Part shown: piece by piece, positions 1 to 64,000 of the stretch
How the letters are laid out: each line of letters opens with the position of its first letter
Numbering within the stretch: the first letter of the stretch is position 1
Origin: Bacteroidales bacterium
GTDB lineage: Bacteria; Bacteroidota; Bacteroidia; Bacteroidales; UBA12077
Length of the DNA: 64,000 nt
Assembly: GCA_963665525.1 (NCBI GenBank)
Contig: OY762280.1
Coordinates: 3,664,034-3,728,033, forward strand
Direction: 5' to 3'
The notes under the pieces: model-generated
The model's input: the letters and a program-made list of their open reading frames with translations, nothing else
The model's database searches: none
Told to the model about the DNA's origin: nothing
Made by a program: the position numbers and the translations under genes

Positions 1-1992
1 CTTACCATTATTATATCCCGTTAAGCCACCTGCTATAGCTCTCCAGTCATTGCTAGTATTACTTACACATATTCCCGTTGTGTAACAATTTGTGATTTCT
101 CCACCTTCGTAATACCCGGCCAAACCTCCAAGTTTTTTGCTCCCCTTAATGTTTACATTAGTTAATCCCAGGTTTTTAACCGTGGCATTTTTGGTTACAC
201 CAAACAAACCAATTAAACTATCTGTTGGCCGATTAATATATAAATGATTGATTATATATTCTCCCCCATCATAATTGCCTTCGAATACGGAAGTTAAGTT
301 TCCAATAGGGCTAAACCCATTACCATTATCCCAATTCACGGTTGTCGAAACATCAATATCGGCAGTTTGGATAAAATACTTATTCCACACCGTATCGCTG
401 CGCATTAACCAGGCTAAATTTGCGCGATTAGAGATAATATAAGGATTATCTGAACTACCTTCTCCATCAGGTATTTCTGTCTCTATATCGGTTATTTCAC
501 TCGCAACTGTTCCATTAGTTTCATACATCTCAGTACCATCACAGACATTATAAGCATAAACTTTAAAATAATATTCAGTTAATTCTGATAAGCCTGTCAC
601 TGTGATATTTGGATTATTAGACGTGCCAAAATAGATACATTGTTGACTATTGTTTTGCCATAGGATTTCAGCAACAGGCTCTGTTCCATCTTCAGGATCA
701 AGCCACAAATCTTCTGAATTTATATAAATGGCATATCCAACCGTTATATAACCAGACTCATCAAAACTATTAAGAGTAATGCTATTCCCATCAATACTAC
801 CAAAAACAATATTACTCGGTGCCGAGTATGGAGCTTCGCACTCTAAATTAATACTAGTATAATTCTGCCAGTGTAAAAATGGATAACCAGCATTATCACT
901 ACTGTTGATACCCCATAAATCTTCTGTCCCATTTATAGTTTCATCTATAAAATCCCAGTTAGCAACTAAATAGCTCCCTATATATTTCATCTCTGATATT
1001 GTTAATCCAACTCCTCCATCACTTGTATTTTGATTTGAAGTTTCTTTATCCCAAAAACAATTTGATATAAATCCACGAGAAATATAATTGCTCCCTATAA
1101 GACCTCCAAGAACATCATTCCCTACAACTTCTGTAGTGGAATATGATCTTGTTACTACTCCTAGCTTTACATCTGGAGAGTAATACCTCACCTCATCATT
1201 ATACCCAATTAATCCACCTATTATTTTATTCCCAGAGACAATCCCCTTAGAATATATATTGGTTACAATTCCTTCATTTTTCCCTGCAAATCCTCCTACT
1301 GTGTTATTCCCGATAACATTACATATTGAATATGATTTATTTATTTCACCATTATGCGAATACCAGGTAATAAAATGATCATTTAATCCAACAAATCCAC
1401 CTACTGTGTTATTTCCTGTAACATCCGCCTCAGAATAACAATTATAGATATATCGTAGATTTTTACCAACAAAACCACCAACTTCATCAGTTCCGTGGAT
1501 ATTCCCTTTTGTATAACATTTGTTTATTTGTCCATTATATAAAAATCCTACAAATCCACCAACCTTATTGCCTCCATTGATATCAACATTTGATAATCCT
1601 AAACTATCGATTCTGGCAGAAACTTTTCCAAATAATCCTATCTCATTTTCCAAAGGGCGATTTATATATAAACTATCAATAATTTGACCTTTCCCATTAT
1701 ACTTACCCGTAAACGATTTTGTTGAATTCCCTATTGGAGATAACCCTTTCTGTGCATCCCAATTTTTAGATTCTGCTGCATCAATATCAGCAGTTTGAAT
1801 AAAATGTTTGTCCCAAACAGTATCGCTTTGTGTCAGCCAATAAAGATTTTCCAATGATGCTATTTGGTATGGATTACTTTCAGAACCATCTCCAGCGGAT
1901 GGAGGAGTTGCTGTTTGGGAAAATACATGTAATGGTAATATTAAAACAAAGGCTAGTATAGCATGTTTTATGTATGTAATTTTTCTCATCAT
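1..1992 (-). CDS. Secreted GLUG-motif (GGLxG beta-helix-like) repeat protein with an FN3-like domain; partial, continues past the window start
   Basis: Absent from the ORF track because it has no stop in the window. My translation begins MMRKITYIKHAILAFVLILPLHVFSQTATPPSAGDGSESNPYQI (signal peptide). It has two GDGS/GEGSxxNPY...FIQTADID modules, many VGGFVG/GGLIG repeats and an intervening VTGLSELTEYYFKVYAYN FN3-like strand. Confidence 0.85.
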   Translation of the reverse strand, partial: MMRKITYIKHAILAFVLILPLHVFSQTATPPSAGDGSESNPYQIASLENLYWLTQSDTVWDKHFIQTADIDAAESKNWDAQKGLSPIGNSTKSFTGKYNGKGQIIDSLYINRPLENEIGLFGKVSARIDSLGLSNVDINGGNKVGGFVGFLYNGQINKCYTKGNIHGTDEVGGFVGKNLRYIYNCYSEADVTGNNTVGGFVGLNDHFITWYSHNGEINKSYSICNVIGNNTVGGFAGKNEGIVTNIYSKGIVSGNKIIGGLIGYNDEVRYYSPDVKLGVVTRSYSTTEVVGNDVLGGLIGSNYISRGFISNCFWDKETSNQNTSDGGVGLTISEMKYIGSYLVANWDFIDETINGTEDLWGINSSDNAGYPFLHWQNYTSINLECEAPYSAPSNIVFGSIDGNSITLNSFDESGYITVGYAIYINSEDLWLDPEDGTEPVAEILWQNNSQQCIYFGTSNNPNITVTGLSELTEYYFKVYAYNVCDGTEMYETNGTVASEITDIETEIPDGEGSSDNPYIISNRANLAWLMRSDTVWNKYFIQTADIDVSTTVNWDNGNGFSPIGNLTSVFEGNYDGGEYIINHLYINRPTDSLIGLFGVTKNATVKNLGLTNVNIKGSKKLGGLAGYYEGGEITNCYTTGICVSNTSNDWRAIAGGLTGYNNGK

Positions 1993-2026
1993 CTTACTAA
2001 AATTAAAATAGATCGTATTGATTAAT

Positions 2027-2965
2027 TTATTTGCATTTTTTATACCCGGTTACAGGAACTACTTTAACTTTCTCGAGTGGTACAGATAAAATGTTTTTAT
2101 CTGTAGTAATATTCGGCTCAGGATCTTTTTGAGTTTTTACATTCGTATTAAATGATAAGTCTACAAATTGATTGATTGTCCAGGGAATATCAAAGTCTTC
2201 TCCATCAATCCAGTTAGTATAACCTCCTGGAGAATATGCCCTAATTTCCATATCATTATTTGCGAAGTAATATCCAATTCCATATTTCATACGATCATTT
2301 GGTATAATAACTTCTTCGAACGATTCAAAATCAGGATCTCTATAGTTTACCAAAAAGTGAGTAATATTGGTATTACTATTATTAGTCATATTAAAGAATA
2401 TTAGTTCAGATGGTAAGTCTAGAATGTAATAGTAATACTCAGAAAAATCAATTCTCAAATCCCAGTAAAGCAATATACCTGTCTGTTCACCATTTAAATC
2501 TTTACCAGAAGTTTCGATATAACTGCTAACAGAATTTTCATCAAATCGAGCGAAATGCAGTTGCGAATTTGAAGGCAGTAGTTTTGTCTGGTTACCAATA
2601 GTAACTTCGGCTTCTGATGGCATATTGTTTGTAAAACGTGCTATATGAACATAGTCTGTCTTGAAGATCCAATCACTACCACCATCATTAGAAACCTCTA
2701 ATGTTACATCATATACACCAGGCTGGGTATAAAGAACCGTTGGGTTTTGTTCAGTTGATTTTTCTGGAATACCTCCCTCAAATGTCCAGTTCCACTTTTT
2801 GGGATTATTGCTTGATAAATCTGTAAAAGTGATTTTAATATTCTCATTTATATCTTCCTGTGAAACTAAAAAATCACCAGTTGGCGGTTCTACCTCCTCA
2901 CAGCAATAAAGAAATAATGAAAAAGGAATAGCTAAAGCTAAATGAATAAGTAGTTTTTTTCTCAT
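2027..2965 (-). CDS. PKD-domain lipoprotein
   Basis: Lipoprotein-like signal (FLYCCEE). PKD motif FTDLSSNNPKKWNWTFEGG...YTQPGVYDVTLEVSN. Confidence 0.8.
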   Translation of the reverse strand: MRKKLLIHLALAIPFSLFLYCCEEVEPPTGDFLVSQEDINENIKITFTDLSSNNPKKWNWTFEGGIPEKSTEQNPTVLYTQPGVYDVTLEVSNDGGSDWIFKTDYVHIARFTNNMPSEAEVTIGNQTKLLPSNSQLHFARFDENSVSSYIETSGKDLNGEQTGILLYWDLRIDFSEYYYYILDLPSELIFFNMTNNSNTNITHFLVNYRDPDFESFEEVIIPNDRMKYGIGYYFANNDMEIRAYSPGGYTNWIDGEDFDIPWTINQFVDLSFNTNVKTQKDPEPNITTDKNILSVPLEKVKVVPVTGYKKCK

Positions 2966-3097
2966 GATACAATTTTCCGAATGAATTAATAAAAAGGTCG
3001 ATGTTAAAGATATATTTTAATTGTATAAAAAAAAATGTTATTAATGTGTTTTATAATTATGATTGGTTATTAGAGAAAGACTTACTATTAATGCAAT

Positions 3098-3129
3098 AAA
3101 AAAGGGACTTTCAATTGAAAGTCCCTTTT
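3098..3129 (-). terminator. Intrinsic terminator of the rpmF-plsX-fabH operon
   Basis: Perfect palindrome AAAAGGGACTTTCAATTGAAAGTCCCTTTT with a U-tract on the minus strand, 20 bp after the fabH stop. Confidence 0.85.
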
Positions 3130-3149
3130 AATTTTTATATTATTTAATG

Positions 3150-4157
3150 TTATTTCACATTCTTTCCATCATATCCCCACTTCAGGTACATTGATCCCCA
3201 AGTGAAACCTGCTCCAAATGTAGCAAGAATGATGTTATCACCTCTTTTAAGTTGATCTTCCCACTCCCACAAACATAATGGCAAAGTAGCAGCAGTCGTA
3301 TTACCATACTTCTCGATGTTAATCATGACCTGATCTTTTCTAATTCCCATACGCTTAGCTGTTGCTTCAATAATACGCATATTTGCCTGATGAGGAACTA
3401 ACCAGGTTAAATCATCTGGTTTAATATTATTTCTTTCCATCATTTCGACAGAAACATCAGCCATTTTTGAAACAGCCCATTTAAATACAGGTTGTCCTTC
3501 CTGGTAAATATAATGTTGTCGAGCATCCACTGTTTCATGACTTGCAGGAGCCACAGATCCACCGGCTTTTTGGTGTAAATGAACTCTTCCAACACCATCC
3601 GATTGTAATTTAAGATCAATAATACCAATATCTTCTGTTGTTGGCTCTAATAATACTGCACCTGCTCCATCTCCAAAAATTGGACAAGTTGCACGATCTT
3701 GATAATCCACAATAGACGACATTTTTTCTGCACCCACAACAATTACTTTCTTATATAGTCCAGACTCAACATATTTTGATGCTGTGGTTAGCGCATATAA
3801 AAATCCTGAACATCCAGCATTTAAATCAAAGCTAAATGCATTTCTAATATCACATTTATCACTAATGATATTTGCTGTTGCAGGAAATTGATGGTCGGGA
3901 GTAACTGTTGCACAAATTAACAAATCAACTTCTTCAGGAGATGTTCCGGTTTTTTCTAATAACTGCTGAACAGCTTTGCTTCCTACAAACGAAGATCCTT
4001 CGCCTTTTTCCTTAATAATGTGTCGTTCTTTAATTCCGATTCTGGTCATGATCCACTCATCAGAAGTATCGACCATTTTACTTAATTCATCATTGGTAAG
4101 GATATATTCAGGAACATAAGCTCCAACCCCTGTAATAGTTGCTCTTAATTTTGTCAT
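3150..4157 (-). CDS. fabH: 3-oxoacyl-ACP synthase III
   Basis: AGCSGF catalytic Cys, [20 protein letters not shown]; follows plsX. Confidence 0.97.
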
Positions 4158-5095
4158 TTAATTGCCTCCTTGATTTTTTCAGAAAGGTTTGCCTCAACCA
4201 CTTCTTTGGTGTGGAGAATCATATTTTTAATGGCCACATCATTTGAAATTCCATGACCAATCACAATATTTTTATTAACACCTAAGATTGGAGTTCCACC
4301 ATAGTTTTCGAAATTAAACTTATCGAAAAACTCGTCTTTTAATCTTCTCTTTCTATATAAAGTATAAAAAGCTTCTGCTTCTTTTAAAATTACATTGCCA
4401 ACAAATCCGTCACAAACAATTACATCTGCTTTGCTTTCATCGAATAGCTCATTTGCTTCGATATTTCCCACAAAATTAAAATCTTTAGAATCTTTCATTA
4501 ATTCGTGAGCAGACTTTGTTACCAGGTTTCCTTTTTCTTCTTCCGAACCAATATTCATTAAAGCAACCTTAGGTTTTTTAATGTTATATACATTCTCTGC
4601 ATATATTGATCCTAAGATACCATATTGGTAAAGTACATCTGGTTTTGTATCCGGATTTAAACCTACATCTAAAAGAATAGAATGTGTTCCATCAAGCTTG
4701 GGTATTGGTCCCGTAATTACAGGACGAATAATTCCAGGGATTGATTTCACGGAATACATGGCTCCCACCATCATAGCCCCTGTACTTCCAGCACTTGCGA
4801 AACCATCAATTTCTCCTTTTGCTAAAAGATAAAAACCTTTTGCAATACTAGAATCAGGTTTTTTACTAAATGCTTTTGCCGGGTGATCGTGCATATCAAT
4901 AACCTGAGTAGTGTGTACCATGTCAAAATTACTGGCATCAACACCTTCTCTGTTCAAAATTTCATTGATTTTTTCCTGATCACCAATGAGTACAATACGA
5001 TCTTCGGATGACATTTTCTTATGAGCTAAAATTGCTCCTAAAACCGTAGCTTCAGGAGCAAAATCTCCGCCCATAATATCTATTCCAATTCTCAT
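4154..5095 (-). CDS. plsX: Phosphate acyltransferase PlsX
   Basis: [35 protein letters not shown]; conserved rpmF-plsX-fabH context. Confidence 0.97.
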
Positions 5096-5117
5096 ATGAG
5101 TTTGAATTTCTTAAAGT

Positions 5118-5303
5118 CTATGCGTTTACTTCTTTATCAACAGCTAACTGTCCTTTGTAATATCCGCACTCAGGACACACTCTGTGATACTCATGTGAAG
5201 CACCGCAGTTTGAACATGTTGCAACAGTTGGTGCTGTTGCTTTGTAATGTGTTCTTCTCTTGTCTCTTCTCTGTTTCGATGTCTTTCTCTTTGGATGTGC
5301 CAT
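5118..5303 (-). CDS. rpmF: 50S ribosomal protein L32 (Zn-ribbon form)
   Basis: [19 protein letters not shown]; CSNC...CPECGYY. Confidence 0.98.
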
Positions 5304-5308
5304 TTCTA

Positions 5309-5848
5309 CTAATTATTATTGTTACCCATTAAATTTTTCAAATCATCCCACCGGGGATCAATATCCTCATTGGTAGGCTCGTCTACTTTATAATTATTTA
5401 ATTTTTCCAACATTGCAGGGTTGCAAGTTACTTCCCCGTTTTCATCATCGGGATGAACTCTTTTAAGCGGAATGCTCAGATTTATACTTTCGTAAAGGTA
5501 ATGCGATAAGTCTAACTCATAATCACTCGGTAATAAACAAATTACATTTTCGGCCAAATCTTCTTCTCTTTCGGAGAATTTCACGAATAATTTACCCGTG
5601 TAATGAATTGGCTGATGATATTCGTCTAAACACCTGTCACAAGTTAACTCAACATATCCTTCAATATCAACATCTAACTCTAAAAACGAAGATTTCTTAT
5701 TGAATAAAACCTTTGCTTTTAAATTCCCTTTTTCTATATCTGAATATTCCAAACCCTCAAAGAACAAATCATCAATGTCAAATTCGAATTCATGTATTCC
5801 CTCACTCAACCCCTGATAAACAATCCGATATTTGCTTAATTGATTCAC
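5309..5848 (-). CDS. yceD: DUF177/YceD family protein
   Basis: CDRCL motif, C-terminal DPRWDDLK, upstream of rpmF; GTG start. Confidence 0.92.
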
Positions 5849-5870
5849 TCCTACCTAATTTTACATCGTG

Positions 5871-5878
5871 CAAAAGTA
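5871..5878 (-). promoter_or_regulatory. Bacteroidota primary-sigma -7 element for the yceD-rpmF-plsX-fabH operon
   Basis: TACTTTTG on the minus strand matches TAnnTTTG, 22 bp upstream of the start. Confidence 0.6.
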
Positions 5879-6016
5879 TAAATTAATATTCGAATAAAAA
5901 AAGAAATTTTGCGGATAAGATTTGTGCGAAATACTTCTAAAAAAGCAAAAGCAATAAAACATCGCATAAAACACTGTTTATCTGACTTATATAACACACC
6001 ACATTGAAATCCTAAT

Positions 6017-7168
6017 TTATTTTTTTAGAACAATGCGCATGTTAGTTCCTTTATTGATTTCGGAATAATTGACAAATATTTTTCCATTGTGATAAAGCTC
6101 AATAATTCGCTTAGACAAGGAAAGTCCTAAGCCCCATCCTCTTTGTTTTGTGGTATATCCCGGCTGAAAAATTGTCTTATACTTTGATTTTGCTAATCCT
6201 TTTCCTTCGTCAATAACATCAATAAACAGGTACTGAATTCTATCATCCATATTTACTGTTATTGTTCCATTCCCTTCCATTGAATCAATAGCATTTTTCA
6301 AAACGTTCTCAATAACCCATTCAAATAGTGAAATATTGAATGGCACCATTATTTTATCATTTTCAGAAAAATTGATGTTAAACTTAACTTTTTCAGATGA
6401 TCGTGCCTTTATATAATTAACCGCATGGAATAAAACATGAATAATATCTTGCTTTTCCAGTTTAGGTGCCGATCCTATTTTTGAAAAACGTTCCGTAATT
6501 TTCTCCAGCCTATTGACATCTTTTTCAAATTCGGCCACCACATTTTCATCTACGTTCTTTAATTTAAGTAATTCAAGACTTGCCATTAACGAGGATGTTG
6601 GAGTTCCTAATTGATGAGCAGTTTCTTTTGACATACCTACCCAAACCTGATTTTGCTCTGCTTTACGCGATGCACTAAAAGCAATATATGAAACAACTAA
6701 AAATAATGCTATTACTCCAAACTGAATAATCGGGAAATAAAATAAACGGGTAAGTAGAATGGATTCTTTATAATAGATGAAGTTTTTATTGCCATCAAGT
6801 AATGTAATTTCAATGGCATCGTTATCCTTTTTCATTTTTTCAAGCTGCTTGCTTAAATATTTAGGATCATTCTCTTTGTTTGGATCCAGATTTCGAGATG
6901 AAATAATCTCACCGTCTTTATCAGTTAAGATCACAGGAACCGTTTCGTTATTCTTAATGACTTCAAGAATAAAAGTATAATCTTTTTCTTGATTATCAAG
7001 AGCTGAAAGTTGTTTCATCCCTAAAGCCCATAATTCTACTTTCTTTCGCTCTTCGATGGCTAATTTTTTTGCCAGATTGTTGGTTATCAGAAATGTCGAA
7101 ATCCCAATGATAACTGCAACTATTAAAAGCAACAGCTTCCATTTCTGTTTTTTGGTATAAATACTCAA
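6017..7168 (-). CDS. Membrane sensor histidine kinase (no adjacent response regulator)
   Basis: Two TM segments, ETAHQLGTP H-box, ENVLKNAIDSM N-box, DEGKG, GWGLGLSL; TTG start. Confidence 0.92.
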   Translation of the reverse strand: MSIYTKKQKWKLLLLIVAVIIGISTFLITNNLAKKLAIEERKKVELWALGMKQLSALDNQEKDYTFILEVIKNNETVPVILTDKDGEIISSRNLDPNKENDPKYLSKQLEKMKKDNDAIEITLLDGNKNFIYYKESILLTRLFYFPIIQFGVIALFLVVSYIAFSASRKAEQNQVWVGMSKETAHQLGTPTSSLMASLELLKLKNVDENVVAEFEKDVNRLEKITERFSKIGSAPKLEKQDIIHVLFHAVNYIKARSSEKVKFNINFSENDKIMVPFNISLFEWVIENVLKNAIDSMEGNGTITVNMDDRIQYLFIDVIDEGKGLAKSKYKTIFQPGYTTKQRGWGLGLSLSKRIIELYHNGKIFVNYSEINKGTNMRIVLKK

Positions 7169-7275
7169 GGTTATTGTGTTTAAATAAATCGTAAAAATAA
7201 CAATCCTAAATAATCAAGCCAAGAAATAAGACTCTAAAATATTGGTTGATTCGTTAATAAAAGATGTTGTTTTTA

Positions 7276-7657
7276 TCTTTCTCCTTGATGAGAAAGAAAC
7301 AAAGAATCAAGAAAAAACGATGCTTCCTCCCTCACTGTGAGGCTTAAAGAGTTTTAATATAAAGCAGGCAAGCCTCTTTACATAAACTCTAAAAACCTCA
7401 CATTCTCTCAAACGCCTGGCTCGCCGTTTTTTCAGGTCAACGCTCATCATTTACAACTATAGATTAAATTAGTAATAGTGTGGTGGGAAATCCGAAATGT
7501 GTGCGGAATTGTTGATAATCACCATGCGACCACGATTCTTGATATGAGGAATTGTACTTTTAAACTTTTTTGAAATAGGTATTGATCTGTGAAAAAAGGA
7601 CTGATTATCAAAATTCATTCATTTCGGTTGATTTTGGTTCTTTTATCAAGAAAAGAA
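7276..7657. repeat. Structured non-coding element with imperfect terminal inverted repeats (MITE-like or ncRNA pair)
   Basis: Left end TCTTTCTC-CTTGAT-GAGAAAGA..ATCAAG; right end on the minus strand TTCTTTT-CTTGAT-AAAAGAA..ATCAA. Multiple internal stems. No ORF in the track. Confidence 0.65.
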
Positions 7658-7739
7658 GCAATAATATTTAAAAGAAGATCTAGAAAATAAATACCTTAGG
7701 TTATTTTGCGGAAACTAATTAAACTCAAAATGGTTTTAA

Positions 7740-10373
7740 CTATTTAACAGTTGTATCTTCCTCCCACTCAATCTCGAATTTTGGATCTGATTCTAATTTG
7801 GTATTCTGTTTTGCTTCCTTTTCTTTTTTAGTTTCATCGAACTCTATTTGAAAATTTTCCTGATTACTTTCTCTGTTTTCAACCTTTATTGAAGTATCAT
7901 TTTTATACCATCCAAATTCTTCGTTAAGGATTTCTTTCAATTCTTTTTTCTCCTCTTTCATGTTTTCTTTTCGATCTCGTCTTGCTGCTTTGCGATCGTA
8001 CTTAATACGACTTTTGTCTTGATCACCTTCTAAGCGTAAATAAAGTGTTATCCTTCCTTCCTTATCCTCTTCAAGTTGATCATTAAACTGTTTTTTGCGA
8101 TTTGATCTTTTCATTTTCCCGGACAATAAATCAGATAATAAAACTTTTAAATGATAAGAATATTCGCTGTTAAAACCATGAGTGCCTGAAGCCGTAAGAT
8201 TTAATGCTGATGATTGAATATCCATCTGTGGTATAATAACCTGTTCGTTTTTTATGGTTATTTGATTTTTTAAGGTTGAAAATTTGATGTTTTTCAATTC
8301 ATCCATATCAATAAACCTTGATAATCCCAACATAGGTTCAAAATCATTCAACTCTCCATTGGTAATAGTTAAATCACAATCTGAATTAACCGATTGTTTA
8401 TATATTTCAATCTTATCAGACCATTCGGACGAAAAATAAACATCACCGGTTAAATCTCCTTCTACATTTTGATTTGATATAAAATCTTGTCCAAAGTTGT
8501 TAAATGAATAAAACAATTTATTCATGTTGATACCTGTTAACCTGCTCTGTGATTTTATCATAAAATCATTATTATACTTTTGAATAATAACTCCTCCCGC
8601 TTTAACATTACCATTCATTGAATTAAACGATACTTCATGTAATGAAAACATTTTTGGTTTATAGTTAAGATTTCCTTTTATATCAGTTGCATAAAATTTT
8701 CCAAGCTCAAAATTTTCAATGTTGAGTCTTAACTGTAATGCAAGTTTTTCTGGAAAATGAAACGATTCAGAACCACCTCCTTCTTTATCCGTTTTAAAAA
8801 GTAATGATAATTCGTCCAGGTTAATTTTACGGGAATATAACTTGGCATTTATATTAAAAATATCGCGTTGGTTAAAATATTCAAACAATTTTGAAATGCG
8901 ACCACGAATTAAAAAATCATTGTTATTAATCTTAAAGAAAAGACTGTCGGTATACAATGTTCTGTTAAGATTTATATTTCCTGTAAGCTGATTTAATACT
9001 AAAGGATGATTTTTAAATTTAAGTTCTCCTTCTTTTAATCTGACTTGTACACTATAATCTTTTGTAAACAGATCGCGAAATCGAAAGGACCGTAGCTCAT
9101 CATAACTACCACTATATTTAATTTCTGATTCTGCATAGCCATTTAAAATATCAATGGTGTCAATTTCAAAAATGTTTTTTATTTCATCAAGATAAAGTTC
9201 AGAATGTAAATCAAGTTTTATTTGGGGGTTTTTAAAATCGGATAATTTGAAAACTCCTTGAAAAAAGTTCTGTTCTACATTAAAACTAAAACTTTTAAAA
9301 ACCAAGCGGGAAGTATGAGCCATGTTTTTGGTACCATTGGTAAACTCACCATCAATATTCATATTACTTAAACGTATTTCTCTTTCTTCATCAAAAAGTT
9401 GAGCATCACTCAATAAGAATAGTGCTTCAATGTGTGGTTTATTAACCTTAATGTTTTCTCCTGTAATACTTAAATTTAATGTAGCTGTTCCTTGCTGACC
9501 AATAATGTTTGGAAATTCATTGATAATTTTGGGTGGTAAGTTGTTTATAAAAGTTCTTAAATCAAGGTTTTTCCCCGAAACGATTAAATCTATTTTCTTT
9601 TTTCCTGACTTTTCAATATTCCCATTCAGGTTAAATTTTAAATTGTCCAGATTCAAATTGCCATTTTTAAATTTGATCAAATCATTGACAATATCTAAAT
9701 TTAATCTGCCTTTTACCTTTTTATTCGATATATAATCAATATTTTCAATGTTTAATTTTTCAATAAACTGATCCGTCTTTATTTTCATCAGGTAAGTTCG
9801 CTTCGAGAAATTACCTTCAAAGTCCATGTTATCTACGGTTGACTCTAGAATAAACTTGGTAGCATCGTTACAAAAAAGAATGTTGGTATTGCTAATTCGC
9901 ACTTTTGTTAGCTCAAGACTAAATTCACTTTCTTCCAGCTCTTCCTCTTTCGTCTTCCAAAAAATATAATTTGGATCGCCCAGATAATCAACAAATAGAT
10001 TAATATTCCCCTGATCGAAATGAATGCTACTAATTGTATAGTTTTTAGTAATTAAATCTAAAATGTTGATTTGCACATAAATACTTTTTGCAAAAAATAG
10101 GGTATCCGTATTAAATTCCTGAACGGATTTAAAATATCCTTGCTTGGAGTGTGCAAGTACATTCTTAAACTCAAGTGATGCTTTAGGAAATTTCTGCAGT
10201 AATGAAAAGTTAACATCCTCAACTTCAACTTCGGCTAAAAGATACTCGTTTAGTTCCTCAATAAGATACTGACTAACCTGATCTTCGTAAAAATATGCAA
10301 GTGAAGTTGCGATAGCTATTAAAATCACGAGAGCAAGTGATAATCCAATGAATATTGATTTTATATTTCGCAT
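7740..10373 (-). CDS. AsmA-like (bridge-like lipid-transfer family) envelope protein
   Basis: N-terminal TM anchor, FSLLQKFPKASLEF, repeated amphipathic beta segments, C-terminal IPQMDIQSSALNLTASGTHGF; 877 aa. Confidence 0.8.
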   Translation of the reverse strand: MRNIKSIFIGLSLALVILIAIATSLAYFYEDQVSQYLIEELNEYLLAEVEVEDVNFSLLQKFPKASLEFKNVLAHSKQGYFKSVQEFNTDTLFFAKSIYVQINILDLITKNYTISSIHFDQGNINLFVDYLGDPNYIFWKTKEEELEESEFSLELTKVRISNTNILFCNDATKFILESTVDNMDFEGNFSKRTYLMKIKTDQFIEKLNIENIDYISNKKVKGRLNLDIVNDLIKFKNGNLNLDNLKFNLNGNIEKSGKKKIDLIVSGKNLDLRTFINNLPPKIINEFPNIIGQQGTATLNLSITGENIKVNKPHIEALFLLSDAQLFDEEREIRLSNMNIDGEFTNGTKNMAHTSRLVFKSFSFNVEQNFFQGVFKLSDFKNPQIKLDLHSELYLDEIKNIFEIDTIDILNGYAESEIKYSGSYDELRSFRFRDLFTKDYSVQVRLKEGELKFKNHPLVLNQLTGNINLNRTLYTDSLFFKINNNDFLIRGRISKLFEYFNQRDIFNINAKLYSRKINLDELSLLFKTDKEGGGSESFHFPEKLALQLRLNIENFELGKFYATDIKGNLNYKPKMFSLHEVSFNSMNGNVKAGGVIIQKYNNDFMIKSQSRLTGINMNKLFYSFNNFGQDFISNQNVEGDLTGDVYFSSEWSDKIEIYKQSVNSDCDLTITNGELNDFEPMLGLSRFIDMDELKNIKFSTLKNQITIKNEQVIIPQMDIQSSALNLTASGTHGFNSEYSYHLKVLLSDLLSGKMKRSNRKKQFNDQLEEDKEGRITLYLRLEGDQDKSRIKYDRKAARRDRKENMKEEKKELKEILNEEFGWYKNDTSIKVENRESNQENFQIEFDETKKEKEAKQNTKLESDPKFEIEWEEDTTVK

Positions 10374-10468
10374 TTATAAACTATTATTTATGTATTTCAG
10401 CAAAAGTAGTAAAGTTAACTTTTACTACCTCAAAAACTTTACCATAGCATGAAATGTTTCTTATAAAT

Positions 10469-10497
10469 AAAAAGCCAACTAAAAAAGTTGGCTTTTT
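10469..10497 (-). terminator. Intrinsic terminator
   Basis: AAAAAGCCAACT-loop-AGTTGGCTTTTT just after the stop of the 10517-11233 ORF. Confidence 0.8.
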
Positions 10498-10516
10498 CTG
10501 AGTAAAACGATGTTTA

Positions 10517-11233
10517 TTATCTATAATCCTTTTCAATTAAATCGATGTATAGTTTTTGAATTGTCTTAATTTTCTCAATCTGCCCCTCGCATATATACAA
10601 TCTAACCACTTCCACAATTCCTTTTTTACGATAAAAAACTCCCTGTGCTGCATCAAAATCCCTATTATCCAGGTTATTCTTGATTTTTTGTGTAAAATCT
10701 TTAAAAATATCCCATGGTAAATCTTTAGGTATTTCTATGTAGAATTTTGAGTCTTCTTCTAAATCATCGTATATACCATCTTCTAATTCATCAATATAAA
10801 AATGCTTGTGGATAACTATTAATCCTGGCGAATCAATCATCTTTTGTTTAGCAAATTTAATCCCATTTTCCTGATACAGGTTTTGCAATTCAGGTAAGAA
10901 AGTAAAGCTTTTTAGATATTTAACCCTAATACATGGATAAGTTGATGTCTTAAAATGAATGTGACCTACTGATGCATTAAAGTCGAACTGAAAATTCTGG
11001 CTGATTTTTTTAGTTATTCTGGCAATCAACTCAAATGAGTATTCTTTCGATAATATTAAAAATAAAGAATTCGGTCTTGATTTTTCTGGTAAATCTACTC
11101 CATGATAATCACGAAAAGGATTCAAACTTTCTAAGACAAAGCTGTTTTTGAGTATGTTATTGTTAACAGTAGTCAGGTTTTGCTCCTTTTTAATGTATCC
11201 TACCGTTTCGATCCATGTTTTATCTTGACACAT
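10517..11233 (-). CDS. Hypothetical cytoplasmic protein
   Basis: 238-aa ORF with normal composition and its own terminator; family not recognised. Confidence 0.75.
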   Translation of the reverse strand: MCQDKTWIETVGYIKKEQNLTTVNNNILKNSFVLESLNPFRDYHGVDLPEKSRPNSLFLILSKEYSFELIARITKKISQNFQFDFNASVGHIHFKTSTYPCIRVKYLKSFTFLPELQNLYQENGIKFAKQKMIDSPGLIVIHKHFYIDELEDGIYDDLEEDSKFYIEIPKDLPWDIFKDFTQKIKNNLDNRDFDAAQGVFYRKKGIVEVVRLYICEGQIEKIKTIQKLYIDLIEKDYR

Positions 11234-11398
11234 AATACATTTTTTTGATAAGTTATTAAATAGCTAGATTAAAGTCAAATCTGTAAATGTGCTGGTGTTA
11301 AAATATTTTATAATAAACAATGTGTATGATATTATAGTTCATACTTTAGATTTAAATCATCTAAAAAAATTTAACTTTGTGCAGAAATTAAAATTCTT

Positions 11399-12658
11399 GT
11401 GATGAAAAGAAATGATTTTGAAATAATGGCTCCTGTTGGTTCATATGAATCACTCATGGCAGCTATTCAAGGAGGGGCTGATGCTGTTTATTTTGGGATA
11501 GAAAAAATGAATATGCGTGCGCATTCATCCAACAATTTTACCTTCGAAGATTTAAAAAAAATTGTAAGTGTTTGTGGCGAACATCATATTAAAACTTACT
11601 TAACTGTAAATACAGTCATATATGACAAAGAGCTTCCCTTAATGCAAGAAATTGTTAATGCAGCTAAAGACAACAAAGTAACCGCAATCATTGCATCCGA
11701 CATTTCTGTTATTAACTATGCTCGAAGCATAGGAGTCGAAGTGCATATTTCTACTCAACTTAACGTAAGCAATATTGAAAGTTTAAAGTTTTACTCTCAA
11801 TTTGCTGATGTAATTGTTTTAGCAAGAGAACTTAATCTTGATCAAGTTTCTGAAATTAGCAAAAAGATTAAAAAAGAAAATATTACAGGTCCTTCGGGCA
11901 AACTGGTTAAAATTGAAATGTTTGTTCATGGTGCTTTATGTATGGCTATTTCAGGAAAATGTTACTTAAGTTTACATGAGAAGAACTATTCGGCTAATCG
12001 AGGTGCTTGTCTGCAAACTTGTAGAAAAGCATATACTGTTACTGAAAAAGAATCAGGGAATCAACTTGATATAGATAATGAATACATCATGTCGCCCAAA
12101 GACTTAAGCACAATAAAGTTTTTAAATAAAGTGCTCGACTCTGGTGTTACTGTACTTAAAATCGAAGGTCGGGCCCGCCCACCAGAATATGTAAAAACAG
12201 TATCTGAATGTTACAATGAAGCTATTCATGCATATCTGGAAGGGACCTTTAATGAAGAAAAAATTGATCGTTGGACAGAAAGACTCTCCACTGTGTTTAA
12301 TCGTGGATTTTGGGATGGATATTATTTAGGGCAAAAACTAGGAGAATGGAGCCACAAGTATGGTTCTCGTGCTACAAAAAGAAAACTTTATATCGGCAAA
12401 ACCACCAATTACTTTACAAAAATTAAAGTTGCTGAGTTTTTAATTGAAACCTATGACCTTAAAGTAGGTGACGAAATTCTAGTTATAGGTCCAACAACAG
12501 GAGTTGTTCAACTAAGCGTTCCGGAAATAAGAGTTGACTTAAAAAACACAGAAATTGCAGAAAAAGGCATGCGCTGTTCTGTGCCCATTGAAACTTTAAT
12601 TAGAAGATCAGATAAAGTTTATAAAATAGTTGATTCAGATAAAGTTAAACAACAATAG
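11399..12658 (+). CDS. U32-family protein (TrhP/PrtC-like, probable tRNA hydroxylase)
   Basis: EIMAPVGS..GADAVYFG, HGALCMAISGKCYLS..NRGACLQTCR Fe-S Cys motif, LKIEGR, C-terminal beta-barrel. Confidence 0.92.
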   Translation: MMKRNDFEIMAPVGSYESLMAAIQGGADAVYFGIEKMNMRAHSSNNFTFEDLKKIVSVCGEHHIKTYLTVNTVIYDKELPLMQEIVNAAKDNKVTAIIASDISVINYARSIGVEVHISTQLNVSNIESLKFYSQFADVIVLARELNLDQVSEISKKIKKENITGPSGKLVKIEMFVHGALCMAISGKCYLSLHEKNYSANRGACLQTCRKAYTVTEKESGNQLDIDNEYIMSPKDLSTIKFLNKVLDSGVTVLKIEGRARPPEYVKTVSECYNEAIHAYLEGTFNEEKIDRWTERLSTVFNRGFWDGYYLGQKLGEWSHKYGSRATKRKLYIGKTTNYFTKIKVAEFLIETYDLKVGDEILVIGPTTGVVQLSVPEIRVDLKNTEIAEKGMRCSVPIETLIRRSDKVYKIVDSDKVKQQ

Positions 12659-12660
12659 TT

Positions 12661-13077
12661 TTATACTGCCTGAGCGTATTCTTTACCTTTAAACCATTCT
12701 ATTGCTTTTTCTTCTGAATTAAACATTTTTAATGGTAATCCAAATTTATTGGAAACCTTTATGATCATGTTCAAATAATATTTTTTGAAAACATTTCCGT
12801 CAAATATAACAGCTGCGCGTTTTAATCCTGCATCTATTGCTTGAGGAAGCATCTCTGTTTCGAACCACTTCCTATTTTCAGGGGAAACAACTCCCTGATC
12901 TCTAATGTCTGATAAAAAGTTGTCGGCAGGGTTGTTTTTTGCATGATTGAGCATAATCAAAAAAGCATACTGGTATTCTTCTGTAGAAGTCTTACGCTTC
13001 CAAACTATTTTCCCTAATTTCAAATCTGAATCATAAGAAACTTCGGCATAATCCGTGTTAAGTAAAAGTTCTTTCAT
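12661..13077 (-). CDS. STAS/SEC14 (SpoIIAA-like) domain protein
   Basis: LSDIRDQGVVSPENRKWF..LPQAIDAGLKRAAVI..FNSEEKAIEWF pattern. Confidence 0.75.
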   Translation of the reverse strand: MKELLLNTDYAEVSYDSDLKLGKIVWKRKTSTEEYQYAFLIMLNHAKNNPADNFLSDIRDQGVVSPENRKWFETEMLPQAIDAGLKRAAVIFDGNVFKKYYLNMIIKVSNKFGLPLKMFNSEEKAIEWFKGKEYAQAV

Positions 13078-13289
13078 AACAGGAGGGTTTTAGTTTGATA
13101 GTTTGTCTAATACTTTACGGTAATTTTTTACCTAAGGTTTTGCCATATTTGTTTTTTTTATAACTTGCATCTATAAACAATCTGATTTGATAAATGTTTA
13201 TGAATATCTATTTTCTAGTAAAATTTTAAAACAACTTCAATAATTTTAAAAATTTAATTTGAATTTTTTAACACAAATTTTTATTAAAA

Positions 13290-13487
13290 ATGAAATCAAG
13301 TAAGAATTTTCAAAAGACGAAGAAAACAAGATCTTTTGATAATGAAAGAGAGCCTAGAATAAAAAAGGTTGGAAATACTAATAAAAAACAAAAGAACTAC
13401 AAGAAAGAAATCTATCATGAGATCGACGAAGATGAAGAACTGGATCTTTTTGGTAAAAAAGATGATATATTAGATGATGAAGAATAA
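13290..13487 (+). CDS. Small bipolar (basic N-half, acidic C-tail) protein
   Basis: 65-aa ORF with an A-rich start context (TTAAAAATG), followed by a terminator. Confidence 0.6.
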   Translation: MKSSKNFQKTKKTRSFDNEREPRIKKVGNTNKKQKNYKKEIYHEIDEDEELDLFGKKDDILDDEE

Positions 13488-13502
13488 AAATAAAATTTCC
13501 AT

Positions 13503-13532
13503 AAAAAAGGGCTGAAGTATCAGCCCTTTTTT
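13503..13532. terminator. Bidirectional intrinsic terminator
   Basis: AAAAAAGGGCTGA-AGTA-TCAGCCCTTTTTT between convergent genes. Confidence 0.88.
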
Positions 13533-13533
13533 A

Positions 13534-14220
13534 TTATTTCTCATCCCATTTGGTGATTTTACCTCCTAAAGTTGTCTTTAAAGATTCTTCTTCTGGTAAT
13601 CCAAAGAAACTTAAATTCGCTCCTGTATTAACATTCGCTTCAATTTTTTTATTTGCAATAATTTCTGCTTTCCCCCCAGTGTTCATTTTAATAAATACTT
13701 CATCACAAGAAAAATTTGAGGCAGAAAGCGTTCCTCCTGTATTGATATATGACTCTTGTAATTTACATTTCCCTTCAACATCAATATATGCTCCTTGATA
13801 AGCTTTTAATTCAATAGCATTTAAATCAACTTTCATTAATATTTTCCCACCACTCGTTGCCTCTGCAAATATTTTATCTCCATTAATCATTTCTTTAATA
13901 GATATTTCTGCCGAAGCATTTGAATTAATTTCTCTAATCTCTGTATAAACCACCTTAATTTTAACCTTTACATCATCATCAAATAAATTAGATGTCATTT
14001 TGATTTTAAGAAGTTTATCATCTACTTCAGTTACAACATCGGAAGGATCAACATGATAAGCTTTAATTTCTAATGATTCTTTATTACCTAACTTCATTTC
14101 AACTTCAATATTTCCTGTAACCTCAATTTTGTCGAATGAGTTAATGTCTCTTTTTTCTATTTTCTGAGCATTCACACTAATAATGCTAAACAAAAAAACT
14201 GTAGTTAAAAAATATCTCAT
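13534..14220 (-). CDS. Head GIN-domain / DUF2807-like beta-helix secreted protein
   Basis: Likely start MRYFLTTVFLFSIISVNAQ (signal peptide); FDKIEVTGNIEV; ATSGG/NTGG repeats. Confidence 0.8.
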   Translation of the reverse strand: MRYFLTTVFLFSIISVNAQKIEKRDINSFDKIEVTGNIEVEMKLGNKESLEIKAYHVDPSDVVTEVDDKLLKIKMTSNLFDDDVKVKIKVVYTEIREINSNASAEISIKEMINGDKIFAEATSGGKILMKVDLNAIELKAYQGAYIDVEGKCKLQESYINTGGTLSASNFSCDEVFIKMNTGGKAEIIANKKIEANVNTGANLSFFGLPEEESLKTTLGGKITKWDEK

Positions 14221-14298
14221 AATTGTCAATTTTATAGTCAATAAAAAATAAAGGAACAAAAACTGCTCCTTTATAAAAACTTATTCGTGCATAAAATA

Positions 14299-14982
14299 TT
14301 ATAAAATCTTCTTTATATTTTCTGTTACTATATGTCCATCGAATAATTGAACAATTCGGTGCGCATATTCTGCATCAGAAGGAGAGTGAGTAACCATTAC
14401 AATGGTTGTTCCTTCTTTATTTAATTCAGACAATAATTTCATCACTTCTTCTCCATTTGCAGAATCCAGGTTACCTGTAGGCTCATCGGCTAATATTAGC
14501 TTTGGATTTGCTACAACAGCACGGGCAATGGCTACTCTTTGCTGCTGACCTCCGGACAACTGCTGTGGGAAGTGTTTTTTTCGATGAGCAATCTTCATCC
14601 TATCCAAAACAGCTTCTACTTTTTTCTTTCTTTCTGATGCCGATTCTTTTAAATATAATAATGGTAATTCGACATTTTCATAGACGGAAAGTTCATCAAT
14701 TAAATTAAAACTCTGAAAAACAAAACCAACATTCGCTTTTCGTAGTTCAGTTCTTTGCTTTTCTTTAAATTTTGAAACCTCTGTTCCATCAAAATATAAT
14801 TGTCCATCAGATGGATTGTCAAGTAATCCAACAATATTTAGCAAGGTAGATTTTCCACATCCAGAAGGGCCCATTACCGCTACAAACTCTCCTTTTTGTA
14901 CTTCCAGGTCTACTTTATTTAAAGCAGTTGTTTCAATTTCGTCAGTCTTAAATATTTTTACTAACTGGTTTGTTTTAAGCAT
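14299..14982 (-). CDS. ABC transporter ATP-binding protein (MacB/LolD type)
   Basis: GPSGCGKST, LSGGQQQRVAIARA, ADEPTGNLD, VTH. Confidence 0.95.
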   Translation of the reverse strand: MLKTNQLVKIFKTDEIETTALNKVDLEVQKGEFVAVMGPSGCGKSTLLNIVGLLDNPSDGQLYFDGTEVSKFKEKQRTELRKANVGFVFQSFNLIDELSVYENVELPLLYLKESASERKKKVEAVLDRMKIAHRKKHFPQQLSGGQQQRVAIARAVVANPKLILADEPTGNLDSANGEEVMKLLSELNKEGTTIVMVTHSPSDAEYAHRIVQLFDGHIVTENIKKIL

Positions 14983-15005
14983 TTTATTATAGTTTTTAGT
15001 TTAAT

Positions 15006-17426
15006 TTATTCGTATCGTAATGTTTCTGCAGGATTTTTCAGTGCTGCTTTTACCGTTTGATATATTACTGTTAATAATGATAATATAATTGTTAAGATCG
15101 GAATTAGGATAAACATCAGGTAATTAATTCCAACCCGATATGAGAAATCCTCAAGCCAATTATTCATAAGCCAATAAGCAATTGGCCATGCTAAAACAGA
15201 AGCAAAAACAATTAACTTAAATATTTCTTTACTAATAATATATACAATATTAGCAGATGTTGATCCAAAGGTTTTTCGTATACCAATCTCTTTTTTTCTT
15301 TGTTGAGTTATAAAAGAAATTAGACCTAACAATCCTAAAAAGGCTATTAATATTGAAAGTGCAGAAAATAATATAAAGATATTGTTGGTTCTTTGCTCTG
15401 CTTGATAAAGCTCATTTAAATGATCGTCGAAAAAGAAATATTCGAAAGGATAACCCGTTTCAAAACTTTCCCAAACTCCCTGAATTTGTGATATTGCCCC
15501 ATTAACATTTTCAGAATTTAACCTTACACAAACTACTCCTTCCCAATTTCCAGGCATTAAAGTAAATGCTGCAGGTTCTATTGTAGTATGTAATGATTTA
15601 AAATTAAAATCTTTTACAACTCCAATTACCGGTCTTTTCAAAAACTCATTCCCTCTCCATGGTGATAGGATAATTTTACCAAGAGGATCTTCCAAACCTA
15701 ATGATTTTACTGCAGCTTCATTAATAATAATTCCATTAGAGTCTGTTGGAAACTCTTTGGAAAAGAATCGACCTTCGACCAACTCATATCCAAATGTTTT
15801 TCCAAAATCGTAACTTACCCATGACTGATTTAATAAATACGTATTACTTGTTGATTCTCCTTCTAAGAAAAATGCATTATTTGAAAAATTAACCCCAGGA
15901 TAAGAACTGGCATTGGTTACATTTTCTACAACAGGTAAGTTTCTTAATTCTGCCTTAAAAGCCTCCATTTTAGTTCTTAAGGCATCGGACCTTCTAATCA
16001 TTAACATGTTCTCTCTTTCAAATCCTAAGTCCTTATTAAGCATATATTTTAACTGACTTGAAACAGTATAAGTGGATAGTAGAATAAATACAGAAACTAC
16101 AAACTGGGTAACAACTAAGACAGATCTAAGCGTACCACTTTTTGCACCTAGTTTTAATTTCCCCTTTAATACGGCAACTGGTCTAAATGAAGCAAGAAAA
16201 AAAGCGGGATAGCTGCCTGCCATTAAACTCACTAAAAGTATTAATCCAAATAGCATAGGAACAATATACCAACAACCAAAATAACTCATTTGTAAAGGTA
16301 TCTGAACCACATTATTTAATATCGGCATAAACAATTCTAAAAGCACTATTGCAACACCCAGAGATACTAATGTTATAATAAAAGATTCTGTTAAAAACTG
16401 TACAACTAATTGTTCTTTCATTGCCCCAACAACCTTTCTAATACCTACTTCTTTTGATCGGTTGGCAGCTCTGGCCGTAGACAAATTAGTAAAGTTTATA
16501 CTAGCAATAACTAAAATAAAAATGGCAATCGAAATAAAAATATATACATATAAAATATTTCCATTGGTTTCAATTTCGTACTGTAAATCAGAATGCAAAT
16601 GAATATCTAAAAGTGGCTGAATAAAATAACTAAATGAATTTCCCGATGCAGCAAATTCATCCATCTTAATTCCTAATGCTTGTTCAATCTGAGGACCAAC
16701 ATATTTCTCAACCATTCCTTGCATTTTTAACTCAAACTGAGAAGCAGAAGTACCTTCTTTTAATAAGATGTAAGTATAAAAATTATGCGATACCCAAAAT
16801 GTATTTTGACTTGCTCTTAGTGTAACTAGAGATCCTAAGAGATCAAAATGAAAATGTGAATTTTCAGGTGGATCCTCCATCAGCCCGGTTACTTTATACA
16901 ATACTGTATCACTTTCTACTTTTAATAATTTACCCACAGGGTTTTCATTGCCAAAATATTTTTTAGCCCCCGTTTGTGTCATAACAACACTTCGGGGTTC
17001 TGTTAATACCGTTTTTGGATTTCCTTCTAATAGTTTAAATGAGAAGATATCGAAGAAAGTAGAATCTGCAAAAAGAAACTTCTTCTCGTTAAACTTTTTA
17101 TCTTCATAACGAATAAGCCAATCACCGGATTCTTTTACCCGGCAAGCATTCATGACTTCAGGATAATCTCGAATCATAGCCTCAGCCATCGGTGCTGAAG
17201 TAACCGCCTGATTGATTTCATTGTTCATCATCATACCATATACCCCAACGCGATATATTTGATCAGCCTTATCGTGAAGTTTATCGTATCCAAGTTCAAA
17301 TTGAACAAACAGTGCTATATAAATAATAGCAGCTAATCCCGTAGAAAGCCCCAGAATATTAATAATAGAATAAGTCCAGTTCTTAAAAACATTTCGAAAA
17401 GCAGTTAAAAAGAAATTTTTAATCAT
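15006..17426 (-). CDS. MacB/FtsX-like ABC permease (duplicated, 8-TM type)
   Basis: MIKNFFLTAFRN..INILGLSTG; RSKEVGIRKVVGA and RKKEIGIRKTFG; ends NPAETLRYE. Confidence 0.93.
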   Translation of the reverse strand: MIKNFFLTAFRNVFKNWTYSIINILGLSTGLAAIIYIALFVQFELGYDKLHDKADQIYRVGVYGMMMNNEINQAVTSAPMAEAMIRDYPEVMNACRVKESGDWLIRYEDKKFNEKKFLFADSTFFDIFSFKLLEGNPKTVLTEPRSVVMTQTGAKKYFGNENPVGKLLKVESDTVLYKVTGLMEDPPENSHFHFDLLGSLVTLRASQNTFWVSHNFYTYILLKEGTSASQFELKMQGMVEKYVGPQIEQALGIKMDEFAASGNSFSYFIQPLLDIHLHSDLQYEIETNGNILYVYIFISIAIFILVIASINFTNLSTARAANRSKEVGIRKVVGAMKEQLVVQFLTESFIITLVSLGVAIVLLELFMPILNNVVQIPLQMSYFGCWYIVPMLFGLILLVSLMAGSYPAFFLASFRPVAVLKGKLKLGAKSGTLRSVLVVTQFVVSVFILLSTYTVSSQLKYMLNKDLGFERENMLMIRRSDALRTKMEAFKAELRNLPVVENVTNASSYPGVNFSNNAFFLEGESTSNTYLLNQSWVSYDFGKTFGYELVEGRFFSKEFPTDSNGIIINEAAVKSLGLEDPLGKIILSPWRGNEFLKRPVIGVVKDFNFKSLHTTIEPAAFTLMPGNWEGVVCVRLNSENVNGAISQIQGVWESFETGYPFEYFFFDDHLNELYQAEQRTNNIFILFSALSILIAFLGLLGLISFITQQRKKEIGIRKTFGSTSANIVYIISKEIFKLIVFASVLAWPIAYWLMNNWLEDFSYRVGINYLMFILIPILTIILSLLTVIYQTVKAALKNPAETLRYE

Positions 17427-17453
17427 TATAGGCTAAATTTAGGTTTTAGGTGT

Positions 17454-17480
17454 GACGCTCAAATGAATTGAAAAGTTACA
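17454..17480 (-). promoter_or_regulatory. ECF-type promoter TGTAAC-N17-CGTC upstream of the ABC permease/ATPase/GIN unit
   Basis: Minus strand TGTAAC ttttcaattcatttgag CGTC; the same motif occurs at three other sites. Confidence 0.7.
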
Positions 17481-17530
17481 GCAACATCCTTGATTTCCAA
17501 TAAAAGACGAAAAAGCTTTTAAATTGATGC

Positions 17531-17559
17531 AAAAAAAGCTGCTTAAAAATTAAGCAGCT
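17531..17559 (-). terminator. Intrinsic terminator after pepE
   Basis: AGCTGCTTAA-AAA-TTAAGCAGCT with a 7-U tail on the minus strand. Confidence 0.8.
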
Positions 17560-17584
17560 CTATCTTATATTTAAATTACTGATT

Positions 17585-18298
17585 CTATTCAAATAAAAAA
17601 TCGAAGTCGTCTCCGGCAGCAAGTTCTCTAGGCTCTTCACCATTTTTAAATATTCTGGCAGATCGAGGTCCTATTAATTCAACTTCAGCATTGTCAACTT
17701 TTAACATGGTTCCTTCGCGTAAACCAACTACATAAGTATAAGGATTAGCAACCAAAAATTCTTCGATTCGTTGTTCACGAGTTTCTCCGGCATGTCCATC
17801 AGGGTTTGCATCTAAATAGTGCGGATTAATCTGAAATCTAACCAAATTCGTAGCGTGGAAGCTATCCGGCTCAACAATTGGCATATCATTGGTAGTACAA
17901 ATAGTTGGACAAGCAACATTTGAACCTGCACTCCAACCAATATAAGGTTTCCCCTTTAAGCATTCGTAACGTATAGTTTCAAGAAGATCTTGCTGTTGCA
18001 TTAATTTTAATAAATGGAACGTGTTACCACCACCAACAACAATTGCTTCTGCATCTTTTAAAGCTTGTTTTTTCTCATTTGGATTGTAGTGATGAATTGA
18101 ATCAACTTCGTAACCTAATTCTGAAAATCTTTCCTGAACTTTTTGTTGATATTCATCAAAAGAAAAGGTAACAGCAGCATAAGGAATAAATAATACCTTT
18201 TTTACATTTTCACCTAAGAATTTTTTTATCTCATGCTTCGGATAATCAAGGTAAGCCTCTCCTGCATTTGTCGAATTGCTAATTAAAAGTAGTCTCAT
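17585..18298 (-). CDS. pepE: Dipeptidase E (peptidase S51)
   Basis: MRLLLISNST, VGGGNTF, GWSAG, FQINPHY, GHAGETREQRIEEF, GLREG. Confidence 0.95.
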   Translation of the reverse strand: MRLLLISNSTNAGEAYLDYPKHEIKKFLGENVKKVLFIPYAAVTFSFDEYQQKVQERFSELGYEVDSIHHYNPNEKKQALKDAEAIVVGGGNTFHLLKLMQQQDLLETIRYECLKGKPYIGWSAGSNVACPTICTTNDMPIVEPDSFHATNLVRFQINPHYLDANPDGHAGETREQRIEEFLVANPYTYVVGLREGTMLKVDNAEVELIGPRSARIFKNGEEPRELAAGDDFDFLFE

Positions 18299-18359
18299 GT
18301 TAATATGTTTTACTGTTATTAATTCTTTTTAAGAGGATAAAGATATAATAAATCTATCA

Positions 18360-20408
18360 TTAAACCTTTATTCCCATTACTAAAACATCATCAATCTGCT
18401 CCTTATCTCCTTTCCAGTTATCAAATTCCGTTTCTAAAATTCTTTTCTGTTCACTCATTGATTTATCTCTCATTGAAATCAGCATTTCTTTAAATGGAGT
18501 AATTTTAAATTTAGCAGTATTTGGTCCGCCAAACTGATCAATATAACCATCTGTAAATATATATATCATATCTCCTTTTAGAATATCAATTTCATGATTT
18601 GTAAATGATTCCTTTTCTAAGATATGTATTCCTATTGGCATTCTATCTGCCTTAAGCGATATGAGTTCATTGTTTCGTATTAAATAAAGCGGATTATATG
18701 CCCCGGCATATTGAAGTTTATTCTCTTTTGGATCGATAATACATAATGCGATATCCATTCCGTCTTTTGCTTCATTTTCTTTTCCTGTTTGATGAAGCGA
18801 CAGCTTAACATTATCTCTTAACTGATTTAATATTTCGTTTGCTCTTAATTCTGTTTCTTTATTTACAATTTCATTTAAAAAAGCAAAACCAAGCATGCTC
18901 ATAAATGCTCCCGGTACACCATGACCTGTACAATCAACTACTGCTACAATGGTTTTCCCTTCTTTATGAGTAATCCAATAAAAATCACCACTCACGATAT
19001 CTCGTGGTTTGTAAAAAATAAAATGATCAGGAATTACTGTAGCAATATAATCAACTGGAGGTAAGATAGCCGTTTGTATTCTACTCGCATATTCGATACT
19101 ATCTGTTATTTGTCTTTTTTGATATGCTAATAATACATTTGCTTTACGGATTTTTTTGTTTTGAGAAAATAGAACCAATAGAAATAAAAATATAGCAACA
19201 AATCCTACTAAGAGTGTAAGAGAAAAATTTCTCTGCTTCTTGATGGTTAAATCTTTAATAATTTGCTCATTTTCCAGGTTCTTTATTTGCTGTTCTTTTT
19301 TCTTGGTTTCATATTTAGTTTCAAGTTCTTTGATCTGTTTTGATTTTTCTGCATTAAATATAGAGTCGTTTAAAGCATGAGCAACCTCAGCATACTCCAG
19401 TGCACTCTTATAGTCCAGCTCTTCTTTGTAAATCTGATAGAGTAGATCATAAAAATCACTTAAGTCATCCAAAGCATTGATTTCCTGTGCTAATATTATT
19501 CCTTTATTGCAATATTGTTTGGCTGCATTAAAATTGTCTCTTCCAAAATACAAAGCAGCTATTGAAAAATATGTGGCTACCTGTTCTCCTTTTTCCCCAA
19601 GTTCTTCTTCTAATTTTAGAATTTTAAAGTATGTGTTTAGTGCTTTTTCTTTTTGTCCAATGATACTATGAATCTCTGCTAAATTCGACAAAGCCATTAA
19701 TTGTCTTCGAAGATTTCCCAGCTCAAGATACATTTGATAAGCTTTTTCGAAATAATTTCGAACATTATCATAATCCTCCAGATAATAATTCACAATGGCC
19801 ATATTATTATATAAAAGAGCAATTCCTTCTTTATCATCTATTTGAGATCTTATTTCAAGCGATTTTTTATAAAGTTCCAGGCTTTTTTCATAATCTTCAT
19901 GCCTAGAATACAACAACCCTAAGTTTAAATATGTCTTTGCAACTCCAATGGTATCACCCAGGTTTTCATATACATTGAGCGCTTTCATGAAATTACTCAT
20001 GGCCTCATCGTATTTCCCCATTTTATCGTATGCCGCTCCCTGATTTAAATATGCCGTTGCTGTTCCTTTATAAAAGCCTTTCTCCTCACAAATAAACATT
20101 GCTTTTTTCATAATGTCAATGGATTTCTCGTATTCTCCGGTAATTATGTAAAACTTGCCTATTCTGTTAAGAACTTCAACTTTTAATGCAACATCTTCTG
20201 AATTTTCAACAATTTTTAAAGCTTGTTCTAAATATTGTTTTCCTTCCACAATTTTCCCTTTTTCGTAGTTTTCATAAATTTCAATGAGAAGCTTCACTTT
20301 TGTGGAGTCGCCCGATTGGTTTACTAAACTTTTTAAACTATCGATGTTTGTTGTTTGAGAAAACAGTACACCTGGAAATAGGAGTAGGATAAATAAAATG
20401 GTCCGCAT
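18360..20408 (-). CDS. TPR-sensor / SpoIIE (PP2C) Ser/Thr phosphatase
   Basis: Signal peptide (likely start MRTILF), TPR repeats, TM, IVSGDFYW, DCTGHGVPGAFMS, DGMD, DGYIDQFGG, QIDD. Confidence 0.9.
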   Translation of the reverse strand: MRTILFILLLFPGVLFSQTTNIDSLKSLVNQSGDSTKVKLLIEIYENYEKGKIVEGKQYLEQALKIVENSEDVALKVEVLNRIGKFYIITGEYEKSIDIMKKAMFICEEKGFYKGTATAYLNQGAAYDKMGKYDEAMSNFMKALNVYENLGDTIGVAKTYLNLGLLYSRHEDYEKSLELYKKSLEIRSQIDDKEGIALLYNNMAIVNYYLEDYDNVRNYFEKAYQMYLELGNLRRQLMALSNLAEIHSIIGQKEKALNTYFKILKLEEELGEKGEQVATYFSIAALYFGRDNFNAAKQYCNKGIILAQEINALDDLSDFYDLLYQIYKEELDYKSALEYAEVAHALNDSIFNAEKSKQIKELETKYETKKKEQQIKNLENEQIIKDLTIKKQRNFSLTLLVGFVAIFLFLLVLFSQNKKIRKANVLLAYQKRQITDSIEYASRIQTAILPPVDYIATVIPDHFIFYKPRDIVSGDFYWITHKEGKTIVAVVDCTGHGVPGAFMSMLGFAFLNEIVNKETELRANEILNQLRDNVKLSLHQTGKENEAKDGMDIALCIIDPKENKLQYAGAYNPLYLIRNNELISLKADRMPIGIHILEKESFTNHEIDILKGDMIYIFTDGYIDQFGGPNTAKFKITPFKEMLISMRDKSMSEQKRILETEFDNWKGDKEQIDDVLVMGIKV

Positions 20409-20565
20409 AATTTCTAAAAAAAGATTTTTGAGTTTTAAATTTAACACTATCCTACGTATTATCTTAATATTTGTTTTCTAATTTATTTTAATAAGTAATA
20501 ATTATTAAATATTTACTTATAGTAACTAATTATTTATTTCTGTTCTCCAAATTATTATATAAAAT

Positions 20566-20594
20566 AAAAAAACGACCATTTTTTGTGGTCGTTT
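20566..20594 (-). terminator. Intrinsic terminator of the sigma/anti-sigma/barrel unit
   Basis: AAACGACCA-loop-TGGTCGTTT with a U-tract on the minus strand. Confidence 0.75.
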
Positions 20595-20615
20595 AATCTA
20601 TATCTTAAATAAATA

Positions 20616-21461
20616 CTATTCAAATGAAAGCGCTATTCCTACAGAAATAGGATATAATTCTGGTCCTTTATCCTTTTCAAAAAGTGGAGTAAAGTAATAT
20701 GTTCCATAAATTAACCAGTCACCTACACCAATTCGCGCATGTACACCATATCTAAAAGGAGATAAGTTAAAATCATCTTTTGTTTTATCTTTATTTTTAT
20801 CTCCATTTTCCTTATAAACAACTTTTGTATTAGAACCTAATTTAACACCTCCTATAGCGCCTGCTGAGAATACTACTCCATTGTGTGAATATGATGAAGA
20901 ATGCCATTCAAGCAATAATGGTAATGTTGCATAAGTTGTAGATAACTTGGATTTTTCAATGTTCCAGTTTGGCTGTGTTATGGAAAGATCTACTTCTTCA
21001 ATCACTCCAGTTGTTGGATTTTCCTGGATGGAATTATCATTATCAAAACGATAATAGTTCCATTCAATACCTAAACCTGTTACCAAGCCAAATTTATTAT
21101 TAATTAAATTTATACTGTACTGAGCAAAGTTAACATTCATGTTCCATGATTTTCCAGTATTTAAATCCATATATTCCTCTCCCAACTCACGACTCAAAGA
21201 AAAATCTTTATCCACAAAGTTGCTTAATCCCATGGAAAAGCTTGCCCATGAACCTTTAAATCTGTCATCATCGTCCCACATCCAATCCCAGTCTTTATCT
21301 CTTTTATGCTTCTTTACATAAATTTGAGTTTCACCATTATCTTCAATAATTTTTACTGTTTTTCTTTTAAACCGGATATTGGTTGTATCATTGTTTTCTT
21401 CTTGTGCAAAAACACTTAATGTAATCATTAAGGTAATTAATATTAGTGCTATCTTTTTCAT
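20616..21461 (-). CDS. Outer-membrane beta-barrel protein
   Basis: Signal peptide, alternating aromatic strands, ends ISVGIALSFE. Confidence 0.8.
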   Translation of the reverse strand: MKKIALILITLMITLSVFAQEENNDTTNIRFKRKTVKIIEDNGETQIYVKKHKRDKDWDWMWDDDDRFKGSWASFSMGLSNFVDKDFSLSRELGEEYMDLNTGKSWNMNVNFAQYSINLINNKFGLVTGLGIEWNYYRFDNDNSIQENPTTGVIEEVDLSITQPNWNIEKSKLSTTYATLPLLLEWHSSSYSHNGVVFSAGAIGGVKLGSNTKVVYKENGDKNKDKTKDDFNLSPFRYGVHARIGVGDWLIYGTYYFTPLFEKDKGPELYPISVGIALSFE

Positions 21462-21507
21462 AATTCTAAATTTTTAATTTCTACTTCAATAATTTTGTTT
21501 CTTCTAC

Positions 21508-21534
21508 GACGGCTATCCCCTCCAAATTGTTACA
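21508..21534 (-). promoter_or_regulatory. ECF-type promoter TGTAAC-N17-CGTC upstream of the beta-barrel gene
   Basis: Minus strand TGTAAC aatttggaggggatagc CGTC. Confidence 0.7.
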
Positions 21535-21541
21535 GAAGTTT

Positions 21542-22624
21542 CTAATCTTTTTTTATCGGCGCTGAAAATGCTACTAATCGAGAGTTGAATTCCGTTTTTT
21601 GAGCAATCCCTTTTTCATCATATACCCTCTCTAAAGTCATTTTACCACCTGTTAATTTATTGATTCCTTCTACTCCGGCCTGAGCTATATCAAAAAATTG
21701 CAGCTTATTTTTATCTTTTTTATTTAAAACTCTTTTGTTAACTCGCGATGCCAAATATGTTTTTAAGGATATATATTCCTCTTGAGAATTCGTCTGAACG
21801 ATTTCAATATCTGTCTTAATATCTACTATATCAACTTGTTTATTATCTTGAGCAAAATTATACTCTACTTTAATCGGCTCTAATTGTGCAAGACTACTAT
21901 ACTCTTTTTGATCCATTATTATCTCTTGAGCCTCCACAGTCTGTTCATTTTTTTCTTCACTAATTTGTATTACTGTAAGTCTTTGTAAAGAATCATCGCT
22001 TTTTTTCTCTTCTTGCAACTCTGCTACATCTGTTTCTTCAACAGCAGCTTTCTCCTGTTCAACTTTTGATGCTGACTCTGTTACTTTTGCAATTGGGGCC
22101 TTTATTTCATTCGTATTATTCTTAGGAACAAATACATAAAGTGAAATTAAGATTATAACAGAAGCAGCTGCAGATACTATCGCAAAGTAGTTTCTTCTAA
22201 AAAACCCTTTTTCAGTTCTTCTTAGAGCATATTTGCCATCAAATTCTATAGACTTATCAGCTTTAATTTTTGTTAGTTGATACAATTCAAACTCTTTTTG
22301 TTTTTTTGCATCCTTTTGAATGTATTGTTCAAAATCACTTGCTTCCTTTTTAGTAAGATCGTTTTCTATTCGAGCTATACATAATTGATCAAAATTACTG
22401 CTGGCAACTCCCGATAGTAAATCTTCTTTTTGTAAAACTGATTTGTTTTTATATACTAAATCATCTTGTGAAATAGTTTCTTCCTCATAAAGTTCAATCT
22501 CAGCCTTTATATCAGGATTTTGATCTAAAAATGACATAAACAGATTTTCTATCGAATAAGAAAGATTTCCTTCGATAAAATCAAGAATATATTCTTCGTA
22601 ATTATTTCTGTTAATGTCTATCAT
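21542..22624 (-). CDS. Putative anti-sigma factor
   Basis: Directly downstream of the ECF sigma. Duplicated N-terminal NYEEYILDFIEGNLS / FDQLCIARIENDL motif, single TM (AIVSAAASVIILISL). Confidence 0.75.
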   Translation of the reverse strand: MIDINRNNYEEYILDFIEGNLSYSIENLFMSFLDQNPDIKAEIELYEEETISQDDLVYKNKSVLQKEDLLSGVASSNFDQLCIARIENDLTKKEASDFEQYIQKDAKKQKEFELYQLTKIKADKSIEFDGKYALRRTEKGFFRRNYFAIVSAAASVIILISLYVFVPKNNTNEIKAPIAKVTESASKVEQEKAAVEETDVAELQEEKKSDDSLQRLTVIQISEEKNEQTVEAQEIIMDQKEYSSLAQLEPIKVEYNFAQDNKQVDIVDIKTDIEIVQTNSQEEYISLKTYLASRVNKRVLNKKDKNKLQFFDIAQAGVEGINKLTGGKMTLERVYDEKGIAQKTEFNSRLVAFSAPIKKD

Positions 22625-22638
22625 TTATACTGCTTTTT

Positions 22639-23124
22639 CTAAACTAATGCTTCAATACTTCCTAAATATTTTTTGAGTGCTAACCGCCCCCTGTAAATGT
22701 ATACTTTAACCTGAGATTCCGATAAATCGGTAATTTCAGCAATTTCATTGTAGGCATATCCTTCATAATCACGTAATAAAATAACAGATCTTTGAACATC
22801 AGGTAATTTATTTAATGCTTCATCTAACACTTCACTTAATCCATTATAACTATCTGTATATATACCTAATTCATCATTATATTCATTCAGATTAGTAATT
22901 CGTTTATTTTTCCTAATCTTATCAATCATTGTATGATATGCTGTAGAAAATAAATAAGATTTAACTTTAGAAAAGGTAACATCAGAAGCCCTGATCCATA
23001 ATTTTTCATAGGTATCCTGTATAATATCTTTCGCTTCATCTTCTTGTTTAATGTTTTTCAAGATAAATCGATAAATACCATCAGAATACAGATTAATACT
23101 CTTATTATATTCTTCTACAGTCAT
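22639..23124 (-). CDS. ECF RNA polymerase sigma factor
   Basis: AKDIIQDTYEKLW, KSYLFSTAYH (region 2); LPDVQRSVILLRDYEGYAYNEIAEI..VKVYIYRGR (region 4). Confidence 0.95.
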   Translation of the reverse strand: MTVEEYNKSINLYSDGIYRFILKNIKQEDEAKDIIQDTYEKLWIRASDVTFSKVKSYLFSTAYHTMIDKIRKNKRITNLNEYNDELGIYTDSYNGLSEVLDEALNKLPDVQRSVILLRDYEGYAYNEIAEITDLSESQVKVYIYRGRLALKKYLGSIEALV

Positions 23125-23150
23125 TAAAAATTACTCAAATTCGAAAGTAG

Positions 23151-23176
23151 GACGTTTATGTTCTCTAAAAGTTACA
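23151..23176 (-). promoter_or_regulatory. Probable autoregulatory ECF promoter TGTAAC-N16-CGTC
   Basis: Minus strand TGTAAC ttttagagaacataaa CGTC, 26 bp upstream of the sigma start. Confidence 0.78.
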
Positions 23177-23225
23177 AGCGAAATTAAATTTTTTCTAGAT
23201 TTGTTAAAAATTTAAACCTCTCAAT

Positions 23226-24017
23226 ATGAAAAAATCATTGTTTTTAATTCTTGGAATAGTAATTCTGTTTAGCTCATGCAAAGAGAATACGTATGACGAA
23301 AGTAAATCACAAGACCATTTAATTATGGCAACATTGTGGTATCAGAAATCTGCTGAAATGAAAGCACTTTATTACCAATGTTTTAATTGGGCTAAGGTTC
23401 AGGTTAATTCAGAATTTACTAAAGATAATTCAAGAAACATGGCTGTAGTTGTTGATATTGATGAAACAATGCTAGACAATAGTCCTTTTGAAGCTAACTG
23501 TATACAAACAGGGGTAGGATATACCAAAGAAAGCTGGAGCGAATGGACACATATGATCAATGCAAAAGCACTACCAGGAGCTGTTGAGTTTTCAAAGTAT
23601 GCTCAATCACTAGGAGTAGAGGTATTTTATATCTCGAATCGAAGTGTTGATGATTTTGATGTTACTTTAAAAAATCTCCAAAATGAAAACTTTGCCTATG
23701 CCGATAGTTCACATTTATTGCTTAAAACAAATACCAGCAGTAAAAAAGCTCGCCGAGATTTTGTAAAAGAAAATTATGAAATCATATTATTGATAGGTGA
23801 CAATATGGGTGATTTTGATGAGATTTTTGAAGATAGATCAGACAATTTCGGATTTAATACGGTTGAAGAATACAAAGAATCATTCGGCACTAAATTTATT
23901 GTATTACCTAACCCAATGTATGGAGGTTGGGAAAGTGAAGTGTTTGATAATAATCGCGATTTAAGCAACGAAGAAAAATATCATAAGAGAAAGGAAAATC
24001 TTATAAAGTACAATTAA
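23226..24017 (+). CDS. Class C acid phosphatase / 5'-nucleotidase lipoprotein, e(P4) family
   Basis: Lipobox FSSC, WYQKSAE, DIDETMLDNS, YISNR, IGDNMGDF, LPNPMYGGWE. Confidence 0.93.
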   Translation: MKKSLFLILGIVILFSSCKENTYDESKSQDHLIMATLWYQKSAEMKALYYQCFNWAKVQVNSEFTKDNSRNMAVVVDIDETMLDNSPFEANCIQTGVGYTKESWSEWTHMINAKALPGAVEFSKYAQSLGVEVFYISNRSVDDFDVTLKNLQNENFAYADSSHLLLKTNTSSKKARRDFVKENYEIILLIGDNMGDFDEIFEDRSDNFGFNTVEEYKESFGTKFIVLPNPMYGGWESEVFDNNRDLSNEEKYHKRKENLIKYN

Positions 24018-26845
24018 TCAAAGTGTTTACTTAGTAAATTATATAGCATTTCTCTTTTAATAGGTTTAGCTATATAATCATCACAGCCCTCATTCATACT
24101 ATTTTCTCTTTCACCGGAAAGAGCATATGCTGTTTGTGCAATAACCGGCACCTTCTTATTGTATGCTTTAATTAGTTTGGTTGCCTCATATCCATTAATG
24201 CCAGGAAGCTGTATGTCCATGAGCACCAAATCAAAATCAATATCTTGCTTAAACAGGTCTATAGCCTCTTTTCCACTTTTTGCCCAGAACATTTTAATAC
24301 CAGATGGTTTTAAAAACTTTTCAATCAAATGATAATTTGAAGGAGTGTCCTCAACAATTAATATGGTTTTATTAGACCAATCAACAGCTTTAACTGCTTG
24401 AATTTCCTTGTTTTCTTCTTTTTCTGGATGATCTAGAATCTGATATGGTAAGGTAAAATAAAATTCAGAACCTTCTCCTTCTTTTGAATCAACACCAATG
24501 TGTCCTCCTAGTAAATCAATAAGTTTTTTTGATATGGCTAAACCTAATCCAGTCCCTTTGTATAATTTTGTTCTATCATCCATAAGCTGATTAAAGCGAT
24601 CAAATATCATATTGAGTTTTTCCTCCGGTATCCCAAGTCCTGTATCTCTAACATAAAATTTAAGTAGTTTTCTGCCACCCTGAATCATTTGAGTATATCC
24701 AATTGTAATCTCCCCAAAATCAGTAAATTTAATCGCATTACTCATAAAATTACTCATGATTTGAGTAAACCTTAACTTATCAGTAAAAATGGCTAATTTA
24801 TCCGATTGATCCTCTAAATCAATTTTGAGCGATAAATTGGTCTTTTGCAAGAAAATCGCATCTCTAATATAAATATTATAAATGCCTTTTAATAAACCAT
24901 TCACATAATTTAAGGATTTATTAATGACCAACTCATCGGCTTCTATTTTTGAAATATCAATAATATCATTAACAATATTTAATAAATTATCACTGCTCGA
25001 TTGAGCAAGATCAACAATTTCATTTTTTTGATCTTGTGTTATATCAGGATCTCCGAGCAGATTAACAAATCCAATAATGGCATTCATCGGTGTGCGAATT
25101 TCATGCGACATATTTGCCAAGAATGCTGATTTTAAACGATCTGACCGTTCTGCTTTTTCTTTTGCATTTTTTAACTTCTCCTCAGATAGTTTCCTTTCGT
25201 AAATATTTCTACTAAAAACAAAGTTAAATTCTTCTCCTTCGAATTCTCTAAAATTAAATGCTGCCTCCACAGGTATTTCATTACCCATTCGTGTTTTATA
25301 GTAAAGCTGAATTACATACGATCCCTTTTCCTTTAAATGATTCCAATATTCAGCCCAGGCATCTTCAGAAAACTCTAACACCAAATCAAAGATCGACATG
25401 TTAACCAGATCTTCAGAACTATAATCTAGCATGGTAGAAGCCGACTTGTTAACATAATAAATATCCCCATTTTTCTTAATCCAAAAAATAGCATCCCCAG
25501 CCATATCAATTGAGAATTGAGCAATGCGTAATTCTGATGTTTTCTTATGAACACGCAAATCCAGCTCTTTATTAATTTTTTGAATTTTCTTGCTTTTTTT
25601 CTTAATTAACTTATTTTGTCGAATAATCATTATTAAGAAAACGACAACAGCAAGCAATACAATCAAAGTAAGAATAATCTGTGAACGCTGAATAATAATT
25701 TTCCGATTCTGGTCAATAAGTTCTTTTTCTCTTTTAATATTTTCATATCGAACCAGGTATTCCTCAATCTTTTGATTCGACAAAGCTTCATAAACAGAAT
25801 CTTTTAAAGCATTATATCCTTTATAACTTAGGTATGCATCTTTATAATCACTTATTTGATAATATGCTTCCGATAATAATTCATAGTTAACAACTAGTCT
25901 TTGCTTAAAATTATTTTCTAATGATATTTTTTGTCCTTTAACTAAATTAGCAATGGCTTTATCATACTGCCCCATTCGAATATATACATCACCTAAATAA
26001 TTATAAACTTCTGTCATACCATGTAAATAATCCAAGGTAATCCACATTTCTAATGCTTCATTAAAATATTCAATTGCTTTTTCATACTCTTCAGCCTCAA
26101 TATATGCGTCTCCTATATTACCTAGAGTATTAGCAATACCATATTGATTATTCTGTATTCTTTTTATTTCTAATGATCTGTTTAGATATTCCAAAGCTAG
26201 ATTTATATTACCCTTATCCCGAAATATCATACCAATATTATTATAAGCTTTGGCAATACCGTCACTGTCATTTACTTCTCTATAAATAATAAGAGATTTT
26301 TGATAATTATCTAATGCCAGACTCTGATTCCCTAAATAATAATATACTGCTCCAATATCCTTGAGTGCTTCGGCCTTTAACACCCTGTTATCTGTTTTCT
26401 CATAAATTAACATGGCTTCCTGGAATAGATTAATAGCCTGATCGTAATTACTAAATCGAATCTGGTTTAATCCTAAGGTATGTTTAATGTCAGCTATTTG
26501 ATCATCGGATAATTCCGAATAAAATTGACTTAGCAAATTTTTAAATACATTTTCAGAATTTTCGAAATACGCATTGTCAAAATACAAATGCCCCAAGAGT
26601 ATTAATGCTTTTATTTGTTTGTCAGAATCCTTTAAACTATCTGCCTTTCTATTAGCATCACGAAGTGCTTTTTCAACTGAATCAAAATTTTTAACTTTAT
26701 TCTCTCTTGCCTGATTATATAAATAATCGTTTGATCTTATTTCAATATTATTCACAATGGTATCCGCTTCGTTAAGCTTCTTATTGTTTGCATAAATGTT
26801 TGAAAATGTTAAAAAAAGACTAATAATAATAAGTTTCATTTTCAT
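24014..26845 (-). CDS. Hybrid sensor kinase (TPR-TM-PAS-HisKA-HATPase-REC)
   Basis: TPR repeats, TM, PAS (DAIFW..YVNKSA), FLANMSHEIRTPMN, GTGLGLAI, VLMDIQLP receiver. Confidence 0.93.
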   Translation of the reverse strand: MKMKLIIISLFLTFSNIYANNKKLNEADTIVNNIEIRSNDYLYNQARENKVKNFDSVEKALRDANRKADSLKDSDKQIKALILLGHLYFDNAYFENSENVFKNLLSQFYSELSDDQIADIKHTLGLNQIRFSNYDQAINLFQEAMLIYEKTDNRVLKAEALKDIGAVYYYLGNQSLALDNYQKSLIIYREVNDSDGIAKAYNNIGMIFRDKGNINLALEYLNRSLEIKRIQNNQYGIANTLGNIGDAYIEAEEYEKAIEYFNEALEMWITLDYLHGMTEVYNYLGDVYIRMGQYDKAIANLVKGQKISLENNFKQRLVVNYELLSEAYYQISDYKDAYLSYKGYNALKDSVYEALSNQKIEEYLVRYENIKREKELIDQNRKIIIQRSQIILTLIVLLAVVVFLIMIIRQNKLIKKKSKKIQKINKELDLRVHKKTSELRIAQFSIDMAGDAIFWIKKNGDIYYVNKSASTMLDYSSEDLVNMSIFDLVLEFSEDAWAEYWNHLKEKGSYVIQLYYKTRMGNEIPVEAAFNFREFEGEEFNFVFSRNIYERKLSEEKLKNAKEKAERSDRLKSAFLANMSHEIRTPMNAIIGFVNLLGDPDITQDQKNEIVDLAQSSSDNLLNIVNDIIDISKIEADELVINKSLNYVNGLLKGIYNIYIRDAIFLQKTNLSLKIDLEDQSDKLAIFTDKLRFTQIMSNFMSNAIKFTDFGEITIGYTQMIQGGRKLLKFYVRDTGLGIPEEKLNMIFDRFNQLMDDRTKLYKGTGLGLAISKKLIDLLGGHIGVDSKEGEGSEFYFTLPYQILDHPEKEENKEIQAVKAVDWSNKTILIVEDTPSNYHLIEKFLKPSGIKMFWAKSGKEAIDLFKQDIDFDLVLMDIQLPGINGYEATKLIKAYNKKVPVIAQTAYALSGERENSMNEGCDDYIAKPIKREMLYNLLSKHFD

Positions 26846-26930
26846 ATTTAGATTGGCAAGAATTAAACACCTAAAAATTAAGTAATTATTTCAACTATAA
26901 CTAAGTTTTTTAAAAAAATATTCAAAATTA

Positions 26931-26963
26931 TTTGCATTTAATATATTTTAGTCTTTATCTTTG
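26931..26963 (+). promoter_or_regulatory. Primary-sigma promoter of the tetR operon
   Basis: TTTG (26931-34), 21-bp spacer, TATCTTTG (26956-63). Confidence 0.7.
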
Positions 26964-26979
26964 ACCAACCGTTCATTCA
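26962..26979. promoter_or_regulatory. Putative TetR operator 1
   Basis: TGACCAACCGTTCATTCA; imperfect palindrome over the predicted TSS, 15/18 identical to operator 2. Confidence 0.65.
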
Positions 26980-27007
26980 TTAAAACGGTTTTTAAAGAAT
27001 TATTTTT

Positions 27008-27025
27008 TGACTAAACGTTCAATCA
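27008..27025. promoter_or_regulatory. Putative TetR operator 2
   Basis: TGACTAAACGTTCAATCA, 6 bp before the tetR ATG. Confidence 0.65.
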
Positions 27026-27031
27026 TATATC

Positions 27032-27682
27032 ATGCCAAGAACACCTGAACAATTCGAAGAGATAAGGGAAGAAAAAAAGAAACTTATAACACAAGTTGCC
27101 CTTGAGCTTTTTGCTAACGATGGTTATCATACAACATCCATCAGTAAAATAGCAAAAAAAGCAGGAATATCTAAAGGATTAATGTATAACTACTTTAAAA
27201 GCAAAGAAGACTTATTAGCAAATATCTTTAATGATATTATGAATAAAACCATGGATATGCTTGATCCTAATCACGATGATGAAATTACAATACAAGAAGC
27301 CGAAGAATTTTTTGAAAGATTTTTTGATGTTTTAACTTCTAATCCACAAGAATGGAGATTGTTTTATCAATTATCAGTTCAACCAGAAGTTATGGGCTTA
27401 TTAGTTCAAGAAAGCTGGTCTAAAAAAGTACAACATAATCAAGAAATTATTCTTGATTATTTCGCGCGACAGAATTTTGAAGATCCTGAATTAACTATAG
27501 TATTATTTGCTTCAATTTTTAAAGGTTTTGCATTAATGTACGCTTTTGCTCCGGAAATGTTTTCAAAAGAGATTATCCAAAAGTTAAAAAATCAAATGAA
27601 AGAAATGTTTGTAAACAAAGATCCAAATAATAAAGGGGACAAAATTGAGCTAGACGAAAAATTAGGTTATTACTTATTATAA
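27032..27682 (+). CDS. TetR/AcrR family regulator
   Basis: ALELFANDGYHTTSISKIAKKAGISKGLMYNYFKSKEDLL HTH. Confidence 0.95.
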   Translation: MPRTPEQFEEIREEKKKLITQVALELFANDGYHTTSISKIAKKAGISKGLMYNYFKSKEDLLANIFNDIMNKTMDMLDPNHDDEITIQEAEEFFERFFDVLTSNPQEWRLFYQLSVQPEVMGLLVQESWSKKVQHNQEIILDYFARQNFEDPELTIVLFASIFKGFALMYAFAPEMFSKEIIQKLKNQMKEMFVNKDPNNKGDKIELDEKLGYYLL

Positions 27683-27724
27683 ATATGAACACCAAACTAT
27701 AATTAAAATATAAAAATTAAAGCA

Positions 27725-28471
27725 ATGAAAACAAGTTTGTTACTACTAGGATTAATTATTTCTTCAGCTTTTGTAAACGCACAAAATGCAACAGAAATAA
27801 TTAAAAAAGCCGACGAAAAATGGAATGGCGAGAAATCAAGTCAGGGAACAATGACTATGACTATTGTGCGACCGACTTGGGAACGAACTATTCAATTTAA
27901 AATTTGGACATTAGAGAGAGATTATTCAATGACATTGATAACCTCCCCTGCTAAAGAAAAAGGACAAGCATTTCTAAAACGAGAAACTGAAATGTGGAAT
28001 TGGATGCCAAACATTAGCAGAATGATAAAGCTGCCCCCTTCTATGATGGCCGATGGATGGATGGGCTCTGATTACACCAACGATGATATCTTAAAAGAAT
28101 CGTCGATGGTTGTTGACTTTACACACAAAATTATTGGCTCAGAAACTATTGACGGCTGGGATTGCTGGAAAATAGAAATGCTCCCCAAAGAAGATGCTGC
28201 CATAGTTTGGGGTAAAATCATTCGATGGGTAAGTAAAGAAGAGTTTTTGATGATGAAATCTGAATATTATGATGAAGATGAATTTTTGGTTAAAACAGAA
28301 CTTGGCATGGACGTTAAAGTGATGGATGACCGAAAAATACCTTCAAAAATAGAAATCATTCCCGCAGATAAAGAAGATCAGAAAACCATCTTAACAATTG
28401 ACGAAATAAAATTTAACGTCTCCATTCAAAATTCTTTCTTCTCACAACAAAACATGAAAAGATTGAGATAA
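27725..28471 (+). CDS. LolA-like outer-membrane lipoprotein-sorting protein
   Basis: Signal peptide, PAKEKGQAFLK..MWNWMP..RMIKLPPSMM..WMGSDYTNDD. Confidence 0.88.
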   Translation: MKTSLLLLGLIISSAFVNAQNATEIIKKADEKWNGEKSSQGTMTMTIVRPTWERTIQFKIWTLERDYSMTLITSPAKEKGQAFLKRETEMWNWMPNISRMIKLPPSMMADGWMGSDYTNDDILKESSMVVDFTHKIIGSETIDGWDCWKIEMLPKEDAAIVWGKIIRWVSKEEFLMMKSEYYDEDEFLVKTELGMDVKVMDDRKIPSKIEIIPADKEDQKTILTIDEIKFNVSIQNSFFSQQNMKRLR

Positions 28472-28496
28472 TACGAATTATTTAATTTATAAAGCA

Positions 28497-29912
28497 ATGA
28501 AAAAAACATTTATAATGGCCTGGAGAAATATTTGGAGAAATAAGAGGCGAACTCTTATTACCATTGCATCTATTTTCTTCGCTGTATTCTTTGCTGTGGT
28601 TATGCGTTCGTTTCAACTTGGAACCTACGATCATATGATACATCAAGCAATAGAATCATTTTCCGGCTACATACAAATTCAAGATAAGGATTTCTTCGAT
28701 GATCCTACACTCGATAATAGTCTTCAGTATAATAATGAGCTAATGCAATCTGTAAGTCAAGTTGAAAATGTAAAAATTACGGTTCCAAGAATCGAATCGT
28801 TTGCCTTAGCCTCAACAGGTGTGCAATCAAAAGGTGTTCTTGTAACAGGTATTGATCCTATAAAAGAAAAATCTTTATCAGATCCTGAGAATAGGGTGGT
28901 TTGCTATCGCTTTACTGCTGAAATTGTCGATAAAATTTTAAAGGAAACTCAATTATCAGATAAGCAAAAGGACTTATTAAAATCAAACGAAACACAATCG
29001 TACAGTTCTTTGGCAAGAATCTCTCTTGATCTTGCTTTGAAAAAGAATCAGGAAGCAGGGGTTTTTTCAATCATAGAAAAGTATGCTGCATTTAAAGGCG
29101 ATTATTTAAAATCAAACGATGATGGTATTTTAATATCTGATCGCTTATCAAGGTTTTTAAAAGCGAACGTAGGAGATACTGTGGTTCTAATGGGCGCTGG
29201 ATATCATGGCACAACTGCTGCTAATGTTTTCCCTGTAAGAGGTATTGTGAAAATTCTTTCGCCCGAACTAGATAATAAGCTGGTTTATATGACACTTGAG
29301 AAAGCACAAGAGTTTTTTAACCTCGAAAATAGAATCACATCATTAAACATTAATCTCCAAAATACAGGAGATATGATTGAAACACAAGAAGCTCTTAAAA
29401 ACACTATAGAATCAGACGAATATGCTATAAAAACATGGGAAGAGTTTAATCCTACCATGAAACAACAAATCGAAGGCGATAGTGTTGGAGGTGTAATCTT
29501 TATTGGAATACTTTATTTTATTGTTCTGTTTGGAATCATTGGAACAGTATTAATGATGATTGCTGAGCGTAAGCGTGAACTAGGAGTGATGGTTGCAATA
29601 GGCATGTCAAAAATAAAACTCAGTTTTGTTTTGGTTATTGAAATGCTTCTATTAGGACTTATAGGTATGCTAACCGGATTAGGAGCTTCTGTTCCATTTA
29701 TTATTTTAGGTAATCATAATCCTATAAAAATGACTGGTGAAATGGCTAAAATGTACGAAGATATGGGATTTGATCCTGTGATGCCACTTGCATGGTTCGA
29801 TCAATACTTTGTTTGGCAAGGAGTTATCATCATGATCATGGTTTTATTTGCTTGCTACTTACCATTAAGAAGGGTTAGGCGAATGCAGGTAATAAAAGCC
29901 TTACGCGCATAA
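28497..29912 (+). CDS. LolC/E (FtsX-like) ABC permease 1
   Basis: MAWRNIWRNKRRTLIT; ERKRELGVMVAIGM; carries an apparent ~63-aa periplasmic insertion. Confidence 0.9.
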   Translation: MKKTFIMAWRNIWRNKRRTLITIASIFFAVFFAVVMRSFQLGTYDHMIHQAIESFSGYIQIQDKDFFDDPTLDNSLQYNNELMQSVSQVENVKITVPRIESFALASTGVQSKGVLVTGIDPIKEKSLSDPENRVVCYRFTAEIVDKILKETQLSDKQKDLLKSNETQSYSSLARISLDLALKKNQEAGVFSIIEKYAAFKGDYLKSNDDGILISDRLSRFLKANVGDTVVLMGAGYHGTTAANVFPVRGIVKILSPELDNKLVYMTLEKAQEFFNLENRITSLNINLQNTGDMIETQEALKNTIESDEYAIKTWEEFNPTMKQQIEGDSVGGVIFIGILYFIVLFGIIGTVLMMIAERKRELGVMVAIGMSKIKLSFVLVIEMLLLGLIGMLTGLGASVPFIILGNHNPIKMTGEMAKMYEDMGFDPVMPLAWFDQYFVWQGVIIMIMVLFACYLPLRRVRRMQVIKALRA

Positions 29913-29961
29913 ATAACATTAATAATCAAACCTGGATTTTCCAGGCTCAACATATAAAATT

Positions 29962-31392
29962 ATGATTTGGAATATATCATGGAAAAATGTTTGGCGAAAT
30001 AAATCACGAAGCTTAGTGGTTATTTGCGCCGTAACTTTAGGTACAATTTCCGGGGTATTTGTTGCTGGAATGATGAACGGGTGGGTTGATCAGAGAATAC
30101 GTGCTGCTATTTATACTGAAGTTTCTCATATCAAAATACAAAATCCTGAGTACTTAAATAATGAAGAACTAAAACACACAATTCCTAATTTTACTGAAAT
30201 ATCTGAATTTTTAAATCAATCAGATGAAGTAAAATCATGGACTAAACACACCAAAATAATTGCAATGGGTAGTACTTCCAGAGGTAGTACTGCAATTACA
30301 TTGAAAGGAATTAATCCTAATGAAGAAATGCTGGTTTCAAATATCAACGAGTTCATTGTTGAAGATGGGGGAAACTACTTTGAGTCTACTTTTAAAAATC
30401 CAATAGTCATTAGTGAAAAAACAGCTGACCAATTAAGGTTGATCAACTATATTATTTCACAAGGTTTATTAGATAGCATCGCTAGTCTTGGAGCAGATGA
30501 AAAATTAGTAAGTAGTTTAAATACAATTAAAGATAAACGATTTATTACAGAAAAGAAGTTCAAAACTCAACTTGAAAGCATCTTAAAACCAAAGCAAATC
30601 AAAGATTTTGGTGCTGATATCATGAAATTAGCTAAAAACTATAAGATACGTTCAAAAATTGTGTTTACCTTCTCAGGAATGAATGGAGAAATGTCATATC
30701 AGTCATTTCGTGTTTGTGGTATTTATAAAACCTATAATACCATGTTCGATCAAATGAATGCATTTGTGAAAGAAGAAAGTATTGCTTCTGTTGCAGGCTT
30801 TCAACCTAATGACTATCATGAAATTAATGTCATCTTAAATAATGATGAAGATCAAAACATGGCCAACTATAAAAATATTCTTGCTTCAAAATTTCCAAAC
30901 GTAAGCATTATGGATTGGAAAACATTAGCTCCCGATGCTGGAATGATGGCTGATTTTATGCAAGTATATTACTATATCATTATGGGAGTTATATTCTTCG
31001 CTCTTGCTTTCGGAATTATTAACACCATGCTTATGGCTGTATTAGAAAGAATTAAAGAACTTGGAATGCTTATGGCTGTTGGAATGAACAAAAAACGAGT
31101 ATTCAGAATGATTATGCTTGAAACTATATTTCTTACAATAGTTGGAAGTATTACCGGAATGCTTTTGGGTGGTGCTTTAATCGGGATATTTAGTAAAGTT
31201 GGAATGAATTTCGCTTCGGTACAAGAAGGATTTGAAGCTTTTGGATGGTCTGCAATGGTTTACCCAAATATTGAATTAAGCTTCTTTTTAGGAGTGACTT
31301 TAATGGTAATTATTGTAGCCATTTTATCATCTATAATTCCTGCTCGAAAAGCATTAAAATTAAACCCGGTTGAAGCCATACGAACGGAGTGA
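29962..31392 (+). CDS. LolC/E (FtsX-like) ABC permease 2
   Basis: ISWKNVWRNKSRS; ERIKELGMLMAVGM; PARKALKLNPVEAIR; carries an apparent ~65-aa insertion. Confidence 0.9.
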   Translation: MIWNISWKNVWRNKSRSLVVICAVTLGTISGVFVAGMMNGWVDQRIRAAIYTEVSHIKIQNPEYLNNEELKHTIPNFTEISEFLNQSDEVKSWTKHTKIIAMGSTSRGSTAITLKGINPNEEMLVSNINEFIVEDGGNYFESTFKNPIVISEKTADQLRLINYIISQGLLDSIASLGADEKLVSSLNTIKDKRFITEKKFKTQLESILKPKQIKDFGADIMKLAKNYKIRSKIVFTFSGMNGEMSYQSFRVCGIYKTYNTMFDQMNAFVKEESIASVAGFQPNDYHEINVILNNDEDQNMANYKNILASKFPNVSIMDWKTLAPDAGMMADFMQVYYYIIMGVIFFALAFGIINTMLMAVLERIKELGMLMAVGMNKKRVFRMIMLETIFLTIVGSITGMLLGGALIGIFSKVGMNFASVQEGFEAFGWSAMVYPNIELSFFLGVTLMVIIVAILSSIIPARKALKLNPVEAIRTE

Positions 31393-31420
31393 TTTTAGAA
31401 TTACGAATTTAGAATAACGA
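31391..31420 (+). repeat. Left heptamer repeat tract flanking the four-helix-bundle gene
   Basis: GAT TTTAGAA TTACGAA TTTAGAA TAACGA. Confidence 0.75.
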
Positions 31421-31435
31421 GTAAAACTAATTACA

Positions 31436-31798
31436 ATGGATTTAAAAAAACGAACTAAAATATTTGCACTGGCCATAATAAGACTTGTTGAATCTTTACC
31501 TAAAACAAGAACAGGTAATGTCATCGCAAATCAGATTTTACGTTCTGCCACTTCTGTAGGAGCTAATTATAGGGCAGTTACAAGAGCTAAGTCAGATAAA
31601 GATTTTATTCATAAATTAAAAATCTGCGAAGAGGAATCAGATGAAACTACCTATTGGTTAAAACTAATTGAAGAATCCGGCTTGCTTCAGAATGAAGATA
31701 CAAACAAACTAAAGAAAGAGGCTGATGAATTAACAGCAATCTTTGTTACAAGCATAAACACAAAAAAATCAAATATTAATCGTAATTCTAAATTCTAA
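31436..31798 (+). CDS. Four-helix-bundle protein (23S rRNA IVS protein / Avd-like, TIGR02436-type)
   Basis: LKKRTKIFAL..QILRSATSVGANYR..AKSDKDFIHKLKICEEESDETTYWL. Confidence 0.92.
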   Translation: MDLKKRTKIFALAIIRLVESLPKTRTGNVIANQILRSATSVGANYRAVTRAKSDKDFIHKLKICEEESDETTYWLKLIEESGLLQNEDTNKLKKEADELTAIFVTSINTKKSNINRNSKF

Positions 31799-31802
31799 AA
31801 TC
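31779..31802 (-). repeat. Right heptamer repeat tract (inverted relative to the left)
   Basis: ATCGTAA TTCTAAA TTCTAAA ATC; the reverse complement begins GATTTTAGAATT, identical to 31391-31402. Confidence 0.75.
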
Positions 31803-31878
31803 CAACTTTCTTACAGAGAAGAAATAGGAAACATAAATAAGTTATAACTAGATAATAAAAAATATAAAATTTCAAGTC

Positions 31879-32565
31879 ATGAAAGTAATAGATATAAATA
31901 ATTTAACTAAGATATATAACGAATCAGAAGTTAAAGTAAAAGCTGTTGATAACATTAGCTTATCATTTAACCAAGGCGAATTTGCAGCTATTGTTGGTCC
32001 TTCAGGATCAGGAAAAACAACTCTTTTAAATATGATTGGAGGACTAGATAAACCTACCGAAGGAAGCATAAATGTGGATGGAACCAATATCGGAGAACTT
32101 AGCTCTTCTAAATTAATTGATTTTAGACTCAATAACATTGGTTTTGTTTTCCAGGCTTATAATCTAATTCCTGTTTTAACAGCTAAAGAAAATGTTGAAT
32201 TCATCATGGAACTACAAGGTAGAAAGAGATTTGAACGCGATGAGCGATCCATTGAATTATTATCAGCAGTTGGGTTAGCTGAACGTGTAAATGCCCGACC
32301 TGCTAAATTATCCGGTGGACAACAACAACGTGTGGCTGTTGCCAGGGCATTAGCATCAAAACCTAAATTTATTCTTGCTGATGAACCAACTGCAAACCTC
32401 GATTCAAAATCAACAGAAACATTACTTGATATCATGGAAAAGCTTAATAAAGAAGAAAATATAACTTTCATATTTTCTACTCATGATCAAAGAGTTGTGA
32501 ATAAAGCTCGAAGAGTAATCACTGTTGAAGATGGTCATGTGGTTTCTGATGAAGTAAGAAATTAA
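31879..32565 (+). CDS. LolD-like ABC ATP-binding protein
   Basis: GPSGSGKTT, LSGGQQQRVAVARA, ADEPTANLD, STHD. Confidence 0.95.
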   Translation: MKVIDINNLTKIYNESEVKVKAVDNISLSFNQGEFAAIVGPSGSGKTTLLNMIGGLDKPTEGSINVDGTNIGELSSSKLIDFRLNNIGFVFQAYNLIPVLTAKENVEFIMELQGRKRFERDERSIELLSAVGLAERVNARPAKLSGGQQQRVAVARALASKPKFILADEPTANLDSKSTETLLDIMEKLNKEENITFIFSTHDQRVVNKARRVITVEDGHVVSDEVRN

Positions 32566-32576
32566 TATACAAATTG

Positions 32577-32604
32577 CTTTCCCAAAGTTTAAACTTTGGG
32601 AAAG
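32577..32604. repeat. Perfect 28-bp palindrome (REP-like doublet)
   Basis: CTTTCCCAAAGTTTAAACTTTGGGAAAG; related to 51353-51385. Confidence 0.8.
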
Positions 32605-32620
32605 ATATAATTTTAATAAA

Positions 32621-33790
32621 ATGAGAAAATTATTCTTACTAATAATATTATCCTTATTCATAGTATCATCTAAAGCCCAGGAAAAGCAATCTATATTCTC
32701 AAACATGACTTTAAATGGTTATGTTAAATATATGAATACGACCATGTTTAGCAGTGTCGACTCTGTTTGGTTAGTCGACAATTTAATACATAACCGACTA
32801 AATTACAGGTGGTACATGACCGATAAGCTAACTTTTGCTTTAGATATGCGAAATAGGTTTATATATGGCGATTTAGTGAAGTTTATTCCGAATTATGCCA
32901 GTACACTTGAAGAAGATAATGGATATCTAAATTTCCTAACAAACAATATTGCTGATGGAAATTCTTATGTGTTAAATACAAGTTTTGACAGGGCATATTT
33001 TGAGTTAAATCTGAATAAATGGGTAATTACTCTTGGGCGACAAAGAATCAATTGGGGACAATCTTTTGCATGGAATCCTAATGATATTTTTAATTCATAC
33101 TCATTTTTTGATTTCGATTATGAAGAACGACCCGGAATCGACGCCATACGAATTCAGTATTATCCAAACTTTACATCAGTTGCCGAAGCAGCAATTAAAA
33201 TCGACCGAGATAATAACATAACAGCAGCAGGTTTATACCGTTTTAATAAGTGGAGTTACGATATTCAATTGATAGGTGGAATTATTGATACTTGCGATTA
33301 TGTAATAGGAGCTGGTTGGTCTGGAAGTCTTTGGAATTTCGGATTTAATGGTGAAATTAGTTATTTTCATCCTCAAGAAAACATCTCCGATTCAACTGGT
33401 GTTGTAATACTATCAGCTGGTTTAAGTTATATGTTCTCGAATTCATTAAACATCTCTTTTGAAGGAAACTATAATGGGTATTTTGATAAATTAAACTTAA
33501 ACAGCTTTAACGATTTATATTTTATGCCCCTGTCGGTTAAAACAACATCATACAGTAAGTTTTCCTGGTTTGGTCAAATAATTTATCCTATTCATCCATT
33601 AATCAACGGAACCATTGCTGCTATGTATTTTCCTTCTTTAGGAAATGGCTACTTTCTTATGCCCTCCTTAGCTTATTCAGTAAGCAATAATTTTGAGTTT
33701 GCACTATATGGTCAACGCTTTGAAGGAAAATTTGGAGGACAATACGATAAAATGACCATGCTTTTTATGCGATTTAGATATAGTTTTTAA
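32621..33790 (+). CDS. Outer-membrane beta-barrel protein of the Lol-like operon
   Basis: Signal peptide, GRQRINWG..WNPNDIFN..ERPGIDA, C-terminal RFRYSF. Confidence 0.85.
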   Translation: MRKLFLLIILSLFIVSSKAQEKQSIFSNMTLNGYVKYMNTTMFSSVDSVWLVDNLIHNRLNYRWYMTDKLTFALDMRNRFIYGDLVKFIPNYASTLEEDNGYLNFLTNNIADGNSYVLNTSFDRAYFELNLNKWVITLGRQRINWGQSFAWNPNDIFNSYSFFDFDYEERPGIDAIRIQYYPNFTSVAEAAIKIDRDNNITAAGLYRFNKWSYDIQLIGGIIDTCDYVIGAGWSGSLWNFGFNGEISYFHPQENISDSTGVVILSAGLSYMFSNSLNISFEGNYNGYFDKLNLNSFNDLYFMPLSVKTTSYSKFSWFGQIIYPIHPLINGTIAAMYFPSLGNGYFLMPSLAYSVSNNFEFALYGQRFEGKFGGQYDKMTMLFMRFRYSF

Positions 33791-33805
33791 ATTCTATTAT
33801 TAAAA

Positions 33806-34792
33806 TTAAAACATATTATGAAGCTGTCTAACTATTTCATCCTCATCTAAATCATTAATACATTTAAAGTGTTTTTTAGGACATTCTTTAAAACCTATTT
33901 TCGTGCAAGGACGACATTTTAATCCTTTAATCTCCATCATTTGGGAATCCTCATGTGGTAAATACGGATACATCCCAAATTCAGGAACCGTATTGCCCCA
34001 AACAGAAATGATTTTTTTCTTAAATGCACTGGCAATATGCATTAATCCGGTATCGGGAGTTAAGATAACTCTCGCTTGTTTAACTAATGAAGCTGATTGA
34101 TTAATATTATACTTTCCACAAGTATTATAAATTTCACCACTTACAGCAGCCTTGATTTCTTCTGCCTCCTCTGTATTATCGGGTCCTCCCAACAATAAAA
34201 TCGGATTATCAATTTTCTTACAAATAGAAATGATTTTTTCTTTTGTAAGCTTTTTAGTGTTATGAAAAGCACCAACCACAACACCAACATAACCATTTAC
34301 TGCATCTTTTGAAATTGTTGAAACATCAACTTCATCTTTTTCGGGAATAAAATAATCAAGTCCTTTGTGATCATTTTTAACATCAAAAACTTTTAATGTG
34401 TTTAAATACCTATCTACAATATGTACATCCGGCATTTTATTCTTTTTAAAATTAACGAATAACCACTTTTCCCAATTTAATTTTTCAAAAGAAAAAGAAA
34501 TAATTTTTAATTTATTTTTAACCCTAGCGGTTCTTATATTTCTATGCAGATCAATAAGATAGTCAAAATGCTCATGTTTTAACTCCGTAATGGTTTCTTT
34601 GAACGATTCTTTTAGTATATGAACTTTATCTATATAAGGATTATTTTCCAGAATAGACTTAAATTGAGGTTTTGTTATATAATGAATTTCAACACCTTCA
34701 AGCTGTTGTTTTAAAACTCTAACAACCGGAGAGGTTAGCACAATATCACCAATTGAGCTAAAACGAATAATTAAAAACTTGATTTTCTGCAT
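33806..34792 (-). CDS. Glycosyltransferase family 9 (LPS heptosyltransferase-like)
   Basis: LIIRFSSIGDIVLT, DLH, PDTGLMHIASA, WGNT, CRPC. Confidence 0.92.
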   Translation of the reverse strand: MQKIKFLIIRFSSIGDIVLTSPVVRVLKQQLEGVEIHYITKPQFKSILENNPYIDKVHILKESFKETITELKHEHFDYLIDLHRNIRTARVKNKLKIISFSFEKLNWEKWLFVNFKKNKMPDVHIVDRYLNTLKVFDVKNDHKGLDYFIPEKDEVDVSTISKDAVNGYVGVVVGAFHNTKKLTKEKIISICKKIDNPILLLGGPDNTEEAEEIKAAVSGEIYNTCGKYNINQSASLVKQARVILTPDTGLMHIASAFKKKIISVWGNTVPEFGMYPYLPHEDSQMMEIKGLKCRPCTKIGFKECPKKHFKCINDLDEDEIVRQLHNMF

Positions 34793-35518
34793 TTACATTT
34801 TACGTATATTACTAAAAAACATGGTTAAAGCTAACCAGTATTCCTGGTTATTTGGATTGCTTTTCCAAAGTGATTTTGAACCATGTTCTCCACCTGTTTT
34901 TGGTGCAAATATCGTTTTATTTGTAGAAGGAACAAAACTTAACAAAGTATCGACATAAGGATTTTCTCGATGCGAAGATGCTACAAAAACTGGTTTGTTC
35001 AGATCTCTAATGGCTAACTGAACAGTAATTTCAGGAGTAAAAAACTCTCCCGGACTAAATGCTATAACAGCTTTAATATTAGAATTTTCTTTAGCTATTA
35101 ATAAACTAAGCGAAGCTGAAAAGGAGCTTCCAAAAAGAATTACAGGCTCATGATTTCTTTTTTGTACCCAATTTATAGCTGCTTCAATATCCTTTTTAGA
35201 ACTTAAAAAATCGGCTGAATATCCTTGCTGAATGGCAAGTAAGGCCGTATGATTCTGAATATAATTTACTTCACCGCCAGAACGTAAATCTACAGCCAAA
35301 CAATTATATCCAAATTTTATAAATTTATTCGCCACCTGACGATACTCGCCTCTGCTATATCCTGCCTGGTGTAACAATATGATATATGGCTTTGATGGAT
35401 TGGTCTCGTATAAATCAGCAGTTATTTCTAAACCATCTTCGGCTATAAACGAAACCTTTTCCTGAGCTTCAAGAATATAAAAAGAAAATATGAATATTGA
35501 AATTAAGAAATACTTCAT
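34793..35518 (-). CDS. Secreted alpha/beta hydrolase (dienelactone-hydrolase-like)
   Basis: Likely start MKYFLISIF (avoids overlap with atpC); LLHQAG..RGEY, VDLRSGG, GSSFSA, AFSPG, HGS. Confidence 0.85.
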   Translation of the reverse strand: MKYFLISIFIFSFYILEAQEKVSFIAEDGLEITADLYETNPSKPYIILLHQAGYSRGEYRQVANKFIKFGYNCLAVDLRSGGEVNYIQNHTALLAIQQGYSADFLSSKKDIEAAINWVQKRNHEPVILFGSSFSASLSLLIAKENSNIKAVIAFSPGEFFTPEITVQLAIRDLNKPVFVASSHRENPYVDTLLSFVPSTNKTIFAPKTGGEHGSKSLWKSNPNNQEYWLALTMFFSNIRKM

Positions 35519-35525
35519 ACCACAA

Positions 35526-35771
35526 TTACATTTCAACTGATTCTGCAAGGATAATTACATTATTATCTTTGACCTCAATAATTCCTCCACTAATTTTAAA
35601 ATAGGATTCAGCTCCTCGTTCAATAACTTTTATTTTACCCTTTTCAAGCGTTGAAATAATAGGAGCATGGTATTCTAATACAGCAAAAGACCCCTTACTT
35701 CCGGGAACCTGAACAGAATTGATTCTTCCTGAAAAAACCTTTTTGTCTGGAGTTATTATTTCTAAAAACAT
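35526..35771 (-). CDS. atpC: ATP synthase F1 epsilon subunit (short form)
   Basis: LEIITPDK..VPGSKGSFAVLEYHAPIISTL..GGIIEV; follows atpD. Confidence 0.95.
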   Translation of the reverse strand: MFLEIITPDKKVFSGRINSVQVPGSKGSFAVLEYHAPIISTLEKGKIKVIERGAESYFKISGGIIEVKDNNVIILAESVEM

Positions 35772-35799
35772 AAACCAAAAACCTCAATTAAAATGTAAG

Positions 35800-37323
<1,524 letters not shown>

Positions 37324-37498
37324 TTAATTTTTGAAGTAAATAAATAGGCTTTTTACAAATTTACGTTTTTTATACGATTAAATCACTTTTTAGATACATG
37401 GATACGATATTTTTAATAAATTCGTTTTTCAATTTATAGCACGCTTTTTGTTATAGTGCTATCGGATAATTTTTTGTTAAACATTTAATTTATTAAAA

Positions 37499-38011
37499 AT
37501 GAAAAAATCTTTTTTAAAACTGATATTTGCTACAATATTAATTAGCAGCTTATTTAACTTAAAAACTAACGCACAGGAAATAAAACTAGGTGGTGGTTTA
37601 ATTATTGGGACAGATCGTCCTCCTTTAGGATTACAATTTAAAGGTACTTATGGAATGGATATGGTTCTTGATAACTTATCAGGATCTCTTGAGTTTGCTA
37701 TATTTTTTCCAACAACACAAAGTAATTATGATTATAGCAGGTGGAGTATTGATGTAGATGGAAATTATATTTTCTGGAATGCTGCAGGTTTTGACTTTTA
37801 CGCTATTGCAGGTTTAAACATAACGCATTTCTCCAAAGAATCAAATGTTACCTGGCTGTCTGATACCAAAGGAACTAAGCCTGGATTAAATGCAGGTGCT
37901 GGTGTTAACTACCAATTTACATCAAACCTAAGTGCTTTTAGTGAAGTAAAATATATTTTAAGTAATTACGATCAAGCAGCTTTTAACTTTGGAGTTTTAT
38001 TTGAATTATAA
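37499..38011 (+). CDS. Small 8-strand outer-membrane beta-barrel protein
   Basis: Signal peptide, GLNAGAG..FSEVKY..FGVLFEL. Confidence 0.8.
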   Translation: MKKSFLKLIFATILISSLFNLKTNAQEIKLGGGLIIGTDRPPLGLQFKGTYGMDMVLDNLSGSLEFAIFFPTTQSNYDYSRWSIDVDGNYIFWNAAGFDFYAIAGLNITHFSKESNVTWLSDTKGTKPGLNAGAGVNYQFTSNLSAFSEVKYILSNYDQAAFNFGVLFEL

Positions 38012-38031
38012 TATTTTATAATGAATTTGTT

Positions 38032-38060
38032 AAGGACATTCAATCAGAATGTCCTTTTTT
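38032..38060 (+). terminator. Intrinsic terminator
   Basis: AAGGACATTC-AATCA-GAATGTCCTT followed by a T-tract. Confidence 0.82.
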
Positions 38061-38161
38061 ATTTTAAAAAAGAAACTTTATGATTCTTTCATGCAAATTG
38101 TTTGTATCAAAAATAAATTTAAGTTTTATTTGCATTTTCAATCTTAAATCACTGATAACAA

Positions 38162-38722
38162 ATGAAGAAGATTCTTATAGCAATAGTTTTATTAGTACTG
38201 ACAATAGGCGTAGAAACATCGAATGCCCAGTTTGAATATGCCGGAGGTGGATTATCATTAGCTACAGGAGGAAAGTATGCTTACGATGGTTTAGATTATA
38301 ATAATGGTTCCTTTGGTATTGACCTTAGAGCAGTTTATGATTATAGTAAGAAGTTACATATTGTTCCTGATTTAAAATTTTATCTTCCAAAAAAAGATAA
38401 TTCATTTGCTAATGGCGAGTCAAAAACTACCATGTATGCCTTTAATTTAAATGCTCATTACATTTTAAATCCAAGAGCAAGAGAAAGTTATCGATTATAC
38501 TTGTTAGCAGGGGCACACATAGGAATGTGGAATATAAAAGATGAACATATAGAGATAACCAGAACAGTAGACTTCAACGTATTTAAATTTGTTCCTGGAG
38601 CTAATGTGGGTGCTGGCATGCAATTCCCAATAGGATCAGCCATCTTTTTTGCTGAAGCAAAATATGTGATTGCTAAATCACATCAGCTGGTATTTACTCC
38701 GGGAATATTATTTGTACTTTAA
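38162..38722 (+). CDS. Small 8-strand outer-membrane beta-barrel protein (paralog of the previous gene)
   Basis: Signal peptide, PGANVGAG..FFAEAKY..PGILFVL. Confidence 0.8.
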   Translation: MKKILIAIVLLVLTIGVETSNAQFEYAGGGLSLATGGKYAYDGLDYNNGSFGIDLRAVYDYSKKLHIVPDLKFYLPKKDNSFANGESKTTMYAFNLNAHYILNPRARESYRLYLLAGAHIGMWNIKDEHIEITRTVDFNVFKFVPGANVGAGMQFPIGSAIFFAEAKYVIAKSHQLVFTPGILFVL

Positions 38723-39699
38723 TAATCTCTTTTGATAAGACTTTCAGCGAGCTTTTTGAGTTCGCTTTTTTTATTTTCATCAACTGAGACTTCTGCTAAA
38801 TAATCAAGAGCCCTCTTATTTAATTCCTCAATTTTGCCTTTTACCAGCTCGCGAATATTTAGCTTATCATATATTTCAGTAACAGCCTTTACTTTATTGT
38901 CTCGATCGAATTCTTTTTGATTTAACCAAAAGCTTAGTTTTTCTTTGGTTTCGTCGGTAGCCAATTCCTTAGCTTTAATTAACATAAAAGTTTTTTTATT
39001 AGCTACAATATCACCTCCTATTTGTTTTCCAAAAACTTTTACATCACCATAAACATCCAGATAATCGTCTTGTAATTGGAAAGCCAAACCAATATTTCTT
39101 CCAAATTCATACAATGAATCTGCATCTTTATCATTTGCATTCCCTAATAGAGCTCCAATTTTTAATGCTCCCGCTAATAGAACCGAAGTTTTTAACTCAA
39201 TCATCCGAAGATATTCCTTTTCTGAAACATTACTCCTGTCCTCAAATTCCATATCGTATTGTTGTCCCTCACAAACTTCAAGAGCAGTATTATTAAAAAC
39301 TTTCAGGACCTTCCTTAGATTTTGTGAATCTATATCCATGAAATAATCATAAGCTTTAATCAACATGGCATCACCGGAAAGAATCGCAGTATTTTCATTC
39401 CACTTTTTATGTACTGTTGGATTTCCTCGGCGAATATCAGCATGATCCATAATATCATCGTGCAAGAGTGTAAAATTATGGAAAATCTCTACTCCAATTG
39501 CAGGCATGATTGCATGATCTATTTTTTTAGAAAATAAATTACATGCCATCAAAACTAAAGCTGGTCTTATTCTTTTTCCGCCCGATTCAAGGGTGTAATT
39601 AATAGGGTCATACAAAGAAAATGGCTCTCTGCCAATTTTATCATTTGAGATTTTATTGCTGATTATTTCCTGTAGTTCTTTTATAGAGTACATATCCAT
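38719..39699 (-). CDS. ispA: Polyprenyl (FPP/GGPP) synthetase
   Basis: GGKRIRP, LLHDDIMD..RRG, GQQYD, KTSVL, FQLQDDYLD. Confidence 0.9.
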   Translation of the reverse strand: MDMYSIKELQEIISNKISNDKIGREPFSLYDPINYTLESGGKRIRPALVLMACNLFSKKIDHAIMPAIGVEIFHNFTLLHDDIMDHADIRRGNPTVHKKWNENTAILSGDAMLIKAYDYFMDIDSQNLRKVLKVFNNTALEVCEGQQYDMEFEDRSNVSEKEYLRMIELKTSVLLAGALKIGALLGNANDKDADSLYEFGRNIGLAFQLQDDYLDVYGDVKVFGKQIGGDIVANKKTFMLIKAKELATDETKEKLSFWLNQKEFDRDNKVKAVTEIYDKLNIRELVKGKIEELNKRALDYLAEVSVDENKKSELKKLAESLIKRDY

Positions 39700-39758
39700 T
39701 GACTTAAAATATTTCCAAAAATAGGATTATATCTTCATTTCTCAAACATTTCTTAAAT

Positions 39759-39824
39759 TGTTATCTTATTGTTAATTAATTCTTAAATTAATGTTATGAA
39801 AATTTGCTCTTTTTTTTAGTTTTG
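39759..39824 (+). promoter_or_regulatory. Pho-box-like 11-bp-period repeats plus -7 promoter element
   Basis: TGTTA/TGTTA/TCTTA/TGTTA at 39759, 39770, 39781, 39792; TAGTTTTG at 39817-24, upstream of the Na/Pi symporter. Confidence 0.6.
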
Positions 39825-39851
39825 CATTTCTTACACTAATACTCATTATAA

Positions 39852-41540
39852 ATGAAATATAGTTTTTTAGACTTATTAACCTTAGTTGGTTCTTTAGGAT
39901 TTTTCCTATATGGAATGAAACTTATGAGTGAGGCCTTGCAAAAAGTTGCCGGCGATAAAATGCGTACTATTCTTGCAAGAATGACCTCCAATCCTGTTAA
40001 AGGTGTTTTTACAGGATTATTAATTACAGCTATCATTCAGTCATCATCTGCAACTACCGTAATGATGGTAAGTTTTGTAAATGCAGGATTACTTTCCCTT
40101 ACGGAATCAATTGGAGTGATTATGGGAGCCAATATAGGAACCACTGTAACGGCATGGCTCATTTCAATTCTAGGATTTAAGATTAAAATCAGTGTTATTT
40201 CATTACCATTAATAGGCATTGGTTTCCCTTTAGTATTTTCGAAAACGAACAAACGAAAATCATGGGGTGAATTTATCATTGGCTTTGCTATGGTATTTTT
40301 AGGATTAGATTTCTTGAAAGGTTCTGTGCCTGACATTAAAAGTCATCCCGAAATATTAGAATTCTTATCCAGTTATACATCAAATGGTCTTTTATCACAT
40401 TTATTGTTTTTAGCCATTGGTACTTTCCTAACAATGATTATACAATCATCAAGTGCCACCATGGCTCTTACGCTTGTTATGTGTAATTTTGGATGGATTC
40501 CATTTGATATTGCAGCGGCAATGGTTCTTGGTGAGAATATAGGAACAGCAGTAACAGCAAATATAGCAGCTGCCGTAGCCAATGTCTCGGCCAAAAGAGC
40601 AGCACGAGCTCACTTGATATTTAATATTTTAGGTGTTGTATGGGTATCTATCATATTTACACCCTTCTTATCATTAATTAATATGTTTATTACAAAATCG
40701 GGAGGGGCTTCCCCTTTTGATACTCCAGAAGCCATTCCTGTAGCATTGTCTATATTTCACACTTCTTTCAACATAGCCAATGTTTTAGTATTTATTTGGT
40801 TTACTAAATTTATTCAACTTATTGTAACCAAGATGGTACCAATGAAAGAGGATGCTGAAGAATTTAGATTACAATTTATTAATACAGGTTTATTATCAAC
40901 GGCAGAACTTTCAATTCACCAGGCTAAACAAGAAATTATTGTATTTGCTAAGCGTGTCGAGAAAATGTACCATTACGTTGAAAGTATGTTTCATGAAAGC
41001 AATGATAAGAAGTTTTATAAATATTACGATAAAGTAGAAAAATATGAAGGGATATGCGATAGAATGGAAGAAGAAATTGCGAACTATTTAACTAAAATAT
41101 CTGAAGGTGAATTAAGTTTGCTTGGTTCGAAGCGGATTACTGCTATGCTTAATATTGTTACAGATTTAGAGAGTATTGGTGACAGTTGCTATAACCTTGC
41201 AAAAACATTACATAGAAAAAAAGATAAGAAAGTTAAATTCGACACTTCGTTAAATGAAAACATTATTCAAATCATGGAACTTGTTCAGAAAGCATTTAAC
41301 GAAATGCAGAAAAATCTTGATCGTGGATATCAGAATGTAAATATTACAGAAGCTCAAGATATTGAAGAACGAATTAACCGTTTTAGGACCAAGCTTAAGA
41401 AAGAACATCTTAAGAATGTTGAGAAAAAAGAATACGATTACCAAACTGGTATTATTTACAACGATATTTATTGTGATTGTGAAAAACTAGCCGATTTTAT
41501 TATTAATGTTTCAGAAGCTATTAACGAAATCAGAAATTAA
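39852..41540 (+). CDS. Na+/Pi cotransporter with PhoU-like C-terminal domains
   Basis: Two QSSSAT repeats, GANIGTT/GENIGTA, DLESIGD and CEKLADF PhoU-like helices. Confidence 0.95.
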   Translation: MKYSFLDLLTLVGSLGFFLYGMKLMSEALQKVAGDKMRTILARMTSNPVKGVFTGLLITAIIQSSSATTVMMVSFVNAGLLSLTESIGVIMGANIGTTVTAWLISILGFKIKISVISLPLIGIGFPLVFSKTNKRKSWGEFIIGFAMVFLGLDFLKGSVPDIKSHPEILEFLSSYTSNGLLSHLLFLAIGTFLTMIIQSSSATMALTLVMCNFGWIPFDIAAAMVLGENIGTAVTANIAAAVANVSAKRAARAHLIFNILGVVWVSIIFTPFLSLINMFITKSGGASPFDTPEAIPVALSIFHTSFNIANVLVFIWFTKFIQLIVTKMVPMKEDAEEFRLQFINTGLLSTAELSIHQAKQEIIVFAKRVEKMYHYVESMFHESNDKKFYKYYDKVEKYEGICDRMEEEIANYLTKISEGELSLLGSKRITAMLNIVTDLESIGDSCYNLAKTLHRKKDKKVKFDTSLNENIIQIMELVQKAFNEMQKNLDRGYQNVNITEAQDIEERINRFRTKLKKEHLKNVEKKEYDYQTGIIYNDIYCDCEKLADFIINVSEAINEIRN

Positions 41541-41543
41541 CAT

Positions 41544-41575
41544 AAAACCCGAAACGATGTTTCGGGTTTCTTTTT
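41544..41575. terminator. Bidirectional terminator
   Basis: AAACCCGAAAC-GAT-GTTTCGGGTTT between convergent genes. Confidence 0.82.
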
Positions 41576-43838
41576 ATATTCTAAGACCCATAATCATCAT
41601 GTCGTCTAACTGAGAGTAGTCTCCTTGCCATTGAATCATATTCTTATCTATCTCCTCTTTCTGTGTTTTTACATCTTTTTTAGCGATTTTAGAAAGTAGG
41701 TCTTTAAATGGTTTTTGCTTAAATTTATGTCCCTTTTCTCCTCCAAATTGATCAACATAACCATCGGAGAAAAGATAAAGCATATCATCTTTTTTCAAAT
41801 CAAATTCTTGATTTTCGAATCCTTTATCCACTTTAATTGCATGAATTCCAATAGGCATTTTATCGGCCTTTAATTCATGAATTTCCGAGGCTCTAACTAT
41901 AAGAACAGAATTATATGCCCCGGCAAATTGCATCCTTCGACTTTTTTTATCAATAATACAAAGAGCCATATCCATGCCGTCTTTTGATCCTTTTACACCA
42001 TATTCCTGATGTAATGAATCAATAATAGAATCACGTAACTGATCTAATATTGTATTCGCCTGTGGGTCTGCTGTTTTATTTACTATTTCATTTAAAAATG
42101 CTATTCCCAACATGCTCATAAATGCACCCGGGACACCATGTCCAGTACAATCAGAAACAGTAATTATCAGTTTATCTCCTTTTTCGGCTACCCAGTAAAA
42201 ATCACCACTCACAATATTTTTAGGTTTCATATAAATAAAATATTCACCCAATACCTTCTCTAAAAACTTATCTTGAGGAAATAAGGCAGACTGAATTCTT
42301 TTAGCATATTCAATACTGTCGGTAATAATGGTGTTTTGATTTGCTATCTGATCACGTTGCTTTGTTACAAAATCACGCTGTGCTTCGATTTCATCTTTTT
42401 GTTCAGCAATTTCATTTTTTTGTTTTGTGAGGATAATATTGGTTTTCTTTTTACGCTGATAATTCTTGAAAATAACATATGCCAGCACCAACATGAAAAC
42501 AAATCCTCCGGCAAAAGCCCATTTTAAAATCTTTTCTCTTTGCAGCTTAGCTTCTTGCTGAATATCTTTTTGTCGTTCCTCAAACTCTCTTTTTCGTTGC
42601 TCTTTATCAAATTCGTATTGTAGCTCCAACTCATTAATTTTTTGACTATTCAAGCTATCCTTTAATGTTGTATAGCTTTGATAAAAATCTAATGCTTTTT
42701 TATCATTGTCTGTTGATTCATATAATTCCGACAAGGCTAAATAGCATTCTTTAATGTCTTCTTTTAAATTCTGATTTTGTGCAAAATCAAGACTATTATT
42801 TAAATAAGTTCTCGCTTTAGTTGTATGCCCTTCTATTAAATAAATCTTCCCTAAATACCTTAAAATAGATGCTAATTCAGTGTTATCATTTAAAGACTCC
42901 TTAAGTTCCTTTGCTTCCATTAAGTAATCTTTTGCTTCTGATAAGTTCTGGGCATCAAAATAGATTTTTCCTAAAGTACTTAACGAATTAGCAACTCCTA
43001 ACTTGTTATTCGTTGATTTATTTCTTTCTAAAACTTTCTCGCTATACTCAACAGCAGAATCTAGTTCGCCTTTTTCATAATAAATACTTCCCAACTCTTT
43101 ATAGCATAAAGTAACTCCCACACTAATCTCTTGAGCATCTTCAATTTTTTGATAAATCGTTAAGGATTGATTGACATACTCAATGCTTTTGTCATAATTT
43201 CTCATCATTTTAAACAAACGCGCAATATTTAAGGCCGACCATGCTATTCCTTCGTTATTTTGAAGCCCTTCGTAGATACTTAACGCTTCAAGATGCTGAT
43301 TGATAGCTAATTCGTAATTTCCATATAACCTATAAACACTCCCAAGATTTGTTAATGTCCTTGCAATCTCCTGATCATTTTGTATGTCTTTATTAATAGC
43401 CATTGCGCGCTTATAATAATCCAAAGATTTATCATATTGTCCCATTAACTGATAAGTGTTTCCTAATCGATTTAAGGAAGAGGCCTTTCCTCCCAGATCA
43501 TTGGTTAATTCTGTTAATTCTAATGATTTATCAAAGTGAATAATGGCTTGTTCAAAATTGTTTTGGATATAGTATGCGAAGCCTGTCGAAAATTGTGCCG
43601 AATATTGTAATTCGTAATTTTCTATTTCTTCACTAATTTTTATGGCTGCAAGTCCATAACTTACAGCATTTGCAGGAGATTTACTTCTGTTTGATTCAGA
43701 AAGTTCGAGCAGTTCATTAATTTTTAGAACAGCTTCATTTTCTGATGTATATGTAATTAAAGTATCATTTTGATGATTAAAAGCGAATAATGATGAAGTA
43801 ATTACACAAAGAAAAATGAACGAAAAGTATTTTTTCAT
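41574..43838 (-). CDS. TPR-sensor / SpoIIE (PP2C) phosphatase (paralog of 18360-20408)
   Basis: Signal peptide, TPRs, TM, coiled coil, IVSGDFYW, DCTGHGVPGAFMS, DGMD, DGYVDQFGG, QLDD. Confidence 0.9.
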   Translation of the reverse strand: MKKYFSFIFLCVITSSLFAFNHQNDTLITYTSENEAVLKINELLELSESNRSKSPANAVSYGLAAIKISEEIENYELQYSAQFSTGFAYYIQNNFEQAIIHFDKSLELTELTNDLGGKASSLNRLGNTYQLMGQYDKSLDYYKRAMAINKDIQNDQEIARTLTNLGSVYRLYGNYELAINQHLEALSIYEGLQNNEGIAWSALNIARLFKMMRNYDKSIEYVNQSLTIYQKIEDAQEISVGVTLCYKELGSIYYEKGELDSAVEYSEKVLERNKSTNNKLGVANSLSTLGKIYFDAQNLSEAKDYLMEAKELKESLNDNTELASILRYLGKIYLIEGHTTKARTYLNNSLDFAQNQNLKEDIKECYLALSELYESTDNDKKALDFYQSYTTLKDSLNSQKINELELQYEFDKEQRKREFEERQKDIQQEAKLQREKILKWAFAGGFVFMLVLAYVIFKNYQRKKKTNIILTKQKNEIAEQKDEIEAQRDFVTKQRDQIANQNTIITDSIEYAKRIQSALFPQDKFLEKVLGEYFIYMKPKNIVSGDFYWVAEKGDKLIITVSDCTGHGVPGAFMSMLGIAFLNEIVNKTADPQANTILDQLRDSIIDSLHQEYGVKGSKDGMDMALCIIDKKSRRMQFAGAYNSVLIVRASEIHELKADKMPIGIHAIKVDKGFENQEFDLKKDDMLYLFSDGYVDQFGGEKGHKFKQKPFKDLLSKIAKKDVKTQKEEIDKNMIQWQGDYSQLDDMMIMGLRI

Positions 43839-43945
43839 TATAGATAAATTAAATTCTCTATAAAAGTAAAATACTTTTGTTTAGATATCAATTTAGTAAG
43901 GCTAATTTTATACTTTTACCAGTAATAATTGAAACAACTGAGTTT

Positions 43946-44170
43946 ATGGAAAAATATTTAATCATAACCCTCATCATTTTATCATATATATTATCATTCT
44001 GGGCAGTATTAGATCTTAATAAAACCCGATTTATCGATCATCATAAAAGATGGTTTTGGATCATTAGTTTCTATACTTTACCTCTTATTGCGCCCATTGT
44101 TTATTTTCAAGTAAAACGAAAATATATCAAAAAAAGAAGATCTTTTCTTAATCCTTCAAAATTAAACTAA
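43946..44170 (+). CDS. Small membrane protein, PLDc_N-like
   Basis: Likely start MEKYLII; two TM segments, FWAVLDL..WFWII..LPLIAPIVYF. Confidence 0.65.
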   Translation: MEKYLIITLIILSYILSFWAVLDLNKTRFIDHHKRWFWIISFYTLPLIAPIVYFQVKRKYIKKRRSFLNPSKLN

Positions 44171-44215
44171 TTCAGATATTATATATTTTGTCAAACTTGA
44201 GTTTGGTATTCAATG

Positions 44216-45586
44216 TTACATTTTCATCCAACCGGGTATCTTTTTGGATTTTGGACGTCGTCCATAAAAAAGATCATCCATATATAGAGCAAGTCGCCTA
44301 AAGATATATGAATTATGAATTCCCCATCGAATAAAATTATGCATTGCATTATTTGGATGTGAGTATGGACATGCTATCATACATTTACCACAGTCAGTTC
44401 CTACAGTACACCAATACGTAAAACAGCTTTCAGAATTTATTTGCCATCGTAAAACTCCATCTATTTCTTTTCTATCGTCAAAAGAAATAGATCGCGACGG
44501 GCAAACGTCGGCACATTTTTTACAAATACCACAAAAATCAATGACCGATGACTGATCTTTTCTTTTATCAACTATCAGTGGAATATCGGTAGTAATTACA
44601 ACAATACGTACGCGAGGTCCTAATTTTGGAGTCATTAATAAACCCATTCGCCCTATTTCACCTAATCCTGCATCGCGTGCAACTAAGGGACAAATGAGTT
44701 CATAGTTCCCATCAATATGAGCACGCGCTTCGTAACCCAAAGCACGAATAAAATAAGCCACTTGCACCGCAATGGTTCCTGAATTCAGATATTGCTGTGT
44801 CGATTCCATAATTACAGGTCCTTTAGGGGCTGTTTGCATCATTTCATTGCTCATTTCAACCGTTAATGCAATCGCATATTGATGACTATTATGAATCTCT
44901 TTTCCGTACAAATCGCCTCGCCCTTTATGCGAATACAAATGATAATCTTTTAATTCTGTAATCCCTACCGAATGTGCTCCCAAAGATTTACACCAGGTTT
45001 TTATATAATGGCTTATTTTACTAGCCTCCACATTAATCCTTTTGTCAGCGATTTTACCATTAACAACTGGTTTTAAAGCTTCAATCACTTCTAAGTTAGC
45101 ATGTGCCGAAGCAAATGAAAAAGGATGATACATAGCAGATTCCGGAGCTAATAATCCGGGTTTAGTTCTAAATTTATCGTCTAATTCTTTTTTGTTAGGG
45201 TTAGCTGCATAATATTGCTCAAACCTTTCTGTTCCCGGCTGAATTTCATTACGCGAAAACATAACATCTCTTTCATCAAGCTGCTTTTTAGGAATCTGAA
45301 ACTTTATTTTTGTGCGTATTGGAACAAACAAAACAATGGCTAAAGCATAAACAAGGCCTAAGACAATAATTGAAACCTTATCCTTATAAAGAAAATCGGA
45401 TAAGTATAAAGTGAAAAAAGGAATCCATATTATTATTGCAAACAAAGCCGAAACCTTTGCCGCTCTGTATTCTTTTTCGAAGATTGATATAATATTTACA
45501 TAAAGAAAAACTAGTGAAAGTCCCGTTCCTGTTATCAATAATAAAACATCTAATAATTCTTTTTGAAACAAATTTATAGTGGGCAT
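44216..45586 (-). CDS. Reductive-dehalogenase-like (RdhA/QueG superfamily) 2x[4Fe-4S] protein with N-terminal TM helices
   Basis: Three N-terminal TM segments, DERD, ARDAGLGEIGRMGLLMTPKLGPRVR, CGICKKCADVCP and CFTYW..CGKCMIACPY, C-terminal H..IR..MDDLFYG. Confidence 0.85.
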   Translation of the reverse strand: MPTINLFQKELLDVLLLITGTGLSLVFLYVNIISIFEKEYRAAKVSALFAIIIWIPFFTLYLSDFLYKDKVSIIVLGLVYALAIVLFVPIRTKIKFQIPKKQLDERDVMFSRNEIQPGTERFEQYYAANPNKKELDDKFRTKPGLLAPESAMYHPFSFASAHANLEVIEALKPVVNGKIADKRINVEASKISHYIKTWCKSLGAHSVGITELKDYHLYSHKGRGDLYGKEIHNSHQYAIALTVEMSNEMMQTAPKGPVIMESTQQYLNSGTIAVQVAYFIRALGYEARAHIDGNYELICPLVARDAGLGEIGRMGLLMTPKLGPRVRIVVITTDIPLIVDKRKDQSSVIDFCGICKKCADVCPSRSISFDDRKEIDGVLRWQINSESCFTYWCTVGTDCGKCMIACPYSHPNNAMHNFIRWGIHNSYIFRRLALYMDDLFYGRRPKSKKIPGWMKM

Positions 45587-45634
45587 ATTAAGATCTTTTG
45601 AAACAAATATAAGATTCTTAATTTAAAGAAAAGT

Positions 45635-46102
45635 TTAATAATGATCTGAAAAACCCAACTCTTTTATCATAGCTATAGCTGAAGAACCATCTGAATAATA
45701 GCTAGATAAAATATTATACGACTTATACTCATTTTTCTTATACAAGTTAATTGCTGATAAATTATTTTCGCTAACCTCCAATTTTATTCCGATAGCTCTA
45801 TTTTTTATTGAAAATATCTCAGCTTGTTTAAGTAACTCCTTTGCTATCCCTTTTCCTCTCATATTAGGATCAACAGCTAAGGAATATATTCGAGCATAAC
45901 TGCTATTTTTTCTTAAAAGAATAATTAAATATCCAATCACTTTATCATCTTTTAGCACAATCAGAAATTCACCATTGGCCTTATGCATTAAATAACTAAA
46001 CTGCCTTTTGTTAAATGCATCGCCCTGAAAACATGACTCTTCAATTCTAAAGATTTCTTTAAGATCTCCTTTTTTTGCTTTTCTTATTTTTAGCTGATCC
46101 AT
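45635..46102 (-). CDS. GNAT acetyltransferase (RimI-like)
   Basis: RIYSLAVDPNMRGKGIAKELL, LEVSENNLSAINLYKK, YYSDG. Confidence 0.9.
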   Translation of the reverse strand: MDQLKIRKAKKGDLKEIFRIEESCFQGDAFNKRQFSYLMHKANGEFLIVLKDDKVIGYLIILLRKNSSYARIYSLAVDPNMRGKGIAKELLKQAEIFSIKNRAIGIKLEVSENNLSAINLYKKNEYKSYNILSSYYSDGSSAIAMIKELGFSDHY

Positions 46103-46107
46103 TTGGT

Positions 46108-47577
46108 TTATTGAGAATGTTTTTGTTCTAATCGAATGACAAATTCTCTTAAAATTCTTCCATATAATTCATCTCCTAATATAGCATCCTCCACACCATA
46201 ATCAATATTAGGATTATCATTAATCTCGATGATATAGCACTTATCACCAATTTGCTTTAAATCTACCCCATAAAGCCCTTTACCTATTAAAGATGTAGCC
46301 TTAACTGCAGTTCTAATAACAGTTTTAGGAACTTGATAAATTGGGACTGTTTCGTAATTGCCCTCACTCAGTTTTCCAGATATTTTATGATTATAAATCT
46401 GCCAATGTCCTTTGGCCATATAATACTTACATGCATAAATAGGTTCCTTATTTATTATTCCAATACGCCAGTCGAAATCGGTTGGAATATACTCTTGTGC
46501 CAATAGTATTGCTGATTTTTCAAAAAGTGTTCGCAATGTTGTATCAAACTCCTCTTGATTATTTACTTTTTTAACTCCATGCGAAAATGATCCGTCAGGA
46601 ATTTTTATTACTATAGGCAATCCCAATAAATCAGAAATCTTTTCAAATGAATTGTTGTTCGAGTTAAATAATAAAATCGAATTAGGCGTTTCAATTTGTT
46701 CTTTATCAAGCAATTCTTTTAAATATACCTTGTTTGTACAACGAATAATAGACACAGGATCGTCGATAACCACCAAATCAGCCTGAGCAGCTTTTTGAGC
46801 AAGCTGATAAGTAATATGGTTCAGTTCTGTTGTTTGCCGTATAAATAAGGCATCGAATTCCATGATCCGATTACTATCCTCAGCAGTTATCAATTCGGCA
46901 TTAATATTCATTTTTTTAGCAATCTCAACAAAGCGTTTTAATGCTCTTTTATCGCTGGGAGGAAACTTTTCTTCAGGATCGTAAAGTATCGCCAAATCGT
47001 AACGATAAGGCTTTTTAGCCCTGGGCTCTCTCCATACTTTTTTACTAAAGTTATCCAAGGCATTGGCAAAAAGATCTTGCTGTGCATCATTAAGTTCAGA
47101 AATATTCAACGCTCTGATAGATTCAATTTGATTCTTTTCATGATTATTTAAAGTAACTCTTAAAATCGGACAGTGAAACTGATCATAAATGTACCGTGCT
47201 ACTTTCTCTAAACCTTCTTCGCGGCAAGTACCAAAATATATATCAAGAAACCAGTATTCATCTTTAATATCATTTTTCTTGATATATTGACAACATACTT
47301 TTTGTAATGTTTTATCTAACCTTATTAGGGCTTCTGATGATAATTTATTAATGGTTTCGACACTTGGAATGACTTTATGATTTCGAGCTGTAGCCAAAAG
47401 AGAACAATAATACCCTTCTGAATTATAGCTCAAATCCTTGCTTAAATTAATAACAAAATGATTTTGGTTGCTTAGATATTCGTTTTGCAAATAATCTTTT
47501 GCAGTAATGATACTTTGTGTATCATAAAATGGACTCCACTCGTCGAGGGTATCCAAAATAATTAACGAAGAATGCAT
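46108..47577 (-). CDS. RimK-family ATP-grasp ligase with RLAN N-terminal domain
   Basis: SYNSEGYYCSLLATARNHKVIPSV (RLAN), FDALFIRQTT, RCTNKVYL, KIPDGSFS, GHWQI, LYGVDLK, IEINDNP. Confidence 0.9.
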   Translation of the reverse strand: MHSSLIILDTLDEWSPFYDTQSIITAKDYLQNEYLSNQNHFVINLSKDLSYNSEGYYCSLLATARNHKVIPSVETINKLSSEALIRLDKTLQKVCCQYIKKNDIKDEYWFLDIYFGTCREEGLEKVARYIYDQFHCPILRVTLNNHEKNQIESIRALNISELNDAQQDLFANALDNFSKKVWREPRAKKPYRYDLAILYDPEEKFPPSDKRALKRFVEIAKKMNINAELITAEDSNRIMEFDALFIRQTTELNHITYQLAQKAAQADLVVIDDPVSIIRCTNKVYLKELLDKEQIETPNSILLFNSNNNSFEKISDLLGLPIVIKIPDGSFSHGVKKVNNQEEFDTTLRTLFEKSAILLAQEYIPTDFDWRIGIINKEPIYACKYYMAKGHWQIYNHKISGKLSEGNYETVPIYQVPKTVIRTAVKATSLIGKGLYGVDLKQIGDKCYIIEINDNPNIDYGVEDAILGDELYGRILREFVIRLEQKHSQ

Positions 47578-47623
47578 AAAAGCTTATTAAATACCCGGCA
47601 AATTTAAGTAATATTTAAATCCG

Positions 47624-49063
47624 TTATTCTTCGTTGGTAACATTTATTTTTTTGTGGTAAACATCTAGAGCTACAAGCATTGCAATGAATCCCCAAACCG
47701 GGACAGAGGCTTTATCGGTATCAAGAAAATTATTTAAAATACCATGCATAAAATAAGTTGATAAACCAAGCATAATATACAAAGCAAGCTGTTTTACTTC
47801 TTTTGAGTTTGTTTGATGGTAAACCCTGTATCCGGTTCTGAAAGCCATGAAAATAATGAGCAAAAACGATAGCAATCCAATTGCTCCGGACTCTGAAAAA
47901 GCTCCCAAATATTCGCTGTGAGCATTACCCACCTCACCAAAATTGGTGCTTATTGAGGTTCTGTCGTATGAAAACTGAAAAGGAGCATATTGAAACTTAT
48001 AGGTTCCCGGACCCCAGCCCCAGAAAGGTTTCTCTTTAATCATTCTTGCAGCGCATTTCCAGCGATTGATTCGTTCCATATTTGAAACATCGGTAGAAAT
48101 ATTTGCCATCGATTCAATATGTTCTGAAAATTTACCAGATGATCGAGTTTCGTTTTGTTCTAAAGTACTTAAAAGTCTATTTTGAAATACAAATAATAAG
48201 AAGATTACTCCAACTCCAGCTAATAAAACATACTTTATCTTAATCCTCAATTTTATTAGTGCAAAAAGTCCTAATGCTCCAAATAAACTAAGCCAGGCTG
48301 CTCTTGTATAAGACAATATTATTCCACCGATAAATAGGATAAATACAATTGTTGTAAGTGTTTTGTATAATAGGTTATTGGTCTTTTTAATTAAAAAATA
48401 GAATAAAGGAAACAAGAACATCACCAACATGGCTCCATAGGAAGTGTGATCACTAAAAAATGGTTTTACAACCCAATTGGATGCACTTTGATTATTTAAT
48501 CCATGTGCCGATAATTTTACATTGGTATATAGCACAACTATTACCAAAGGAATAATGTATAACCACTGAAACTTTTCAATATTCTTATAGTTTTTAAAAA
48601 TTTGCGTAGCTACAAAATACATTGGAATTACAAACCATAACCTGGAAATCAAAAATTTAAATGATACACTTGGTAAAGTACTTGTAAAACTTGAGATAAA
48701 AATCCAAAGTAGATTGATACATATGGCTATTGTAACCGGATGTAATAAAATTTTTTTATCAAACTTACCATCTAATAATAACTTAAAAATGAACAATAAC
48801 AGTACTCCCATTAATAAAATCTCTGTTGGTAAATAAAGATTTACAGGAATATCAGGAATAATATAATCTAAACGAATAGATAAAGGTGTAAAGAATACTA
48901 TGGTAAGTATAACTTTATCGAGAGATAAAAAATTTATAAATAGCAATACAAGCAATAAAGGTAAAAATGCTACATAATAAACCTCATATGCTATACACCA
49001 AACATTTATAGCAATAAATATTAAAGATAGAGAATAAAAAAGAATTTTATTCTTAGGCAACAT
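47624..49063 (-). CDS. O-antigen ligase/polymerase family membrane protein
   Basis: About 12 TM segments, SYTRAAW, ERINRW..GWGPGTY, NAHSEYL..ESGAIG. Confidence 0.88.
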   Translation of the reverse strand: MLPKNKILFYSLSLIFIAINVWCIAYEVYYVAFLPLLLVLLFINFLSLDKVILTIVFFTPLSIRLDYIIPDIPVNLYLPTEILLMGVLLLFIFKLLLDGKFDKKILLHPVTIAICINLLWIFISSFTSTLPSVSFKFLISRLWFVIPMYFVATQIFKNYKNIEKFQWLYIIPLVIVVLYTNVKLSAHGLNNQSASNWVVKPFFSDHTSYGAMLVMFLFPLFYFLIKKTNNLLYKTLTTIVFILFIGGIILSYTRAAWLSLFGALGLFALIKLRIKIKYVLLAGVGVIFLLFVFQNRLLSTLEQNETRSSGKFSEHIESMANISTDVSNMERINRWKCAARMIKEKPFWGWGPGTYKFQYAPFQFSYDRTSISTNFGEVGNAHSEYLGAFSESGAIGLLSFLLIIFMAFRTGYRVYHQTNSKEVKQLALYIMLGLSTYFMHGILNNFLDTDKASVPVWGFIAMLVALDVYHKKINVTNEE

Positions 49064-49064
49064 A

Positions 49065-49964
49065 CTACGATTTAAATGTAAACAGATCTTTATATCGCTC
49101 GATAAAAAGCATTAAAATAACCGCAAAAATAAATGCAGAGATTGTTGATACCACACAAATGAGCCAACGAACAGGATAAGCCTTTTTCTCCGCAGGATAT
49201 GCTTTTGCTACTATAAATTTTCGAGGTAAATCCTGGTTAGCATTCACTCGAGCCTCAACCAGTTTTTCTTTTAAATTACTTAAGCGTTTGTTCTCATTAA
49301 CTAATTGTTGGCTTAAAGAGATATATCTTGGATTTGTGGTTTTATTACCTAATGTTTTTAACGAATTCTCTAAGCCTTCTATTTCAGATTCTAATAAATG
49401 ATATTCTTTTTCAACTACGTCTAATATCTTTACTGCTACTTCTTTTTGCATCTTATTAAGGGTTATATCTAATAAAGATGCTATTTCGTTAGCAATATTT
49501 GCTGCCATTTGTGGATCGGTATCCAATACTTCAATTCGAATAGCTTGAAATTCGGTCTTTTTAAAACTGATGTTATTCATAAACTCAGCATGTAACTGTG
49601 TCATTGGGAAAGCGCCATCTTTATCAATATCGTAATGATTAAAAAGATCAAACTTTTCGATTACTGCCAAGCGAATTTCTTCCGAGTATAACGTCTGAAT
49701 TAACTGCTCTGTTTCTTCCTCATCTCCAAAATTCATGATATGATCATCCGGATCAATTAGCTCGGATGTGGTTAATGCATGCGAAACAGAAGCTTGTGTT
49801 TTAGGATAAAAAACTACTGCTGATTTATACTTTGGAGTAATGGTCATAGCAACAATTACCGAAGCAATGGCACCTATCAAAGTCACCATAACAATAGGCC
49901 ATTTATGCTTAAACATAAAACGAATAATATCCATAGAATTAAAGTTATAATTAGAGTCTGTCAT
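49065..49964 (-). CDS. Wzz/chain-length-determinant family protein
   Basis: N-terminal TM + PKYKS, coiled coil, AYPAEKKAYP + C-terminal TM. Confidence 0.85.
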   Translation of the reverse strand: MTDSNYNFNSMDIIRFMFKHKWPIVMVTLIGAIASVIVAMTITPKYKSAVVFYPKTQASVSHALTTSELIDPDDHIMNFGDEEETEQLIQTLYSEEIRLAVIEKFDLFNHYDIDKDGAFPMTQLHAEFMNNISFKKTEFQAIRIEVLDTDPQMAANIANEIASLLDITLNKMQKEVAVKILDVVEKEYHLLESEIEGLENSLKTLGNKTTNPRYISLSQQLVNENKRLSNLKEKLVEARVNANQDLPRKFIVAKAYPAEKKAYPVRWLICVVSTISAFIFAVILMLFIERYKDLFTFKS

Positions 49965-50042
49965 GTTTTATAAATAGAGGATTAACGGTAATATTCATTA
50001 TCCATCAATCCTCCATATTTTTCATTTTAAATTGTTTATATC

Positions 50043-51335
50043 CTAGACTGTTCTGATAAGGAAATAGTTCTTTTTCCCCTTTTGAACTAAAATGTATTTA
50101 TCATTCAATAAACGATCAGAAGCAATAGTTATTTCATCAGACAATACTTTTTCCTTATTAATGCTTACTCCACCACCTTTAATCGTTCTTCTTAACTCAC
50201 CTTTCGATGGAAAAACCTGTGTTTCTTCTGCTAATAAGTTTAAAACATTTTGTCCGGATTCAATCTTCGATTTTTTAATATCAAACATAGGAACACCTTC
50301 GAAAACAGACAAAAATGTTTTTTCATCCAGATTTTTTAACTCCTCTGTAGTTGCTTTACCAAATAATATTTTTGATGCCGCTACTGCTGTTTCATAATCT
50401 TTCTCGGAATGAACCATTGTTGTTAACTCTTTGGCCAAACGTTGTTGTAAAGATCGCATATGTGGTTCTTCGCGATGTTTCTCAATGATAAACTCAATTT
50501 CATCTTTTGGTAACATCGTAAAAATTTTGATATACTTTTCAGCATCTTCGTCAGAAACATTTAACCAAAACTGGTAAAACTTATATGGTGATGTTAATTC
50601 AGGATCTAACCAAACATTTCCTTCTTCGGTTTTGCCAAATTTGTTTCCATCTGCCTTTGTTATTAAAGGACAGGTTAATGCAAAAGCCTCACCCCCTTCT
50701 TTACGACGAATTAATTCAGTACCGGTAGTAATATTTCCCCACTGATCGGAACCACCCATCTGCAATTTACAGTTCTTTTCTTTATATAAATGATAAAAAT
50801 CTGTTCCTTGAACTAACTGGTATGAGAATTCTGTAAACGACATTCCCATTTTTGATTCTTCACCAATACGTTTTTTTACAGAATCTTTGGCCATCATATA
50901 GTTAACAGTAATATGCTTACCAATATCACGAATAAATTCAAGAAAAGAAAATTCTTTCATCCAATCGTAATTGTTAACCATTTCTGCACCATTCTCAACA
51001 CTCGAATCGAAAACAAGTAATTTTTCTAGTTGTTTTTTTAAACAATCCTGATTGTAACGCAATGTTTTTTCATCTAATAAATTTCTCTCTTGCGATTTTC
51101 CTGATGGATCGCCAATCATACCTGTTGCTCCACCTACCAAAACAATTGGTTTATGACCTGCTGCCTGAAAATGTTTTAACATCATTACACTAACCAAATG
51201 TCCAATATGTAATGAATTTGCCGTTGGATCAATTCCAACATATGCAGCTGTCATTTCCTTTTGCAATTGCTCTTCTGTTCCGGGCATGATATCATGTAAC
51301 ATGCCTCTCCATTTTAGTTCCTCAACGAAATTCAT
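50043..51335 (-). CDS. tyrS: Tyrosine--tRNA ligase
   Basis: [31 protein letters not shown]-terminal S4-like domain. Confidence 0.98.
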
Positions 51336-51352
51336 TTATTTAATAATATTTA

Positions 51353-51385
51353 AACTTTGCTAAAGTTTAAAACTTTAGCAAAGTT
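51353..51385. repeat. 33-bp nested palindrome (REP-like doublet)
   Basis: AACTTTGCTAAAGTTT-A-AAACTTTAGCAAAGTT; 16-bp perfect arms. Confidence 0.8.
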
Positions 51386-51400
51386 GATGTTTATTTTTAA

Positions 51401-52582
51401 TTATATTTTTTCTAAAGCATGATCTAAATCTGCAATAATATCATCTACATTTTCGATACCTACCGCATAACGAACCAAGCCTTCTGTGATATGAGCTTCT
51501 TCTCTTGCTTCTTTAGGTACACCAGCATGTGTCATGGATGCAGGGTGTTGAATTAAGGATTCAACTCCTCCTAAAGAAACAGCTAATAATGCTAAATGAA
51601 CATTGTTCATTAATGTAACACCAGCATCGTATCCCCCTTTTAATTCAAAGCTAATCATCGCACCGGGACCTGCCATTTGTTCTTTCGCTAAATCATATTG
51701 TGGAAATGATTTTAATCCTGGATATTTAACCCAAGCTACTTTTGGATGATTTTCTAGAAATTCAGCAACTTTCATGGCATTTTCCTGAGCTCTTTCAACA
51801 CGCAAACTTAATGTCTTTACACCACGAATTACCATATAAGCCTGATGTGGATCCATATTTCCACCCATGTAAACCATGGTTTTACGCATTTTTTGATATA
51901 CTTCAGGATCTTTTGCAATTAATGCTCCACCAACAATATCAGCATGACCATTAATAAACTTGGTTAATGAATGTAAAGCAACATCAGCACCTAAGTTTAA
52001 TGGTTTTTGTAAGTATGGACTACCAAATGTATTATCAACCACAACAATAATATCATGTTTATGAGCTATCTCAGAAGCTTTCTTAATATCAGTTAAAACT
52101 ATTGTTGGATTTGCAGGAGTTTCCAGGTATAAAACCTTCGTGTTTGGTTTTATTGCTTTTTCAATCTCATCTAAATTTGATGTGTCGATAAAACTTGCTT
52201 CAACTCCAAATTTTGCAAAATGACTATCTAAAACTGCTCGGCTGGGGCCATAAACTGCACTCGTACATACAATATGATCTCCTTGTGCTAAAAACGCCAT
52301 GTAAGCAGTTGTAACAGCTGCCATACCAGAAGCTAAAGCAATTCCACCACAACCATTTTCTAATTCAGCCAATTTGTTTTCTAAAGCTTCAATGGTTGGA
52401 TTTCCAATTCGAGTATAAATAAATCCTTTTTCGCGACCAGCAAATAAATCTGCACCATGTTTTGCATTACGAAAAGCAAAAGTTGATGTTTGATATATCG
52501 GTGTTACTGCACTACCATTAGCATCTTCAAAATCTCCGGCATGTATCAGTTTCGTATTGAAACCTAAATTTTTTGTATCCAT
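51401..52582 (-). CDS. megL: Methionine gamma-lyase-like trans-sulfuration PLP enzyme
   Basis: PIYQTSTF, YTRIGNPT, ASGMAA, ETPANP, DNTF, HSLTKFINGHAD, AVSLGGVESLIQHPASMTH. The family is certain; substrate specificity is inferred. Confidence 0.8.
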   Translation of the reverse strand: MDTKNLGFNTKLIHAGDFEDANGSAVTPIYQTSTFAFRNAKHGADLFAGREKGFIYTRIGNPTIEALENKLAELENGCGGIALASGMAAVTTAYMAFLAQGDHIVCTSAVYGPSRAVLDSHFAKFGVEASFIDTSNLDEIEKAIKPNTKVLYLETPANPTIVLTDIKKASEIAHKHDIIVVVDNTFGSPYLQKPLNLGADVALHSLTKFINGHADIVGGALIAKDPEVYQKMRKTMVYMGGNMDPHQAYMVIRGVKTLSLRVERAQENAMKVAEFLENHPKVAWVKYPGLKSFPQYDLAKEQMAGPGAMISFELKGGYDAGVTLMNNVHLALLAVSLGGVESLIQHPASMTHAGVPKEAREEAHITEGLVRYAVGIENVDDIIADLDHALEKI

Positions 52583-52610
52583 TTTATATTTATTTTATGA
52601 TTAATTTTTG

Positions 52611-53144
52611 CTAGATTCTAATTCCCTCCTTTATTTGCTCGGCATCTATTTTTTCCTTCATTTTATCAAAATTTAAATAAGGAAAAATCATTGGAGCAAA
52701 ATTTGATAAAGGTTTATATAGTAAAGATTTTTCTTTCGTATCATCAGGAATAAAATTGTATTTATTATCCACCTTATTGATTAAAACCAAGATAATACTA
52801 ACAATAAACGCTATTTTTAATACCGAAAATAAAACTCCAAGTAAACGGTTTATAATTCCTAAAGCGATCGCATCAATTAATTTATTTAATCCTTTTGCTA
52901 ACATGTGTACTGCAATCACAATGACAATAAATGTTACGGCAAATGATAAAACTGGTAAGTACTGACCAGATACTTCAAACTTTTTAATAATAAGACTTGA
53001 AGTAAAATCGGAGAACATCACTGCTCCTAAAATCCCTAACAACAATGCTGCTAAAGTTGCTAATTGTACAATAAATCCTTTCGTATATCCGCGATAAGCA
53101 GCCCAAAGTAATAAGATAGTAAAAACAAGATCAACTGTATTCAT
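52611..53144 (-). CDS. cvpA: CvpA family membrane protein
   Basis: MNTVDL..RGYTKGF, INRLLGVLFSVLK, KSLLY. Confidence 0.88.
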   Translation of the reverse strand: MNTVDLVFTILLLWAAYRGYTKGFIVQLATLAALLLGILGAVMFSDFTSSLIIKKFEVSGQYLPVLSFAVTFIVIVIAVHMLAKGLNKLIDAIALGIINRLLGVLFSVLKIAFIVSIILVLINKVDNKYNFIPDDTKEKSLLYKPLSNFAPMIFPYLNFDKMKEKIDAEQIKEGIRI

Positions 53145-53296
53145 AATAAAGTCGTTCGGTAAAAGAATTTGTAAAAATAATAAAAAGATTCGGCTTCAAT
53201 GTAAATTGATTAGCTGCTTTATTGGTAAAATAGAAAAAAGTATCTATAAAATCTTACAGATGCTTTTTATTAATATTTTATTTATTGATTTCAAAT

Positions 53297-53324
53297 CCCC
53301 CTAGCCCCCTTTAAAAAGGGGGAA
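53297..53324. repeat. C5-TAG-C5-T3..A3-G5 palindromic element (REP-like / possible terminator)
   Basis: CCCCCTAGCCCCCTTTAAAAAGGGGGAA, GC-rich in an AT-rich spacer. Confidence 0.6.
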
Positions 53325-53342
53325 TTATTGTAAGAATTTCTT

Positions 53343-55976
53343 TTATCCGCCTATTGTGATGGAATCGCCATTACGCCCAACGAATGGAATTCCAATTTTG
53401 ATTCCGGTATACTCATGTGTTAATCCTCTAAACCCAGTAAAAACCTCCACATTAAACATCAGGAAGATTTGATTTAAACCGTACCCAAATTCATAATATG
53501 GTTTGTTTCCTGTAGTAGATAAATAATTGAAATAAATGGTTTCATTCATTAATGTTTTATTTAATACTGGCAATCGCTTTAAAATAATACGGTCGTTTGT
53601 AAGGCGAGCATGCCCTTCGAAATAACTTTGACTAGTACTATAATCATAATAATCGAGTAATCTGAAGATACTTCCTTCATCGGTTCCGATTAAAAATGGC
53701 GTGTTCGTTCCAAAATGTTTATAATCTGCAAAATAAACTTTGTTATCATTCAAAAATGATCCTGCTTTTAGATTATACACAAAACGACCTAATCTTCGAA
53801 TTGATCTGGCTTGACTTATGCCAAATTCAACTTTATCAAAATCAACATCACTTCCAAACATATTATGAATTCCTTTGATGTAAGTTAAAGAAAACGTTGG
53901 AAATCTAGAATGATAATACCATTTTACTTTATCATTAATTCGGTAATAATATTCGGGAGTATAGCGTACTCTTAAACGAAGGGTTGATGCTGTATGATCA
54001 TTAACCAAGTTAGTATTTGAATTATCTCCCCAAGGAATATTCGAGGTAAACTCATTATCGAAAGGATCAGACACATAAAAATCGCAATGATTATCGAGCT
54101 TTTTTCTTTCTGCATATTCGAAATCAACTAAAAAATCTAATCCATTGGTAACATCAATTCTATGTGCGATACTAAAATAATCTTTCTGATAAAGTTTTAA
54201 ATAGTTTTCTTTTAAAAACAAAGTGGTAATCAGGTTCAGGTTTTCAGTAATACCTGTGCTTGCATCGAAATCAGAGGTTTTACGGCCTCCATTTAAATAA
54301 ATATATCCTCTTTTTATCCCGTTGTATCGATACATTAAACTAAAATCATTAGTCATTCGCTCTCGACCAAAAGCATAATCAATATCATGGCTTAATCTAA
54401 AATACTTTCCAGTACTATCATTGCGATAGATATATGAAAAATCCATTCCATATTTTAAACCATCAACCGTGTTATAATTGATATGACCCATATCAATAAG
54501 ACCACCATAATAAAATCGATGTTTTCCTTCGGCAAAACGATGACCTCCTCCTGTAAAAATATTTCCCCAATGAAATTTCTTTTCTTCATGCTTAACCGAA
54601 TCACGATAAGTCGTATCTGTTTCCATTCTTAACTGAATGGAATCCTTGATTTTATAGCTGTCTAATTCGTCTACTGTCAATGGGATTGGCCTTATAGAAT
54701 CCCAGTATTGAACAGATCTTAACAGCGCACTATCTTCAATATTATTAATGCTATTGTCTTTTATTTCGAGATCTTTTTTCTTGGATTCTGTTTTATCAAT
54801 ATCATCTCTAATCAACTTCTTTAGTTTTTTAGATTCTTTTTTTGTTAAATCATCTTTTTGAACCAATTCTTTAATCTCTTTTTGTTCTGCACCAGAAAGT
54901 CTGTTAATTTCATCCATGTTTTCTTTGGTTTCAACAAGCATATTTTGATATAAAGAATGATCCAATTTTGAGTTCAATTTTACTTTATAGTTTGAAACGG
55001 AAGCAACATATTTAAACTTTACATCAAATCCCATGGCTCCAGCTTCAATATCAAAATTGTGACTAATTGGCATCCAAACTTCATTATTTACAGGACTATA
55101 AACCTGATTTATTTTGATTTTAAACATTTTTTGTTCTACCAAAAGTTCTGCACTATGCAAATGCCAAAATCCTTCAACAATATAGATGTGGCCCGAATAA
55201 AGATCAAAACCTTCTCTTCGCGGAATCACCTTAATTTTGTGAACCAAATAATCCTGATCATAGAAAGAAGCTACTAGTTGGAATTTATAATAAGAAAAGG
55301 CATCACGACTTAATGGGGAAATGATCCCATCAATGTCGTTATACAACGAAATAGTAATATAATCCATAGGAGACTCATCATTACCTTCTATGGTACTTCG
55401 CATCGACAATACATTTTGTTCTACAATATCCGGAAGCTTAAAATTTAAATCGGTAATACTTTCCATGATCATTACTTTACCTTCCTCAAGACCTTCTTTC
55501 TTTAATGTTTTTTTCATTAAACGGGGAATGTTTTCAAATTTTCCAGATCCTTTAATATAAACTCTGCAGTCGTACTCTTCTACCTGGTTTAAGTAATAAT
55601 AACTCATGGCTACGGCCTTTCTCATGATGGAATAAGCTGGATCTTCACCACTTGCTAAAATTCTAACCTCAGGAATTTTATATAGCTGTTCTTCAAGTGT
55701 GATATCTAAAGTTTGTTTTGTTCCTAAACAATTAACTTCTAATTCTCTGGTTTTATACCCTAAATAACGAATGGTTAATTTGTGCTTCCCTTCTGGTAAA
55801 TCTAATGTGTAATTTCCTTCTAAATTTGATGTTGTCCCCAATGAAACATCCGAAGCATATACTGTTGCATAAGGAATTGGATTTCCCGACGAATCACTAA
55901 TTTTACCTTCGATACATTGTGAATAACTAAAATAACCTAAGGTAATAATTAGAAGTGTTAGAGTTACTCTTTTCAT
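53343..55976 (-). CDS. Carboxypeptidase-regulatory-like + DUF5686-type outer-membrane protein
   Basis: GKISDSSGNPIPYATV..GTTSNLEGNY..YLGYK; EDPAYSIMRKA; YWDSIRPIPLT; YNTVDG. Confidence 0.85.
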   Translation of the reverse strand: MKRVTLTLLIITLGYFSYSQCIEGKISDSSGNPIPYATVYASDVSLGTTSNLEGNYTLDLPEGKHKLTIRYLGYKTRELEVNCLGTKQTLDITLEEQLYKIPEVRILASGEDPAYSIMRKAVAMSYYYLNQVEEYDCRVYIKGSGKFENIPRLMKKTLKKEGLEEGKVMIMESITDLNFKLPDIVEQNVLSMRSTIEGNDESPMDYITISLYNDIDGIISPLSRDAFSYYKFQLVASFYDQDYLVHKIKVIPRREGFDLYSGHIYIVEGFWHLHSAELLVEQKMFKIKINQVYSPVNNEVWMPISHNFDIEAGAMGFDVKFKYVASVSNYKVKLNSKLDHSLYQNMLVETKENMDEINRLSGAEQKEIKELVQKDDLTKKESKKLKKLIRDDIDKTESKKKDLEIKDNSINNIEDSALLRSVQYWDSIRPIPLTVDELDSYKIKDSIQLRMETDTTYRDSVKHEEKKFHWGNIFTGGGHRFAEGKHRFYYGGLIDMGHINYNTVDGLKYGMDFSYIYRNDSTGKYFRLSHDIDYAFGRERMTNDFSLMYRYNGIKRGYIYLNGGRKTSDFDASTGITENLNLITTLFLKENYLKLYQKDYFSIAHRIDVTNGLDFLVDFEYAERKKLDNHCDFYVSDPFDNEFTSNIPWGDNSNTNLVNDHTASTLRLRVRYTPEYYYRINDKVKWYYHSRFPTFSLTYIKGIHNMFGSDVDFDKVEFGISQARSIRRLGRFVYNLKAGSFLNDNKVYFADYKHFGTNTPFLIGTDEGSIFRLLDYYDYSTSQSYFEGHARLTNDRIILKRLPVLNKTLMNETIYFNYLSTTGNKPYYEFGYGLNQIFLMFNVEVFTGFRGLTHEYTGIKIGIPFVGRNGDSITIGG

Positions 55977-56219
55977 TTGTTTATATTTTTCTTAATTGTT
56001 AATTTATTGCTATTCATATCACTTTCCTAAAAGGTTTTTTTTGTTACTCACTCCCGCAAATCCCGAGCACATACCGCTCGTGAACCTTCATGGTTTTAAT
56101 CTTGATACTATCAATCTATAATCATACAAATTTGCCTGTCTGTCGTCAAACAGGTGTTAAAATTAATTATCATGAAGGTTTCATAATTAGGTTCAGTAAA
56201 TAATTTAAATTTCTTTTCA

Positions 56220-56245
56220 GACGATTAAAGAAAGATAAAGTTACA
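56220..56245 (-). promoter_or_regulatory. ECF-type promoter TGTAAC-N16-CGTC upstream of the DUF5686-type gene
   Basis: Minus strand TGTAAC tttatctttctttaat CGTC, about 240 bp upstream of the ATG. Confidence 0.62.
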
Positions 56246-56321
56246 ATAGATCATTTTACAACAAAATTACTTTTTGTTAAAAAGGCTTAAATTATGTTTT
56301 TGTATATGAAATTAATTTCTC

Positions 56322-56329
56322 TAATTTTG
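56322..56329 (+). promoter_or_regulatory. -7 element of the tRNA promoter
   Basis: TAATTTTG 12 bp before the tRNA, with TTTG about 20 bp further upstream. Confidence 0.65.
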
Positions 56330-56341
56330 TGCACGATTAAT

Positions 56342-56413
56342 GGCCCCATAGTTCAAGGGATAGAATAGCAGTTTCCTAAACTGTAGATACAAGTTCGAGT
56401 CTTGTTGGGGCTA
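56342..56413 (+). tRNA. tRNA-Arg(CCT)
   Basis: Acceptor GGCCCCA/TGGGGCT+A, D-arm GTTC..GAAT, anticodon arm GCAGT-TTCCTAA-ACTGT, T-arm ACAAG-TTCGAGT-CTTGT; CCA not encoded. Confidence 0.96.
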
Positions 56414-56425
56414 CAATGCAAGACT

Positions 56426-56449
56426 AGCTGTCGGAAATGACAGCTTTTT
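56426..56449 (+). terminator. tRNA terminator
   Basis: AGCTGTC-GGAAAT-GACAGCT followed by TTTT. Confidence 0.8.
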
Positions 56450-56696
56450 CTTTTTGTAAATTTTTCTGACAAAACTCAGAAAAAAACCTTTTGATAGAAA
56501 ATTTTATTATTTAGAAATACCTACGTTTAATTGAAAATAAAAACACCTGCTCGTTTGGTTAATATTTCGTTTATTTTAACGTATGTTAGTATATATTTCT
56601 AATATTTTCGAAATATTTCATCATTTTTCCCAATTTTATCATTTTAATTCCAAGCTATAGCTATTTACGTTAATTTTAGCACCAAACCATCTTATC

Positions 56697-58634
56697 ATGA
56701 AACGTACTTTTACTATTGTTCTAGCATTCATTGCTATTCATTGCTATTCGCAAATTCCAGAAGGATATTATAATTCGGCCGAAGGATTAAGTGGTGAAGA
56801 TTTAAAAGCTGCCTTACATAATATCATTGATGATCATACAACATATTCATATACATCGAGTAGTACAGATGTTTGGGATATTTTAAAAGAATCGGATCGA
56901 GACCCAAATAACTCAACCAATGTGATTTTATTCTATACAGGCTGGTCTGTTAATGCTGCACAAGAATATAACAATGGTTCAGGATGGAGTAGAGAACATG
57001 TATGGGCAAAGTCCAGAGGTGATTTTGGCACCGATAGAGGTGCCGGAACAGATTGTCATCATTTAAGACCTGCAGATATTTCAGTAAATAGCGCTAGAAG
57101 TAATCGATGGTTTAATTACTGTAATGAAGAATATTACGACGGAGGTATTGCCACAGGATGTTACACCAGCAGTAGCGATTGGTTCTGGCAACCAAGAGAT
57201 GAGGTGAAGGGAGATGTTGCCAGAATGATTTTTTATATGGCCACAAGATATGAAGGTGATGTTGCAGGTGAACCCGATTTAGAAGTCATAGATTCCATTC
57301 CATCCGATAACTATACCAAAGAACCTGTTCATGCTAAACTTGAAGCCCTCTTGCAATGGCATATAGATGATCCTGTTGACGATTTCGAAAGAAATAGAAA
57401 TGAGGTGGTTTATTCATACCAGGGAAATCGTAATCCTTTTATTGATCATCCCGAATATGTGAATTCAATATATGGAACAGAAGATAACCATCCTGTCATT
57501 TCAGATATTAGTTATAATCCTGAAAATCCTTTCGAAACAGAAGATGTTACAATTTCAGCAACCATAACAGATGCTGATGGAAGCATTTCGTCAGCCAAAG
57601 TAAAATGGGGAACAATTAGTGGAACTTATGGCCATGAAGTTGTTATGACAGCTGCAGACGATGTTTATTCCGGAACAATTCCTGCTCAGGCTGCAGGAAC
57701 TACCATTTATTTCGTTATTGAAGCGATAGATAATGATGAAGTAAATACTACTTCAGTTGAAAATACAGTCTCCTTTACTTCTGAAACCAATGACTTACCA
57801 CAAATTGCAAATGTGGATTATAATCCTAAAAATCCGGAAAGTACTCAAAATGTTATGGTATCTGCTACCATTACTGATAATGATGGAACCATTTCAACAG
57901 CAAGGATTAAATATGGATCTTCTTCTGGAAATTACCCGAACGAAGTTTTAATGACAGGCTCAACAGATTCATATACTGGCATCATTCAGGCACGATCGAA
58001 TGGTACAAGCATATATTTTATTGTTGAAGCCACTGATAATGAATCTGGAGTAACCGTAAGTTCAGAAAAGAATTTTATGTTTGAAGATCCTGAAAATATA
58101 GCACCAGTAGTCTTAAATGTATCTTACAGTCCTGAAAATCCAAGTTCTGAGAATGATGTCACGATATCATGCGAAGCAACAGACGCAGATGGTACCATAG
58201 CAAGTGTTCTTTTACGATGGAAAAAAGGAACAGATGGTTATACGGATGTAAATATGTCTTTAACAGAAAATAAATATTATGGACAAATACCTGCTCAAAA
58301 TGAGGGAGAAACGGTTAATTTTGTTATTGTAGCAGAAGATAACCGCGGCTTACAAACCTCTTCTAATGGTAGTTATCAGGTATCCGAATCTACTGGATTA
58401 GCTGATGTGGATAAAAATGAAATTAAAATCTACCCAAATCCTGTTTCAAATGTATTATACATTAACATACCTGTGAATTATTCTGTTGAGCTTTACTCAA
58501 TCTTAGGAGAAAAATTAATGTCTACAAAAGAATCACCCGTGAATGTAAGTCGCTTTAAATCTGGTGTTTATTTTATTCTCGTGAAAACTGATACAGGAGA
58601 CAATTTGAAAAGTATTAAGTTTCTGAAACAATGA
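56697..58634 (+). CDS. Secreted endonuclease I (Bsn/EndA-like) with three Ig-like repeats and a T9SS C-terminal domain
   Basis: REHVWAKS, TDCHHLRP..VNSARSN, KGDVAR..FYMATRY, ERNRNE..QGNRNPFIDHP; three PxIxxxxYxPxNP repeats; IYPNP..GVYF..KFLKQ. Confidence 0.92.
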   Translation: MKRTFTIVLAFIAIHCYSQIPEGYYNSAEGLSGEDLKAALHNIIDDHTTYSYTSSSTDVWDILKESDRDPNNSTNVILFYTGWSVNAAQEYNNGSGWSREHVWAKSRGDFGTDRGAGTDCHHLRPADISVNSARSNRWFNYCNEEYYDGGIATGCYTSSSDWFWQPRDEVKGDVARMIFYMATRYEGDVAGEPDLEVIDSIPSDNYTKEPVHAKLEALLQWHIDDPVDDFERNRNEVVYSYQGNRNPFIDHPEYVNSIYGTEDNHPVISDISYNPENPFETEDVTISATITDADGSISSAKVKWGTISGTYGHEVVMTAADDVYSGTIPAQAAGTTIYFVIEAIDNDEVNTTSVENTVSFTSETNDLPQIANVDYNPKNPESTQNVMVSATITDNDGTISTARIKYGSSSGNYPNEVLMTGSTDSYTGIIQARSNGTSIYFIVEATDNESGVTVSSEKNFMFEDPENIAPVVLNVSYSPENPSSENDVTISCEATDADGTIASVLLRWKKGTDGYTDVNMSLTENKYYGQIPAQNEGETVNFVIVAEDNRGLQTSSNGSYQVSESTGLADVDKNEIKIYPNPVSNVLYINIPVNYSVELYSILGEKLMSTKESPVNVSRFKSGVYFILVKTDTGDNLKSIKFLKQ

Positions 58635-58639
58635 AAAAG

Positions 58640-58666
58640 AAAAACCGGCAAACTCGCCGGTTTTTT
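58640..58666. terminator. Bidirectional terminator
   Basis: AAAAACCGGC-AAACTC-GCCGGTTTTTT between convergent genes. Confidence 0.85.
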
Positions 58667-58684
58667 ACTCTCATCATTTTCAAT

Positions 58685-61600
58685 TTATTGTTTAACTATT
58701 CTGTATGCTTTTGAATTATTTTCAGAAACTATACTTAATATATAAATAGAAGCATCCCAGGAACTACAATCAATTTCTACACGTTCTGAATTGAATTTGT
58801 AATTTGCAATTTTAGCTCCTGTAAGTGAATAAATCTCAACATAAGTATCCTTATAACTATTTTGAGGTATCTCAACCACTAATTTATCTTTAACGGGATT
58901 AGGGTAAATTCTTAAGTCAAGAAACAAGTCCAGTTTACCCGTTATAAACTCTCCTTCGAGTGTAAAACCAACTGATGCTGTGAATCCTTCAGAATCTACT
59001 CCTGTAACTATGATATCTAATTCACCCATAATTTCTTTATATGATTTATTATTAGATATGGTAATCGTAAATGTCAGCGTTTCAGGATCAAAAATAATAT
59101 ATGGTGGTAGTGGACTTCCATCTGCAAGACTTGCAGTATAAGTAACCTCATCACCTAGTCCCATTTCTGTAAATACTTCTTCAGGTACGGTAACCGTTAC
59201 TTCGCTTTCAGAACTGGTTGTATCAACAACAACTTCTTCTTCTGTAATCTCATCATATCCTTCTACAACTAATGTAAAATCATCATAAACAGAAAGTCCT
59301 TCGTCATCTTCTACATTAACTCTAATAGATTTTAAATCCATATCGGCAGGAGTTCCTGATAAATTTCCGGTACTTGTATTAATTGTCAACCAAGCAGGTA
59401 AGTCTGATCCATCGGTTAAAGTAGCCGAATAGTTTAAAACATCTCCCTGATCAGGATCAGCAATGAGTGTGTCAACAATATCAAAACTATACGGTTCATC
59501 TTCTCTTGTAATTTGATCGGGGATATTATTAATTATCTCCGGGGCCTCATTAATATTCAATATATTTAAACTAACCTCCATTGTTTTTGTTAATCCTCCC
59601 TGATCTTCTGCTTGCAATAATAAATTATATGAACTTTTTTCTTCGAAATTAAAAATAACATTTGTTTTTAAGAACTTCCCTTCGATGATAAAATCATCAT
59701 TATCATATCCTTCTCCTTCGGCAAACGATATAACATGCATATTATTACCTTCTGGATCTACGACATCAATTGTATCTACCACTATACCTGTTTCATTATT
59801 CTCTTCACATTGTCCATGACGAAGATGAACAGCAATAGGAGTATGATTTAAAGAATCGATAGAATATTGATAAACAGACGTGCCTAAAAAAGTTCGGTTA
59901 TCATGTGTTGATAATAATTCATTTGTCCCATCACCATCGAAATCCCCAAAAGCGGAATGTGCATCGCTAAAAAAATAACTATTCTTACCACCATTGTAAT
60001 TGGCTGTTGAATAAGTTTGAATATATGGTATTGAATCTTCAGTTAAATAATCCCCTCCAAACATGATAATTCCGTTTTGCATTTTTTGATATGCACTGTT
60101 ATCGGCATTGTAAACATACCATCCTCCCGACATATATAATTCATTACAATGATCATTATTCATATCGGGTATGCTGGTTAATTCGCCTGCAAAACGACTG
60201 ATATAGTTAGCTATATCAATTGCAAATGGCTCAGCCGGTATTTTTAACACCAAATCAGGGATACTATCCATATCTTCGGCTCCAAAGAAGAAATACAGTC
60301 CCTCTATTCCATCTCCAGATCCCAACGCTTCTCTGAAATCAAGAGGCATCGTTGCAATATCCATCAATCCATCCCCGTTAAAATCGCCACCAGTTAAACT
60401 CATTCCTAGATCATTGCTTGCATAACCATAGCTTTGGTCCGAAACTAAAAATAAGTCAGGTGTTGCATACGCATCTGCACTGGCAGAACTTCCTTTTCCA
60501 AAATACACATTCACACCAGCATTTTGATAACCACTAATAGCAAAGTCATCAATACCATCTCCATTCATATCACCCGGAGCAGTTGTCCTGGCTCCAAAGT
60601 GTGAGCTTTCAGTAACGGTATGATTTGGTGTTGTTGAAAGTGGACTTCCTCCATAATAAATAAATATTTTGGAATCACCATATAACATAAAATCTTCTAT
60701 GTTGTCATTATTTATGTCACCCAGATGTTTTACTCCAAAACCATCATTACCAGTTAGATTTAACGATAGATCCGTTGTGTAATTTATGGTATGATCTATA
60801 GATAAATCAAAAGATTCTCCACCATAGTAAAAATCTACTCTAATATTTGAATAAACTTCGTGATCGGTAGTTAGAACTGCTATATCCGAATGGCCGTCCC
60901 CATTAAAATCTCCTTTTTCTAAGAGCCTTAATGTTTCTGTTCCGATAGATGTTAATTGATAGTCTTCGCTTGTTAAATCACCTGTGGTATAAAATTTTAT
61001 AAACTGGCCATTAATATCAAGAAAAGCAACATCTTCAATGCCATCAGCATTGATGTCTCCTATATTTTTGGTTTGAAATAATTTCTCTTCGCTATAGACA
61101 TCCTCATCATAAAGTACGTCTGTTGATGAAAATGTTGTAGCATTTCCTAAGAAAAACCGATGTCCAAAATGAGTAGAACTATTAACAGAAAAACCAAAAT
61201 CATCAATGCCATCACCTGTAATATCATATAATACTTCCTTATTAAAATTTACTCCTTCCATATCAGAAAAATCCAAACTTACATCTTTAGTTAATCCGAC
61301 TGATAGATAATTTGTTTTTCCAAAAGCTATATGATAAGTAGAGTTTGTTTCATCATAAATATTAAAGTCTGCCAGAGCATCATCATTCACATCACCAATA
61401 TAGTTAATTTCAGTATCATACAATCTAACAGTATCTTCATATAAACTTAAAGGATACGATGCATTTTTTCCTAAAACATAGGTTTTGAAGCTGTAATTTG
61501 CAGGATCAGTATAAGGTGTTGTATAAACTATCTCCTGAAAGTTATCTCCATCAATATCGACCAGATCAATTGTACTTGGTCTGGTTGTATACTTGGTTTC

Positions 61601-62422
61601 TAATAAACTTAAGCTCCTGTCAGATGGATTACATGCAATCACGTACATTTCATAATCATACATCCCCGTTGGGGTATAAAAAGATATAATTTTATTCCCT
61701 GTTCCATCAATATCTCCTACTATACTCTTATTTTGATACATAATATGAAAATCTGTTGGAGAATATGTCATTGCAGTAAATACATCTGGGCTACTATTTC
61801 CAAAAATTATTTCAAATTCATCAATTTCCGAATCTGTTATATAATCATCGTATCCGTCTTCATCCAAATCAAAAAAGGCACAGTAAATTGTTGGGAAAGC
61901 TGAAGAATGAATGGTTTCATCAGCCACTAATCCTGTTGCTGAGCCCAAGTAATATTGCCAGGTATTATCGTCGTTGATTCCTGCAGCATCAGAATAACTA
62001 TCGCCATTTAAGTCACCTAATGGAATAATCTCAGCATAAATAAGTTGTTTGTCCAAATTATTTAGATCAGTACCTCCATAAACAATCATACTTTTGGATA
62101 CTACATCATAAATGTTGCTTGTCCTATCATCAGCACAAGCACCAGCAAAATAATACATGTCATGTATACCATCACCATTGATATCACCTGCATTTTTATA
62201 CTCCGATATGGTAAAATTTTGCTGATCATCAGGCCATGGCTGAGAATGGTAAATTTCGAGAGGCTCATAAACATCATATCCGTTTATGCCGGCTTTTGTA
62301 AGAGAATGATTAACTTCTTTTATTTTGAATAAATCTGCATCAGAAACTTGCGCGATATTCTGCCCAAAAGAATATGAAACAAATAAAGAAGTTAGAATAA
62401 TCAAGGTAAATTTCTTTTTCAT
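58685..62422 (-). CDS. FG-GAP (integrin-alpha-like propeller) repeat protein with cadherin and dystroglycan-type Ig domains and a T9SS CTD
   Basis: Many GDxNGDGxxD motifs, FNFEEKSSY..NINEAP cadherin, DGSDLPAWL, IYPNP..SIYIL..RIVKQ. Confidence 0.9.
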   Translation of the reverse strand: MKKKFTLIILTSLFVSYSFGQNIAQVSDADLFKIKEVNHSLTKAGINGYDVYEPLEIYHSQPWPDDQQNFTISEYKNAGDINGDGIHDMYYFAGACADDRTSNIYDVVSKSMIVYGGTDLNNLDKQLIYAEIIPLGDLNGDSYSDAAGINDDNTWQYYLGSATGLVADETIHSSAFPTIYCAFFDLDEDGYDDYITDSEIDEFEIIFGNSSPDVFTAMTYSPTDFHIMYQNKSIVGDIDGTGNKIISFYTPTGMYDYEMYVIACNPSDRSLSLLETKYTTRPSTIDLVDIDGDNFQEIVYTTPYTDPANYSFKTYVLGKNASYPLSLYEDTVRLYDTEINYIGDVNDDALADFNIYDETNSTYHIAFGKTNYLSVGLTKDVSLDFSDMEGVNFNKEVLYDITGDGIDDFGFSVNSSTHFGHRFFLGNATTFSSTDVLYDEDVYSEEKLFQTKNIGDINADGIEDVAFLDINGQFIKFYTTGDLTSEDYQLTSIGTETLRLLEKGDFNGDGHSDIAVLTTDHEVYSNIRVDFYYGGESFDLSIDHTINYTTDLSLNLTGNDGFGVKHLGDINNDNIEDFMLYGDSKIFIYYGGSPLSTTPNHTVTESSHFGARTTAPGDMNGDGIDDFAISGYQNAGVNVYFGKGSSASADAYATPDLFLVSDQSYGYASNDLGMSLTGGDFNGDGLMDIATMPLDFREALGSGDGIEGLYFFFGAEDMDSIPDLVLKIPAEPFAIDIANYISRFAGELTSIPDMNNDHCNELYMSGGWYVYNADNSAYQKMQNGIIMFGGDYLTEDSIPYIQTYSTANYNGGKNSYFFSDAHSAFGDFDGDGTNELLSTHDNRTFLGTSVYQYSIDSLNHTPIAVHLRHGQCEENNETGIVVDTIDVVDPEGNNMHVISFAEGEGYDNDDFIIEGKFLKTNVIFNFEEKSSYNLLLQAEDQGGLTKTMEVSLNILNINEAPEIINNIPDQITREDEPYSFDIVDTLIADPDQGDVLNYSATLTDGSDLPAWLTINTSTGNLSGTPADMDLKSIRVNVEDDEGLSVYDDFTLVVEGYDEITEEEVVVDTTSSESEVTVTVPEEVFTEMGLGDEVTYTASLADGSPLPPYIIFDPETLTFTITISNNKSYKEIMGELDIIVTGVDSEGFTASVGFTLEGEFITGKLDLFLDLRIYPNPVKDKLVVEIPQNSYKDTYVEIYSLTGAKIANYKFNSERVEIDCSSWDASIYILSIVSENNSKAYRIVKQ

Positions 62423-62493
62423 ATGTATAATAAATTAAAGGTTCATATTATAAAGATAATTTTTTTGACTATTTTATTTTAATTTTTGAAAAT

Positions 62494-62519
62494 AAAAAAG
62501 CTGGCAATTTGCCAGCTTT
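62494..62519 (-). terminator. Intrinsic terminator
   Basis: AAAGCTGGCA-ATT-TGCCAGCTTT with a U-tract on the minus strand. Confidence 0.8.
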
Positions 62520-62540
62520 CATCTATTTTTCTTGATAATA

Positions 62541-63224
62541 TTATTTAATTGCAGTTAAAACGGTATAACTCATTATTTTACCACGTGAATAGCTTTCGCT
62601 TTTAACCGTTCCTATATCCTCACAAATCCAGTCTATTGCTTCCATGCGTACACTAAACATAGTACTAACGGTCATCGTATAGCTGATTTTGTAACACTCG
62701 AATGTTCCTGCTTCGGTAGTTATTTCTTCTTTAGCCTCTACCTTTCTGTTGGTAAGCGCTGTGCTCATTCCCATAACCCGAGCTCCATTTGAATAAATAG
62801 ATGCATTTAACCTGCCATTAGGTAATTCATCGCCCACTTTTAAGTTTGCTGGTATTTCAAGGTTGTTCCCACTTACCTTAATCTCACCATCTTCGTATGC
62901 AGCTATTGTTGTAGCATCCATAAAACTTTTCATATCGAGCATATAAACACCATTTTCACATTTGGCTTTATACTCATTGGTAGCTAGATCTTTACCTTTT
63001 TTATCAAACGATTGTACATGTATTGATACGGATAAAACACCATTTTCATTACTTAATTCTTTTACAGTTTGTATACTACTTCCTGTAAGTTTATCTTTTG
63101 CATCGTAACTTGAATATTCAAGCTGTTTACCTTCTGTTTTGGGATAATAAAACGTGCAATCCTGGGCTAACGAAATAAAAGAAATTAGCAGCATCACACC
63201 TGTGATGAATATTGGTTTTCTCAT
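62541..63224 (-). CDS. Secreted DUF3108-like / TapB-like protein
   Basis: Signal peptide; EEITTEAGTFECYKI..W..DIGTVKSE motif. Confidence 0.7.
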   Translation of the reverse strand: MRKPIFITGVMLLISFISLAQDCTFYYPKTEGKQLEYSSYDAKDKLTGSSIQTVKELSNENGVLSVSIHVQSFDKKGKDLATNEYKAKCENGVYMLDMKSFMDATTIAAYEDGEIKVSGNNLEIPANLKVGDELPNGRLNASIYSNGARVMGMSTALTNRKVEAKEEITTEAGTFECYKISYTMTVSTMFSVRMEAIDWICEDIGTVKSESYSRGKIMSYTVLTAIK

Positions 63225-63258
63225 TACTATAAAATTTTTATGTTAATAAAATATAAAT

Positions 63259-63999
63259 TTACGAATTAAATATATTTGTTAGGTAAGCTTCAAAACTAAT
63301 ATTAAAATCAGCAGGACTTTCATAGAAAAAGATATGTCCTACCTCTCTGATAATCTGGATAATACTTCTCCATATTGTTGGAACTTCTACACTATTTAAA
63401 TAATCAAAATTGATGATCTGATCATATTCTCCATAATATACAGCTACCGGTATATTAAGTTTCTTTATAATTTCTAACTGATCTTTATATGCTCCTTTTT
63501 TAACAGACTCATAAAAAATGCTTCTGGTTTTTATATCTGCTTTACGAATGATTTCAGGAATAAAATCCGGGTATTTTGTTTTTTCTTCCACAAAATAGCC
63601 TGCTAACTGATGTACCTCACTATCATCAATTCCCGCTTTAGCAAACAATTCATAAAGCTCATTTTTTGAATACATTTCTTTGGTAACAGGATTTGAATAT
63701 GGAACCGATCCTAATAAAACCAAACCTAAAGGATTATTAAAACTACTAAATGACTCAAGAATAATATTTGCACCAATATTATGCCCAACATAAACAGCAT
63801 TTTTTAAGTCTAAAACTTTATTAAACTCAATCAAAAAATCACTTAGCCCCCTAATCGTATAATCTTGCTCTGGGTTGTCAGAATGATCAGATTTTCCATG
63901 TCCAATTAAATCCAATGCAATAAATCTAAACTGATAAGATAAAACAGAGTCAATAAGTTGTCGTATAAAAATTGCCGACGAAGATGATATACCGTGAAC
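63259..63999 (-). CDS. Alpha/beta-hydrolase-fold protein, partial (start lies beyond the window end)
   Basis: Frame open to the window end: VHGISSSSAIF..FIALDLIGHGKS..VGHNIGA..GEYDQII..VGHIFFYESP. Confidence 0.88.
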   Translation of the reverse strand, partial: VHGISSSSAIFIRQLIDSVLSYQFRFIALDLIGHGKSDHSDNPEQDYTIRGLSDFLIEFNKVLDLKNAVYVGHNIGANIILESFSSFNNPLGLVLLGSVPYSNPVTKEMYSKNELYELFAKAGIDDSEVHQLAGYFVEEKTKYPDFIPEIIRKADIKTRSIFYESVKKGAYKDQLEIIKKLNIPVAVYYGEYDQIINFDYLNSVEVPTIWRSIIQIIREVGHIFFYESPADFNISFEAYLTNIFNS

Positions 64000-64000
64000 C

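Follow-up and report, generated by a model that had tools for sequence, protein, structure and literature searches.

Several kinds of dispersed or structured non-coding sequence in bacteria resemble, in part, the element described here. The BIME/REP (REPIN) repeats of proteobacteria are dispersed, non-coding intergenic mosaics of palindromic units in alternating orientation that show no target-site duplication, are transcribed with neighbouring genes and depend on functions supplied in trans; REP units are simple hairpins of 20–40 nt with a GTAG/CGTC head, clustered round a RAYT gene. ERIC/IRU, Correia (CREE), RUP and other MITEs measure 100–500 bp, have inverted ends, lie in spacers, form long hairpins when transcribed and can alter mRNA processing; a MITE derives from a parent insertion sequence (IS), its terminal inverted repeats match and a target-site duplication flanks it. 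The IS200/IS605-derived PATEs and the TnpB/IscB guide RNAs offer subterminal hairpins, insertion without duplication and a pseudoknotted RNA of 150–300 nt that reads to the element end. Integron attC sites are imperfect inverted repeats round a variable centre, conserved in structure and variable in sequence, that are recognised as folded single strands. Finally, structured RNAs of Bacteroidota held in Rfam, such as Bacteroidales-1, Flavo-1 and Pedo-repair, are candidates from comparative genomics alone, some of them multi-copy. As represented by listings and abstracts, the nearest literature is a survey of REP superfamilies (PMC3733652) and a report of a Porphyromonas gingivalis MITE (PMC4596501), and no published description of an element like the present one was found in those listings and abstracts.

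The present element occupies positions 7262–7668 of the window, the whole 64,000-nt stretch of Bacteroidales DNA that we analysed. It is non-coding and fills most of a 570-bp spacer (7169–7739) between two minus-strand ORFs. A left unit of type L (7262–7452, plus strand) and a right unit of type RA (7478–7668, minus strand) face each other, and between the inner ends of the units lies an AT-rich spacer (7434–7477) that is poorly conserved in alignments. Four features make up a unit: a T-rich/A-rich terminal hairpin; pairing of its 6-nt loop with sequence 8–14 nt farther on, past an A-rich linker, which forms an H-type pseudoknot; a long-range closing helix; and a variable interior. Units measure about 110–190 nt and carry a short conserved tail. 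The first-pass annotation had proposed two convergent units of common architecture in a discrete, non-coding, repeated element, and both proposals are borne out, the second by paralogs, profile matches and broken reading frames; the stems that it listed are all present on direct reading and were recovered independently by a repeat finder. Six-frame translations of eight copies gave no open frame common to all, and the longest shared frame is interrupted by stops in the window copy and in a second copy of the same genome (locus L002). A type I toxin–antitoxin locus was set aside on the same translations, since the eight copies hold no conserved small ORF. The reading that we tentatively prefer is that the window carries one copy of a dispersed, non-coding, BIME/ERIC-like mosaic family of self-folding, pseudoknot-capped units, in which the single-stranded fold would be selected and RNA would probably arise by read-through.

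The left unit reads hairpin-first on the plus strand (nhmmer profile match 7264–7451; 25-copy alignment A2, with covariation). Its terminal hairpin H1 (7276–7297) has an 8-bp pyrimidine/purine stem (7276–83/7290–97; TCTTTCTC/GAGAAAGA) and a CTTGAT loop (7284–89), and extends imperfectly to 7267–7306; the repeat finder recovered the hairpin as I4. An A-rich linker (7298–7305) leads to ATCAAG (7306–7311), the pseudoknot partner of that loop. The domain that follows (7311–7433) is closed by the long-range helix H2, in which GAAAAAACG (7311–19) pairs with CGTTTTTTC (7425–33; I25, 9 nt, 100%), and holds an inner imperfect hairpin (7336–54/7384–7402; I2, 19-nt arms, 84%) together with the conserved single-stranded motifs CTTC.. 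and ..CTGGCTCGCC.

The right unit reads hairpin-first on the minus strand and is defined by a profile match and a 19-copy alignment (A3). In its terminal module (7628–7657), TTGAT at 7628–32 is complementary to ATCAA (7645–49) in the loop of the hairpin 7638–44/7651–57; the whole loop reads ATCAAG on the plus strand and CTTGAT hairpin-first. Between 7492 and 7627 lie the long-range closing helices, which in the alignment are 7492–7501/7618–27, 7506–10/7612–16 and 7512–20/7603–11; in the window copy 7492–99/7620–27, 7506–10/7612–16 and 7512–21/7602–11 (I12, 100%) all pair. The interior that they close off is variable and roughly 80 nt long. Folded as single sequences, L (7268–7445) gave z −2.93, with 0 of 200 shuffles as good, and RA (7476–7665) gave z −2.15, with 5 of 200 as good. 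A generic genome-wide scan for a pyrimidine-arm hairpin with a downstream complement of its loop returned 57 rows, with some hairpins entered twice at different loop lengths. The majority are AT-rich sites of no relation to the element, and this type of motif is by itself unremarkable. Because this generic motif is common and the single-copy folds are only moderately better than shuffles, the case rests on comparison across copies.

That comparison shows that base pairing, not sequence, has been kept by evolution in both L and RA. Over 25 left-unit copies and 54 pairs, 94.3% of cells are paired, against 85.2% in 500 shuffles and 36–51% when partners are slid as a control; both sides of the pair have changed in 29 of the 54 pairs (14.5 ± 2.2 in shuffles, none of the 500 reaching 29), including 6/9 pairs of helix 1 (H1) and 22/36 pairs of helices 3–5. 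The corresponding test of RA (19 right-unit copies, 37 pairs, 500 shuffles) gave 97.0% of cells paired, against 93.1% in shuffles and 39–58% with partners slid, and both-side changes in 10 of 37 pairs (3.5 ± 1.3 in shuffles; 0/500 reach 10). These changes fall in helices 1–2 (6/24 pairs, with 96.8% and 99.2% of cells paired) and helix 4 (4/8 pairs). Paralogs likewise differ in sequence and retain the structure. The inner hairpin of the window L unit has almost no sequence in common with the usual type, as compared with locus L010, and keeps its helices, and small GC-rich hairpins have been inserted in units only in loops and linkers. The suggestion in the first-pass annotation that structure is conserved over sequence is thus upheld by covariation in both units.

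The proposed pseudoknot fared unevenly. In L it covaries between CTTGAT/ATCAAG and CTTGAC/GTCAAG, a change at one position only (pair 30–90: UA in 11 copies, CG in 10, UG in 3, other in 1; 25 copies). Both states occur inside an L subgroup marked by a common insertion, so they do not reflect one single evolutionary event. The pseudoknot of RA (helix 3) hardly varies over 19 copies and shows complementarity, with pseudoknot covariation coming from L only. The identical loop that had been pointed out at both ends is likewise true of the window, where both read CTTGAT, but in most relatives the left loop reads CTTGAC and the right CTTGAT.

The element is an insertion relative to related genomes. 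Downstream of it lies a histidine-kinase-like gene (6020–7168 in the ORF 6017–7168, minus strand; Pfam HATPase_c, E 1.6e-17) and upstream a gene for an 877-aa protein (7743–10373 in the ORF 7740–10373, minus strand), called AsmA in the first-pass annotation, which matches no Pfam family at E ≤ 0.001; both lie outside the element. Synteny of this gene pair extends to all 36 relatives. Twelve relatives were read, each with the two flank matches on a single contig, and the element is absent from the orthologous spacer in all 12. The flank-to-flank gap measures 18–235 nt in 11 of them and 1.8 kb in the twelfth, G033; the corresponding distance in the window is 544 nt. This confirms the expected insertion at the orthologous spacer, in spacers too diverged for a base-by-base empty-site alignment. 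The long gap in G033 (contig C45, ~19540–21357, locus L043) holds an unrelated insertion of about 1.8 kb at the same site, which suggests that the spacer may be an insertion hot spot.

An imperfect 33-nt direct repeat (73%) at 7157–7189 and 7687–7719 brackets the whole spacer insert, its first copy overlapping the conserved leader of the kinase gene. It was considered as an att-like duplication, but AT-rich chance or promoter similarity is the probable explanation.

The family is repeated, with a patchy distribution. In the complete window genome (4.6 Mb, 31.7% G+C) it is present at five loci: the right half has two paralogs, of 78% and 76% identity, one of which, at L002, also has the left half upstream, and two more loci carry left-type copies. 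The four loci besides that of the window lie near genome positions 1.337, 2.378, 3.557 and 4.588 Mb. A profile scan of this genome found three L, three RA and a few divergent copies. None bears an ORF, so the copies enclosing an ORF that had been proposed as autonomous partners did not materialize there. Among the 36 other genomes of the genus, L is present in 17, RA in 13 and one or the other in 21; RA was found in 0 of 19 genomes of three sister genera. Single genomes have up to 16 matches (10–16 in the richest, of which G024 has the most copies), and many copies lie at contig ends. At 76–78% identity the paralogs within a genome are old, which fits retained functional loci as well as a selfish repeat.

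L and RA are independent modules rather than the paired termini of a single transposon. In other species, the alignable part of composite copies begins a little beyond the left hairpin and stops a little beyond the right one. At eight loci with common flanks, apparently orthologous and all in a single orientation, the partner of L is instead RB (~330 nt), a quite different right unit. Tandem and divergent unit orders also occur (L024, L064, L068), and repeat similarity often continues past the hairpins into adjoining units. The idea in the first-pass annotation that the two halves are the ends of one mobile element therefore fails: their genome distributions differ, they combine with further types of unit in arrays of convergent, divergent or tandem order, and, as their loops show in most relatives, the end hairpins do not co-evolve.

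The surroundings of the copies do not point to a function. By hand count, gene arrangements are mixed (about 10 tandem, 4 convergent and 2 divergent), and at the 32 loci with listed ORFs the flanks are unrelated housekeeping or island genes, with an integrase at one locus only. 'End-only' copies in G024, checked as possible ORF flanks, are RA copies at contig ends or beside housekeeping genes and have a further 230 nt of repeat in common.

More distant relatives were sought by pattern. A degenerate 19-nt pattern matched at least 121 stretches of genome contigs; most of the 80 loci examined are chance matches in high-GC genomes, and among those 80 the profiles confirmed five 'Bacteroidales/Bacteroidetes bacterium' MAG loci and three loci in Solitalea longa. 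The Solitalea copies are mini-units of about 110 nt that follow the common plan and keep its conserved strands. A stricter motif gave 0 matches in 401 sampled genomes of the phylum, a result that carries little weight on distant relatives because the pattern is narrow: even the window genome (G000) scored 0, its own copies differing at two positions. Scans of viral contigs gave no match either.

Two other structured sequences accompany these units. At two loci of Solitalea longa (L102 ~1280–1400 and L117 ~1280–1400, both minus strand), the mini-unit is followed about 100 nt downstream by another conserved block of some 120 nt, GC-rich and structured in appearance, which in one case stands just before an integrase gene and has no Rfam match. 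The GC-rich mini-hairpins of about 20 nt (CCTGCC..GGCAGG-like, TCCCGAAAGCTTTCGGGA-like) form a separate family scattered through these AT-rich genomes, for example at L026 (~1448–1674), L034, L016, L014, L023, L035, L073/L059 and L002 (1345–1365). Besides the loops and linkers of units, they are found in L046 within the coding 3′ part of the 877-aa gene; they look REP-like and may belong with Y1 (RAYT-like) genes.

Which strand, and whether RNA or DNA, is selected is suggested mainly by topology. Read hairpin-first, the pseudoknot has a loop 1 of 0–1 nt and an A-rich loop 3 of 8–11 nt, whereas on the opposite strand loop 3 would be 0–1 nt, a length that the stereochemical rules of H-type pseudoknots disfavour. 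From these lengths and rules, which make the topology workable on that strand, we infer that the hairpin-first strand is the selected form. Wobble counts lean weakly the other way: the hairpin-first strand of L has 12 G–T and 22 A–C cells, and the plus strand of RA, its opposite, outward strand, has 39 G–T (20 of them in one column) and 10 A–C cells, in each case from few independent events. Covariation of base pairs would arise equally in folded single-stranded DNA.

The organism uses the canonical Bacteroidota promoter, as a perfect match (TTTG-N19-TAATTTTG) stands 12 nt before the mature 5′ end of the window's tRNA gene (56283–56413, 63.5 bits). Across 17 composite copies (8 L+RA and 9 L+RB), by contrast, TTTG-N19-21-TAnnTTTG was found at no consistent place in or beside the units on either strand, and no terminator-like sites were found in the units. 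This speaks against self-standing RNA genes, including the convergent pair of non-coding RNA genes that the first-pass annotation had entertained. Reading by eye suggested TTG motifs resembling a −7 element before the hairpins, and a formal scan gave them no support. As the units have neither a canonical promoter nor a terminator of their own, we judge read-through from neighbouring genes to be the most likely source of any RNA; both flanking genes lie on the same strand, which we count in its favour. A marine-sediment metatranscriptome held one 151-nt contig identical to 7391–7541, which spans the L/RA junction, and had no match to the flanking genes; the contig is unstranded, has a depth of 2 and is possibly DNA carry-over, from a run that contained 0.06 of the sampled words. 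A search for expression data turned up no RNA run from this organism. Parts of the stretch left uncovered in X1 and X7 carry no evidential weight.

In this family, units of differing types (L, RA, RB and others) are joined head-out in convergent pairs and longer arrays, and one such pair, L + RA, was inserted between the 877-aa gene and the histidine-kinase gene. The comparisons above show its repeated nature, the insertion, the modularity, the lack of coding capacity and the selection on base pairing. Under our preferred reading, the selected form would be the single strand read hairpin-first, most likely produced as RNA by read-through from neighbouring genes, and a convergent pair would offer one sense unit under transcription from either side. 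Such a unit might act in cis on the transcript that contains it, setting mRNA stability by serving, for instance, as a processing site or a folded barrier. Its spread would depend on trans-acting factors or recombination rather than on anything that the element encodes.

Possible, though unlikely in our estimation, is that each unit is its own small-RNA gene, making a stable RNA of about 170–190 nt with a 5′ pseudoknot cap, and that the window holds two convergent genes of a paralogous, horizontally spreading family of trans-acting small RNAs, each either regulatory or the RNA component of a ribonucleoprotein. Such genes would be suited by strong covariation, by insertions that resemble expansion segments and by complex folds in which single-stranded motifs are conserved, as they would by the retention of units at common-flank loci in several species and paralogs whose sequences have diverged with their structure intact. 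One L subgroup even has CTTTG-N20-ATCATTTG 5 nt before the hairpin, but a canonical promoter at no consistent place on either strand, in an organism whose tRNA gene has a perfect one, is hard to reconcile with dedicated genes, as is the lack of any terminator found; the sole TTG-ending motif of RA abuts the hairpin, so that a start there would cut it. The metatranscriptome contig cuts both ways, matching the element and not its flanking genes but crossing between the units, which is unexpected for two separately ended RNAs. Finally, closing ends of units adjoin tyrosine-integrase genes at L003 and L117, and tRNA and tmRNA genes are known to do the same, but the two integrases are only 27% identical and the single integrase among the 32 loci with listed ORFs makes such adjacency rare.

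We consider it unlikely, too, that this is a non-autonomous mobile DNA element, with an enzyme in trans that recognises its ends or whole units in the form of folded single-stranded DNA (an HUH/Y1 transposase, an integron-integrase-like enzyme or another), with the folds as substrates. Such an element would account for the insertion relative to relatives, the patchy distribution with many copies at contig ends and the inverted hairpin modules that bound the elements; the structure is equally valid as DNA, and the wobble counts favour no clear RNA strand. At 19 loci scanned, no consistent direct repeat was found beside the terminal hairpins, in several cases with one or no hairpin passing the filter and with fuzzy ends. 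The earlier remark that no target-site duplication is visible therefore holds, as it would for insertion of the IS200/IS605 type. The end hairpins, however, are inverted, whereas those of IS200/IS605 share one strand sense, and within a given element they do not co-evolve. The complete genome, with all 3 L, 3 RA and the few divergent copies accounted for, has no ORF-bearing copy; the TnpB domain has 0 matches in it, and its two Y1-type genes are without flanking hairpins. Strong IS200-type TnpA matches turn up in 10 of the 15 genomes that lack units, and 6 of the 22 genomes with units, among them the copy-richest, G024, have none. The first-pass annotation had envisaged an enzyme acting in trans on folded ends, and no tested enzyme tracks the units. 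Additionally, the identity between copies of one genome argues against a recent burst, and the exact ends are undefinable because conservation runs on into adjoining units.

The two Y1_Tnp genes of the window genome (IS200-like/RAYT-like) lie at L078 1267–1872 (minus strand) and L079 1423–1983 (plus strand) and encode 202 and 187 aa; most sister genomes have several canonical IS200 TnpA genes of 150–160 aa.

A bolder and rather improbable reading makes of the units mobile modular cassettes of a novel class, in which a recombinase or nuclease supplied in trans would grip the pseudoknot-capped fold as its specific handle, whether in RNA or in folded single-stranded DNA, the interior would be a specificity or guide domain, and integrase adjacency would be its trace. 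Unit ends do adjoin integrase genes in two distant species, the window genome (L003) and Solitalea longa (L117), a hint of something beyond the read-through repeat model; both enzymes are ordinary Bacteroidota integrases. At L003, an RA paralog (1501–1687) lies 420 nt from a tyrosine-integrase gene (2–1078, minus strand; Phage_integrase, Arm-DNA-bind_5, SAM_5). Beside the paralog is an RB-like unit (~1850–2165), and a 35-nt partial repeat of the inner end of RA lies at ~2130–2165; this arrangement may be an island border.

Invertible promoters abound in Bacteroidales, and the weakest reading takes the two ends, each a 7-6-7 palindrome with a CTTGAT spacer, as core sites at which a tyrosine recombinase flips the 380-bp segment and so switches the downstream kinase gene; the end palindromes are indeed inverted to each other with an identical 6-bp spacer in the window copy, and the element does lie upstream of a gene, but this reading is very improbable and largely refuted, as spacers (CTTGAC and CTTGAT) and arms differ in most relatives, the stems covary as for base pairing rather than for fixed protein half-sites, all eight L+RB loci with common flanks share one orientation, contigs of four sequencing runs (three of them DNA runs) hold no strand-changing joint, and the interior has no promoter and is itself under structural selection.

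If our preferred reading of a dispersed mosaic family is true, it adds a well-supported structured non-coding family, with units of 110–190 nt, modules that can be exchanged and a pseudoknot that covaries. Its source is a marine lineage of Bacteroidales that has received little study, in a phylum whose dispersed structured repeats are poorly described. The family is also a clean test case for whether the selected fold of intergenic repeats is RNA or single-stranded DNA, and by what it is recognised. The loci of the complete genome are few enough for knock-outs and end-mapping, and the 21 of 36 sister genomes with units supply variety enough for covariation and partner-protein profiling. Even as a merely selfish repeat it would matter for annotation, as it breaks assemblies at contig ends and yields spurious ORFs.

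Set beside known families, the element fits none by name, as the first-pass annotation had anticipated. At the gathering score, Rfam 15 returned only a tRNA from the window; a permissive search of 7100–7800, up to E = 10, gave six matches (E 3.8–7), all far below the gathering score and none lying on a unit, and up to E = 1 no unit at seven related loci had a match, so it also stands apart from the Bacteroidota structured RNAs held there. Unlike attC sites, the copies have no cassette ORFs and no arrays beside an integron integrase, are larger and include a pseudoknot, and the R″/R′ core motif was not seen at their ends by eye against the consensus. An IS200/IS605 element or PATE was rejected because the end loops read CTTGAT on opposite strands, TnpB is absent and Y1_Tnp is not co-distributed; in keeping with this, no IS605-orfB or HEARO match was found in Rfam, the hairpins are inverted and IS200 TnpA shows no link with the units.

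MITEs were considered and rejected as well. The arms of the two ends differ in the window (TCTTTCTC and TTCTTTT), with only the hairpin plan in common, and copies of the L010 type have unlike loops as well as unlike arms at their two ends; an autonomous IS with the same ends did not emerge either, the complete genome having only ORF-less copies and the 32 loci being flanked by unrelated genes. Neither matching terminal inverted repeats, nor a target-site duplication at the 19 loci scanned, nor a parent IS was found, and unlike those of MITEs the halves fold separately and recombine with other partners. With BIMEs the family shares its dispersed, non-coding, intergenic mosaics of units in alternating orientation and, under the preferred reading, would share transcription with neighbouring genes and dependence on functions in trans. 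A REP/BIME family with a RAYT was nonetheless rejected: the units measure 110–190 nt, not 20–40, and the two Y1_Tnp genes have no such hairpins alongside; unlike REP units, moreover, these have a pseudoknot, a long-range helix and variable interiors. The family is thus a previously uncatalogued one, built from blocks far larger and more elaborately folded than those of BIME/REP, ERIC or Correia repeats.
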